A stretch of 64,000 nt of DNA from Takakia lepidozioides. Taxonomy: Eukaryota > Plantae > Bryophyta. The stretch lies in contig CM060732.1 in assembly GCA_030704615.1 (NCBI GenBank), positions 71,610,001-71,674,000 of the forward strand. Reading direction: 5' to 3'. The position numbers were made by a program, and so were the translations under genes. The notes beneath the pieces were generated by a model, which worked only from the letters and a program-made list of their open reading frames with translations, made no database searches and was not told where the DNA came from. Shown piece by piece: positions 1 to 64,000 of this stretch (position 1 is its first letter; every line of letters begins with the position of its first letter).

Positions 1-990
1 CCTCAAATACATGCCCTATGTGGCCAATTTTCACATGAAAAAAACAATGACAAGTTGGGCTCAAACAGTGTGCGTTGACGCACACTGTTTGAGCTGCCAC
101 GTAAGTGTGTATTGAAGCTCAAAGAGATGCCCTATGTGGCCGATTATCAGGAAAAAAAAAAAAAAAAAAAAAAAAACATGGATGGCTGCAACAGTGTGCG
201 TTGACGCACACTGTTTGAGCTGCCACGTAAGTCTGCATTGAACCTCAAATACATGCCCTATGTGGCCGATTTTCACATGAAAAAAATAAAGACATGTTGG
301 GGTCAAACAGTGTGCGTTGACGCACACTGTTTGAGCTGCCACGTAAGTGTGTATTGAGGCTCAAAGAGATGCCATATGTGGCCGATTTTCATATAAAAAA
401 AAATAATGACATGGTGGGCTGGAACAGTGTGCGTTGACGCACACTATTTGAGCTGCCAGGTAAGTCTGCATTGAACCTCAAATACATGCCCTATGTGGCC
501 AATTTTCACATGAAAAAAACAATGACAAGTTGGGCTCAAACAGTGTGCGTTGACGCACACTATTTGAGCTGCCACGTAAGTGTGCATTGAAGCTCAAAGA
601 GATGCCTTATGTGGCCGATTTTCAGATTAAAAATATAATGACATGGTGGGCTCAAACAGTGTGCATTGACGCACGCTGCTGGAGCTACCACGTAAGTGTG
701 CATTGAAGCTCAAAGAGATGCCCTATGTGGCCGATTTTCACATGAAAAAAATAATGACAAGGTGGGCTCAAATAGTGTGCGTTGACGCACACTGCTGGAG
801 CTGCCAGGTAAGTGTGCATTGAACAAGAAAGAGATGCCCTATGAGGCCGATTTCCAAATGAAAAAAAGAATGACAAGGTGGGCTCAAACAGTGTGCGTTG
901 ACGCACACTGCTAGAGCTGCCAGGTAAGTGTGCATTGAAACTTAAAGAGATACCCTATGAGGCTGATTCCAAATGAAAAAAACAATGACA
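1..990. repeat. ~120-bp tandem repeat (about 8 units) with an internal perfect hairpin; probably subterminal array of the adjacent MULE-like element
   Basis: Recurring unit CTCAAA(T/G)A(C/G)ATGCCCTATGTGGCCGATTTT...; each unit contains GCTCAAACAGTGTGCGT-TG-ACGCACACTGTTTGAGC or a variant (17-bp arms, e.g. 59-94). Confidence 0.93.
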
Positions 991-1288
991 AGATGCACAA
1001 CACAACCTCATTACATTCGGGGTCTTCCTGTTTACTGCTCTCTAGGGTTGTTGTCGTCTTTCCATAATTGATGGTTTCATGTCATGTTTAGGGTTTGTTT
1101 TTCATCCAAATACAACACGGCTTCTTGTGGCTTCTTGTCACCCTAAACAGTTTTTCTGATTGGTGTCTCTCAGTGTGGTTGTCTGCGAAGTTCGGTGCAT
1201 GTCATTCCTACATCCTTTGCAGGCATCGCCCACAGTCTTTGGGTTAGTGCTAACCTTATTGACCTCAGTTTGGTCAGTGGAGGAAAAC

Positions 1289-2492
1289 ATGTCGAGGGAG
1301 CAAGATAGACTCGCTCGATTTCATTCCAATGCAGGTAGTCTTCCAGTGACTACCACTACAGACGACAATGGGTTTGCAGTTGTTCATGAGGATGAGCTGG
1401 TTACAGTGTTCCCGCTGGAATTGGATTCTCTGCTTGTTCAAAAAGAGGTGTATGACGAGGATGGGAATTTGGATTCTGGGCACTTGGAGAAACCATTGGT
1501 TGGCAAGTGTGGAAGGAAGTGGAGAGTCCTTCCAGGCACATCCTGTGTCCTTGGAAAAGAGAGAAGACAATCAGCAGGATCAGTAGTTACCCCTGGCACT
1601 ACAGCATCAGTCGTGCAGCAGAAGGGCACAGTTCATGTGAAACAAGATGTGAGCACATCCACTACATTCGTGACTCGTCCTCGGAGGATGTTTCTGAGAT
1701 TCCTCCGCCAGTGCAGACTCCCATCTTGGATGATGACGAATTGCAGGAGATAATGAGTGTCATTCCGAAATTGAAAGCCCTCGCAGGGGTGCCTGGGTGT
1801 AAGAGCGAGCTGCGTTTTGTTGATTGGGAGTCCCTTCGTGTGCAGCGGGTTCAATACGTGCCAACAAAGTTTGATGGGGACATCTTGTTTGAGCTCAACC
1901 CTCCCACGTCTTCCAGTGGACTGGCTAGGCTTCTGCAAGGCATGGACAAGAAACATGACGGACACCCTTGGTGCATGACAAAAACATCGAACATCCACAA
2001 CGACATTGGATTGAAATTTCGAAGGTCGGTTTGCGTTGGGCATTGCAAGTGCGTGAATATTTCTTGCCCTCGGCTGAGAAACAGCGCTAATCGGCTGATG
2101 ACGAATCGGGTGCAGATCACAAATGCAAGATGGAATCGGCTAGAATTTTGCAGGCTCGGGTGACTCGTATCACCGAAGTCCCTGCCCCGGGGCATGGACG
2201 GATTTACACAGTGCTGTCTATTGGCTCAATTCTTCATGGCAAAGAATATCAGGTTACCGTGGGGAATTTCCCTAAATGCATTTGTCCGGATTTTGTAACG
2301 ATGCGTGAGGGCGCTCTCGGCATGAGAGGGAAGTGGATCCTCTGCAAGCATCAATATTACATATACCTTGTAATTATGTGTTGCGATGGTAAGAGAGACC
2401 AATTCATTCACCAAGCCACACTAGGCTACGGAGAAGTCATCACCCTTCTGCAGCGGGACACCTCACGTGGGGCTCCGCCAAATTCTCTTTGA
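1289..2492 (+). mobile_element. Internally deleted MULE-like transposon: GCM/WRKY-like Zn-finger N-terminus joined to a SWIM finger (pseudogene)
   Basis: Frameshifted ORFs 1160-1753 and 1507-2163 are homologous to 49847-50857 (DDNGFAVVHE vs DDDGFALVHE; GMDKxHDGHPWCxTKTSNIHN). SWIM motif CICPDF...CKH lies in 2130-2492. The DDE core present in the second copy is missing. Confidence 0.75.
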
Positions 2493-2899
2493 ACACATAC
2501 GAGCCATGCCCGCTTCCCATGCTGGTTTCCAGGTTACCGTGTGAAGACTTTGCATTTATGACAAACACATACATTTCGTTCACGGAACCAGGGCAAATGC
2601 ACATGCCATTCATTGTAAGCGTCTATCTGTGAATTCAAATAAAGTGTGTCAATCATTCTGAGCTCAAATCTGCCATATTTTCATATTCCTCTTTTTGTGC
2701 AGGCATTGCAGACACGGTGCATGGTGGCCCCCTTTGTTTTGTCCACGGTAATAGGCCCTCTTCCTGCAATCCTTGCCTATAGGACCTGCTTCTCCAGCAG
2801 ATTTGTGCCGCTCACGCTTTGCAGCTTCAACGTGAGCTCAGCTCCCAGGCTCACGGGGCTGGGCTCACGCCGTAGCTACGCTGCTCTACCTCTAAGTCT

Positions 2900-5800
2900 G
2901 CTGGACTTAAGGTTGCAGTTACGGAGGACAATTGGGAGCCTGACATTGGACCCATTGTCACTGAAAGAGAGAGACGACGTATACGGCGGTTCCTGAGGGC
3001 TTATAGGAATTGCTTTGCCTTCAGTTTGAAGGATTTGGGAGCACTGAAGGGTCGGGAGATTCGTATTGAGTTGGCCACGGACATGCCAATCTTTCGAAGA
3101 CCCTATAGATACAGTGATATGGAGAGGTCTTTGATTCAGATGAGGACTCAAGATCTCTGGGAGGCTGGTTTGGTGGAGCTCTCTGGTGGAGAGTATGCTT
3201 CAGCCACGGTGATGTCAGCCAAGAAGGATGTCTATGGCAATTGGACGGAGAGACGTATGTGCGGTGACTACCGGCCTGTAAATCGTCAGACCAAGTCCGA
3301 TAAGTATGCCATGCCCACACCGGAGGAGATCTTTGATGCCATCGGGCATGCCAAGATCTTTAGCACTTTGGACTTGCGGTCCGGATATCACCAGTTGCAT
3401 GCCGATCAAGGAGGCGGATAAGCAGAAGACGACATTCTGGGGGATCAATGAGCACGGGAAGGATTGCCTATATCAGTGGCGGTTCTTACCATTCGGGCTT
3501 AAGAACGCTCCCGTAGAGTTCCAGAGAGTCATGGACAGGATTCTAGCAGGGGTGGACTTTGCTCGGTGCTATATAGATGACATCATCATCTTTAGTGCTA
3601 CGGTGGAGGAGCACGAGAGACACCTTCAGGTGGTGTTTGAGCGCTTGAGAGCGCACGATTGAAATTACATCCGGGAAGTGCAAGTTCTTCCACAACCAGA
3701 TTGAGTATCTGGGCCACATGATATATCCTAGAGGATTGGGGGTGCAACAGACTAAGGTAGAGGCCATCACACAGATTTCACGCCCCATCCGAGTTCGAGC
3801 TTTCATGGGGTTGGCAAACTACTGTAGACGGTTTGTCAAGGGATTTAGTGCTATTGCAAAGGCTATAACCAAGCTGACCAAGGTAGACCAGGAGTGGCAG
3901 TGGGAAGATGAGCAAGAGCGAACTTCTCAGGAGCTCAAGACAAGGTTGACCTCGGCGCCCATCTTGAGACGACCTATCAGGGGGCGTCCCTTTCAGCTGC
4001 ATACAGATTGGAGCATGCTGGGGCTTGGAGCGGTGCTCATACAGGTGGATGATGAGGGAAGAGAGTTTGTAGTGGCTTATGCTAGCCGCTCGAACAACGC
4101 TACAGAGTCCAAGTATAGCTCATATGAGGAGGAGTGTTTAGCTGCAGTGTGGGTCGTGACACACTTCAGGTGCTATCTATACGACAATCTCTTCACTCTT
4201 GTCACGGATCACTGTCACTCAAGTGGTTGATGGAGTCAGACAAGCTTACGGGGAAGCTTGCACGGAGGGCACTTATACTCCAATAGTATGACTTTCAGGT
4301 GGTGCATCGACCGGGTTTGGTCAATCGGGATGTGGATGGATTGAGTCGCAATCCATGCACGAGCCAGCACGATGACACTAGAGCTCAGGGGCATGGTGAG
4401 ACGGACGAGGAGATAGTGTCGGGTGGGATGCATCTGCCTTTTTGTGTATCTTGGTATCGGGAGGACAAGTTGGACCTACAACATGGATGACTGTAGACGG
4501 AGTGTCTGAGGACCCTGAGGCTCGAAATGAGCCAGGTGGTGCCAGAGATATATATAAGGATTCAGTTGTGTTGAACTACCTCTGCAGTGGAGACACGACA
4601 GTTAGTGTGACTGCCAAGGAGAGGGATCAGATCCTACAACGAGCCAAGAGGTTCAAGTGGGAGAGGATACACCTGCTTCGAGTGCTCCTCCTCCATCCGG
4701 GAGCTGCTGTCATTGAGCGTACTCCGCTACTCTTTTTCAAGGATGCCGTGCCGCCGAAATCCAGCTGACTGCCCTTATCATGGCCACGATTATGCTATGT
4801 TCAAACCAGAATCAGGAGACATCATTGTCTGGCTCTCTGTTTTCACAGACGCTGCTGGAATCAAGCAAGAGTCTTTGCGCGCAATGGAGTATCTGGAGGG
4901 CTATTACCGCTTTGAGCGAGGTGAGGGTGAGGGTCAATGCGGTCCGTGGGTCCTGAAAATTGTTGACCTCGATATACCAAGCTGGAAAGGGATGCCCGAC
5001 AGATCACGCACGGCCTCGCTTTGGCGCTGGAACTGCTGCCAGTGGACCAAGGAGGACGGCACCGGGGCAATATTGGTGGCGTGGTATGCACACAGAGGTG
5101 TAAACAGTTTGTGGCTAGGTGCATGGTGTGTGACAGGGTGCGTGCTTCATTCAACGCCCCTACACCACAGTTGCATCCTTTACCTATCATGAGATTAGGC
5201 TACAGGTGGAGTCTTGACTTCGCAGGGCCTTTGCCACTGACAATGCGTCACCACAGATATGTGTTGGTGATGGTGGAGCACTTCTCCAAGTGGATTGAGT
5301 TGGTTCCATTGCCGGACAAGGCTAGTGAGGGGGCTGCGTATGCATTCATGGATCGTGTGCTTAGCCAGTTCGGTGCTCCAGCTGAGGTACTCACGGACCA
5401 AGAGAGAGAGTTCTTAGGGGAGTTTTCAGGCTTTGTGTGATAAAGCCTTGATAGACCACCGTACCACTTCTCGGGATCATCCTGAGGCCGATGGCTTGGC
5501 AGAGAGAGTGGTGCAGACGGTGAAGAGGGATTTGCGCAAGTATGGCTTGCAAAAGGGACACCTAGGAGATTGGGATCTTCAGGTACCTTGGTTAGCCATG
5601 GGCTACAGGTTGAGCAAGCAAACATCACTTGCGTCATTCTCACCATATTTCCTTCTATTTGGCCGAGAGCCAGATTTGCCTACGTCTATTCGCAGGGACG
5701 TTGCAGTAGTTCTCAACCTTGATGATCCGGATGTGTGGACACAAGCATGTGCCCAACGGGCAGAGTTGTTCAAGAGAGTCATGCCTATGGCTTTTGAGAA

Positions 5801-6257
5801 TCTTGCTATTGCCCAACACCGAAACACATTGAGGTATGCCACTATACGTGGAGGGGGATATCGGCCAGGTGTTCGGCGGTTCCACCCTGGGGACTATGCG
5901 TATCTGCAGCAGACAGCGCCTACGACCTTGGATGTCACAGCAGGACGTGTGATTCTAAGGGTCAAAGAGGTGTTGCCTTCAGGAGTGTTGATTCTGGAGG
6001 GTCGAGATGGCATGGTATGGAAGGACCATGTACGCAATTGTGCGCCATGTCACCTTCCACATGTGGATGGGATGATAGATCCCAACCTTGCAGTGGTACC
6101 TGCAGGATTGCGTTGCATGCTATGTGGGCATGCTCGTGGTGCCGCCACTATGCTGGTGTGTGATCGATGCTTAAGAGGTTGGCACAAGGGATGCTTGACA
6201 CCACCTCTTGAGAGGGTTCCTGATGGAGATTGGTTATGTCCATACTGCTTGGGATAG
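2900..6257 (+). mobile_element. Ty3/Gypsy pol remnant (RT-RNaseH-integrase) with C-terminal PHD finger; frameshifted
   Basis: [30 protein letters not shown] (RT); LHTDWS..GLGAVL..VVAYASR (RNase H); WSLDFAGP, LTDQ, ADGLAERVV (integrase); CMLC..CDRC..WHKGC..WLCPYC (C4HC3 PHD). Confidence 0.92.
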
Positions 6258-6929
6258 TGACAATGAATATGACTAGTGGCAGCTAACAAGACATGGGAGG
6301 CCAAGCTCATAGGAGTCAATACCCGAGATCTCAGGCTTAAGTTCACAGATTGCAAGACGACGACTAACGATGGGGCAACTCTTGTACCTGACCTCTTGAT
6401 CTATCGAGTTTGAGTGTAGTAAGGACAGTGGTGGAGGAGCCATTGTAGGGTCTTCAAAAACCCCTCATGGTGAACTGTGTGAACAGCCCCGCACGCCACA
6501 AATCTTGAAGATTTCTGCGTTTCCTTCCCCCTTCCGTCCCCAGAAGGTTGTGTATCCCGAGACTGTTAATACACTTGATAGTACAAATGCCACGACACGA
6601 TTCATGGTGAGGTGGATGGGAGTATGCAGTGCAGATTTGAGCCTGCCCGCTCTGTTAAATTTGCCAGCCCCATTGCCACCCATGCTAATGTGGTTGGTAC
6701 CGCGTGGGATGCAATGCAGCCTCCTGCTGATGAAGTCCCATCCAAAGGTGTTCTTGTAGTTCCATGCCAACAAACTAAGACATTGAAGAGGTACTCATTT
6801 ATATTCCTGCATATAACATGCTTATTGCTATGCATACAATTGCACTCCTGCATGTATGCGGTTATGAATTCTTATTGGTTGCTCCACACTGCACATGATA
6901 CATAGCGAAATGGAAAACGTTCTGTGAGT

Positions 6930-8600
6930 TCAACACCCGTGCACCCTTGTTTTATTGTATATGATATGGTATAACTTCACATCCAATTCCGAGTTGCAAC
7001 ACAGTTTTCCGTTGCCCATGCACATTTGCCATAAACGTATATGTGGTATATGTTCAGGATTTCCCATGGTGCGCTCGTTGCTCCAATGATTGACATATGG
7101 TTTTTCCAAGATGCATTGTCCAACCCCACACCACAAGGCCTGGAAGGAAGCAGGATAAAAAATGGTAAGGTCCCGTACAGCCCTGTGTCTGACTTGTTGC
7201 ATGAAGTCATGGATGGAATCCAAAACACGCAGTCGGTCTGCTCCCTGTCGGTCAACAAGGTCATCTGCGCTTTGGAGCACCTCCTCCTGGACTTCATCGT
7301 AGGGGCATGCGGCCATACAACAAGTGGCCAAATGACAGGAAATTCGCTGTTGCATTTCTTATCGTATTGTTACCCTTGGCGGTGGACATAAGTTGGTCAA
7401 GGAGTTCATCTAACATGTGGTTTCTGGGTGTGGACAGGGGCATAGTCGCGTCAATGTGGCAGATCCAAAGGAGGCGCAAAACTCTCATGAAAGGGGGGAC
7501 TTTGGGGACCTCTCCCAGATTTGATGATGATGCAAAACGCTGGACGAGCATTTGAGCTTCTTCTTTGGAATAACTGAAAACTTTAGGCATGTCTGGAAAC
7601 TCACCCATCTTCACAATTTTGAACAAGGGGGACCAGCCCCGTTTAGCCTCGTGTATTTCATCATGTGCTAGCCTCTCCCATTTGGCCATCCCAGCCTCGA
7701 CATACTCATGTCTTCGAGCGTCCAACGCAGCCAGAGCTGCAACCTCCTTCACTTTATAATCATTGAGAGCATCCTTGTATTTGTTGTAGTACTCGCGTCA
7801 TCTTAAAGGATAGGAGAATCTAAGTCCCGTCGCATTTTGAGCATCACAAAATAACCTTCATTCAAGTTGCATGTTTTACCTGCAACCGAAGGTCATTACT
7901 GTTTGAGTCAACTTCAATAACCTAAACCTCACGAGCTTTGAGAAAAGTGATAACCGACCAATACTCCTTAGTACCCATTACAACTCTCTCTTTGAGTGAG
8001 ATCTTTTGAATTATTCCAAGGTTAAATTGTAATGTATATTTTTGTTCAAATTACAAATGCAGATTGAATTCAAGTTTTGGGCTTACCACCATATCATGAA
8101 TCTTATGAATATGTCCAAGATCATCATATGATCTCAATATTATTTGGTGACTTTTGAGGCTGCGGTCTTGTTGTGTAGTATTGGCTTAGGTCTGAAACTA
8201 AGACTATAAATCAATTACATTTGCTTTAGCAAAAGTCCACATTATTTGTTTATCTTTTAAAACAATAATTTTAGCATCATCTTTATTGTCCAATATCTAC
8301 ACTCAACATGTATGTGCACTATCATACAAGACAATGTCCCCCATTGAGGCATTCAACTCCCATAAATTAAATAGGTCAAGGAAAACTAATCTAAACACTC
8401 CATATAGAGCACCACATCAGTTACAACTCCAGTCTAAAGTCCCTCTTGAGGGCTGCCCGTGTCTCTGTGCAAATGCCATCGGACAGATCCAATGAAGTGG
8501 GTATTTGATCACATAACATGATGAGGGTCGAAAGGTTCACTTCTATGCCAAGTGAGTTATCATATAGATCATGTGCCCCAACATTTTTGCCTAAAAATAT
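6930..8600 (-). mobile_element. Degraded ORF, possibly C-terminal part of a DDE DNA transposase (Kolobok/MULE-like)
   Basis: Overlapping ORFs 7294-7752 and 6930-7355. An upstream exon-like segment after TTGCAG (~7880) reads GKTCNLNEGYF, resembling the TxNxNE third-catalytic-residue motif. No other motif recognised. Confidence 0.3.
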
Positions 8601-9859
8601 GAAAGTTGAAGTTTTAGAATGTCATGTTAGAATCCAGATGAAACTCAACCAATTGTAATGCAGATCCACAATTCCAGCTTCTATGCAGATCAGAAATTGT
8701 TCATGTATTTTGAGTAAGAAAATTACCTGAATATTAGCCCTGGAGATGTAACCCTGCTTGATGAATCTGACTTGGAGGTTGAAGTGTCTAAAGCCATGGG
8801 TGTGTGTCCGGGAAAATTCAACTCAGTATTTGAATTATGTGTTCACACTTTCTTTTCCATGCAATTTCGGAATATATTTACAAATTCGGGCAGATCATTT
8901 TGTTGTAATCTGCTATACACAATGGTCAAATTGTCTCCACTTTTGACAGGATGTGAATGTAGTAGATATATACATACATATATAAGGTGGGTAAAAAACA
9001 TCGTCATTCATCAGGATATTTAGTGTGCACTTCTGTAGGCGCATCAAAAGGGTGCTCGTCGTTTAAAGGGTTAAGAAACCCAAATTGTTCACTATAGATG
9101 CTGTAAAAATTCTAAAACTTTTATCAAATTTTCTGAATTGAGTATGTCGAATGACATTTGGGATGTCAGAAACTTCAAAGTTCGTATGTTTGATGCTAGC
9201 CTTGTGGATTTAGTTAATGTGAGCTACAATATGTTAATTCGACATGTTTTCTTTGAAATGAAGAGAGTGTTAATTAGTGGGACAAGTTTACTAGAGAGCA
9301 AATAGTCTTTAACGTCTCATTGTAAAAATGCTGCAGTGTAACTATAACTTCGTGAATGAGTTACGCATGGACATTTGCAGATATTTCAGATGTAAAAACA
9401 CGTATAGCCAAGTTTACAAAGTTTAATCATTCAGTTTGGTGGCATGATCATTGGCAATTTATTTCTAAATAGACGGGAGAGAAGAATGAGTGATGGTGAC
9501 GGTGACAGTACTCTGCCTGCCTATCTTTGTGTAACGCTTTGAAGTACTAGTACGGGATGAGAGATCAAAATGTTGGTAGCTTAACATTCATGTGCAGCAA
9601 AGTAAAGGACACAATAAACAGTATTAGAAGCGTGCACACGATTTATGCAAATATTTCAAAACGAACTTGTAACATTTGCAACTAAAATGTTACAAGCTTA
9701 CCTTCGATGTACATGGACGCCTTCACTATATAGCGTCTCTCTGCAATTCGGCGCGACACAGTATACTCAATATTTGTACTTACAACAATCTTCTCAAAGC
9801 ACAGTATGTATATACAAAGACTTGTGCTACTACTCTTCCTGCTCCTGCCTTTACATCTT

Positions 9860-10716
9860 TTACTTTCCAGTCACCTTCTCCTTGGCACCCTGCACAGCTT
9901 CGCTCACCTTCTCACCAGTCTGCACAGATAACCGGAGTACAGATTTCAACAAACAGCAACTATAAGCAAGCCTTGCATTGGAAAAATGCATCTACAATTA
10001 GCATTGTGACCCAGAATGACATTGTTCAGTTACGAAGAATATATCGCGGGTACAACGTCTCGCATCACAACGATCGCATACCTTCTGGAAGAAATTGCCA
10101 CCCTGATCCTTCGCCGCGACACCCTTATCCTGGGCAGCCCCGACAGTGTCAGAAGCTCCCTGCTTGGTATTATTCCACGCGTCGCCAGCTATATCCCCTG
10201 CTTGGCTTGTCTTGTCCTGAGCGCCTCCAGCAAGATCCTGCACGTTCATGAGCAAGTAGTTTCAGTACTGAATCTAAATGTAAACTTGCCTGTATAAAAC
10301 TAAGCTGTAACTCAAACCTGTTCGTTTCTGTGAGGTGCAGCTGGACGACACATACTCCCACTGCACATCATCAACATTCCTATCCTCCCGCCTCTAGCTG
10401 CTCGTTTACGTGGAGAAGAACTGAATGCGTATGGAAGATGGCACTCCAATTTCAGGGCGTTTACATTCCCCACCTCCCAATGAGCGGGTGGAGAAAGATC
10501 GTCCGGTCTCGTGATGCAAGCTGGTACGCATCGACGAGAAAAACCACGCATACATCAAGTTCACAACAAACATGAAATATAATGAGGGGAAGATATCCAT
10601 CTGAGAAAAACCTTGGCGCCCTGGTTGGTCTGTCCAGCAGCATCGGAGGTATACTGCTTGGCCTGCTCCGTCTTGTCGGATGCAGTCTCCTTGGCGCTCT
10701 GGTAGGTGTCCGACAT
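9860..10716 (-). CDS. Late embryogenesis abundant (group 3 / LEA_4-like) protein, 106 aa, exons 10716-10612, 10237-10082, 9919-9860
   Basis: MSDTYQSAKETASDKTEQAKQY...|DLAGGAQDKTSQAGD...GGNFFQK|TGEKVSEAVQGAKEKVTGK*. GT-AG phase-0 introns; hydrophilic A/K/Q/T 11-mer-like repeats. Confidence 0.9.
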
Positions 10717-10870
10717 CGTCGGTGGCGAGAGCTTACAACTCAACTACACAAACGTACGTAAATCACAGCAAGGGACTCGCACAAAGATCGATGAAGACCA
10801 GCGAATGCTTGAAGCAGCGAGCAGCGTAAGACGAGATTGCAGAATGAAAAACAGTAGCGAGCGATGGCGG

Positions 10871-10962
10871 CTTTAAACGCGGCCACTGCTCCACCCACCG
10901 AACTGCGTGGCGCTTGCCAACTGGACCCATCCGACGTGTTCCTTACATGCGTCACACGTGGC
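10871..10962 (-). promoter_or_regulatory. ABA/desiccation-responsive promoter elements of the LEA gene
   Basis: G-box/ABRE ACACGTGGC at 10954-10962, CCGACGTGT (DRE core plus ACGT) at 10931, GCGTGGC at ~10905 and TATA-like TTTAAA at ~10872, all 150-250 bp upstream of the ATG. Confidence 0.65.
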
Positions 10963-11654
10963 GGACAAGCACACTGGATATGCTTCAACGTCTGTCACCC
11001 TTTCCAGTTCGTGACACTTGGCTCGCCATCGCCTCCTCTACCTGCCTGTCTCAAAGGCGCTCATGACACTCTGAATCCGACGGTCGTCAGCAGTGGACAT
11101 CCTCTGTCTGTAGGGGCGTCAAATTCGAAGCTAAGTCGTACTGTAGTACCCCTCGCAAACCTGGTTTCCGTCCCTTTGTGTTATTCAAACTGGGGTCCAT
11201 GGCTACGGCAAACAACGTCTTATGAGTACTTATGAGTACATTCTTGATGTGCGTGAATGCTATTCGTTCACTGTGCTGCACTACTAAAGTGGCCGCAGGT
11301 AGCCTTTCCAGCAAATCTTCATTTGCTGAAATGGGGCTGCATCATGTGGAGGATTTCAATGTATATGTGGACTGCAGAAGTGGTTCTTCAAGGTGATATC
11401 ATCGCTTGTTCTTAGTAAACACTTGGCCATCAGAGTTGTAACGACGAAATTGCAGTGCCCCGTGCTTTCCTGGTGTTTACAAGAGTGTTTCATGATCAGG
11501 TGTGTTTAGAACTATGGCTTGCTTCTCAACTGCACCCTAGGGACAAAGACATCTCTCTCAGTTGGTACCTTTCAAGGTGCTTGGAAAGAGTGGATTTCTC
11601 CACATGTTTTTTTTGTTCCCCTTTTTTCTGGCGGAAACCGATGAGCTCCAGGTA

Positions 11655-11850
11655 ACTTACAATTGCGTTACAATTCAGGGCCCTTTACAGAGGAGGGGGA
11701 AAAATTAACCGCATTTCATGTAAGCCGTGAAGCATAAGGAGACACATCCCCAGACCGATCGGCGATGAAACCATACCATACTGGACAAGGTAGCAGGATT
11801 TGAGCCCCAAACCACTGGGGTGACACTATCCAACTGACCTGAGCTACTAT
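11655..11850 (-). mobile_element. tRNA-derived SINE copy
   Basis: Minus strand has A-box TAGCTCAG and B-box GGCTCAAATCC followed by TGCTACCTTGTCCAGTATGGTATG, matching the copy at 15080. Confidence 0.55.
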
Positions 11851-13607
11851 GGTTGTTTTCAGAGTGGTTGCCTGTGGATCAGGGGTTTTATAATTGTGTG
11901 GAAGTGAAAACCTACCTGTAACTTAAAGCACCAGTTTGTTGAAGTGGTTGCAGACTGTTTTGTTGCTTGCTGAATCAGGGGTTCACAATATCTGTATCAG
12001 TGAAAACCTACTTGTAAAAGTGTGTGCAACTGTGATGGGTAGTAAGCTGAAGTGCAGAAATAATGCAGCAACCAACTCTGTTCAGGATGGCTCAAATGCA
12101 CTCCAAGGTTCATAACAATGTGCGGACTACAGGGCATGGTTTTTGGCCCCATTTTGATAATCAAACATTTCCCTACCTCGGTCCGCCACAAGCCAAGTTT
12201 AATTAGTACACCCATATCTTCCAACCTTGGCAAAAACCTTGAAAGCCCTCTAATTTGGTAGAATTTCTTAAGCCAATGGACCACAGGATCTGTCAAACAA
12301 TTTTAGTCATCTAAAAAAGACTTTGCTGGTTTCTGCAGATGCCTAGGACATGACACCTTCTTGTTCAGGTGCTCTCAGAGGCTCTCCACTTTGTAAGAGC
12401 TCTCCCATGTCAGCTGCAGAAATGCATGCGTCTTCGGAAGGTGCACTTCAAGGAGTCCAAAGGTCTGTAAGGGTCTTAACACATGGCTCTTTTTTAACTT
12501 TGTAGCAAAGCTGCTGGAAAGCTTAGAAACTCACAGTGGTATATACGTATATACTAAGGGAAAAAAACATTGAACCTATGTCATATATGGTTCGGGACAG
12601 TTCTTTCTCTCGACTTTGTTGACATGTGTGGTTCACATATAATGCAGTCTAGAACCATGATGCTGACAGTACCTCCTCTATCAAATAGAGTAACATAGGA
12701 CCTGCATTCATTGATTCCGCTCCTGCGCTGGCATCTTTGGTCAAAGTGTGCACAATCCCTCTTTGAATTCAAAATTCTAGGCTTGAACTCAGTTACAGTG
12801 AATAATAGCACCAGTGACAAAAAACTACATGCTTTGAAGACAGCTCCGAGTTACTAGGCTTTCCCATCCAGCGGCTTAAGAGCTGCAACCAGCACTGGAA
12901 TTGAAATGTGTCTGCAAACTGAGCAACCTCTTTTCCATCCCTTGATTCCATGTGACACATGCTATCTCTTCCTACAATGGAGGGTAGCTGCCAAATATAT
13001 GACAGAATACACACTGCATTGCCATGGGAGGGGACGCAGACGTGACAATTCATAATGTTGAACACCGGCCAAGAAAGGACTTACAAGAGCAGCATTGAAG
13101 GAATCCAACTCTGATACCAGGGACCCTGCTTGCATCGCCTGTCCAGCTGACTGCATCATGCTCCCAACAGTCAGCGCCCAGGCTTCATTGGATCTATGCA
13201 GCTTCCCACGAACTAATAACCTTAAACACCAACAAACACACTGCTGTCTGTGACCTCCGTGCAGAGCAAGTGATGGAGTGTCCGACCCGCCTGTGTATCC
13301 AGCTTCCACTCTGCCATCTCCCTCCCGATTTCACGCGCACATTTTCAGGGTTTCTATGTACAAACTACAAACCACAAAAATAGGAAACAATATACAAAGC
13401 ACGTCTGGAAATGGTAAAAGGGAAGTGAATGGTTAGCAAAGAAGGTTGAAGTACCAGAATAGCAAAAGCAAGAGCGAGGCTTTTGATAGCAAGTCGGACT
13501 CATGGGTTTTGTCAGCGTCGTCTTTCTATCCCTTCTTCTCTTTCCCCCAAGCTCCGTGTGTTAGGATCACAAGAACACAATTGGAGAGGTTTTGTCGCCT
13601 CCGCAAT

Positions 13608-14695
13608 ATGTGGAGCAGGCTCCCATTCGAGTTAGTGATGGTAGTGTTGGCCTTTTTGCCATATCGAAGTCCTGTCCGCTTTCAGTCGGTTTGCAAGTTG
13701 TGGAATTCTCTCCCATCGACTGCTAGTTTCCAACAACTCCGTCAGCAACTCCCTCTTCACGAATACTCCTATCTCTTGTCTTTTGGCAGATGCCCACATG
13801 TTTGCATGTTGTATACCCCCACAACTCGATGCTGGCACAAAATCGGCCTCAAACTCCCGAAGGATAATTTAGTATACAGTGTTGCTGCTGCAGATGGAAG
13901 CTGATTTCTTTGCCCAACGGACAAAGCGATGCTGACTTATCATGGTTTGTGTTCAATCCTCTCTTGAACAGTTCTAGACAATTGCCTGCCCTGCCTCTCG
14001 CCAACTCAACACATACCCGGTCTGTGCACAGGGTGCACTTGAATGTGGATAGACGCAGCAACACCTACAAGATCATTGTGATATCAGACTAGTATCCCGC
14101 GGTCGGCAAGATACATTGGAGAACACACATGTATGACTCAGTTTGCGAGTGTTGGACCAAGACTGGAAAGATGTCGGCATGTGAAGGGTGCGGGTGGTGT
14201 GAAGGAAGTGTGATATGTGGCCCTACTCTCTTTGCTCTGTTGTATCAACAGATTGACGGCGACACTTTGATGGCTTATGACATGGGTGCCGATATGTGGA
14301 CTAATAAAGTTGATATACGCATGCCTAACTTTGGTGAAGATGGTGGTATTGCTCGTCCAAGGCTTGTAGAGAGTGAGGGGCGCCTGTTTCTAGTTGGGGG
14401 TACTCGTGCTGATGGACGACTTCTGGTAGCAATATGGGAGTTCAAAGTTTCTACAGCAAAGTGGGTGGAGATTGCAAGACCGGAGTTGGCAACAAAAGCC
14501 CCCATGCTCATTTACAGCCATTTTGAGGTGGTGAGCCATGACAATCTCATATTCATTTGGACCGACAAACCCAGTCCAGTTCTGGTGTATGACATGAAGC
14601 AACACACATGGACATCTGACTTACAAACTGGGACTAAGGAATGCCAGAGTGTTAAGGGTTTTGTTAGTGGTCTTAGTTTAGGTGCAAAAGTCTAG
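13608..14695 (+). pseudogene. F-box / kelch-like protein pseudogene
   Basis: MWSRLPFELVMVVLAFLP..VRFQSVCKLWNSL F-box; FVFNPL, MYDSVCECW, MAYDMGADMW, VYDMKQHTW kelch-like blades. Frameshift at ~13900 and in-frame TAG at 14090. Confidence 0.85.
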
Positions 14696-15079
14696 ACACA
14701 TTTGGCTCACTATGCAAAGGGTTTTGATGCTTAGCACCGATACTTGTGATTAAGCTCCGAGTTAGATCAAGACAGGTGTCACTAGAATATTCTATCCGTA
14801 TCTCTAATGAATAACATCCCATGGATGAACAGTTTCATGATCACAACGAGTTTTGTTTGGCCTTTTAAGTCTGAAGTTCAACTTCTTGTGCATGCCATGA
14901 ATGAAAGTTAATTGGATATTTACTGCGTGCCATCCGGGTGATTCAGGCTCAAATCCTGTTACTATAAATATAATAGACAGTGTGTGATCTTCCAGATTTT
15001 TACTACCTATTCATAATTACTATAGGGCAGGACTTACATGAATTCCATGCATTTGTTTTCAATAATTTGGATCTAGATT

Positions 15080-15165
15080 CTGTAGCTCAGTTGGTTAGTG
15101 CACGAGTGCCACCCATCTGATTCTGGGGTCAAATCCTACTACCTTGACCGGTGTGGTATGTTCCA
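15080..15165 (+). mobile_element. tRNA-derived SINE head (truncated)
   Basis: TAGCTCAGTTGGTTAG A-box and GGGTCAAATCC B-box; tail shared with 11655-11850; no valid cloverleaf. Confidence 0.55.
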
Positions 15166-15249
15166 ATGTTGTGCGAGTAAATCATTTATCCGGATTTACC
15201 TAGTGGATAAATCAGTGTAAGGATAAAGATAAAGATAAAGTTTCTTTAA

Positions 15250-15396
15250 CGTCCCCTGAATTTACAGAGCCTACTGCAACACACAGGCCATTGAGGGCCC
15301 AATGGATGGTCTGAAGGCACATGTTGAAGGATTGAACCCAGGATCACCTCGGTTATGCACAGGCAAGGCGCAAACACCCAACCACTGGGCTACCTG
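15250..15396 (-). mobile_element. Second tRNA-derived SINE family copy
   Basis: Minus strand GGTAGCCCAGTGG (A-box) ... GGGTTCAATCC (B-box). Confidence 0.45.
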
Positions 15397-16088
15397 CTCA
15401 AATGATTTACCAGGGATGGCCCATTTCACTAGGGCTTCGCGTTGCTCCGCACTACTAGCGACAAATTCTGAGAACTACTTTCAATTTTTCACAAAAAAGG
15501 GGTGGCTCATCCCCACTGTGTTACATGCAGAGATCCCGTGTTTTGTTTTTTTCTGGAAGAAAAATGGCGGATCTGCATTTCAATGTTTAATTTTCACAAG
15601 CCACATCAATCAATATCAACATACCCAAATACCCTTACATTCACTATATGAACTTTCAAGCATCCACCGTGGGATTGGATCTTGGTGGGTTAACGCTAGC
15701 TTTTGACAATATTCATGTAAGTTCATCAAGGGCTCCATCCAAAGCCTACACCACGAGAAACAAACAAACATGTCCACATTTAACATGCTGAACAAACTTG
15801 TGCACAGGGCTGCCCCTCTCATCAAGCTCATTAAAATTCGTATTCACTTCCATCTTCAAGCTTTGGAGAAGCTCCACCACCCAAACCCAGAATTAGGACA
15901 GCACTCTGATTTCCATCCACTGTCACCAGAATCAGTCAAAAATCAACCCTTCAGTCAAGTGCAATTGTGGGCTGACTTCCTACCTATGCCGGGTAGACCC
16001 CACTATCAGGAAATGGTGGATGGTCTGAGAAGCTACACAGATCAATGAATGAAGCAAGACACTAGCATCTTTCCAAGAAAACATCCTT

Positions 16089-19000
16089 TCACCAGTAATC
16101 ACCACAAGAACAAGTCCCATCTTCAAAGTGGTGGAAAGTAGTTAGCATCCCATACAACAATTGCTTGGCCAACAATCTTTGAGATGAATTTGGTGGAGGT
16201 GTGGCAGTCTCCACACACTCGAAGATTCTTGATGAGTCGTGCTGATCAGCCCAAAACCAATGGCCAGCTTCTCATTGTGGTGGCTAAGAGAAAATTCCTT
16301 TCCTCCACATCATGCAATAAAAAGCGTGTGTCAGGCATATACCCTGCCTCCTTCATCTGCCCAGACAATCTCCTCAGCTCAGCATGGATTTCCTTAATTC
16401 TGGGATGCAACTTGTCATCTGGCTCCTTTCTAACCCCTCTGACCTTCATCATTCTTCTCACCTTTGCAGTATCATCCCACCTGCCAGCTGCAGCATAGAT
16501 GTTTGATATAACACCACATAAGTCGCGGCATCCTGTTCATCCCACTTGAGGATAAATGTTGCTGCACATTCAGCCATCTCCACATTGCATGGATTCTGCA
16601 GGCACCAAGCAAAGCCTTCCACACCACAACATCTGGATTGATTGGCATTTTATTAATCAGGTCCACTGCCTCATCCAGTTGTCCCGCACGTCCAAGAAGG
16701 TCCACCATGCAGCCAAAGTGCTTTACTGTCAGATTGATACCATGATCTTCACTCAGGGAATCGAAGTAGCGTCTTCCTTCATTCAGTAGGTCAGTGTGGC
16801 TGCAGGCAGAGAGAACACATATAAAGGTGATACTGTCCGGCTTCAAGCCTTTCTTTTGCATTCCTTCAAATAGTCGCAGGACCTCCCTATGACAACCATG
16901 CTGGGCATATCCTGCGATCATCGCATTCCACGACACCACATTTCATTCAGCCATATTGTCAAATACTCCCTTTGCATCCTCATTGCACTCACATTTCGCA
17001 TACAAGTGAACCAGGGCAGTGTCCAGAATGACATTTGGTACAATTCCAGCTTTGACAATGTCACCATGAACCTCTTTGCCATTTTTCAGGGCTGCCAGGC
17101 TTGCACACGCATTGCAAACGCACACAAACGTGATGTGGTCGGGCTTCACCCCTTCCCCCAGGCCTCCATCCCGCACCCCTGCTGTGCATATCCTACAAGC
17201 ATGGCGTTCCATGATACCAAATCTCGTTCAGCCATATTGTTGAACACTCCCTCGACATCCTCAATGCTCCCACATTTGGCATACATGTCTACGAGGGTAT
17301 TGTTCAGAATCACATCAGGTACAATTCCAGCTTTGGCGATGCAACCATGCACCTCTTTGCCCTTTTCCAGGGCTGCCAGGCTTGCACACGCATTGCAAAC
17401 ACAAACAAATCTGATGTGGTTGGGCTTCACCCCTTTGCACAGAATCTGCTCATAGGTCTCAAAAGCATTCCTACCACACCCATGCTTGGTAAATCCTGCC
17501 AACATTATATTCCACATGATGAAGATCGTTGAGGCATTCTGTTGAATTCTTCCGCATCTTTTGCTCATAGGTCCCCAAAGCCTACATCCCACACCCATGC
17601 TGGGCATATCCTATGATCATCACATTCCACGACACCACATCCCGTTCAGCCATGTTGTCAAATACTCTCTTTGCAACCTTCATGCTCCTGCATTTCACAT
17701 ACATGTCAACAAGGCTATTGTTCACAATCAGATTTGGTACAAGTCCAGCTTTCATATGTCAGCATGGACCTCTTTGCCGTTTTCCAGGGCTGCCAGTCTC
17801 GCACAAGCCTTGAGAATGCAAACAAATGTGACCTGATAGGGCATCACCCCTTGCTGTATCAGTTGATCATATGTCTCGAAGGCATTCCTACCACAACCAT
17901 GCTTGGTATATCCTGCCACCATATGTGTTGAACACTAGACAGGCCTCCCTTACACTCCCATATTTGGCATACATGTTAACAAGGGCAGTTTCCCAATTAA
18001 TGTATGGCGAAATTCCAGCTTTGATAATGTCAGCATGGATATCTTTGCCCTTCTCCAAGGCCACCATGCTGGCACCAACATTGAGAACACAAATGAATGT
18101 GGCTTGCACACGCATTACAAATGCACACAAACGTGATGTGGTCGGGCTTCCCCCCTTCCCCCATCATGGACCTCTTTGCCATTTTTCCAGGGCTGCCAGG
18201 CTTGCACAAGCATTGCAAACGCTCACAAACGTGATGTGGTTGCATTTCACCCCTTCCCCCATCATTTGCTCATAGGTCTGATCCAAGGCCTCCATCCCGC
18301 GCCCCTGCTGTGCATACCCTGCAAGCATGGCGTTCCATGACACCAAATCTCGTTCAGCCATATTGTTGAACACTCCCTCCGCATCCTCAATGCGCCCACA
18401 TTTGGCATACATGTCCACGAGGGTATTGTTCAGAATCACATCTGTACAATTCTAGCTTTGGTGATGCAACCATGCACCTCTTTGCCCTTTTCCAGGGCTG
18501 CCAGGCTTGCACACGCACTGCAAACGCACACAAACGTGATGTGGTCGCGCTTCACCCCTTCCCCCATCATTTGCTCATAGGTCTCCAAAGTCCTCCATCC
18601 CACGCCCTGCTGTGCATATACTGCAAGCATCACATTCCATGACAAACTATCTCGTTCAGCCATATTGTTGAACACTCCCTCTGCATCCTCAATGCTCCCA
18701 CATTTGGCATACATGTCCACCAGGGCAGTGTTCAAGATCACACCTGGTACAGTTCCAGCTTTGGCGATGCAACCATGCATCTCTTTGCCCTTTTCCAGGG
18801 CTGCCAGGCTTGCACACGCATTGCAAACGCACACAAACGTGATGTGGTCGAGCTTCACCCCTTCCCCCATCATTTGCTCATAGGTCTCCAAAGCCTCCAT
18901 CCCACGCCCCTGCTGTGCATACCCTGCAAGCATCGACCACATCTTGTTCAGCCATTTGAAAACTCCCTTCGCATCCTTCATGCACCCACATTTGGCATAC

Positions 19001-20300
19001 ATGTCCACCAGGGCAGTGTTCAGGATGACATCTGGTACAAATCCAGCTTTGACGATGTCACCATGGACCTCTTTCCCCTTTTCCAGAGCTCCTAGGCTTG
19101 CACACGCATTGCAAACACAAACAAATGTGTTGCAGTTGGGCTTCACCCCTTCGCACATCAATTGCTCATAGGTCTCCAAAGCCTCCATCCCGCATCCTTG
19201 CTGTGCATATCCTGCAATCATCGCACTCCACGACACCACATCTCATTCAGCCATACTGTCGAACACTCCCTTTGCATCCTCGATGCACTCACATTTGACA
19301 TACATGTCCAGCAGGGCAGTGTTCAGAATGACATCGGGTACAATTCCCCCATCATTTGCTCATAGGTCTACAAAGCCTCCATCGACCCACGCCCCTGCTG
19401 TGCATACCCTGCAAGCATCGCGTTCCACGACACCACATCTTGTTCAGCCATAGTGTTGAAAACTCCCTTCGCATCCTTAATGCACCCACATTTGGCATAC
19501 ATGTCCACCAGGGCAGTGTTCAGGATGACATCTGGTACAAATCCAGCTTTGACGATGTAACCATGGACCTCTTTCCCCTTTTCCAGTGCTCCCAGGTTTG
19601 CACACGCATTGCAAACACAAACATATGTGATGTTGTTGGGCTTCACCCCTTCGCACATCAATTGCTCATAGGTCTCCAAAGCCTCCATCCCACCCCTTGC
19701 AGTGCATATCCTGCAATCATCACACTCCACGACACCACATTTCATTCAGCCATACTGTCGAACACTCCCTTTGCATCCTCGATGCACTCACATTTGACAT
19801 ACATGTCCAGCAAGGCAGTGTTCAGGATGACATCTGGTACAAATCCAGCTTTGACGATGTCACCATGGACCTCTTTGCACCTTTCCAGGGCTGCCAGGCT
19901 TGCACACGCATTGCAGCTCTAACAATGTCGCCATGGACATGATCTTCGCCCTTTTCCAGAGCTGCCAGGCTTGCACATGCATTGCAAAGGCACACAAACG
20001 TGATGTGGTCGGGCTTCACCCCTTCCCACATCATTTGATCATAGGTCTCCAAGGCCTCCATACCACGCCCCTGCTGTGCATACCCTGCAAGCATCGTGTT
20101 CCACGTGATCAAAGATCGTTGAGGCATTCTGTTGAACACTTGGTGAGCATCCATGATGCTCCCGCACTTAACATGCATGTCGACAAGGGTGTTGAGTAGA
20201 AAAATATTTGGCGTGAATTCTGCTGAAATGCCTCCTTGGTTTAAAGTCTGTAGAGCCTCTGTCAGTCTACCTGTCGCACAAAGCATCTTCACATGCCCAG
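16089..20300 (-). pseudogene. PLS-class PPR-E-DYW RNA-editing factor pseudogene with internal duplications
   Basis: Many P-L-S triplets (VSWNAMLAGYAQQG / ITFVCVCNACASLAALEKGKEVH / NTALVDMYAKCG); E domain (HFGCMVDLLGRAG, VWKALLGACRIH); DYW domain [30 protein letters not shown] ending at 16089. Numerous frameshifts and stops. Confidence 0.92.
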
Positions 20301-20555
20301 AAGTGCCAGAAGAGGTATTGTGGATCCTCTCTTAATCCTCTTTCAGAAGTTGTGGTCATGGTTGAGGTGCCTGATTTTATCAACTGTGCCGCTGCAGCTG
20401 CTGCCTTTACTTAACCATCCGCCCATGCAGGTTTCTTGTAGCTATTGATCCACAGAAACATCAGGAAGAATACCAAATCATGGTACTGACAGGAGCCAAG
20501 AGCCCACCTTTGCAGGATGGACAAACTTCTTCAGATCGTACATTAAAAAAAGCCA

Positions 20556-21510
20556 CACCCTTCCCCCATCATTTGCTCATAGGTCTCCAAGGCCTCCATC
20601 CCGCGCCCCTGCTGTGCATATCCTGCAAGCATGGCGTTCCAGGACACCAAATCTCGTTCAGCCATATTGTTGAACACTCCCTCCGCATCCTCAATGCTCC
20701 CACATTTGGCACGCCCAAAGAGTTCAAAAGCCTCCTCATCTTGACCATGCTGAGCTAATAATCCTGCAATTATAGCATTCCATGAGACCACATCTCGCAC
20801 ATGCAGCTTGTCAAAAACTTGGCGTGCACTGAGCACACTGGCACACTTGCAATACATGCTGACAAGGGCAGTCCCCACTTGGACATCTGAATCCAGATTT
20901 GATAATGCCTGCATGGAGCTGCTTTCCATGTTCTAGGGCTATTGGACTGCCACATGCATTTAGAATGCTTACACACATGCTCATGTTTGGTTTCATGCCC
21001 TCTTGTTGCATTTGCCCAAAGAGTTCAATTGCCTCATCATCATGACCATGTTGAGGAAGTCCCGCAATCATTGCATTCCATGAGACCACACTTCGTTTGG
21101 ACATTTTGATGAACACTTGTTGAGCATCCAGCACACTCCCGCATTTGCAATACATGCTGACAAGGGCAGTTCCCACTTTGATGCTCATGAAGGTGATTTC
21201 GTTTGGCTCCATACCTTCTCGTTGCATTTGCTGAAAAAGTTTGAACGCCTCCTCACCATGCCCTTGCTGTGTTAATCCTGCAATCATCGCATTCACCCCT
21301 TCCCCCATCATTTGATCATAGGTCTTCAAAGCCTCCATACCGCGTTCCTGCTGTGCATACCCTCCAAGCATCGTGTTCCATGACACCACATCTCGTTCAG
21401 CCGTAGTGTTGAAAACTCCCTTTGCATCCTTAATGCACCTACATTTGGTATACATGTCCACCAGGGCAGTGTTCAGAATGACAACAGGTACAATTCCAGC
21501 TTTGACAAGA
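20556..21510 (-). pseudogene. Second PLS-PPR fragment (chimeric)
   Basis: ORFs 20543-20929 and 20811-21608 contain VGTALVSMYCKCG and VSWNAMIAG motifs with abrupt motif fusions. Confidence 0.85.
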
Positions 21511-21720
21511 CCTTGTTGGTTGCCAAATGTGTACATGAATGGCTGAGCAAATGACAAGTGAACGCATGTACTACCCCAATAGCCTTCGAACAGGGCAAGG
21601 GCCTCCATGCAGGGTTGATCAAAGCTGGAATGGGAAATAATCGTGGAATGGAGACGGGCCTACGCATTACAGACAGGGAGACAATTTAATTTGTCAAGGA
21701 AGAGGTGCCCACAATCTGAC

Positions 21721-21950
21721 CTGAATGAGATCTTGGAAAGTCATGCCACGCCCTTGGTAATCTTAGCTATTGAGACAACCAAACGCAAATTGGAGTTGAC
21801 CATTTTGTCTTTGCAAAACTGACCTTCCCTAAGCCGTGCTTCAAAAGCATGTTGCTCCATGCTTGTTGCCCGAGCCCATTAAGCTAATGTTGGCTCCTGC
21901 CCAATCTGTTCCATCAAGCTATCCCTCACTTTTTCCATTTTAAAAAAATC
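21721..21950 (-). pseudogene. Isolated exon of a plastid RNA polymerase sigma factor (SIG2-like, regions 1.2-2.2)
   Basis: Manual translation DFFKMEKVRDSLMEQIGQEPTLA*WARATSMEQHAFEARLREGQFCKDKMVNSNLRLVVSIAK/YQGRGMTFQDLIQ, flanked by AG and GT. One stop and a 1-bp deletion. Confidence 0.85.
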
Positions 21951-22411
21951 CTCCACACCCATCATTGGCACCATAGTTTGTTACTTCTAAAACAGTATCT
22001 AAGAGTAGGAGATTGTATCTCTCCTCTTCTGCCTTCCCAAAAGAATGTCTCTCAAGCAAAGTCCACAAATCTGTCTCTCACGCCGAGTCTGATGAGAGGG
22101 CAAAACAGGCTGAAACAGGTCGAAGAAGAAGGAGCCCTCACCACATTGTCCTTGACCTTGTGTCACGACCCATCGAGGATTTAACCGACCATTAACTCCA
22201 TCAACCCAAGAGGACCTCTTGTGTGTGCTGCTTGTGTGTGTAGTCAGGTAATGTCGGATTGGTCTCTGAGAACCACCACGGTGCAGCTGAGCAGGTAGAG
22301 ATTGAAACACGGCGTAAGACCAAGCTGACCCTTGTAAACGCGGTCAAGGACGCGGGGGCATCCCTTCCCCGCGTTGCTTTTCGGGCATTTCGGGCAGGTT
22401 CCAAAGAAATT

Positions 22412-22516
22412 GACGACGACGATGACCTGGCTATGATGACGTGTCTATGATGATCTGGCGACGATGACGTGTTTACGATGATGTGGCGACAAAACGTGGC
22501 GACGATGACGTGGCAC
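22412..22516. repeat. ~14-bp tandem repeat (GACGATGACGTGGC-like, ~7 copies)
   Basis: Visible periodic GATGA(C/T)GTG(G/T) units. Confidence 0.75.
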
Positions 22517-24248
22517 TATGGCACCCTATTCCTGCTCTATGCTAAACTTTTCCGACCTTGAGTTGTCGCTAGAATTTACCCTTACACGTCTTACCCTTCA
22601 GACGGATAAATAATCTGAGATACCGTAAATAACTTCCGTATACCCTTTATCCATGGATTGATATTAATTTTTGGAAGATAAATATCAAATGGGTAAATAA
22701 AAAACTCTTTTTCATCCCTAAGTACAAGGGCATTTGCTCAAAGGTCCCTTGTGGAAGCATCCTCCTATCACCATCTCCAAGGGGGTTCCATCATTGCGCA
22801 CCATATAATGGGGCATACCGGTGTTGGACCGGTATATGTATTTTGACATACCAGAGTGGTCCTGGTACGAAGGATCCATTCCCTTAGGCATACCAAGCTG
22901 GTGAAGGTATGGTGACAAGTATCACCTGGTATCAATGACATCAATAGGACTTGTAAAATGGATAGTATATGAGTATGGTATGGGTATTGAATTTTTTGAT
23001 ATTCACACTGGGGGTATATGAATATTGGTATGGTACTTCTCTGAAGCACCAACCAGATGCAATACATTCGATATGCAGTAGTTGTTCATCACGGCTGTTA
23101 TGCTAGAGGCTTTCTTCAGTTTCTTTCCGTCATTTCAGTCATACCCAGGCTGGCCACCCTGAACTTAGTAAACCATTGCCAGCTTCTTGGTCATTTCATT
23201 ACACCCAGTTTGAAACCCAAAGAACAGAGCCAAACAAGGTTGATACTTGTATTGAGCTCCATCGCCGCTTGCAACCCTCAATAACAGTATCGCGGGCAGT
23301 ATGACAGCGGCGACAACCCTAGGCTGGTCTTGTATCGATGAGCAAAACCTTAACTCAATATCCACCCCAATAGGTTATGCACCTCGGTATAATGTTCTTA
23401 ATGACAACCATCATGTAGGCCATGGTAATGGGCACATACCACGTTGGATGTGGTTATGGGTTCAAACCACGGTCTGGTGTGTCATGAAGGTGTCCACCTT
23501 TCAACCGGAAGGCAATAGCCCTTGTGGTGAAGAGACACCATAATTTACGCTCCCTTCGGGAGGCATATATATATATATATATATTCTTTCATACCAGTGG
23601 GTATGGTTCTTCATACCTTTACTCATACCCTTACTGAATACTCAGGTCTGACCATATATATCAGTATAACACTGGGGCATCCCATTGTCCCTCGTACCAT
23701 ATAAGGGGTTCATCTCTACGAAAAGCTTTGGGTTTGTCTCAAGAGTCACTTTGCTTAGAGTGCACGGCCCACGGGCAGCTTCCAATGTTATCAACTAAAC
23801 CTGGATCTCGGATGCACCAGTTTCGTGGATGAAGCACTCCTACATGGTCTTATTTGGCTTTGTTTGATTGTTATCTTTGGTGTGAAGAAACACGCTCATG
23901 ATCATCCCTCATATTATTCATAAGATATGATACAATCAGCCTCATACTAAACCAAAAAATAGACCAAAAATTGATTACCTTAATTAATTAGTTATATTTT
24001 TTGTCGAGCATACTAATGTAACAAACAAAAAAAACTATATATCCTCCAATATATCCTTTATTTACTTTGCGGGTATAGAAAGGGTACATCATTTATCCTT
24101 ACCAGTGTTGGGCGGACGCATAGGTGAGTTCCGGACATGCACGAGGGTTTGAACGTAATGAGGTATAGGTTTTGATTCTTGATGGATAATCGTGTCACCC
24201 AGTTTATGTCACCTCAGTGTCTATGTGACTTCCTCTTAGTACACTTTA

Positions 24249-24751
24249 GGGCCGGGTTCCATGGGCATTCCCAAGCACCCCCCCATCAGGAAGGAATCGC
24301 CCCTTAAAAACGAGAGGGGGTGGTTCCATGGACACCTTACCATTCACCCCTCTAGAAGTCTTTGGCACCAATTGTTGTGGGCCCATGACATAGTAAATGG
24401 CCCATTAATATAGGTTTTGGATGAAATGTCAAAAATCATTCCCTCTCTTAAAATCTAACTTAGTTTGGATGGAAAGAAATAATTTTGTGTAAGGCTGCGG
24501 GCCCGCTGTAGGAAAAGACAAAGCTTTCAGTTAGGGGCGCCATTAAATCCGGCCGCCCCTTCACAAGGGGCAGTTTTTTTTTGCGCCCCTTAATTGTGAA
24601 GGGACGGATTTTTTGCGCCCCTTAACCTTAGCAAAGGGCAGATCCGTGGGGGGTGCCCCTTAGGGAATATCCTATTTCGTCCAATAGCGCCTCCTTAATC
24701 CTCAGGGCGATTTTGAGGGGGGTGCGCGGAGCTCCCCATGGAACCCGGCTC
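24249..24751. mobile_element. PIF/Harbinger (Tourist-like) MITE
   Basis: TIRs GGGCCGGGTTCCATGGG / CCCATGGAACCCGGCTC; TTA target-site duplication at 24246-24248 and 24752-24754. Confidence 0.88.
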
Positions 24752-24794
24752 TTACTTTGTCAAATTTCGTGATATCCTATCTAGTCTCATGGTT

Positions 24795-25026
24795 ACTGGT
24801 AACAGCCACTAGTACAGTACAGATGATCATTGTGCTTATGTTATGCCATACACAAAAGAAGAAGGGTCCATCTATGGGACGCATCCTTGCTTGTTGATAA
24901 GACCTCTGGGGTAGCATTGAAAACTTGCTGTCCTCGGTTCTAGTCTCGTGCGGACCCTTCTTCTTTTGTGCCTGGCATAACAGAAGCATGATGATCATCT
25001 GTACTGTACTAGTGGCGGTTACCAGT
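24795..25026. repeat. Inverted repeat, ~75-bp arms (24795-24869 / 24952-25026)
   Basis: ACTGGTAACAGCCACTAGTACAGTACAGATGATCAT...AAGAAGGGTCC versus GGACCCTTCTT...ATGATCATCTGTACTGTACTAGTGGCGGTTACCAGT. Confidence 0.88.
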
Positions 25027-26478
25027 GAGCTTTAGGGTAGGGTTTACGAACGTCGACTTCCGTGCGTCGCCGCTGCATAAACATCAAAACAAATAAGACG
25101 ATATAACAAGGAGAGGGACTAAGAGAGATGTACTGGTTAGCAGTTTTGGGAGAAGTGCTATGGGTCAGGACATGGTTCAGCAGGATACTGAATCTCACCG
25201 AGCTGGTCCTTGGGTATCAGGGATCTAAAATTTGCCTGAGAAATTGACAGAATAGTTCGGCATAGCCAGCAACAATCAGTTGCAGGATTGTCTGGGCAAG
25301 CTCTCAAACTTGAGGGCCTGATGATACCCCAACACTAAATCTCCAGTTCCCCGTAGTGCAAATTGGCCATACATGCCCGGAATTGCGGTCACAGGGTACA
25401 ACAAGAGGTGAAAATCGATCACAATAAGAGAGGATGCTTACGATCGAGACTCGTGGTCAGCTTGAAGACACGGCCGAGAGGCGTGGGAGCCATGGCCGCT
25501 TCTTCTCTCACCCCAACGAAACCCTTGCAAAAACAACACACTCATTCAGCGATGGCCATGGCGATGCTCTGAAACCCTCTCCTCCCTTCCTGGATCTTCG
25601 CCAGCCATTTCTCCTGTTTAACAGCCGTCGATGGCCTCAAAGATGGACGTCACAACCCTGATCAATTTTCCACCCAATAGTATAATCGCTTCTGTGGCCC
25701 CGTGACACTATCAAACTGAGCTACCAGCTGCTATCGTTCTGTTTAGAGTTTGTGCAGGGTTTGTGCAGCGAAGTGTAGTCAGGTGTGCTAACTAGGTAGC
25801 TTGAAGTGAATTGCGTGTGGGTTTAGTGGAGGTGGCCTCACCTGTAACAGACATGGGAAACAGTTCATTCTCAGGACTACTGAGGCAGGTTGCTCTCAAG
25901 GACTGTACTCTGGTTGTCAATGTAAGTTGGCCGCAGTTCACACACAAGTATGTGGGCACCATGTTGTTGGGGATATGTCCTTTTTGTGTCCTGCAGTTTA
26001 GGTCCCATTGTCAGTGTGAAAAAGGTCGGAATACTCATTTGGTGGTCACGTACAGATGCGATTTGACCCTTTATCTCTTGCTTGGGAGGGTGGGCAGCTC
26101 CCAGGATGCAAAGAGGAGGTTGACAGCTGCATCAGTCAATCTGTTTCGGCACAATTTATAAGAGATTAGATGCTACATTCTACGAGTGTGATTTATTGGA
26201 CTTGGCACCCCGACTTTTAGGCAAACTCCTACGTGGACGATGTTATCTTGCAAATTACTGAGGTCTGTTTTCTGTGTATCTTTCTCACTCCCTGACATAG
26301 TCTTTCTTGGTCAAACCTATAGATGGATATAGATTTTGAGTGCGTTCACGGTATGTTGGAGAGAGGAGAAGGCACCTTCAGAAAACGTGGAGTACAGGTT
26401 CTTTTCCAAGCGCGGTTCAGAGAGAGACGAAAGAAATCGATATGGTATTCTCTTTCCTTCTATAATCACTGCGAAATC

Positions 26479-29205
26479 ATGGGCCAATTGTCCAGCACTC
26501 ATAGGCAAAGCCCTCTTCTTCTCTTTCACTTGCTCGTGCTGATGGTGGTCACATCGATGCTGATTCCGCTTCGGGCTCAAGAAGATACCTTTCACAGGGT
26601 GACTCAGCTGGCTTCAGTCCAAGCTCTAAAGCTTGAAAACACCCCTGAAACTCTTCAGTCTGCCGTCAAACTCACAGTCCTGAATGACCGTTCTTCGAGT
26701 TCTGTACACAAAGCTGGTGGCTACATTTGTGATGTCTCAGTATTTGGAGCTGTTGGAAATGGAAAGGTTCTTGACACCTCTTCCATACAGTCTTCGATCG
26801 ATACATGCGCAGGCAGGGGAGGGGGAATAGTCCACGTTCCTCCAGGGATCTATCTAACAGCAACACTCTTTCTGAAATCCAACATCACATTACGGATAGA
26901 CCAAGGGGCGACAATTCTTGCCAGCCCTGATCAGCAGAACTTCCCGCCGGCACAGTCCCAATGGTACACCATCATTGCAGAAAACGCAGAGAATGTGGAG
27001 ATCACAGGAGGAGGAGTGGTGGATGGGCAAGGACTGAAATATGTGGTTGAGTTCGCAGAGAAGAAGAATGTAATGGTGAGTTGGAATGAGACTGGTGCTT
27101 GCAGCGGCGACGAATGCCGACCGCGATTGATTGGCTTTATCAATTGCAAGAATGTACATGTCTGGAACATTCTGCTTCAGGAACCTGCGTACTGGTGGTA
27201 GGTTTTCGTTTCTATCCTTTTTTTTTTTTTTTCCTTCTCTCTCTCTCTCTCTCTCTCGTTCTTTCTCCAATACTCAATTTCAATGCAAGCGTAGACCTGC
27301 TTACCTGAATAGTGAGGTAAGGCAGCAAGAACAACTTAATTAATATGCCTGACCTTTGGCCATCGTGAAGAGGCGTGATGATTGCCCACTACTGGAGCGC
27401 ATACCACACACGCAAACACACACTCTGTGTCCCTCTCTCTCTCAGTCCTCCAAGCACCAATAACTACCAGACTTTCGGGGGGAGAATATGAAAACTGCAA
27501 AGTTTCTGGCCTTTCCTCTCATTGTGCCCAGCCTCTTTGAAGCATTGGTCTAACGCCAAAATAGGGGACTTCCCTTGGCACAACGATCCAAGAAATACGC
27601 AGGTTCTACTCTATTCTGGCATTACACAGCACATAGATGCTTGTCTGAAGGGCTTTCTAGAGTTTTCTTTGGAAAGCCCAAACTAATTGTTTATATCAAG
27701 GTAAGTCACACTACTGGAGTGAGCCCCTTCACAAAGGTAGTGCCTATTCCCTATGTTGCTGTCCAATCTGAGTGTGTGGGGTCTATGGCCACAAGGCCAC
27801 GTCTTATTCATACATTCTATTCTGGCAGTTGGATAGGTCTGGACCTTTTTTTTGCAGTTCTAATTAAGCTTCGTAAGGTTGAGGGCTGGACTGTGAACAT
27901 AGTACTTTTATGAACACATGAATGATGCCTCCTTCGCAGCTTACATATCCTCGATTCCGACGGTGTTTCAATACATGACCTCTCAATCTATGGTGACTTC
28001 AACACACCAAACACCGATGGCATTGACATACAATCCTCCAACAACACTGTGATCAAAGCTTGTCATATTGACACTGGAGATGATGCCATCTGTCCAAAGA
28101 CAACCTCAGGACCCCTGTATAACTTAACAGTCACAGACTGCTGGATAAGGACAAAATCGTCTGCAGTGAAGCTTGGGAGTGACAGCCGGCAAGACTTTCA
28201 TTCGCTCCACTTTGAGCGTCTTACTATTGTAGACTCTCACAGAGGCCTAGGGCTGCAGCTTCGGGATTCAGGTGCCTTCCTTACTCTTTTCTTTGACTTT
28301 CCCTGCTGTTTTGTTCTAAACCACCTTGAAGCATATTTCTAGTGAATGGCTCTTAGGGATGGTTCACTGAGTATGCAGAGACCCGTGACACTCAAGAGAG
28401 CGGTCAACAACCTATGGATAAAGATCAAACATAACAAAGGCCATTTTTCCTCCCTCCATCAATACATCGCGGTGGTCTTGGACTCTGAGGCAGTTGCTTA
28501 AATGCAAGCATACTCTGAGCCTGGTACCCCTCTGGTGCGGAGCCACTTATTTTTTTGGATTTTGGTTAGCTGGGGAAGGGGCATTCGATTATGAAATGAA
28601 ATCCTCGCAATATAGCGTAGCCCCTAACTGTGTCACACACTAAGACATGCTAAGCATCTGAGTCAAAGACAAAGGTGGACACAGACTGAAATCGCAATCT
28701 CTTACCCCTTCATCAAACAGGGAATATCTCCAATGTCACTTTTGCCAACATTCAGATGAGCACCCGCTACTACGATCCCTCCTGGTGGGGCCTAGGTGAA
28801 CCCATCTATGTAACCGCCTGCAACCGGGATCCTTCCTCTAAGGTAGGCTCTATTCGCAATGTGCGCTTCATCAATATCACTGCCACATCAGAGAATGGCA
28901 TCTTCCTTGCAGGCTCTAATGACAGCCATTTGCAAGGACTTGAATTCACTAACATAAGCATAAAACTTGTGAGATCGACAAACTATACAGGTGGACTCCA
29001 TGATCACAGGCCTGGCTGTCAGGGCCTAGTTGAGCACCGGATGTCAGGAGTTTTCATGGAGTACATTGAGAACATGTCGATGGAAGATGTTGAGTTGAGC
29101 TGGAGTCAGAATGCATTGCCAGACTGGGGGTTGCCACTGGATTTCACCTCATCCACTGTCTATTCTCTGGATTTAGAAGACTTTCAATCCTCCTACCCCA
29201 GCTGA
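26479..29205 (+). CDS. Glycoside hydrolase family 28 (polygalacturonase-like) protein; exons 26479-27197, 27940-28271, 28721-29205
   Basis: Signal-peptide-like N-terminus; FGAVGNG..DT..IQSSID, GGGVVDGQG, PNTDGID and TGDDAICPK motifs; GT-AG junctions that preserve frame. Confidence 0.93.
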
Positions 29206-30170
29206 GCTGCATCCACGGGATGATGACTTCAATTTTTGGAGACCTTATAATGTCATTAATGCCTGTTTTATTCTATCAATGTGGAGGTTGGGCTGTTAGA
29301 GCTTGTAATGCTGGTTCATGATTGGAACACTTACAGAGAACAGTATATCCATTCAATCTGAGACTTTTGAATTACCTGCAAATGATCTAACAAGATGCTG
29401 CCAGTATTAGACATCTCTATAGTTCTTAGCCCTAACTGCCCAAGTACATTTTTGCAAAACTGCTAAAAAAATAACAGCTACAGCCACGGAAAGCCTGCCC
29501 ATAACTTTCAGATACTTGACATCCATGAAAACTGACCACATAGATGAGCTACCTTGGCAAGCTAAATGCTACCACCACAAAAAATTCAGAAAACAATCAA
29601 ATCCCCTTTGGAAGGTGGGAGATTTTAACAAATTGATGGAGGACAAACAAGTTTACAGCAAAATTTCCTGGGCCAAAACATTGGTTATATGTATATGTAT
29701 ATCCTAAAATACAAGGTTTTTTTCTGGTTCTTTTTTGGGAGAACATTCTTCACGAGATAACCCACTTTCCCACAAGTTTTTAGCATTCTTTTGTGGAATA
29801 GACGAGTCAAAGGATGGGCAGCCAAAAAGTTCACTTGGATTTTTTGCTACAGCCTCAATCCATTGAACCTTGCAATTTGCAACAGTGAGATGCCTGTAGA
29901 ATGTGGCAGTTTCTAATAGATGCAACCCATGGTCATAAAACATGCTCTTTGCTCTCTTGAGTAAATATTTATTTTTTCCAACAAAAAAGGACACTGAGGC
30001 CCTGGAGCAATGAAACAATAAGTACTACAGAGCCCTTAATTCAAACCAAGGCAGAAAGTATGGATACAATGATAGATGAGTATTTGACAAAAATATGTCG
30101 AAGATTTATATGTTTTCATTCAGAAGAGACTACGCAGCTGCATGCATGTGGGTGTTATTTGTTTGCAGTG

Positions 30171-31784
30171 TCAAAGTGTTGAGGTCTGATACAGATGGGC
30201 GGGCAAGCGTGGCTTAGCGAAGGCAAGCAATGGCTTCAGCTTCGGTGTGGTCAGCCCTTCACTTTCTTCCATATCGATATCGGTAGCGCCTTTCTCCAGC
30301 AAAGGGGTCCAGTCGAAGCAGTGAATCAAGCTCGCAAGGCCCAACATTACTATTGTCGTTCCCAGAGATCCACCGGGGCAGCCTCGGCGGCCAGCACTGA
30401 AAGGGATGATACGCATCTTTGTGTCCCTGATATCGACACGCTCTGCATCATGAGTAGACTTTTCGCCGCCGTCTTCCATCCATCTCTCAGGTTTGAATTC
30501 TTCTACTTCCTCCCACAATCTAGGATTGCGCCCAAGGCCCCACCCACTGATCAATACCTGTGTGTCTTTCGGGATGATGTAGCCTCCCAGCTCACTATCC
30601 TCCATAGCTAAGTGCGGTATAAGAAATGCTCCAGGGGGGTGCATACGAAATGTCTCCTTCACCACGCACTCCAAGTATTTCAGCTTCCCCAAATCTGACT
30701 CAAGGACCATCCGTTCACACCCTACCACATGGTCGATTTCACTTTGTACTTTGCGAAGCAAGTCAGGGTGCCTGATCATCTCCGCCATAGCCCATTCGTT
30801 CGTGACAGCTGAGGTGTCAGTCCCTGCTGCTATCATATCTTGCACCAAGGCCTTTACAGTTTGGTCGCTAAGGTGTTCCTCACCATTCTCCCCGGGGAGG
30901 GATAATAAGACGTCCACAAAATCGGTTGCAGCGTTAGGGTCAGTGACCTCCTTAGACTTCTTTCTGTGCTCCTCAACAATTGACGAGTGGAAGGCGTCCA
31001 TGCTCTTCTCCACTTCTATCATCTTCTTCTCGTGGCCTCCCAGGTCTAACCACCTTAGAAACGGCAGAAAGTCTCCAATAGGAAAGACACCCAATAGCCG
31101 AAACACCTCGTGTGTTATCTTTTTGAAATCTTGGGCATCACCTTGTCTCGCGTTTCCTGCACCAAAGTACCGCTTTCCCAGAAGCATGCGTGTCATCACG
31201 TTCATAGACAGTGCTCCCAACGCGTCCTTGAGATCGGAAGCCTCGCCCTTAGAAGCGTCAGTCCAAACCGACTGTACCAAGTGACCCGCCTCTTCTGTGC
31301 GCTCCTTTCTGAACCCCTCCAGACGTTTGGGAGTCAAAAGCTCCATCATGCAGATGCGGCGCCCATTCTTCCAATGATTTCCATAGGGGGCCATCGCCAC
31401 ATCACCACCACCATAAGCCAGACGATCCACCGCGATTTTCTTTGGTCGGGATGCAAAGACATGGTCCTTAGACTTCAGAATCTCCTTGATGATATCTGGA
31501 TCGTCTATTACAACTGTACGCACTGAACCTAGACGTAGATATATTATGGGCCCAAATCTCCTATGTAGAGCATAGATATTATGATGGGGGAGGCGTCCCA
31601 AGTTCAGAAGATTGCCAATCACAGGCCATCCGGATGGCCCTGGAGGTAACAGCTTGCCTTTGTAGTATCGTCTGCGCTGTAGATAATTTTTCAACAAGCG
31701 TGCCACCAATGATAACACAATCAGCCAGAAAGCAACTAACACGATCCTTTCAAACTGTTCGAGAAATTGTCCCACGATGTCCAT
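30171..31784 (-). CDS. CYP703: Cytochrome P450 CYP703 family (sporopollenin fatty-acid in-chain hydroxylase), single exon
   Basis: LPPGP hinge; LAYGGGDVAMAP, RRICMMELLTPKRLE, DFVDVLLSLPGENG and QDMIAAGTDTSAVTNEWAMAE recalled as CYP703 signatures; ETFR; PFSAGRRGCPG heme motif. First ATG at 31784. Confidence 0.93.
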   Translation of the reverse strand: MDIVGQFLEQFERIVLVAFWLIVLSLVARLLKNYLQRRRYYKGKLLPPGPSGWPVIGNLLNLGRLPHHNIYALHRRFGPIIYLRLGSVRTVVIDDPDIIKEILKSKDHVFASRPKKIAVDRLAYGGGDVAMAPYGNHWKNGRRICMMELLTPKRLEGFRKERTEEAGHLVQSVWTDASKGEASDLKDALGALSMNVMTRMLLGKRYFGAGNARQGDAQDFKKITHEVFRLLGVFPIGDFLPFLRWLDLGGHEKKMIEVEKSMDAFHSSIVEEHRKKSKEVTDPNAATDFVDVLLSLPGENGEEHLSDQTVKALVQDMIAAGTDTSAVTNEWAMAEMIRHPDLLRKVQSEIDHVVGCERMVLESDLGKLKYLECVVKETFRMHPPGAFLIPHLAMEDSELGGYIIPKDTQVLISGWGLGRNPRLWEEVEEFKPERWMEDGGEKSTHDAERVDIRDTKMRIIPFSAGRRGCPGGSLGTTIVMLGLASLIHCFDWTPLLEKGATDIDMEESEGLTTPKLKPLLAFAKPRLPAHLYQTSTL

Positions 31785-33545
31785 CTCGTCGTCTTCCTTC
31801 CTATCAGACAAGAATGAGCTGCACGAAAACAGGAACTAAATCTCAGGCAGGAATGAGCTGCTGCACCAAGACAGGAACTAATATCAGACAGGAATGAGCT
31901 GAAAGAAGACAGGAACAAGGAGAATCTTTAGTACGTAGGTGTGTATCAATGCGAAAACTTTAGCAGGGTTGTGAGAGCTCAAAGGGGAGCTTCCGCAAAC
32001 AAATGTTATTCTGTGGGTTTGCAGTTTGCAGGTGGGCTTTTATACGCAGTAGATCGCACACCAAAATAGATACACTTTTGGCCCAAAAGTTGGCTACTCT
32101 TTTACCTCAAAATAGATTTTCTTCTAAGAATACTGTTTTTTTTTTATAAAATATTTAAAGAAAGGGAAACACCTGGGAGCGACGGAGCGACACTGCTTTT
32201 ATCTTCTTTTTCATAGAAGTACTCTGGTTCTTTTTCTTTTTCTTTTTCTTTTTCATTTCTTTTCCACGGAAAAGACTCGTTTTTATTAAGCTTTTTAGAA
32301 AAAATTTAAGTTATCTAGAGGGGCAATGTCGTCGATTAACATGAGCCAATTTTTGGATGTATGGATGGATGTGGGGAAAATAAACCTCCTTTATGAGCCT
32401 AGGAGGCATTACAGGTGGAGAGCCCGAGCCCTAAGGTAGAGAGACAGATGACAGGGGTTTGAACCCCAAATCCCCATGCCAATGCACGAGTGTCTTACAA
32501 GACCGGGCCACAACCCCGATGCGCTAAATATTGATGTACTTGTAATGCCGCCAATAGCCAGAAAGGGGGTTTATTTCAGTGTTGGGCGGGTCCGGGTTTT
32601 GACCCCGGGTACCCGGCGGGTTAGGATCATGGTTACCCGGACTTGCACCCGGACCCGTGCTATCAACAAAAACCCCTACCCTGACCCTGGTTTTAGATCC
32701 CCGGAACCGGGCCCGCCTCCTGGGTCCATAACCCATTAAACCCGCTACCCCGCGGGCCAGAGTAGCGGATGAGGGTCCGTGTCTTAATTTCAGGTTGGGC
32801 ATGCGGGGTCCACCTTAGATGTGGTAGGCTCTGCAATGTGTCGAGCTGTGAAGCCTTAAAACAAGCCTGAAGCATATACTCCTTTCCTCTCAAGAAGCAA
32901 GGTTTCACAATAAAAGGGCAAGCGGAAAGAGCAGGCGACTTGCGAGAGGAGGATCAAACACACGGATCTGACACAAAGCAGCTCTCATCCAAAGCTTGTA
33001 CACTCACTTCACATATACACTAACACCTGAGTACACCGCCCTGACCTTGTGTCAGGGCGCCGTCTTTATACAAAAGACCTAGCTTCAGTTGCCCGCCGCG
33101 TGGCAAGGCGTCACAAGCCAAAACCCACGGCACCGTTTAGACACCCTAGATTAGATGAAGGGCCAGGATGTGGCCACCAACCAAAACTAACCCTAACCTA
33201 GATATCATTGTAACGGTTTAACGGCATTATACGCCAAAAATTTATACTATGGATGTGTATTGTCGTTTTGGATGAAACGGGTCATTTCTAGCCTAGGATA
33301 GGATGGGCCATCACATCTGTGAAGCCTACCCCCCACGAAAAATCCTGAGCTCCGCGAAGGAAAACAAATAATAAGAAAATATCACCCTCCACTGCTGGGT
33401 GAAAAACCTACCAACGGAAAACCTGGCACCTGCAAGTTGGGCCGAGGACAAAACCCTTGACTAGGAAAACCGTGCAGGGAGTACAGATGGTGATATACCA
33501 TGAAACTAAAATGTTTCTAAGTCCTAGAGAGGTCAAGTCATAGGA

Positions 33546-36500
33546 TGTCGTGCACCTCACTTCGATAAGCTCCCCTTCAAGTCATAGTTACTCGCTTTGA
33601 TGCGCGCGCCTAACTCCCAACCTGGCCGCCGGGCCAACTCGGAGTTTCGGCTGCTCACCGGGACATAACAGTCCCCATTTTCTCCCCCAACAGACCCTCC
33701 ACCAATTTGGGCCTAGTAAGAATTCCTTTTGGTAGATGGCAGTCCAGAATAGCTCCTCACTCCTTGGTTGCTTTCCGGCTCGCACGCTTACTCACTAGTT
33801 TTTGGTCACCAACGGGCTTGCACCGTTCTCGGGGTTACTACTCCCTATATATACTTCTGTGACTGTCCGCGGGGGTTTCACAAACAACCATGCCATTTTA
33901 TGGCGAACCACCACGAAGACCCTCGATTCCCGGTGATGAGTCGCGGTGAGTCTTGGCCCACCCAACACGGCCCCATTGGACTGTGGTGAGTCCCAAGACT
34001 CCCCACGACTCCCACCACAAGGTCTCCGCCCCATGGTGAGTCATATGCCACCCCCACTAAGTCCCACTAAGCTACCTCCACCCCTTGTAGAGCCACCCCC
34101 ACCGCAACCCGGTGTGCGGGGCTCCACCTAGTGAGCACCTCCGCCTCCTTGTGTGCCTTGGGCACTCAAGGGTGCTTCAGCCCCCCGTACCTATTGTTGC
34201 CACCGCCCCCACCACAGGGGCAGCCCCTCTGCGTCCCGACCCCCTGCCCTCAAGGCAAAGGGCCGCGACACACACCCCTACCAACAGGGAGTCGATGTCC
34301 TCATCGACTTGTCCATTTTGTAGAAACAAACATCCAAGTTGTGGCATCCCACATCAAGGAGTTTGTTTCCGCACCATGGCGTCCCATGGCAAGGAACCAA
34401 ACCCCACACTTGACTCTACTCTCCACTAGCTAGTTCGGCCGACTTCCTCCAAGTCCCGGCCAAGGGTGGAGCCTCTCAAGCTCATCCCAGTGCACTCTTC
34501 TTGGCCTACTTCAAGGCCAAGGAACAATCCTCCCCGAGGATCAAATCGCCACTTGCGACCGCTCATGATGCCGCTTTTGGCATTACCTTGAGCAAAGGTT
34601 CACATTGAACCCTTTTTTACTAGGAAGATAACATTGAACCAACCGTGCGCCCCAATCACTACAATTGGGTCCGCCTTGGAATGCTGGCCTGAGGTACGGG
34701 AACACGCCGAAGCCGCATTACGACTTCGTCCCGAGGCTACACGATTATAGTACGTGAACGGAAGCACATAGCTTCCGCGTTAGCCCGCACTACAAGGCAA
34801 CCCCCTCGGTACGCGCCAGGTGCGCACTAGCACGTAAACTCCCAAAGAAGACGCAAGTTTCTTTGCCCCTTGGATGGGAGTCACCTGATTTCGGCACTGC
34901 GCAAACACACGATTAATCCAATTTACCTCTCCCACTTTTGTAAGCTAGCATGCATTCTAGACACTAGCCAACCAAACCATGCATCACCATTCCAAACAAA
35001 ATAGGAGGCGCAACATTTGGAAACCATTTCATTTATAATAAAATTTGTACAACACAAGTTTTTGCAATCGGATTCCTGAGCTAGCTAAGCCGGGCTAAGC
35101 ATGCATTTCCTCCCCCATGATCCAAGGTTGATGTCCCCATCAACCCTTCTTCTACTTTTGAGGTCGCCCTTCGAAAGCTGCAACCGCCTCGGATGCATTT
35201 CTCATTTCTGAGGCACGCACCCAAGATGCCTCCACATGATGATAGCCCTTCCATTTCACAAGATACTCCATTTCTCGATTCTTGAACCTCCTCGACTTAA
35301 GCACTGCCTCCACTCATACTTAGGTTCATTGTCATGATCCAACAGCACAGGTAGCGGACGCAACACTTGATGCCGATTCGGATGCGCTTCATCTTTGAAG
35401 TGCGGCTTCAAAAGGGAGACGTGAAATACCGGATGCATCTTGCTGTTTTCCAACAGCTCCAATTCATACACATCCTCATTCATAACCTTCTGGATGCGAA
35501 AGGGTCCCGCATACGGAGGTACGAACTTCGGGCTCACTTCCGGAGGTAGTCGGAAATTCTTGATGTTCAACCAGACCTCTGTGCTTGCCTCAAACTTAAC
35601 TTCCCTCCGCTTTCGATTCGTCTGCCTTTCATACCGTTTCCTAGCTTTGGCAATGTTGTACTTTGCGAGCTTCAACAAACGCTCACGTTCTTCTAGCACC
35701 GCTGCTGCTGCTGGTTCCTCAACGTCTTGGGCGGCCCAACTTGTCGGCACCAGAGGTGCTTTTCCATAGACCAATACGAAAGAGGAAACTCCCGTTGCGG
35801 AGTATTTTGTGTTATTATAACAGAACTTTGCCGCATCCAAGTGCTCCACCCAGTCCGATTGGTCTGCCAACACGTAATTCCGCAGGATCTGCTTCACCAC
35901 GGAATTCACCCTTTTCGTTTGGCCGTCCGTCGCAGGTCGGAAGGCGGTGCTCATCTTGAGCCTCGTCCCTATCTTCTTTCAAAGTGCCCTCCAAAATTTA
36001 CTCGTAAATTTTGGATCGCGGTCCGAGACAATATCCTTCGGGAGTCCATGATGCTTGAAGACGTGGGCGAAGTAAAGTCGCCCCATCTCCTGCGTCGTTG
36101 CCGTCTCCTTGGTGGGAATGAAATGGCCCATTTTACTGAACCTGTCCACCACCACCATGATCGCATAGAATCCTTTTGACAACGACATAGCAGTCATGAA
36201 ATCCATCGAGACACTTTCCCAAGACCCCTCTGAAATCGGCAAGGGTTGTAACAGCCCCGCTTGCTTTTTGTACTCGCTCCGGTTTTGTTGGCATGTGGTG
36301 CATGTCTTGACATACTCCTCGACCTCCTCCCTCAGTTTGGGCCAAAAATACTCTTTCGCGCTTGGCTCCGTCGTGGCCCGCAAGCGGGCTATCATGGCAT
36401 TCCCTCAAGAGACTATCTCTGATCCCTCCCTTCGGCACGTAGAGGCGTTTTTGCTTATACCGGAGCAGTCCATTTTGTAAGTAGAATTGCGATTTAATCC

Positions 36501-39500
36501 CCATCCTCAAGTCCCGCATCACGGAATTCGCCATCTCATCCTTCCGGTAAGTCTTCCGGATCTTCCTTTGGAGCGCCGTCTCGCCCCTGTACTCCAACAT
36601 GAGCTGCTGCTTTCTACTTAAAGCATCGGCCACCACATTGTCCCGTCCCGGTTTGTACTGGATATCCACGTCGAACACCGCCAAAGTATCTTGCCACCTA
36701 AATTGTTTTGGGGACAACTTAGGCTGCGTGGCAAAATACTTCACCGTGACATTGTCCGTGAACACCTTCACCGGGTTGGAACCAACATAGTGGCGCCAAA
36801 GCTCAAGGCAATGCACCACCGCCTTCATTTCCTTCTCATGCGTAGGCCACCGTCGCTCTACTTCATTCAGTTTCTTACTTTCGTAAGCCACTAGACGTCC
36901 ATCCTGCATGAGTACACACCCCCTATAGTGAAGTCCGACGCATCCGTATGAATCTCAAATGAACGGTCGAACTCCGGGATTTTGAGGACTAGAGCTTCCG
37001 CCATCCACTGCTTCAACTCGACAAATGCTTCAACTCGACAAAAGCTTGACCACAAAAGGTGTTTCATACCCAGACTTTGGATTTACACAAAAGGTCTGAC
37101 AGCGGCCCCGCGATCTTGGCGAAATTTCTCACATACTTCCGGTAATAGGAGGCGACTCCTAGAAAGGATCGCACTCCCGGGACCGAAGTCAGAGGCTCTC
37201 AGTCCAAGATCGCCCTCACCTTTCTGTCATCCATTTTGATCCCATCTTGTGTAATCACATGCCCCAGGAACTCCACTTTTGTGACCCCGAATTCGCACTT
37301 TGAAGCTTTGGCATACAGCTTCTCTTCCCGCAATTTCTGGAACACTCTTTTGAGGTGCTCCAGGTGTTCTTCCGTTGTTTTTGAGTATACCAAGATGTCG
37401 TCGATGTACACGATCACAAAGTCATCCAGCCACTTCTGGAAAAGGCTGTTCATTAACGTGCTAAAGGTCGCAAGTGCGTTGATGAGTCCAAAAGGCATCA
37501 CCAAGAACTCATACGAACCATATCTTGTCATGCACGCATTTTTCTCCTCATCTCCTTCCGCCACTCGGATTTGATGGTAGCCGGAGCGCAAATCGATCCG
37601 GCTGAAATACTTCGCTCCTGCCAACCGATTGAAGAGGTCGTCGATTCTTGGCAAAGGGTACCGGTTCTTGATAGTCACCTTATTCAGAGCCCTGTAGTCG
37701 ACACACATCCACAGCGTCCCATCCTTCTTGTCAGCGAATAGCACCGGGGCTCCGTAAGGTGACTTACTCGGCCGGATGTACCCCTTTGACATTAGATCCT
37801 TGAGCTGAGTCTTCAGCTCGACCAACTCTCTGTGGCTCAACCGGTAGGGCGCCTTGGCAGGTGGCTCCGATCCCGGTATCACCTCAATCTTGTGGTCAAC
37901 TCCCCTTCGCGGTGGCAAGCCGCTTGGTAAATCCTCCGGCATCACATCCTGGTATTTCTTCAAAATCCCCTTGATCCAATCTAGGCTCGGCTCCCCATCG
38001 CCTTCTCCCTTCACTTGTCTTACATAAAGCAAAAATTGGGGCTCGTGTGACTCCTCCACGGCCCACTCCTTTGCTGACAACAGGTTTATTCGCCCTCCCA
38101 CTGGGTTGGACGTTTCCGACACTCTTAAAACTTCGTCACCATTCCCACACGGTAGCGTGACTATTCTCTTGCGGCCATCTATAACCGCTCCGGATTTGCT
38201 CAAAAATGTCATCCCCAGAATGAGATCCACTCCAACGATCTCACAAATGGTGAAGTTCTCACGTCCCTCCCAATTCCCAAGCTGAAGAGGGACATTGAAC
38301 GCCAACCTCGTCGCCAATTGTGGTTCTCCTTTAGCAGAACGCACCTCAATAGAGGCCCCCACATCACTTGTCGGGAGTCCCAGCTTCCGTGCCGTTGCCG
38401 GTGCCATGAAGGAGTGCGACGCTCCTGTGTCCACCAACAACGACACGTTAGTTCCGGAAATTATCCCACTCACGAACAAAAACTGACTCCCTTTACGCAG
38501 GGCGCCAGTTTCTTGATACAACTCACAAGAGTAGTTGCCTACCTTGCAAGTCTTGGCGACCACCGCTTCCACCATGCGGCTGATGGAATCTTCCGACAGC
38601 TCTGTCCAATTGTCGGGGATTTGTGCACTTCTTAGCCATGTGCCTGGGCTCCCCGCAATTAAAGCACACTCCATCAAAGGTCGCCTTTTATCCGCCATAA
38701 GCCGTCGCACCTGATTTTCCTTTCGGAGCACTGGGTGTCATCTTGGTATGTGAAGGCCCTCCTTTCGATTTCCACGTGCCATTGTCGCCGCGTGGCCTAT
38801 CCCACTTCTTTTCCGGTCGAAATGAGTCACCCTCCTGCCGGGTCTTCTTGTGGTTCAGCTCCGTACGGCCTTGTCTTTCGCCCCTAGGGACATCCGAGAA
38901 ACATTCAGCCCTCTCAGTTGCCTCGTTCAAAGTCTTAGGTGGCTTCTCCTCCAACTTTCGCCTGGCCCATGGGGCCAATCCCGCCACAAAGTTGAAGACC
39001 ATTTCTGGTTCTGCCATGTTTGCGACTTCGAGCAACAACACATTGAAAGCCTGAACATATCCCCGAATGTCATCCGTTTGCTTCAGATTCCTCATCTTGT
39101 CTCGGGCGAGCTAGGACGCGTTGAGGGGCACAAAGTGTCTCTTCATCAGTTCCTTGAACCCACTCCAGTTCAAGGTTTCCGGGTTTGGACCTCGGTCGTG
39201 AAGGCATTTCTGCCACCATTGTTGAGCATAGCCTCTCAAATAGGTGGGAGCCACTTCCACCCAATCCTCGTTACTCAACTTGGCCGCCCGGAAGTACTGC
39301 TCTAGCTCCAAGAGCCAGGTGTTGAGTGCTTCCCGATTTCGGACGCCCTCGAAGGTGTCGGGTTCCTTAGGCTTCACCTTAAACTTTGCCTTAGTGGAAG
39401 TGGCATTAGCCGCCTTCAACACATCTTTCAACGTCCCGCCAAACTGCGCCAACAACCCTTTCCAAAAGGATGCTGGCATGGGAGGCATCTATTGGTCTGT

Positions 39501-40466
39501 CGGAGCTCTCTGGAATTCCTCGGGCTCTGACTCCTCAGATTCCTCCCATTCTTGAGCGGCCTCGTTTTCAAAAGCATGCATCGCTTCCTCAAACGGCCGC
39601 TTCGGTTACACGTCGCCCCCATCGGGCTCACCAGGATCATCATCTTTTGGGCCGTTCCGCTTTCGCTTTGGCTTGCCCGACCCCATGATGAGGCCGATCC
39701 CAAGGACGATCACATACTGAACTCTAAGCTCTGATACCAAGTGTCGCGCACATCACTTCGGTAAGCTCCCCTTCAAATCATAGTTACTCGCTTTGATGCG
39801 CGCGCCTAACTCCCAACCTGGCCGTCGGGCCAACTCGGAGCTTCAGCTGCTCACCGGGATATAACGGTCCCCCTTTTCTCCCCCAACAGACCCTCCACCA
39901 ATTTGGGCCTAGTGGAAATTCCCTTTGGTAGATGGCAGTCCGGAATAGCTCCCCACTCCTTGGTCGCTTTCCGGCTCGCACGCTTACTCACTAGTTTTTG
40001 GTCACCGACGGGCTTGCACCGTTCTCGGGGTTACCACTCCCTATATATACTTCTGTGACTGTCCGCGGGGGTTTCACAAATAACCATGCCATTTTATGGC
40101 GAACCACCACGAAGACCCTCGATTCCCGGTGATGAGTCACGGTGAGTCTTGGCCCACCCACCACGGCCCCATTGGACCGTGGTGAGTCCCAAGACTCCCC
40201 ACGACTCCCACCACAAGGTCTCCGCCCCATGGTGAGTCCTATGCCACCCCCACTAAGTCCCACTAAGCCACCTCCACCCCTTGTGGAGCCACCCCCACCG
40301 CAACCCAGTGTGCGGGGCTCCACCTAGTGAGCGCCCCCGCCTCCTTGAGTGCCTTGGGCACTCAAGGGTGCTTCAGCCCCCCGTACCTATTGTTGCCATT
40401 GCCCCCACCACAGGGGCAGCCCCTCTGCGTCCCGACCCCCTGCCCTCAAGGCAAAGGGCCGCGACA
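33546..40466 (-). mobile_element. Near-full-length chromovirus LTR retrotransposon (Galadriel-like), gag-PR-RT-RH-INT-chromodomain, with frameshifts
   Basis: 725-bp TG...CA LTRs at 33546-34270 and 39742-40466; TSD TAGGA; PBS TGGTATCAGAGC (iMet) at 39728-39739; LVDTGA, YIDD, THEKEMKAVVHCL, SMDF motifs; chromodomain EYLVKWKGY at ~35200-35330. Confidence 0.96.
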
Positions 40467-41687
40467 TAGGACCCCAAGAGTCACCATCCGCAAACTAAGA
40501 CTAAGCCGCTGAAGAGAGAAGAGTATCAAGCTGAAGTAGATCGGCTAAGAAGATCAACACATCACCCCACCGTGCGCCCCTCCACATTGATAAATGTAAG
40601 ATCAAAAACTAGCTCGGAATGCACCAAGTCCGTCAAGGAAACAGGTTCATCCCGTACTTCAGTATAAGAGCCTTGTGGAAGAAGGAGAGCACGTCGCCCA
40701 CGTGAAATCTGATAGATCAAGTATGGACCATCAATCTTGAGCTTAGATTTGCATGCATGCTTGCCATGCTGTAATCAAAAGCACACGGTTTGTCCCACCT
40801 GAAATAGGTTAGAATACTTGACACGCTTGTTAAAATTTCGGGCCTGGGTTAGCTGAGCCTTGCCAATGTTCGTTTTGGCATCATGGATATGCTGAGCATG
40901 AAGATCCTCAACAAAGATATCAAGATCAACTGGATCAGCAACAGTAGAGATAAGAGGGGTAGAATGCAAAGGAGAAACACACTTGCGACCATACAACAAC
41001 TCAAAAGGAGTCTACTTGGTGCTAGCATGCACGGCGGTGCGATAAGCAAAGAGAATAGGGGGAAGAAAGGTATCCCACTCCCTGTTAAGTGCGCCATTCT
41101 TCTCCAATATTCGGCAAAGACTTTGGTTGAAGCGTTCCGTAAGGCCATTGGTCTGGGGATGGTATGGGGCAGTGGTGGAATGCTTAATACCAAAATTGAA
41201 GCAAACCACCGTGAGGAGCTGGTTACAAAACTCCTTGCCCTGATCCGTTAGTATCTCCCGAGGACACCCATGCCGCATAAGGATCTCATTGAAGTAGAAC
41301 TGAGCTACAACATCACTAGCCTGGGAACGCAAAGGCCGGATTTCTACCCACTTAGTCAAGTAGTCGGTAGCAACACAAAGGTAGCTTCAACCCTTTGATG
41401 TGAGTGCGAGGGGTCATACTAAGTCAATGCCAACACGAGCAAAAGCATGGGTGACAGGGAAAGGCCGCAGCTCATACAAGATCTGGGCCCTAGGGAGAGC
41501 AATGTTAGCACGATAACCTTCACACTAAGAGATGAACTCCGTGACGTCTCGGTGAATGCCCAGCCAATAGTAAACCTCTTAGATGCGGGCCACAGTTTTC
41601 TTGATACCAAAGTGACCTGCATACAAGAAACAATGGAAACGCTCCAATAAAGCATTCAGCTGGCTCCGTGGTGGCACCTCCAAGTAG

Positions 41688-44600
41688 CATCACGGACATA
41701 GCCCAGAGGAACTTACCAGGAATAAATACCAGAAGTTACTAAGTTACCATGCTATCAAAAGTTATCGTGATCTACCATGATCTACCATGATTTACCATAA
41801 ATTACCATTAGTTATCAAGTTACCGAGAGTTTACCAAATTACCGAGAGTAACTTGAGAAACTGCTCATGAAGCTTTCTTTGGAGGAAACTTCTCCATCAA
41901 GATACCTCATTTATTGAAGGAAACTTCTCCATCAAGAAATCTCTTTTGGGGAAGCCTCTTAGGGAACCTCCTAGTAGTCAGTATATATAGGAGGCGAGAC
42001 TGGACACTCTTCAGTCTCGCCAACACCAATTCAAGCTACTCTTGTTTCCAGTTCCTTTATTGGGGAGAACAGGATCACATAGCATTAAACTGCCCCAACA
42101 AGAGAAGATTCAAAGCTCGGGGCATAACTCAAGTGTTTGATACGAGGAGGTCGGAAAACGAAGATGTCCAGTCACAATAAGGACCATGCGGTTGGACACC
42201 CCAAATTCCTCAAAAAAAAAGGTCTTTTTGTACCTTTAGACCTTGTACCTTGTTTCACAGTTCTAGTAAAGATCAGGATGCAAAATCGAGATATCTCCGT
42301 AGAAGCACTTTTGGACTCGGGCGCTTCAACGTGTTTTATTGACAAAGACTTTGCGAAACAACACAATTTAACGTTTGTAAAGAAGAAATTATCGGCCCCT
42401 GTTGAAGTCATCTATGGACGACCGTTAGCATTAGGAAATATTGAAAATGAAACTCGACCCCTTGAAGTGAAGCTTAAAAATCAAGCATCACAGATTGTTT
42501 TCAATGTCATCCAGTCTCCAACGATTCATGTAATTCTTGGACTTCTCTGGTTTGTACTTCATAATCCTGACATCGACTGGCGATCACGAAAAATTTCGGC
42601 AAGACAAAAATGTTAAAGTATCAAAGGTATTCAACTCTTGTTTCTTGGAGCTAGAGCCTTCATGAGAGCTATGAAGAAATACGCAACATTTGCACTTTAT
42701 GCGACTCCGATCAAAACCACAACAGACCAAGGTACTTCGATATTACCCACTCAATATCAAGATTTCAAGGATGTCTTCGAGAAGAAAAATGCAGACATAT
42801 TGCCAGAACATCGACCTTATGATTGTGCAATTGAGTTGCAAGAAGGAGCTCAACCATTATTCGGCCCGATCTACAATTTATCTCAGACGAAGCTGGCTGC
42901 TTTACGCGAATACATTGATGAAAATTTGTCAAAGAATTTCATTCGACATTCGAAATCACCCGCGGGAGCATCTATCTTATTTGTGAAGAAGAAGGACGGA
43001 TCGTTACGCATGTGTGTGGACTATCGTGGGCTCAACAAAGTCACTATAAAAAATCGTTACCTAATACCGCTGATTTCTGGACTCCTCGAACAACTTGGAT
43101 GAGCAAATTTTTTCACAAAGATCGACTTGAGATGAGCTTACAACCTTGTACGAATAAAAGAAGGAGACGAATAGAAGATTGTTTTTTGCACAAGGTACGG
43201 ACATTTGGAATACAGTGTTATGCCTTTCGGTCTTACAAATGCTCCAACAATTTTTCAACATATGATGAATGACATCTTTCGAGAATTTTTAGATGACTTT
43301 GTGGTCATCTATTTGGACGACATTTTGATATTTTCACAGAATGAAGAAGAACATGGTCGTCATGTACGCATTGTTCTTGATAAATTGAGGGAAAAAAAAC
43401 TATATGCCAAGTTGGAAAAATATATTTTCCACCAATCTGAAATCGAATTTTTGGACTACATTATTTCCGACAAATGAGTCTTTATGGATCAGAAGAAAAT
43501 ACAAACCATCATCGAGTGGATTAAACCAACTTCGGTCCGAGATGTACAATGTTTTCTAGGATTTGCAAATTTCTATAGAATCGTCATCAATGACTACTCC
43601 AAAATTGCTGCACCATTGACACGACTCACAAGGAAGGACAAATTTGTATGGGACGAGCAGATTGATCAAGCATTTGAAAGGCTGAAGTAGGCATTTATAA
43701 CGGCTCCAATACTGGTACATGTAGATCCATCTAAACCATTCTTTTTGGAAGCAGATACATCGGACTTTGCACTTGGTGCGGTCCTCTCTCAATACGGTAC
43801 AGATGGCCGATTTCACCCTGTTGGTTTTCATTCTCGCAAATTTTCCGCTGCGGAGATTAATTATGAAATCCATGACAAAGAACTTCTAGCGAATATCGAT
43901 GCTTTTGAGGAGTAACGTCATCTATTGGAGAGAGCTAAACATCAGGTCACTGTCTATACCGAACACAAAAACCTCGAGTATTTTATGAGTGCTCGTGTTT
44001 TGAATCGACGTCAAGCGAGATGGAGTATGTCACTAGCAAGGTTTAATTTTGTTATTACCTACCGTCCCGGACATCTTCAAGGAAAACCAGATGCTCTTTC
44101 TCGACAACCGTATCTTGCGCCAAAAGAAGGAGATGCAGCTTTTAACCAACAGAAATCCATCATCTTGAAACCAGCAAATCTCCAATTGAATATGCTATCC
44201 ATGTCTACCTATGACGATGTAGAGATCATAAAGGAGATTCAGGAAACACTGAAGAGCGACCAATTTGCCACGACACTACGAAATCAATTAAATCGACCTC
44301 GAGACAACCCACATGTTACAAACGACTTCGAATTCAAGATGACTTACTTTATTTCAAGGGACTTCTCTATGTACCTCCAGGACCTACACGACTTTGAATT
44401 CTTCAAACTTGTCATGATCTTCCGGCTGCAGGACATTTCGGCTTCAACAAAACAATGGAATTGATATCCAGGGACTATTGGTGGCCGCAGGTGTGGAAAC
44501 TCGTGAAAGAATTTGTAAAATCTTGTGACACATATGCTAGAGCGAAGGACCACGACATCGACCTTACAGCCTTTTTCAACCATTACCCATTCCCAAGGGT

Positions 44601-46750
44601 CCATGGTCATCCTTGTCTATGGACTTTATTACGGACCTTCCAATTTCCAAGACCACCGACTCAATCATTGTTATTGTGGATCGTTTTACGAAGATGACAC
44701 ATTTCATTCCATGTAATAAGACGGTTACTGGCGAGAAAACTGCAAGATTCTTCCTCAATAATATCTACCGCATTCATTGATTCCCGAAGGTCATCGTATC
44801 TGATCGAGGACCACTGTTCATATCAAATTTCTGGAGGGGATTATTTCGCATATTGGATACTAAGATCAACCTCTCTACAGCTAATCATCCACAGACTGAT
44901 GGTCAAACCGAACGCGTAAACCAGATTTTGGAGCAATATCTTCGTTGTACGATAAATTATCACCAAGATAATTGGACGGACGTCATTAGCTGAGTTTGCC
45001 TACAACAACACTATACATTCTTCGACTAAGCAAACTCCATTTTTCTCCAATTATGGTCATCATCCTCGAGCAAACCCTTTCCACCCGCCTCGCGGAAGCT
45101 CAAAAACAATACAAGGAGTATGCAGATCAACATCGTCAACTCCAACCCCAGTTCAAGGTCGGAGATCGTGTGTGGCTTCTTTGACGGGACATACAAACCT
45201 CGCGACCATCAAGGAAGTTGGATTATCAATGCCTGGGACCATTCAAAATTATTCGACAAATAAATCAGGTCAATTTTCGGTTTGAACTCCCACGAAGTAT
45301 GCGCATCCATCCAGTCTTTCATGTTTCATTATTGGAGTTGTATCATCCATCGAATATTCCAAGGAGAGTCTCTGTACCACCTCCACTAATCGACGTCAAT
45401 CAGGAAATCGAGTATGAAGTCGACAAAGTCCTAGACTCTCGCATCAAGTATAAACGTCTTAAGTATTTCATACATTGGAAAGGCTACGACATCAGCGAAC
45501 GAACGTGGAAACCTTCATCCAACCTCGCCAATGCATCTGACAAAGTCCAAGAGTTTCATCAACGATATCCAGCTAAGCCCCGAGCTACACGTCAATAAGA
45601 CGTCACAACGATGATGTCAGCCAAGTTAGCTTCAAAGGTGAAGACTCCACATTCAGTGTACCTGATACACGCTAAGGATGAAGCAACATCACACATCAAT
45701 ATATATAGCTACAGTTCCAGCACTCTTGCATCTTGTATTGGCAGCATGGAGTCACAGGAACCAGATACATTGGAGCTGTCGCTTACCCAACTACTAGATC
45801 AACCGTTCCGACTCTCACGACCTTCAACATCACGCCGATGCTCTTGAGATGATGGGCCACCAATGCAACGCGTACTTCCTTGTCTGGACCCCGTACGACG
45901 GCAAGTGGAGCCTACTCGAAGTCTGATAATTCTGTTGGAGGTTGAGGCTTCGGACCCAGAGGACAACGAAATCATGTTTGAAGGCAGTTTTGAAAATCAG
46001 AATGCTCAAATCACTGCGTGGTCCCAAGTTCAAGGACCTGTAAATCATTTGAGTCAAGAACGAAGAGCCGAATACTTGGCAAGTACCATTCGCCGGATTT
46101 TGGATTTTCTCTAGCTCTAAGCAAGTCCAAGATTTTACCGCTCCTCGAGGAACTCGGCGCTAGAGGAGGGGGTGATGTCACGGACACAACCCAGAGAAAC
46201 TTACCAGGAATAAATACCAGAAGTTACTAAGTTATCATGTTACCATAAATTACCATTAGTTATCTAGTTACCGGAAGTTTATCAAATTACCGAGAGTAAC
46301 TTGGAAAACTGCTCAAGAAGCTTCATTTGGAGGAAACTTCTCCATCAAAATACCTCCTTTGTTTAAGGAAACTTCTCCATCAAGAAACCTCCTTTGGGGA
46401 AGCCTCTTAGGGAACCTCCTAGTAGCCAGTATACATAGGAGGCGAGACTGGACATTCTTCAGTCTCACCCACACCAGTTCAAGCTACTCTTGTTTCTAGT
46501 TCCCAGTACTCCAATCCAGTTCCCAGTACTCTAACCCAGTTTCCAGTATCTGGTACTCTAGTCCAGTTTCCAGCATTCCAGTATTCAAGTCGTGTTCCAA
46601 TATCTTGTACTCTTGTTCATTGTTATAAAGATCGTCTTGATTCATATTTACTCATCATACATTCGGCCACGCCGACCTTGACTTCTTGTCTAGTCTTGTA
46701 CCTCTAGTTTGATCTCTTGTTTGTGTTCAGTCATGTTCTCGTCCTTGACA
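41688..46750 (+). mobile_element. Tcn1-like chromovirus LTR retrotransposon with deletion of 5' LTR end, PBS and most of gag
   Basis: 3' LTR 46176-46750 after PPT AGAGGAGGGGG; partial 5' LTR 41688-~42055; TSD AGTAG; [21 protein letters not shown] motifs; chromodomain EYEVDKVLDSR..HWKGY. Many stops. Confidence 0.93.
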
Positions 46751-46805
46751 AGTAGCATGGCACTCCCCCTCTGGGTCGTTGCAGCCTACAGTGTCCATTC
46801 CTGGC

Positions 46806-47560
46806 TGTCATAACACAGTTTTTCCTGCACATGGACTAATGGTATACATTCACATTCTTCAATCAAATGGAATATTTGAATAAAGGACTCTAAAGGATAA
46901 TATGCATGTCATGGTTTTAGTCATGGTTAACTAGAATTACCTACTTCTAGTTAACTATGACATTTTAGATATTTATATTTATATTTTGTGTGTTGGATTT
47001 TCATTTGGTCTCATATGCCAAGTGAGGCGTCAAGCCTCACTTGGGACATGGGGATGGGTTTTCCCCTTGTGAGGGTTTATCTTCTTGTAATTGAGCCTCC
47101 ATGAGCCTCTCTCACCTCCATAGCTCTAGGTATTGAGAAGGAGTGTGTTAAAGGCTTTGTAGTGTGGATTCCCTTAGCAAGGGTGCCCTTGGCTTGACTT
47201 AGTTTATGTGATAGAGTAGATTTCACTTGGAAGGACTAGGGCTTGTTCTTAGTGTGATTTGCTTCATGCTTTGAGAGCTTTCATTGTCTTCCACATCTCT
47301 CATTTCTCATCTCTTATCACTACAAGCAGATCACCTTATGCTTGTGAGTGCGGAGTGTAAAGATTAGTTTTGCACTTGTATGTTAAAGAGGTTGAGAGCT
47401 AGGAGAATTTAGCTCTTGTATCACAAGGTTTGCAAGGGGTTGCAAGGAAAGGTGCTCGAGTGTTGCATGCACCAAGGAGTTGGAGAACTTGAGAAGAAAG
47501 CTCTTGAGTCACAAGATTTTGCAAGGATTGCAAGGAGGAAGTCTTGTGTGTGTGAATAGG
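46806..47560. mobile_element. Probable LTR fragment of another retroelement
   Basis: Begins TGTCA where the older integrase breaks off; non-coding with LTR-like composition; no partner LTR found. Confidence 0.35.
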
Positions 47561-48229
47561 TAGGTGCCAAGCTGACGCAAGATCGGAGCTGAAACCGCAA
47601 CGCCCTCAAGATCAGAGCCCCCGTGCCTTGTAATATCAATGACAACCAACTTCGCCCCACTAGACCAGGGCCATGATGAAGCTTCGCAGGTCAATTCTCG
47701 GTGATGCAGGAAGCGCGACTTAATCGCTCTGGACGGCAAACGTTCATCGTTACGTAATTCAAATTATTTCCTAGCAAATTGTCTGGCTCTAGACACCACC
47801 GCACCAGGCTCAAATAAAGATCTCGTGAACAGGGCTTCGTGATGACTGGTTGACGCAGCAAGGTCACCCACGACAGCCCTTTCTATGCGCTCAAACCAAA
47901 ACTGATCCTCCTCACAGATCTCACACAACAGGTCATCCACTTCTTGTGACAACTCGATATCCCTTTCCAACTCTGTTGCTTGGTGCCTACTCTCAAAATA
48001 CTCACGTCCAGGATCAACAAAGTTGTCAAAGTTATAGTACTCCGGATCACAACTATCTAGAGAGTTGTCAGATTTCTCAGACCTCGGCGACCACGCCTTT
48101 GCCTCATCTAGATTAGCATAGTCATTACTACCAGGAGAACCAACGAAACAACAAGGGCTGGAATGCAAGAAATAGAGAATGAATATCCCTGTGAGTGACT
48201 AGCTGCCTAAACAGACAGATCAAGCTCCC

Positions 48230-51200
48230 ATAAATCAACCTTGCGTTGACGCAAGGTTGATTGATGGGGTTGCAGCATAGTCCAAAATGTGTCCCGGAAC
48301 CCTCTGCCGAACCCACAAAATGCCTTGCGTTGACGCAAGGTCGTTTTGGGGGATTCAAGCAATCTACTTCCCCTACCTTGCGCTTCATGAACTGGATTTC
48401 AGAGGCTGCGAATGCACATAAGAGGCACCCAAATCAACCTCGCGTCAACGCAAGGTTGATTCGAGGGCTGCATACGTTTGGTTTTGTACCCAAAACATAC
48501 ACCTTGGAGCTCGGATATGGACCTTGCGTTGACGCAACCTTCTTTTCCTCTGATATTTGGTCTGTGCTTCAAATCTGGGCTGCACGACCTGCATGACCTC
48601 TTCTATTCATTCCAGTGAGGTCGACATCAATCTTGCGTTGATGCAAGGTTGATGTGGGGCTCCCGGTTCCACATTGAACAGAAAGAAAAAGCAAAAGGCA
48701 AATGAGGGTTGATTATAACCTCTAGTTTCTTCTTCGCAACACTTGATGATGCTTCAGCAATGTTCGTCTTTTCCACGGGGTCTGGAGGCAACATGCTTCC
48801 AAGCAGATCCGGGTGGTGGGAAATAGTGGCAAACGGCATCGTGTCCGCCCTTGGTTCTTCTCTTGCAGCGCTTCATCTTGAGCCCAGCTGACTTCTTCGT
48901 CGTCCCCTCCCTCAATTGCAGGTTGTTCTTCGATCGCCTCCGGCACCGCTTCAAGACCTTCCTCTCAAAATTGTGGTTGCAGATTCGGGTGTAGCCCTTC
49001 ATCTTCATCTCCGTCTTGCCCATTCGCAGTTCCCGTCAAGGTGCCTTCCTCATCCTCTCCTTAGCGCGTGCCCTTTGCTTGTTTGATGTGAAATAGAGTG
49101 TTTGTCGGCGCCTTCTTCTCCCACATGATGACGTGACCATCTCGGCAGAATCCAGGGTTGCAGTGAGGAGAAGGAGAAGAAGGAAAAAAATGGCACTGCG
49201 GGAGGTTCACCGGCGGTCCATCTGCGCCAAGATGATCGCTGGAAACGTCCTGACCGCCACATGCACAGTCCACATGCATGGTCGACACGTGTCCAATCTG
49301 CCGTTAACAATACCGCCGGAAAGCATTTAATCATCATCCACCAAATTTCGTCCGGGTCGACCTCTCATCCGCAAATTTGATTCTGGGGTACCCACTTTTG
49401 GGGTGTTTCGGAGGATTGTGCAGTTGGTACAGTTGTACAGCTATTCAGTTGCCATTAAACATTGAGTGGAAATGGGCACCTCGTCTGCCCTCTCTGACAC
49501 AAGAGCCAATTGGCGGCTATGTCATTGAAAATTTTGGTTGGGGGTTTGGATGTCCAAGACAATGGTGGGGCAGATGTGGAAAAATAGTTGGCTTCTTTCT
49601 TCGGTGTGGCATTTGGGCTGACATCCTCCACTCCGCATTTGGGCACTTTTTGACCATACATTGGTTCGCATGTCCACACATTTGTTTGATGTGTCAATCC
49701 GCATTTAAAGACCTATATGTGAAAGCGACAGCTACAATTGTGTGTAAGGACGTCTTACATATAGCCCAGAAATTCCACTTCAGTACAGCCTGCACTCAAA
49801 AGCAACATTGGACTTTGGACTGTGTGCTTTGAAGCAACATTAACAGATGGCCTCCCAGGCCTTGGGCTCCCTGGACGCAGACTTCTTCAGCGAGGACCAT
49901 CCGGTGCCATTTTTGTACGAGGTGGATGATGATGGTTTTGCACTGGTGCATGAACACGTGCTCGCGACGCAGTTTCGGTTGGAGACTGGCACTCTATTCC
50001 TCGAGAGGGAAGTGTACGATGCCAATGGAAATTTGCTCAAGTACGCCTTCCAGAAACCTTCGCAGACTGCACAAACCACACAATGGAGAGTGCCTCCAGG
50101 CAGATACAGGGTGTTGAGTGCTCCTCAATGACAGTCTGCAGGATCATTCCTTCATTAACGTTACTAGACTCTTGGAACGGCAGCATCAGTGGCCCAGGAG
50201 AAAACACCCGTGGTTGTTAAGAAGGAGTCTAGTAACGTTAACACAGTCTTGGAGCTTTTAGACTCCTCCTCTGAGGACGCTTGTGAAATACCGCCAGTGG
50301 ATCAGCCATGTCCAGTTCAGGAAGCAGATGTAGAAGAGATCACCAGTGTCATTCCCAAACTGAAAGCCATGGGTGGGATGGCAGGATTCAAGAGTGAGTT
50401 GAGGGGGATTGACTGGAGCACTTTCAATGTTCAGCGTGTGACATTCTTGCCAGAATCATTTGGTGGTAATATTGTTTTCGAGCTGCCTCCTCCGGGTCGA
50501 GTGGGGGGCATTTCCAGTCTCATGGAAGGAATGGACAAAAATCACGATGGACACCCTTGGTGCCGCACAAAAACCTCCAATATTCACAACCATGACAACC
50601 TCATATTCAGGAGAACAGTCTGTAATGGGCACCTGAAATGCGAGAACACGAAGTGCAGACACTTTGCACTGTCAGGTCTGCAAAACCAAAGCGAATGGGA
50701 TGGTGTCACTGAGAATCCATTCAAGCCTGGGGTGACACCACCATACAGTAACACTGTTGTGTGCAAGTTTTGTAGGCTACCACCTTGCTGCCTTGCATTG
50801 TGTGGTGCCAGGGCCCAGAATGTACTATGTAGTGCATCGATTCAAAACCCTGACTAGAGCCTGTGTCCATTTCGGTTTTTACAACCACCCTCTGTCCAAG
50901 GGGGATTACAGAGAGAGTGTCGAGACAGTCTCGCGTCTGATAAGGCAAGAGTTGGATACCAATCCAACTGGAACCACTTCTGCAATTGCCATGGGGGCGA
51001 GCAAGTCTTTTTTGGAAAGCCGTATTCTATGTGCATCAGATTCGGTTGGAGGAAAACTGGAGGGACCGGCTTTGGACATTGTTCTGGACCATTTTTCAAC
51101 ATTGACTTCTCCAAACATTAGGAATCAAGTGAACGCTTTGAGAATGGGCTCTGGGAGCCGAGGTTATATGGACAATATTATGGATTTGAAGAAAAGGAGC

Positions 51201-51885
51201 ATGTACGACTACATCCAAGACAGCGTCTTCCTGGGGCAAGGAGCGAGGAAAGTATTCTTGTTTAAACTGTCCACAAAAGGTGAGGGCAGCAGAGTCAGCC
51301 TGGTTCAACGTATGCAGAAGGGTGGCGATGTTGGCAACTGTTTATTTTTTATCACGTGAAGAGGTTTAAAGACTAGACCACAATGGCATGTCATGTTTAC
51401 GACCCTGTGTACCAGCGAGTCATGACAATTGCAGTGTGTGACATGCAGTCAGAGGACACCGAATCACAGTAGCTCATGTGGGAAGCTCTCATTCGCGTTA
51501 TGGCCTCCAATGGTCTCCCATCTCCAAATTTTGTTGGTTTCATGGCCGACAGTGCTCAAGCGAACTTCAACGCTGTCCGCATTGTGTTCGGGACGAGAGA
51601 TCCAAAAGTTCCAATGCCTGGAAGAGAACATACGTGTCTTTTCCATTGGACACAATCCCTGGACAAACACACAAAGACAGACATCAAGCCGGATATGCAG
51701 AGTATGCATCGTCAACTGTGCAAACAGTACAAAGACGCCAAAACTATGGGGGAAGCGAATACATTGTTCCAGACAATTCGTGCCTGGTGGTACTCATCTG
51801 GAGCGGCATCGGAAGACAACATGAGGGCACTGGAAGACTAGTTTGCATTTTGGCACTTCCGTTACCGACAGTGGGGAGCGGCCAT
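48230..51885 (+). mobile_element. MULE-like transposon, second copy: upstream palindromes plus transposase pseudogene (49847-51885)
   Basis: Zn-finger region RRTVCNGHLKC...CKFC...ACVHFGFYNHP; DDE core TTMACHVYD...FMADSAQANFNAV...CLFHW (MULE D...CxxH); repeated CCTTGCGTTGACGCAAGG at 48239-48650. Confidence 0.78.
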
Positions 51886-53899
51886 GACTTGTTTTTAGAT
51901 CATGAAAAGCGGTTCAGCCTAGAGTGCAGGGATTCGTGCATAAGCCTATCCAAAGCAGATAGAGTGCAAAGGCGAACATGTTGCAGGTTTGCAATGGATA
52001 GAGAGGCAGTCAGCCTGTATTGAATGGTGGCGTTGCATAGCTCAACGCTATGGCAACCAAGTTTGGGCTTCTAGTGTGAAGCGGAGGAGATGCTGGCCAC
52101 AAGTAGGCGAACTGGTGGTCTTCTTCATCTGTAGGCCGAGTTAAGGAGCTGCAGGAATGTGGGCTGCACATGGGAAGCTAGCGTGTTGCAGGTTGGAGAT
52201 GATATGATCAGCTCCCGAAACTAGTTGTTGCGGGTAGATGAGGAGCAGCCGAATGGTGGAGCTGCGAGGGGATGCATCGCAGCCTGTTGGGAGCTTCAGC
52301 TCCAAGCTCATGAAGAGGTATGAGTGAAGAGAGGGGGCTGGTCCATCTTGTGTGCAAGTCAATGCACTTGTGAAACATGTGCTTGAGTTGGAAGTTTCAA
52401 TCTGAAACTCTAGCACTGTAAAGGCTCTTGGAGTGGCAAGAGTGGGGCTGGAAGGGCAGCAACTAGGTGTCCTAGAGCCAGGGAATGTGCAGTAGAACTG
52501 CAGCTACACCAAGGTTGTAAAGGTGTGTATTTTCAGATTTGTTTTTGTGAGCTTCATGAAGAAAATGGAGCTAGTTGGGCAGCATATAGCTTACTTGTTG
52601 AGTTGGGGGCACTTCTAGGCCATGAGAGCTCAGGAGTGCAGGGTGACAGGGCTGATGGCTCTGCAGAAGCCATAGCTCAGCGACAGCAGGTGCAAGAGCA
52701 AACCCCAGCTCGGGGAGAGATTTCAAAAAATAAAAGGACCGCCAGTGCGGCCGCCAATCTTGTTTTTTTTTTAAATAAATTGAAGCGACCGCCATAATGT
52801 ATTTGCCACCGCCATCGTGTCTGCTTAAATGACAGTATTTTACCTGGTACTATTTTTACCAGAATATTCCCCGAACCTGACGTGATGGAGGTCCCGTCAG
52901 CGTCAGGTCTGACGTGACCTGATGGACGGACGTGATGCTGATAACCGAGCCTTGAGGCCCTTGAGGGAAGCATAGTGGGGACACCATTTAGAGGGGAGAC
53001 TTGAGGACGAGTAGGGAGGCCGGAGTTGGTCAAGGTATGAAGAGCACCTAGGAAAAGGGCCACCTTGAGCACCATTCTACCGAGCTAGTAGAGCATCCCG
53101 AGCTCCACCATCTGATGTAAGGGTGATCCACCACCACCCCCTCTTTTAATTGCTTTGAAATTATTTCATTTGATTGATTTTCACTAAGCCGAGAGCTCGC
53201 AATGCTAGGGGCTAGTGTCTATGTGTGTGCATGAAGAAAAACTAACCCTCTTATGGCAAGAGGATGCTTTGACATGATCAAAAGGGAAGCATTGTGATTT
53301 ACCCCAAAGGGATAGACCTTGGGAGCATTATATAGTGGCTTGAGAGCCCATAGCTTGTATGATTTATGAAGCTAGTTGTTGATTTTCAGATCTGGAAAAT
53401 ATGGCGCTCCCACGTTCCCACCAGGTTATCATCATGTTCCCGCGCTCCCCTGGACATTCCAAAGGGATCAACGAGATCTTCTGGAGATTCCCCACCTTTG
53501 GGAATTTTTTATATTTCTTTAATTATTTCATTTTTTCTGAAGGTGAAAACGCATTGTTGTCAGAAGAAAAATTGGTTACGAATGTCTAACCTTCTCTGTT
53601 GCATCCACACGGGTTGTGGCTAGATGATGCAGCTTCTCGAGTGTCAACGTGGGCTTAAGAGCGCGGGAGTAGTGCTTCCCCACCTCCACCAGAAAGTTGG
53701 CACCAAGGGTGGGATCAGCAATGGCCACGTACTTCACCATCCGCAACTTGTACTTGATGCGAGCCTTTGCCTCGGTAGCTTGGAGATACGATTCCAGCCC
53801 ATGAAGACCCACAGCAGGCCATGGTTATGAGTTCCATAAGCAGAACTCTCAACCTGTTGGGCACCTATTTCAAGACTCATGTTCCTTCCACTCAGTTGG

Positions 53900-55757
53900 C
53901 AGCATTGCGGGAGGAGCTCAAGCAAGAGCTTGAGGCAAGAATTGTCAATGAGTGTGCAAACAAGGTGGATGTGGAGGCCAACCTCAAGTTGTAGAAAGAA
54001 TTGGAGGACACTAAAGCTGCCCTACAGCTTGCGAATGAGAACTTAATTGGGGCGGGTCTTGAGCAGGAAAAAATACATGAAGTGCATAAGCAGCAGTTAT
54101 ACCAGATGCAAGTTCAGCATGAAGGCAAGTTGCATGAAGTGAAGTTGCTTCATACGGAATTGGAAGCAATTAATCAAAAAGTGCTCATATAGTGTGCCAC
54201 ACTAACGACTAATCTGGAGATGGTTGCAATGGAGGTCAAGAAGCAAGCTGAGAGATGTATATCGGCGGAGACAGAGGCAATGGAGCAGGGGAAACTCATT
54301 GTTGACATGAAGTATACTCTCTGTCGCAATGAGGATACAATTCAGCAGTTGCACCAGGTCAATGCCCAGAAGGACATGAAACTATTTGAGTTGCAGCAAA
54401 CAATCACAGTATGGGAGAATGTACTTTCTGTGAGTGAAAGGGCCTGGAAAGAAGCCAATAATCTGTCAGCTGCCTATGCAGCTCTGGTTGAGCCTCATGC
54501 GAAGCGCATGGAGAGTTTACAGCAGCAGTTGGAAACATACAGGCTCAAGGAGGAGCAGGATCTCCGTGGTGTTACACAAGACTTGGTGGATAATCATCTT
54601 TTTGCAAGAGTGGTTAACACAAGGACCAGTGGAAGGAAAATCACCAAGGAAGCTGACAAGACGAGATAAATGATCTCAGGCTATGGGTGCAGAACATTGC
54701 CACAACCATTATAGACAATGTCTATAGTCGGATAGCTGAGTTGTAGGAGGATGTGGAAGGGCTTCAGACTCAAGTGGATGACTTGAGCTTCAACATTGGA
54801 AAAATGGCCTTTGTTCCTGAGGAACAGCTCATGGCTACTTACTTGCAGGTACGGACTTTGATTTTTCAATCTTCAGCACAGGAAATGCAGGACTTGCCAA
54901 CATCAGGAGGGACTGTGGCAACAACATCACAGCAGCCACACCAGGTAGACAGTATTGATACCATGGCACTGCAGTAATCACTGTCTGAGGTTTGGGGTGA
55001 TGCTTCTTTTAACCCACCTACTACTCCTGCTGCACTTGAATATAATCGGGCTATGATTTTGCCCTTCAACCAAATTCCCATTGTTATGGATTTGGCTTGG
55101 AAAGAATTCAGTCCTCCAGAGTCTTTGGCACACTATTACCAGATTATGCGCATTTGGTTGCCAGTGATATTTGTATGATGTGAGGATCATGCTTCAACGG
55201 AATCCAAAACTCCGTTCTTGGTTTACTTTTGCTTTGGAGAACTTGGGCCTTGACCACATCTTTCCAAAAGGGCATGAAACCAGAAAATGGCTACACTTTT
55301 CCAAAGTCATTGGCATACCACTCAGCTATACAGATGACGAGCTGCGGGCATATACTAATCTTGCCCGAAAGAGGTTGGCACAAGTCTTACAATATAAGCT
55401 TCCAGACATGGTGGGCATACATTGTATGCCAGTCAAGCTTCCTGAGAAGCCACAGAAGGTCAGTAAACAGCACGGCCAACGGTGGGAAGATGATTCGAAT
55501 ACTACTGGTTCTGTGGAGGGAAATTTTGACATGGCTGAGGATTATGAGATACAAATGGCGGAGAAGAAATGATGGGGATCTCCTATGCTTGAGAAGTTGC
55601 CTCCATATCAGCCAAAGGTAGGGCAGTCAGCTCCATCTAGTCGACAGTCATCCCCACTAGCCAAAGACGTGGCTTGGGCTCACACACAGAGCCCTCCGAG
55701 GGACTCTCACCAGCAAAAGGGTGCTTGTTCGCAAAGGTTTGCTCATCCTAAGCAGTA
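53900..55757 (+). pseudogene. Degenerate extra ORFs (coiled-coil protein and a second unknown ORF) at the 3' end of an LTR element
   Basis: E/Q/K-rich heptad ORFs 54001-54977 and ORF 55171-55572, followed by PPT-like AAAGGGGGAGGGA at 55781 and LTR-like sequence. Confidence 0.5.
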
Positions 55758-55939
55758 AACCGTGAGGTTACGGCTTTTTCAAAGGGGGAGGGATAATATT
55801 AGAGGGTTGTCTGGGACTTAGACAGTTTTACGGGTTCTGTGGGGTACCCTTACTTTTGCGCAGACTTAAGGGTAGTAGACTTAAATAGACACAAGCCTTA
55901 GGGGTGGTAGACAGGCTCACACAGTCAATAGTCATAGGC

Positions 55940-56036
55940 TTACACAGCCTGACATAGCCTGTCACAGTCAGACACAACCTGACACAACCCGACATAGCCA
56001 GTCACAACCTGACACAACCTGGCACAGCCCGTCACA
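55940..56036. repeat. 10-bp tandem repeat (GACACAACCT-like) in presumed LTR
   Basis: gacatagcct gtcacagtca gacacaacct gacacaaccc gacatagcca gtcacaacct... Confidence 0.8.
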
Positions 56037-56536
56037 TTTTTCACAGGGAACTGTCATCACGGGAGGGAACGACTGTGTGGGAACAAAATCTGCAGAGGGA
56101 ACGATCTGTTGATGCTTGATACATGCAAGCTGTAGAGATGTACTGTAGAGCAGAATAGAGACACCATGGCTTCGGCCTGATACATGATAGATATTAATCT
56201 GATTCCTATTTCATACGTCTCACAATGTGTAGAGAGACCTGAGTGAAGCTGTGGAATAAATGCTTAAGTAGATGGAACATGGTAGATTGCAGAAGCAATT
56301 TGATACTTAAACCTAGGCAGTAAGGTAACTTACTAAACATGAATGCAAGAAGGAACCGATATAAGGAAGCACCCCATGATACATTAGCTGTAGGTCATGA
56401 CTGATTGTTCTGAGCGGGAGGGGTACTTGGAGATATCCAACTCTTCTATCTTGGAGTTTCCACCTCGGATAACGAAGGGATGGGTGAGTAAAAGCCGCTC
56501 AACAGAGATCTCCCGTCAATAAAAATCTACCAACAC

Positions 56537-59174
56537 ACACATTCAACCCATCATCAATGAATCAATCTGGGAATTACTTCAAGATTCTGGCTTGCCATAC
56601 TTATCAAGTAAACCACAAGATCTTATATAACATTGCCAATGTTACACAAAGTCTTGTGGTTTACATGGTAAGTTTGATCATGCACTCTTGAAAACCAATT
56701 AATCATTGTGGTTAATCACCTGGGTTATTAATAGTGTTCTGTGTCAGACTGGTCATCTTAAACAGACATAAATGAATGGTCATTACGAGCACGGGAGACC
56801 TCCCGTCAAAGAGAGACGGGATATCTTCCAGGACCGCAACAACGGGAGGTCTCCCTGCATAGTAAAGCCGGGAGATCTCTCATCAATCCACCTCTGCCAG
56901 CAAAACAATTTCAACCCATTATCATTTGAAGCAAGGATAGAGCAGAGACATTCCTGCATGTGCATGGCCATAGTTACAAAGTGATACCCAAGATGTTAGA
57001 TAACATCGCCAGTGAGTTAACTAAAGTCTTGTGTATCACTTTGTAAGAATACAGACGCATTCAGAGAAGTCCTGCAATGAATGTAGCTAATCACGTGGGT
57101 ATCAGTAGTGTTTGTGAAACAGTAGTCTTACGCGAGGTTCATCTCAAATGATTGTTCAAATGAATGGTCAAAAGGATATTCACTGGACTTCTGCCAACTA
57201 ACACTTTCAACCATTCATCATTCTTAGCAGTGACAAATCAGGCTTGTGATGGCCAGACTTACATGAAAGCCACAAAAGATTTTACATTACATCGCCAGTG
57301 TGTAATGTAAAGACTTGTGTCACCCTCTGTAAGTATTTGGCTGCACTCCAAATGTCCCGTCATGAATGTTACTAATCACTTGGGTATCAGTAGCGTGTCG
57401 TGCCAGCCAAGTCCTACTCGAGGTTCATCTTGAAATACTTGAATGGTCAATGGACCGGAAGGGAGAAGGTTTCAATGATCCAAGTCCTACGAACTGGATA
57501 CAGTGAAAGACACAGATGAACCTGGTCAAAGAAGGAAGGGAGGTCTCCCGTCAAAGGAGGTCGAAAAATGGCTTGGAAAATATGGTGACTTCCTACGCAC
57601 ACTTTCAACCCATTATCTGAAGCAATATCAGAGCTCTCACAATCTGGGAATTACTTCAAGTTGTCAGTCTGGCCATACTTATCAAGTTAAAGATCTTATC
57701 CAACATTGCCAGTGTTGCATAAAGTCTTGTGGTTTACAAAGTAAGTATGTTCAGGCACTCTTGAAATCCCCGTAATGAATGTGATTAATCCAAGGGGGGG
57801 GTCACTATATGTATTTTTTTCATATCACATGCGTACAAAGGTATATTTATACTAGGCTATATTTTTAAAATTTTGCATTTTCTTCCACCCTATCTTTAGG
57901 TAATATTGTAAAACCCTTTGTTTTCTAACACCCTATTTTTCTTTATAATTTTCTTTTGCAACAATTAATTAGACCCTATTTTAAATTATCATTTTAAATA
58001 ATTGTAAAATTTCAAAGCATCTACACAAACAAGTACATTCCATATAACATAAGTCAAATGCCGGACCCAAGAAAAAATTTAATTTTCATTAGTCACGAAC
58101 TCATTCAAAACCGCAACATCACTTGGATATAAAGAGTACAAGTCTTGAGATGGTTCAAATGCCATAGTCACTGTTGAGATTATGGTATTAACATCAATCC
58201 ATTGTGTATCACTGGAATCATATTTGAACTTCAGGTGACCTATACCTGATTTCATCCTGATGGATTAAAGCTGGATGCAATATGAGAAACTTCACAAGGA
58301 TGGATACAGTAGATAAAACCCTTTATTACATTAATTTTTAAAGTAAAATTCTGGATTTTTTGTGACCATTTTTTTTAAAAAATTGGGTGAAAGGATATTG
58401 CCTTACCATATTTTATAAGTAAAAAATTTCTAAAATTTACCTCAAAAAAAAATTGCACCCTATATTTGTTCTCACGTGGTTTTGTAAATACGGGGAGTGA
58501 CCCCCCCAAGGGTTAATCACCTGGGTATCACTAGTGTCCAAATTTATCTTAATTTACCGCCGGAGGTCTCCCGCTAAACGGACGACGGGAGATCTCCCGC
58601 CAAAGGATCGACGAAGCCAATACACAATTTCAACCCATCATCGTTTGAAGCAATGACATTTGCTGCAAAAGCAGAGACATACTTCTTGCATGTGCATTGC
58701 CATACTTACAGAGTGATTTGCAAGATCTTAGATAACATCGCCAGTGTGTTACCTAAAGTCTTGTTAAATCACTTTGTAAGAATACGGACGCATTTGGGAA
58801 AGTCCTCGAATAAATGCTTGTAATCATCTGGGTATCAGTATTGATTCGTGTCAGTCTAGTTTTGCGCGATGTTGATCTCAAACAGAGATATGAATTATCA
58901 AATGGAGGACGGGAGGTTATTGTCGGAGGTTCATATTAAGACATAGATAAGAATGATAACTAGAGGACGGGAGGTCTCCCGCCAAACGGACGACGGGAGA
59001 TCTCTCGTCAATGGACTTCTGTCCAGAAACACTTTCAACCCATCATCACTTGAAGCAATGACACAACATTCACAAGCAGAGACATACTTCCCGTATGTGC
59101 ATTGCCATACTTACAAAGTGATCTACAAGATCTTAGGTAACATCGCCAGTGTGTTACCTAAAGTCTTGTGTATC
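56537..59174 (-). ncRNA. Array of six structured-RNA-like units (rod hairpin with double kink-turn base); units 56537-56737, 56904-57113, 57201-57398, 57598-58537 (interrupted), 58622-58843, 59029-59174 (truncated)
   Basis: Conserved + strand blocks TTCAACCCATCATC ... CATACTTAC ... AAGATCTT ... CATCGCCAGTG ... AAAGTCTTG ... GTAAG ... TAATCACCTGGGTATCAGTAGTG; stems differ between units but stay paired. Strand is inferred from the k-turn motifs. Confidence 0.7.
57789..58512. mobile_element. Non-autonomous TTAA-targeting (piggyBac-like) element inserted in array unit 4
   Basis: TTAA at 57785-57788 and 58513-58516; TIRs GGGGGGGTCACT..GTATTT / AAATAC..AGTGACCCCCCC; right end AAGGG-TTAA. Removing it restores GTGATTAATCACCTGGG as in sister units. 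Confidence 0.82.
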
Positions 59175-59595
59175 TTCCGTCAAGGTATTCCCAGCTCTTG
59201 AGGATTTCCATCTCCAAGTCGTCTTCGACAACAGGGACCCTGAATCCCAGCCGAATCGCGAATCCCATCAGATCACTACTCAGACTCATGGCATCAACGG
59301 AGAACCCAAATACCTTCTCCCCTTTCTGGCCGTTCTCGTGGATGAACACAACAAGGGTAACTATGTTATTCCTCACCGAGTCCTCAATTTCAATTCCCAA
59401 CACATCACAACACTGAAGTGTTTTCTTTTCCGCACTGATCTGGTAACGGAAGATGGCTTTCTCTGGGTTCGGGGAGTCCGCAACGTCAATACCCCAGTAG
59501 TCGATACTCATCTTTAGCTCGTAGAAGCCCTGATGCTTTATTGTGAATCCTTCAAGGTGTGGGTATATGAAGGAACCGGCAATGTCAGCGCTCAT
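59158..59595 (-). CDS. Hypothetical protein (~145 aa from MSADIAG), 3' end fused to array unit 6
   Basis: Open ORF 59158-59673 with globular protein-like composition; last codons run into the hairpin. No recognisable motif. Confidence 0.45.
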   Translation of the reverse strand: MSADIAGSFIYPHLEGFTIKHQGFYELKMSIDYWGIDVADSPNPEKAIFRYQISAEKKTLQCCDVLGIEIEDSVRNNIVTLVVFIHENGQKGEKVFGFSVDAMSLSSDLMGFAIRLGFRVPVVEDDLEMEILKSWEYLDGRYTRL

Positions 59596-59996
59596 TACAA
59601 CGATTGATTCCTTTGGAATCTGTGTTCTGGCAGCACAATCAACATAAGAACACCCCGTTAATATAAACACCAAAAAACAACTAACATAACGGTCTTTCAG
59701 AACCGTATCGACGTATGTCTCAATTCAGGGACGGGAGATCTCCCGTGATCAGCAAAGAACAAGACCACCAACATGGATAATTCACATTGTCAATATGACA
59801 AATGCGATACCAGAATAAAAGGACGGGAGATCTCCCGTGATCAACACAGCACATAAACAACAACTTGGAGGGTTCAGAACGATAATAGAAATAATAAGTA
59901 CTTTATAAATAAAAAACGCAGGGGTGCTTCAGGTACACTAGAGATGTACTTGAATACAAAGACGGGAGACCTCCCATGATCAGCTCCACCTACCAT

Positions 59997-60662
59997 CTAT
60001 GGTTTGCTAGAATCTACGTCAAGAAATTGCCCTATGGTCACACCACAATGCATTGGGCTATCTAGCCGGGTCTGATATGCTGTGCGGATCTCTGCTCTCA
60101 GGTTATCCTGCTTAGGATCCCTTCCGGGTGTCGCCGGGAATATTTAGGACTCCAAGAGTCGTTGTCCGAAACCCAATCAGGGAATATCTTCGAGATTTCG
60201 TCGATTTCGACTGAGTTCGACGCCTGTGCACTCAGGGAATGTGATCCGGGAATATCTACAAACTCTACTAAATCTTGTTTCTCAATATACCCTCCTGGTG
60301 TGTACGTGTGCTCTGCAGGGGTGTATACTGGTGAATCTGCTGGAATATACATGTGCTCTGCAGGTGTGTATACTGGTGAATCTGCTGGGATGTACTCGAC
60401 AGGGGTGTATTCCGGTGAATCTGCTGGGATGTACTCGGCAGGGGTGTATTCTGGTGTATTCTGGTGAATCTTCTGGGAAGTACTCAGGAGGGGTATGGTT
60501 TTCTCGGACGTACTCTAGTGGACCGTAGGCAGCTTCTCCTAGGGTATATTCCATTTGGAAAGGAGGAGCGGAATCCGGTATGACTGGAGTATTGTTGACT
60601 GGAGAATTATTGACTGGAGTATTGTTCTTCTTGCATTTCCCTTGTTCAATGTTTGTCCGCAT
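59997..60662 (-). pseudogene. Frameshifted ORF with SPEYTP / YIPADSP tandem peptide repeats
   Basis: ORFs 60282-60662 and 60098-60352 join through a frameshift; 33-39-bp DNA repeats at 60290-60480. Confidence 0.5.
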
Positions 60663-60802
60663 CGAAAAGTGCTTGGATTTCAGACATCAGCGTCTCATCT
60701 TCTAGGTAATGACACCTTGGCCAACGTTTTGGCTGACACCCTAACAGAAATTCAGCGTATGCAGTGCCTGATTCCTGACATATTCTCCTTTTAAAAAAGA
60801 AC

Positions 60803-61200
60803 ATGATAAGGGAGTGAATCAATGTCAGTGACACCTTTCCGTGTGAACCTTTTACCGATGGACAGAACTGACTCTCTCACGCTCTTCGACCCTTCGATGT
60901 AAATCTCAAGGGAGGTCTCCCGTGACATTTCTATCCCGTGAGAATAATCACTGGAGATTAAGCACAGGAGACCTCCCCTGAGAATGTCCACGGGAGACCA
61001 GAGATGATAAGGGAGTGAATCAATGTCAGTAACAACTTTCCGTGTGACCTTTTTTTACCGATGGACAGAACTGACTCTCTCACGCTTTTCGACCCTACGA
61101 TGTAAATCTCGGGGGAGGTCTCCCGTGAGATTTCTATCCCATGAGATTAGTCACTGGAGATTAACCACGGGAGACCTCCCCTGAGAATGTCCACGGGAGA
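60803..61200. repeat. Tandem direct repeat, 2 x ~200 bp (60803-60997, 61004-61200)
   Basis: Both copies begin ATGATAAGGGAGTGAATCAATGTCAGT and end GAGAATGTCCACGGGAGA. Confidence 0.92.
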
Positions 61201-61539
61201 TCTCCCCTGTGAAGCACGGGAGACCATACCAGGAACCAAATATATAGCGAAACCCACAGATTTCATCCATATTTGGAGACTTCATCCATAGTTTAAGTTT
61301 TATTTGGTTTTATTTTGCGATAATATGCATGTAAAAACTGGGAATTTTCGACATAATATTTTATTTCATTTTTTTAGGTTGAAATTTGGTGAAAACTCGC
61401 CAATAAAAAAAAACATCGGCGGATCGGATGCGGACGGATCGGACGGTTCAGATGGCATCGACGTGGTCAGCATACAGGGAGCGCACGTTCGGGTACGTCA
61501 GAGTACAGGAGGCCCCCCGTGCCAGTATTTATTGCTTGT

Positions 61540-62044
61540 ATGCCAGAGCAATCACCAGTAGAAAAAACTGGGAAAGGAGGTTGCATCCAATACTACCAAC
61601 AAAACCATTTCAACGTTAATGGAGTTTTGACTTCGTGGGACCCATTAAACCTCCAGCGAGGTACACACAGAACCAATACATTCTCACAGCCGCTGATTAC
61701 ACTACCAAGTGGGTAGAGGCCAAGGCACTAAGAGACAACACTGCCAGGTCAACAGCCAAATTCTTATATGAGAACATCATCACACGATTTGGTTGCCCAC
61801 TTGAATTCATCAGTGATCAGGGATCACATTTTATGAATGATGCCATAAAATGCTTGACGGAAGAGTTCATGATTGTACATCACAAGAGCACTGCTTACTA
61901 TCCCCAGGGAAATGGCCAAGCCGAATCTACCAACAAGATTTTATGCACTATCTTAACTAAGATAGTGAACGCCAATCGCACAGATTGGGACACCAAAATG
62001 AACACAGCACTATGGGCATTCAGGACATCATACAAGGTGACCAC
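61540..62044 (+). mobile_element. Non-chromovirus Gypsy (Tat/Athila-like) integrase fragment
   Basis: DFVGPIKP, DYTTKWVEAKAL, ISDQGSHF, YYPQGNGQAESTNK, ALWAFRTSYK. Confidence 0.88.
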
Positions 62045-62206
62045 GAACCCTTTGCATCCTCGATGCTCCCACATTTCGCATCCATGTTCATCAAAGCAGT
62101 GTTCAAAATAAGATCTGGTATGATTCCAGCTTCGACAATGTCAGCATGGACCTCTTTGCCCTTTTCTAGGGCTGCCAGGATCACACACACATTGCAAACA
62201 CAACAT
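62045..62206 (-). pseudogene. PPR motif fragment fused to the integrase fragment
   Basis: CVCNVCVILAALEKGKEVHADIVEAGIIPDLILNTALMNMDAKCGSIEDAKG, same family as the 16-21 kb cluster. Confidence 0.85.
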
Positions 62207-62855
62207 GGGTGATGTACTTCCTGTGTCAATGTACAAAGGGGGTGGCGAGGGCGGATGTGTACGAAAAGAAAAAGGGATATGAAAGAAGAGGGGCTGCACT
62301 CATCGGAGTAGATGAGGGAAGGGAAGACGAAGGAGATGGAGGTCGCGTCTGACTTGCAAATCTCGCTAAGTCCTCAACCCCCTCACCGCGACTTACGAAG
62401 CAGAGAGAGTCTCCTTTACTCTATAGAAAATCGACGCGTGTCATTATAGTTAAGAAATAATGCCATATAGGTTACAATTAATAAAAATATCCCTGGGGGG
62501 TCCAACCCGCAGTCGTTAAAACAACTCCAAATTATCATAATATTAAAAATATCTATTTTCCTTTTTTTTGGAAATCGACGTATAAATCGGCGCCAAACCC
62601 GTAGTGGTTTCGGCGACTTCTGATCTTCATCCGCCATGCCACCGTGGCCCCAATATGCCTGCGACGACTGGCAAGTCGTCATTAAGAACCTGGAGTCCAA
62701 GGCGCAGTCGTTTCGGACAGAATTGCAACCGCAAGTCGGGTGTGAAAAGCACCTATTCCTTGTAGTGTCTGGGAGCGTCAAGAATCAGGAGATTGATGAA
62801 GGGACCTCTGGCTGGCTGGGAACCATCTCCCAGTCTACGTCGGCATCGAGCTGCA

Positions 62856-63570
62856 CTAAGGACTCCTGGCTGCTACGAAAGTGCAACTGGTTGTCCTCGC
62901 CCGAGCCTCACCCCTTTCCTGGTCATTGCCCCCATCCTCATCTGGCTCTTCGACCACCACAAAGTAGTGGTGGTGATCCTCTTGTAAGCTGGGCACATGG
63001 TTGCCCAACACCTCTTCCACATGAAGGGCAGCAAGTACGTCTTCTACCTCCTCCTCAGGTGTATCCTCGTCTGGTCTGATCTCCTCGGCGTGCAGGTCTG
63101 GTGTCCCCGGCCTTGAGAAGCATTCTGCCGGCCCCATCTTTCCTGCCATGGCTTCTGGATTCAGAGGCCAGATCCCAGAGGTCTTGAATCCCTTGGCAAT
63201 GCTGGTTGCGGTCAGTCCTTTTTTCAATGCAAGGGAGACCCATTGGGCCAGATCTTCTTTCAACGCTCCTCTTCCTTTATGTGCTATGGTCCAAACATCT
63301 CTATATTTCCTGAAGGCAGTCTTAAAGGGCTTGAACACTACCACATCAAGGGGTTGGAGTGCATGGGAGGCGTGGGAAGGAAGTATAATGACATCAAGTC
63401 CTATTGATCTTGCTTGCTTGACAATGTCTATGGTGACTTGTTGAGTTCTGACCATCCAGAATTAGCAAATGCCTGTTTGTGACGGTAATCTCATTGCCCA
63501 TTGCCTTTGCTGGTCATTCCAGAAAATGTGATATCCACTTGTGAAACAATATTACAGTCATCCATACTGC
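62856..63570 (-). mobile_element. pogo/Tc1-mariner superfamily (DDE_1) transposase fragment
   Basis: RHLLILDG, ILPSHASHALQPLDVVVFKPFK, KGFKTSGIWPLNP. Confidence 0.88.
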
Positions 63571-64000
63571 CACTATGTGATAGATGCAAGTCCTCTACAT
63601 CAGATCCTACCTACTTAGCATGCAAGTTCTACAGAGTTATACACCCCCTTTAAGAGCATCCCCACCCTACACTGAACCCAGCCTGCCAACGGAGTAGGAC
63701 GGTATACAGCTTAGAAGTGGGCTGGAAAACATCCACACCCTTGCAAGCCCCCAAACATTATATCCTGTACTTGAGGCGGGCACTGAATGTCTCTCCGAGC
63801 CCTAAACCGAGCGCAATGTTCAGGGCCCTGAACCCGCCCCTGAAATCAGGTCAACGTGAACATGCCCTTGTCGTGTCAGCAGCTTGACAACGACCACGCC
63901 TCCCCTGCCAATGGAAATGCCAGAGGGGAATGGGGAGCCGAGCTTTGCAGGGGATAGCGTGGGCGATTCAGGGAGGAGGGTGTGTGCGAGTCGAGGCTGC

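Follow-up and report, generated by a model that had tools for sequence, protein, structure and literature searches.

A six-unit hairpin array on a palindrome-rich, mobile-type element of Takakia lepidozioides: a candidate small-RNA locus with matches to a neighbouring retrotransposon

The 64,000-nucleotide stretch of the Takakia lepidozioides genome analysed here (referred to in its whole length as the window) contains a tandem array of six related hairpin units, in which a scaffold made up of the loop, the upper stem and the closing blocks is fixed while the 10–12-bp paired core has diverged with compensation. Three arms of the array are complementary, beyond chance, to a single open reading frame (ORF) of an adjacent LTR retrotransposon. 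The explanation that we favour, and for which we see an even chance, is that of a polycistronic miRNA-like or hp-siRNA-like array carried by a multi-copy, palindrome-rich mobile element, with targets that would include the retrotransposon ORF.

Organisation of the array and its parent element

The six units are located where the original prediction had placed them, with loop centres at 56636, 57009, 57295, 57709, 58741 and 59146 (Table 1), and the loop-plus-stem pattern occurs at these places only, giving six exact matches in the 64-kb window and none in 100 shuffles. When the 727-bp insert is removed, the units are spaced by 373, 286, 414, 305 and 405 bp, in line with the predicted interval of approximately 300–400 bp. 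The 101-nt unit cores fold with z-scores between -3.1 and -8.4 when the better strand is taken, and the foldbacks span 160–185 nt from end to end, below the 300-nt ceiling of Axtell and Meyers. Pairwise identity between units ranges from 61 to 85%. The unit tree groups unit 1 with unit 4 and units 2, 5 and 6 together, with unit 3 apart, a topology that fits block and single tandem duplications of one 300–400-bp unit. Homologous spacers and a single orientation are common to all units and, together with this duplication tree, they indicate that the units are not independent MITEs, a possibility that the original prediction had raised against itself.

Although the predicted number of related units is correct, not all of them are full units, as unit 6 is cut at its junction with a candidate exon, so that half of the right arm, together with the right end block, is missing. 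The window copy of unit 4 carries a 5-nt left-arm deletion that is absent from other copies of the array, as represented by the contigs that dominate a DNA run, and other copies also show that the array extends further left (DNA-run contigs, joint to 56508). The MITE inserted in unit 4, which appears to be hAT-like and is probably flanked by an 8-bp target duplication, has an empty site in other copies (joint 57783–58511) and a read depth 10–20 times that of the array. A DNA pattern search of metagenome, viral and prokaryotic contigs retrieved no homologous arrays.

Table 1. Positions within the window of the array, its parent element, the adjacent retrotransposon and the arm-matching sites
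Feature	Position	Strand	Description
Unit 1	56537–56735		core duplex arms 56600–56620 and 56652–56672
Unit 1, conserved end blocks	near 56542 and 56713		
Unit 2	56906–57110		arms 56973–56993 and 57027–57047
Unit 3	57202–57395		arms 57258–57279 and 57313–57333
Unit 4	57600–58537		arms 57678–57693 and 57725–57745; MITE just inside right end block
MITE inside unit 4	57784–58510		727 bp; terminal inverted repeats with G/C runs
Unit 5	58625–58845		arms 58705–58725 and 58759–58780
Unit 6	59030–59174		cut at 59174 at junction with candidate coding exon
16-bp palindrome ACGGGAGRYCTCCCGT	56501–61520		18 copies with ≤3 mismatches; in spacers, introns and right end
Candidate coding exon (second)	59175–59627	-	about 150 open codons; cut by unit 6 junction
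Candidate first exon, same gene	59994–60662	-	frameshifted; SP(E/V)YTP-type repeats
Extra ORF of retrotransposon	53401–55572	+	decayed, coiled coil; between lost internal part and polypurine tract
3' LTR of very high-copy retrotransposon	55794–56504	+	after polypurine tract; ends CA within palindrome
Site 1	53460–53480	+	unit 6 left arm; score 4.0; duplex -23.0 kcal/mol
Site 2	54565–54585	+	unit 2 right arm; score 4.0; duplex -23.7 kcal/mol
Site 3	55368–55388	+	unit 3 right arm; score 3.0; duplex -28.8 kcal/mol

In a DNA run from the same species, the summed depth was even, at 175–950, across the array and the adjoining 2 kb on its right, and uniform at 250–700 over array and gene. The contigs of this run over the array and the adjacent gene were either dominant (180–275 deep) or minor (30–45 deep); if the minor contigs correspond to single copies, the parent element would be present in roughly 7–10 copies. 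A scan of the window for the 16-bp palindrome returned 19 matches against 0.46 expected, and the one match outside the element is at chance level. The predicted location on a mobile element is thus sustained in the sense that depth and palindromes are those of a multi-copy, mobile-type element. We infer the mobility of the parent element from copy number and design; neither a transposase nor a target duplication is seen in it, and a terminal repeat was not found. In the window copy, the left part of the element has been replaced by the LTR retrotransposon.

The element carries a candidate spliced gene on the minus strand, spanning approximately 60662–59175 with a putative splice donor at 59993, part of which is deleted in the window copy. 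The second exon had no homologue among 1.84 billion representatives, the ESM Atlas, Pfam, the PDB or metagenome loci, and its single-sequence AlphaFold model reached a pLDDT of 38. Exon-by-exon searches of the gene brought up no recognisable domain, whether Nop, nuclease or any other; a profile built from seven ParB proteins also found nothing, an absence that is not final given the truncation of the gene. A resemblance of the end of the second exon to amino-methyltransferases is unsupported. The first exon encodes, at 60300–60490 of the minus strand, repeats of 13–15 residues with SP(E/V)YTP, which we take to be reminiscent of the heptads of the RNA polymerase II CTD. Upstream of the gene, two 203-bp tandem copies (60803–61200) each contain a facing palindrome pair 38–64 bp apart plus palindromes at 26-bp spacing, and the right end of the element includes an A+T-rich, MITE-like fragment (61230–61415) with a depth of up to 650. 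Additionally, one plus-strand frame runs without a stop across the hairpins of units 1, 2, 5 and 6 (58578–58820, 58947–59198); it may resemble a LINE reverse-transcriptase motif, which could hint at an inverted-duplication origin, and had no match in Pfam or the PDB. A scan for bacterial promoters stayed at chance level.

Other repeats and gene remnants were observed in the window. A decayed MULE with a GCM-like N-terminus (48176–51888) is 90% identical to the 9-kb Logan contig L001 (1–9055), which encodes a SWIM finger, carries, head to head, a spliced gene of ParB-like type with a DGNHR motif, and has 16 palindromes of its own of approximately 27 bp. This MULE, considered as the parent of the array and rejected, represents another family with a different palindrome, and neither it nor L001 contains such hairpins. 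Positions 1–2500 hold seven 116-bp tandem repeats with a palindrome in each, followed by a MULE fragment 67% identical to L001. A long, decayed array of PLS-type PPR repeats occupies 16400–21600 on the minus strand, and a lone PPR piece at 62048–62215 is fused to an integrase fragment. The window is that of a land plant, its many PLS-type PPR fragments and a CYP703-like gene considered below having been named from their motifs.

Selection on structure and the working strand

In the alignment of the six units, 86% of the cells are paired, compared with 31–44% in slid controls. Both sides have changed in eight of the 32 pairs, against 4.3 expected (a value reached in 7 of 500 shuffles), and the covariation score was reached in none of 500 shuffles; as the units are six related paralogues, these fractions are not true probabilities and provide support without amounting to a formal test. 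RNAalifold recovered the same stem with six compensated pairs. Unit 5 shows a compensatory change in the outer closing stem. The predicted basal replacement of CACT/AGTG by CAAT/ATTG stands for the comparison of unit 4 with unit 5, but not throughout, as unit 2 breaks the pair.

The distribution of conservation between units is a stronger sign of selection on structure than this covariation. The loop is 92% conserved, the end blocks 88% and 85%, the upper stem approximately 70% and the spacer 56%, whereas the paired arm cores are only 46% and 42% identical, below the spacer. Thus, the most variable stretch of the unit is one that stays paired. The proposal that selection has acted on structure and not on sequence is supported, both by the covariation and by the conserved scaffold with its variable paired core, and we consider selection at the RNA level to be highly probable.

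The evidence on the working strand points in both directions. Units 1 and 3 fold better on the minus strand, unit 3 by 7 kcal/mol; the element gene runs in this direction; and only on this strand do the end blocks pair into a stem that has tandem G-A pairs on its flanks together with box C-like words. Two observations favour the plus strand, namely that conservation is higher in the right arms than in the left arms (72% vs 64%) and that the right arms supply the antisense partner at two of the three retrotransposon sites described below. G-U wobble pairs, 27 on the plus strand vs 22 on the minus strand, do not pick a strand. The duplex limit of Axtell and Meyers allows at most five mismatches, with at most three in asymmetric bulges. 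On the minus strand, the 21-nt duplexes of units 1 to 5 have 2, 2, 4, 5 and 3 unpaired positions, where the value for unit 4 uses the insert seen in other copies (the window copy exceeds the limit) and unit 6 is truncated; on the plus strand, the unit 3 duplex exceeds the limit with seven unpaired positions. On the minus strand, the units hence conform to the plant MIRNA criteria as far as these concern structure, and the unit 3 count also speaks for this strand.

No Rfam family matched the window at the gathering threshold (best E values 0.4–4), in agreement with the initial impression that the array contains no known plant miRNA. The proposed polycistronic miRNA-like nature of the array is supported in part, by structure, scaffold and mobile element, but not by transcripts, as neither of two RNA-type runs of small size gave an RNA contig on the array, which is a weak test. 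We consider a small-RNA output of the array likely.

Complementarity to the adjacent retrotransposon

The LTR next to the array ends at 56504, which is also the left break of the window's array copy. It belongs to an extremely abundant family, with an LTR depth of 1e4–3e5, and RNA contigs run past 56504 into other, PBS-like sequence. Other copies of the array element have an intact palindrome pair at the LTR site (joint to 56508, depth 165). RNA-type contigs contain the 3' end of the extra ORF and the LTR without the array, and no further copies of the extra ORF were retrieved. A 10-bp tandem repeat array is present within the LTR (55930–56039). The retrotransposon is inserted within a palindrome of the element (56501–56516), and palindromes make up less than one tenth of the element; as a single case, one insertion into a palindrome is no evidence of targeting, and the position of the matched family next to the array may reflect only its abundance.

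All hairpin 21-mers were scored against the rest of the 64-kb window. Across the window there was no overall excess of good sites for them. Nevertheless, three of the five best independent sites fall in the extra ORF, on its sense strand, and each involves a different unit in the same hairpin register (Table 1). The unit 6 left arm is identical to 53456–53480 at 20 of 24 positions, site 3 fits a scaffold base change specific to unit 3, and at each site its own unit is preferred over the other arms by approximately 2.5 to 12 kcal/mol. The original prediction had drawn the variable arms as stretches of about 21 nt on the plus strand; this holds as one of two options, but the best matches start 3–4 nt upstream.

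The three best unit scores in the best tile add up to 11.0. This sum was reached in none of 500 dinucleotide shuffles with 2.5-kb or 5-kb tiles and in 4 of 500 with 10-kb tiles, in none of 250 shuffles that kept the shared scaffold, and in 3 and 5 of 600 real non-repeat segment sets; the clustering statistic was picked after the hits had been seen, and its post-hoc p of approximately 0.002–0.01 should be read as near 0.01. Each match includes 3–5 imperfect positions and was scored against one decayed target copy, and units 1, 4 and 5 have no match within the window. We also considered that the arms might have been captured from the ORF and drifted synonymously, and rejected it, given that the mismatches are mostly at first and second codon positions. 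Overall, the retrotransposon has a somewhat better than even chance of being among the real targets of the array. The antisense arm is on the plus strand for units 2 and 3 and on the minus strand for unit 6; therefore, one transcript cannot yield three antisense guides. Since at least one match is in sense on either strand, three slicing guides would account for the arrangement less well than silencing at the DNA level or a single match by chance.

Alternative explanations, known systems and significance

Under the favoured explanation, the units would be transcribed together with the element, probably from an intron or the 3' region of its minus-strand gene. A host Dicer-like enzyme would cut one 21–24-nt duplex per unit, with the fixed scaffold determining the register. 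Loaded into a host Argonaute, the resulting small RNAs would silence targets including the extra-ORF gene of the abundant LTR retrotransposon, through either mRNA cleavage or RNA-directed DNA methylation. In moss, DCL3-dependent siRNAs are known to repress transcripts of LTR retrotransposons (PMC2600652).

The same small-RNA array might instead have its real targets in host genes, for example silencing genes, or in other elements, the retrotransposon matches being due to chance or secondary. Rice miR820 offers a precedent, the search covered the 64-kb window only, and a minus-strand 21-mer of the unit 2 left arm, starting from U, pairs with the CYP703-like gene at 31129–31149 (P450 coding strand, minus strand of the window). 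However, the score of this pairing, 3.5, is a single value within the null range, whereas the clustering of matches in one retrotransposon ORF holds under three nulls, and we regard host or other targets alone as unlikely. More doubtful is a neutral origin, in which a tandem quasi-palindrome would give rise to no functional RNA, its arms having been kept complementary at the DNA level through gene conversion or template switching. The wobble pairs free of strand bias, the lack of a transcript contig in the two small RNA-type runs, the richness of the element in DNA palindromes and the dependence of the covariation on six related units only would all agree with such an origin. Yet correction of one arm by the other would remove mismatches, and fixed asymmetric features remain, namely the loop (92%), a fixed mismatch in the upper stem and the end blocks 160–185 nt apart; moreover, a neutral process leaves unexplained why the cores are more divergent than the spacers and why matches cluster in the ORF.

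The end blocks give rise to a further alternative, namely that the units encode stable RNAs capped by kink-turns, whose ends resemble box C/D motifs, or DNA-recognising guides that serve a protein of the element itself, in which case the strand sense of the matches would not matter. On the minus strand, a fixed 5-bp closing stem has tandem G-A pairs on its flanks; its 5' side bears RUGAUUA, where a box C would read RUGAUGA, and its 3' side a block resembling UGAUGA (85–88% conserved). The outer stem shows the compensatory change of unit 5 and a minus-strand G-U pair in unit 3, and the element gene is on the same strand; DNA targeting would also fit the mixed sense of the three matches. Against this, no canonical 3' box D (CUGA) is present, its position being occupied by AUGA or AUAA, the key G is replaced by A in units 2 and 4, and the motif columns are near invariant and so supply no covariation evidence. 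Furthermore, no Rfam snoRNA matched, neither a Nop nor a nuclease domain, nor any other, was recognised in the element gene, and the size and layout of the units are unlike those of TIGR arrays. The stretch upstream of the box D position, where a box C/D snoRNA has its antisense element for rRNA or snRNA, is partly conserved. We hold this alternative to be quite improbable, and the small-RNA array with targets that would include the retrotransposon remains our preferred reading.

The array would work in a similar way to two known systems and is a member of neither. Rice miR820 is a miRNA located inside CACTA elements, with one hairpin per element and a host methyltransferase gene as its target (PMC3459959). 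Like miR820, the array would be a hairpin small-RNA gene in a multi-copy DNA transposon acting in trans in genomic conflict; unlike miR820, it has at least six paralogous hairpins with different cores and candidate targets in another transposon. The Drosophila clusters hp-CG4068 and hp-tHMG consist of tandem hairpins on one transcript, with variable copy number, and take part in intragenomic conflict; they are host loci whose near-identical copies derive from the target gene and act through Dcr-2 and AGO2 (PMC10317233). The array, in contrast, is on a plant mobile element and its units are 61–85% identical; each combines the fixed scaffold with a variable core that is short, and none has long homology to the target.

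Plant polycistronic MIRNA and snoRNA-miRNA genes resemble the array in having several structured RNAs per precursor and in connecting box C/D-type motifs with miRNA hairpins, but there snoRNA and miRNA are separate neighbours in host genes (PMC4660826); in the array, C/D-like blocks lacking a canonical box D close each hairpin itself. TIGR-Tas systems share with the array the repeated units, box C/D-like motifs and variable inserts beside a protein gene of a mobile element, but TIGR units have two unpaired spacers of 8–12 nt, work with a Nop-domain protein and are found in prokaryotes and their viruses (PMC12045711), whereas the array has foldbacks of 160–200 nt, a paired variable core and no Nop domain found. 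Membership in TIGR-Tas was rejected, as the adjacent exons, of a gene partly deleted in the window copy, have no Pfam, PDB, Atlas or sequence match and the spacer layout differs. The algal ParB-methyltransferase transposons, Sola1-1_Ec32 of Ectocarpus (PMC12477816) and Plavaka of Bostrychia (10.1101/2025.02.11.637652), are large and carry accessory genes; neither publication mentions hairpins or palindromes. The MULE at 48.2–51.9 kb of the window follows this design and has palindromes of its own. As in a ParB-methyltransferase transposon of MULE/Sola type, the array element has its own palindromes in introns and ends (18 copies in 5 kb), but unlike in these transposons the gene beside the array has no ParB match.

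Small RNAs encoded by transposons are known in the form of single hairpins directed at the host, as in miR820. In the literature searched, whose coverage was incomplete, there was no description of a transposon-borne hairpin array aimed at another transposon, nor of small-RNA warfare between plant mobile elements. A bolder and improbable possibility is that of a modular, expandable guide array with kink-turn-closed units, the cores of which would be retargeted unit by unit against competing retrotransposons, possibly together with the element's own protein; such an inter-transposon defence cassette might then not depend on host Dicer and Argonaute alone. If the favoured explanation is true, the array would provide direct evidence of small-RNA warfare between plant mobile elements, and its scaffold would also serve as a natural backbone for multiplex artificial miRNAs in bryophytes.

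Follow-up and report, generated by a model that had tools for sequence, protein, structure and literature searches.

On the minus strand of the window, by which we mean the whole 64-kb stretch of Takakia lepidozioides DNA that was analysed, a diverged tandem array of six units (A-F, pairwise identity 60-83%) runs from position 59177 to position 56537, each unit being about 250 bases long and forming a long imperfect hairpin with two stacked kink-turns (k-turns) at its base. Comparison of the units supports selection on a k-turn-type motif in minus-strand orientation, and our preferred reading, to which we give a probability of about 0.5, is that they would be transcribed from the minus strand as hairpin RNAs clamped by Snu13, which might serve as small-RNA precursors or as silencing decoys. 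The motif belongs to a known kind and is met in a new context; the evidence is computational and comes from the single array copy of the window, which is decayed and largely dead. In the plan of a unit, the 5' arm consists of a stem, a 3-nt bulge, GAU, a 5-nt helix strand, a second 3-nt bulge and GAUUA; the long central hairpin comes next, and then the 3' arm with UGAUGA, the helix strand, UGA, A and the stem. The units and the one insertion among them are as follows; no seventh unit was found in the 64-kb window.

59029 to 59177, minus strand: unit A, a long hairpin with an intact 3' k-turn arm (59048-59029) and no 5' arm.
58624 to 58844, minus strand: unit B, 5' arm 58844-58821 and 3' arm 58643-58624, a fully intact double k-turn.
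57599 to 58537, minus strand: unit C, 5' arm 58537-58514 and 3' arm 57618-57599, with a G>A change at 2n, split by an insertion.
57789 to 58512, unstranded: secondary insertion in unit C, 724 bp, with a TTAA target duplication and short G/C-rich terminal inverted repeats.
57201 to 57396, minus strand: unit D, 5' arm 57396-57373 and 3' arm 57220-57201, with 2/5 pairs of the shared helix broken.
56905 to 57111, minus strand: unit E, 5' arm 57111-57088 and 3' arm 56924-56905, with a G>A change at 2n.
56537 to 56737, minus strand: unit F, 5' arm 56737-56713 (G>A at 1b and an extra A) and 3' arm 56556-56537.

The original prediction held that every unit is closed by two stacked k-turns. The unit-end motifs that it described lie at the positions given for them on the minus strand of the array, but complete closure is seen in B, the sole unit of the six to keep all G.A, U.U and shared-helix cells; A is without its 5' arm, C is split, and D, E and F carry lesions. 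The lesions of E include a C.U mismatch in the outer stem, and the 3' arm of F has its G.A and U.U cells intact. The hairpin of unit A is fused directly to the upstream open reading frame (ORF) with no 5' arm between them, and a joint 59173->58812 found in another copy suggests that unit A is complete in other copies. The 724-bp insertion, a piggyBac-like non-autonomous element, sits in the GAUUAA of unit C, and its empty site is seen in runs X1 and X5; the same element is present in high copy in X1, and a piece of it lies on a contig of X7 that was guessed to be RNA.

In both internal loops, a 3-nt bulge with U at its end is followed by G.A, A.G and U.U, the fit to a k-turn that had been pointed out for them. 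Of the 87 k-turn core cells in the six units, 84 are retained; majority identity in the unit interiors is 80% (Fisher p 3e-5, which is indicative only, the cells being non-independent). All three lost core cells are G-to-A changes (2n in C and E, 1b in F), the change to be expected if methylated cytosines of the opposite strand had decayed, which is the probable cause. Variation is otherwise found at the first two bases of the bulge, a freedom that the k-turn consensus permits; the second bulge of the 5' arms reads GAU, GGU, AGU, CGU and GGU, just the variation originally reported. On its non-bulged side, beside the C helix, the outer turn carries an additional A. Position 3b:3n is U.U in 10/10 pairs, 4b:4n is A:U in the outer turn and U:A in the inner turn of all units and never G:C, and -1b:-1n is not C:G; the description "box C/D-like" therefore holds for the U.U pair at 3b:3n but not for 4b:4n. 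Both bulges are carried by one strand, and the k-turns have a helix in common, the NC helix of one doubling as the C helix of its neighbour, which is the arrangement that defines a double k-turn.

A descriptor of the head-to-tail double k-turn, run over the 64 kb, returned one strict and three relaxed matches, all of them in the array and all on the minus strand, compared with means of 0.0 strict and 0.17 relaxed matches in 100 order-1 Markov resamplings of the strand. Read on the plus strand, the loops are without G.A pairs. The fold energy is the same on the plus and minus strands, and the G.U and A.C cells of the central stem show no strand preference (7 against 11), so that the RNA is oriented by the asymmetry of the motif and not by folding energy. 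The predicted minus-strand orientation and selection on a k-turn-type motif are supported by the minus-only descriptor matches, by the retention of the core, and by partition folding, which favours unit-closing arms.

The 5-bp shared helix is invariant and hence never covaries, and in the outer stem just one pair, that of unit B, is changed on both sides; the pairing of the k-turn helices is for these reasons argued from pattern. In the central hairpin, 6/21 pairs have two-sided changes, arranged about a C.A mismatch and a loop that are both fixed. Local hairpins of up to -5 kcal/mol compete for both strands of the inner turn, which would accordingly need protein to win. The probability of the unit-closing helix in partition folding is 0.80 in B, 0.77 in C, 0.29 in E and 0.96 in F, and in a three-way competition the unit-closing pairing wins in C, E and F, with spacer-closing at no more than 0.01 when both partners are available. 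Permutation ranks for the outer-stem energy are about 0.5 for unit-closing and 0.09-0.27 for spacer-closing pairing; those for the inner flanks are 0.57-0.86 and 0.89-0.98, respectively, so that the flanking stems leave the choice between the two undecided. The modelled folding favours arms that would each close their own hairpin. The fold z is -3.7 for unit B and -6.3 for unit F.

Two further features lie within the central hairpins:

A 59130-59110, B 58725-58705, D 57279-57258, E 56993-56973 and F 56620-56600, minus strand: candidate small-RNA segments with 5'-U, on the 3' arm of the hairpins.
59114, 58709, 57682, 57262, 56977 and 56604, minus strand: 5' splice-site motif resembling GUAAGUAU, in the same relative position in 6/6 hairpins.

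The candidate segments are 21 nt long in A, B, E and F and 22 nt in D, and combine near-invariant ends with a variable core that occurs in three covarying versions. They belong to a well-paired duplex of 20-22 nt with 2-4 unpaired positions, in a stable fold-back (z -3.7 to -6.3) whose lower stem has 11-12 bp and is followed by a loop; precursors processed from base to loop typically have a lower stem of ~15 nt (PMC3787264). The sequence pattern of the central hairpin resembles that of a microRNA scaffold whose guides change. The original prediction of an RNP rather than a plain pre-miRNA hence stays two-sided, because the putatively clamped hairpin itself holds a pre-miRNA-like duplex of 21-22 nt. 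The GUAAGUAU-like motif is paired with a U1-like strand inside the hairpin, and the read majority restores its G at 57682; a splice-site model was rejected, there being no conserved 3' splice site. Positions 1-18 of the unit E 21-mer (56993-56973) pair, with two G.U, to 31149-31129 (-), the sense strand of a CYP703A-like gene (ORF 30171-31811), at a penalty of 3.5 that was reached by 0/1000 shuffles; there being nothing to tie a target to the window, the match is probably chance.

One alternative is that there is no functional RNA at all, and that the units are DNA-level or neutral transposon repeats in which a k-turn look has been read into a few inherited copies. The common ancestry of the six units, the equal fold energy of the two strands, the unbiased G.U and A.C cells and the failure to find expression in small, RNA-guessed runs all agree with it; nevertheless we regard it as improbable, because two separate loops depart alike from a perfect inverted repeat in a way that is sensible on one strand only, the cores are far more conserved than the interiors, and the central stems covary. 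It is also improbable, in our judgement, that the arms pair across the spacers, a 3' arm joining the 5' arm of the unit that follows, to give backward-polarity k-turn RNAs that enclose the palindrome spacer, possibly within introns starting at the conserved GUAAGUAU. The outer stems E-left/D-right and F-left/E-right do beat the pairing within their own units, the E-F spacer taken alone closes with probability 0.94, majority letters at 56766 and 56769 repair the spacer stem, and the U1-complementary GUAAGUAU-like motif is present in every hairpin. Against this, the permutation ranks of these stems are non-significant and those of the inner flanks are high, spacer closing all but vanishes under competition, the spacers are the least conserved part of the array, and the introns would have no conserved 3' splice site.

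An unlikely reading, if a better one, is that of a polycistronic microRNA or hairpin-siRNA cassette. The terminal motif would then be just a conserved basal stem of irregular shape, or a single one of its two loops would be a true k-turn, and the inner strands would lie in local hairpins. This reading accounts for the well-paired 5'-U segments of 21-22 nt with their near-invariant ends, for a lower stem of 11-12 bp followed by a loop, and for the rival hairpins open to both inner strands. Ordinary MIRNA genes have their guide conserved rather than their scaffold; the array has the reverse pattern, a conserved scaffold and a variable candidate guide. Moreover, no Rfam microRNA match was obtained, the lower stem falls below the ~15 nt of base-to-loop processing (PMC3787264), and two identical G.A/A.G/U.U loops are left unexplained. 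Very improbable is a captured and amplified guide of box C/D type, in which the inner turn would supply box C/box D and the preceding 12-16 nt would guide modification or blocking of 18S rRNA near U1422 (L071 numbering). Unit B pairs over 12 nt (one G.U) with 18S, starting exactly at D-2, with a score equalled by 4/972 background 21-mers, and A, C and E match the same site more weakly than B; yet D and F no longer have the match, the extension in unit C disappears with the majority letter at 57629, and unanchored shuffles reach such a match in 1-38 of 60 trials. The boxes would read RUGAUUA (C) and AUGA (D), there is no C'/D', 4b:4n is not G:C, and Rfam gave no snoRNA match. As weak observations on the same subject, the stretches 59064-59049 and 58659-58644 (-), which precede the D-like box, are complementary to a conserved part of 18S, ~1419-1434 (L071). 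The only 18S references used were L045 and L071, two leaf-nodule symbiont assemblies whose sequence was taken as plant rDNA; eukaryotic 18S rDNA, a contamination, is contained in at least 102 bacterial or archaeal genome contigs, some of them from human-associated assemblies and possibly of human origin.

The preferred reading, Snu13-clamped hairpin RNAs, can be set out as follows. A multi-copy, probably Mutator-like moss element would carry a tandem cassette of RNA modules of ~250 nt, presumably transcribed from the minus strand, the base of each module being clamped by two head-to-tail k-turns that share a 5-bp helix. Two molecules of the host protein Snu13/15.5K are predicted to bind each module, and the pair would bend back the rod, protect the module from trimming and perhaps direct it to the nucleolus or Cajal bodies; no methylating snoRNP would be built, as 4b:4n is not G:C. 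The clamped hairpin may, speculatively, be a Dicer-like substrate that yields the 21-22-nt duplex with its diversified core or, just as speculatively, a decoy for RNA-silencing or splicing factors that aids the element against host silencing. According to published k-turn rules, U:U at 3b:3n together with a -1b:-1n pair other than C:G leads to protein-dependent folding (PMC5689011), and by extrapolation the same would be predicted here, which makes binding by Snu13/15.5K a reasonable prediction from those rules. A more far-reaching version, which we consider less likely than not, is that the transposon encodes its own array of stable RNP modules, each with two Snu13 on a double k-turn, in which a fixed scaffold carries a diversified core of 21-22 nt as a programmable source of small RNAs or as a decoy.

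The closest structural parallel is helix P12 of euryarchaeal RNase P, where a single helix serves one k-turn as NC helix and the following k-turn as C helix and two L7Ae are bound, and the authors of that work called for a search for further cases (PMC5499556). Like it, the array units have two head-to-tail k-turns at the base of a long hairpin, with a shared helix of 3 bp in RNase P and of U.U plus 5 bp here (PMC5499556); unlike the archaeal module, the present one lies in a plant repeat and is arrayed six times. RNase P RNA itself was rejected, no catalytic core being indicated by an Rfam match at either the gathering or the E-value threshold. With box C/D and other 15.5K-binding k-turn RNAs the units have in common the 3-nt bulge ending in U, the G.A/A.G pairs and the U.U pair (PMC5689011; bioRxiv 10.64898/2026.08.03.742641), and, as in box C/D RNAs, the bulged strand is 5' and the non-bulged strand 3' in the fold favoured for the array. 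In box C/D k-turns, both U:U at 3b:3n and G:C at 4b:4n are strongly conserved (PMC5689011), the G:C pair going with RUGAUGA as box C and CUGA as box D. A box C/D snoRNA has one terminal motif, C'/D' and open guides, with an antisense element of 10-21 nt before box D; the array has two turns stacked on each other, a long covarying hairpin in place of the guides, an added stem of 15-25 bp outside the motif, and no C'/D'. A box C/D snoRNA was rejected, since 4b:4n is not G:C in either turn, Rfam gave no match and no firm guide is present. Across Rfam as a whole, there was no match at the gathering score, and the E-value matches were weak hairpin matches. The cores of hammerhead, SRP and TIGR-type RNAs are absent, and these readings were discarded.

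U3 snoRNA has two Snu13 sites (C'/D and B/C) separated by a helix in an RNA of 200-250 nt, with the bulged strands on opposite strands and with boxes A/A'. The array units resemble it in having two putative Snu13 sites parted by a helix within an RNA of that size; U3 was rejected as an identity for want of an Rfam match, boxes A/A' and an snRNA promoter element, and because both bulges are on one strand. No USE-like snRNA promoter site was found upstream on the minus strand and no tRNA-like gene was detected; a bacterial promoter scan, not applicable here, stayed at chance level. For a hairpin RNA inside a plant DNA transposon with a proposed anti-silencing logic, the precedent is miR820 of rice CACTA transposons, a transposon-borne anti-silencing microRNA whose validated target is a silencing gene (PMC3459959); miR820 is one conserved microRNA, whereas the array has variable cores, a k-turn clamp and candidate products only (PMC3459959). 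In Arabidopsis, dicistronic snoRNA-microRNA genes place a k-turn RNA and a microRNA hairpin in one precursor, side by side and in host genes, whereas in the array the hairpin is nested in the k-turn clamp and belongs to a multi-copy element (PMC4660826). In the literature searched, which was incomplete, neither a transposon-encoded k-turn RNA nor a eukaryotic double k-turn was found, the head-to-tail double k-turn being described only for archaeal RNase P. If Snu13 binds, the array would be a natural eukaryotic double k-turn and would indicate that the core snoRNP/U4 protein is open to co-option by plant transposons; it would also add a route to the few transposon counter-silencing devices (miR820, VANDAL), and the RNP-module version would give a transposon RNA class with no described member in the literature searched.

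The array belongs to a larger element, other features of which lie mostly upstream of it on the minus strand:

56501 to 61208, unstranded: 16-bp palindrome in 18 copies, of which 16 have at most 3 mismatches and 2 are more degenerate, in the spacers and upstream.
59158 to 59595, minus strand: orphan ORF, 145 aa from ATG, truncated at the join with hairpin A.
60098 to 60700, minus strand: broken ORF, interrupted by stops and a frameshift, with Tyr-Pro-rich repeats.
60803 to 61200, unstranded: tandem duplication of 203 bp that holds palindrome pairs.
61480 to 61520, minus strand: probable terminus of the host element, as judged from a Mutator-like run of G and a depth step.

The two ORFs share the strand of the array, as the original prediction had pointed out. 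For the orphan ORF, no relatives were retrieved by word search, full HMMER, Atlas, Pfam, exact look-up or fold search; its predicted structure is beta-rich and of low confidence (pLDDT 45), and this poor model gives no sign of an L7Ae fold, so any binder would be the host Snu13. The one piece of the broken ORF that was searched had no homolog; its Tyr-x-Pro repeats (60100-60530, minus strand) loosely recall the RNA polymerase II CTD, and its frameshift is marked by a 10-bp duplication. The palindromes include five pairs 26 bp apart, do not occur elsewhere in the window, and are, from their sequence and layout, probably DNA-binding sites of the host element. Some Plavaka/Mutator elements, including those of red algae, combine ParB-like accessory genes with inverted-repeat arrays, according to the passages searched of a recent study (bioRxiv 10.1101/2025.02.11.637652). 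As far as those passages go, the present element is similar in having an element-specific palindrome array in a DNA transposon and a G-rich end that is also Mutator-like, and differs in that a ParB gene and a transposase are absent from the fragment; RNA hairpins are unmentioned in them (bioRxiv 10.1101/2025.02.11.637652). Mutator-like transposons are marked by two terminal inverted repeats, a 9-bp target duplication and a transposase; here one G-rich end near 61520 was seen, with no partner terminus in the window and no transposase in the fragment.

The DNA run X1 covers 56500-61520 with many variant contigs, at a summed depth of 130-670 outside the insertion and of down to ~21 in single contigs, a depth that is not copy number. 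Joints in X1 imply rearranged unit orders, and its majority letters repair lesions seen here, such as those of hairpin C at 57682, where a G is restored, and at 57689, where five bases are. The variant contigs, the empty insertion site, the joints and the repairing letters make the array a decayed member of a multi-copy family, and the region is probably a Mutator-like multi-copy element, as far as its sequence features indicate. At ~56504 the element is cut by a very high-copy repeat (55900-56504, X1 summed depth >200,000), which is also present on RNA-guessed contigs of X6 and X7. Among the listed RNA runs none holds the units, and the contigs of two small runs, whose RNA status is guessed, leave them uncovered, so that this absence is a weak sign of silence. 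A pattern scan of metagenomes gave 43 matches, judged to be chance and 0 of them with a partner arm or a palindrome, and a scan of viral contigs gave nothing.

The window is land-plant DNA, with PPR-like repeats, a Gypsy element and an intact CYP703A-like P450 that is ~55% identical to seed-plant proteins. A decayed GCM-MULE-like transposase region, identified by eye with no Pfam match, occupies 48230-48660 and 49800-52900; it has its own palindrome, different from that of the array, in about five copies upstream, and the GCM-MULE (~49800-52900) is an element separate from the array. A 116-bp tandem array fills positions 1-992, with an internal palindrome that resembles one at 48230-48660, and a glycoside hydrolase family 28-like gene, recognised by a weak Pfam match, lies at 26323-28800 on the plus strand.
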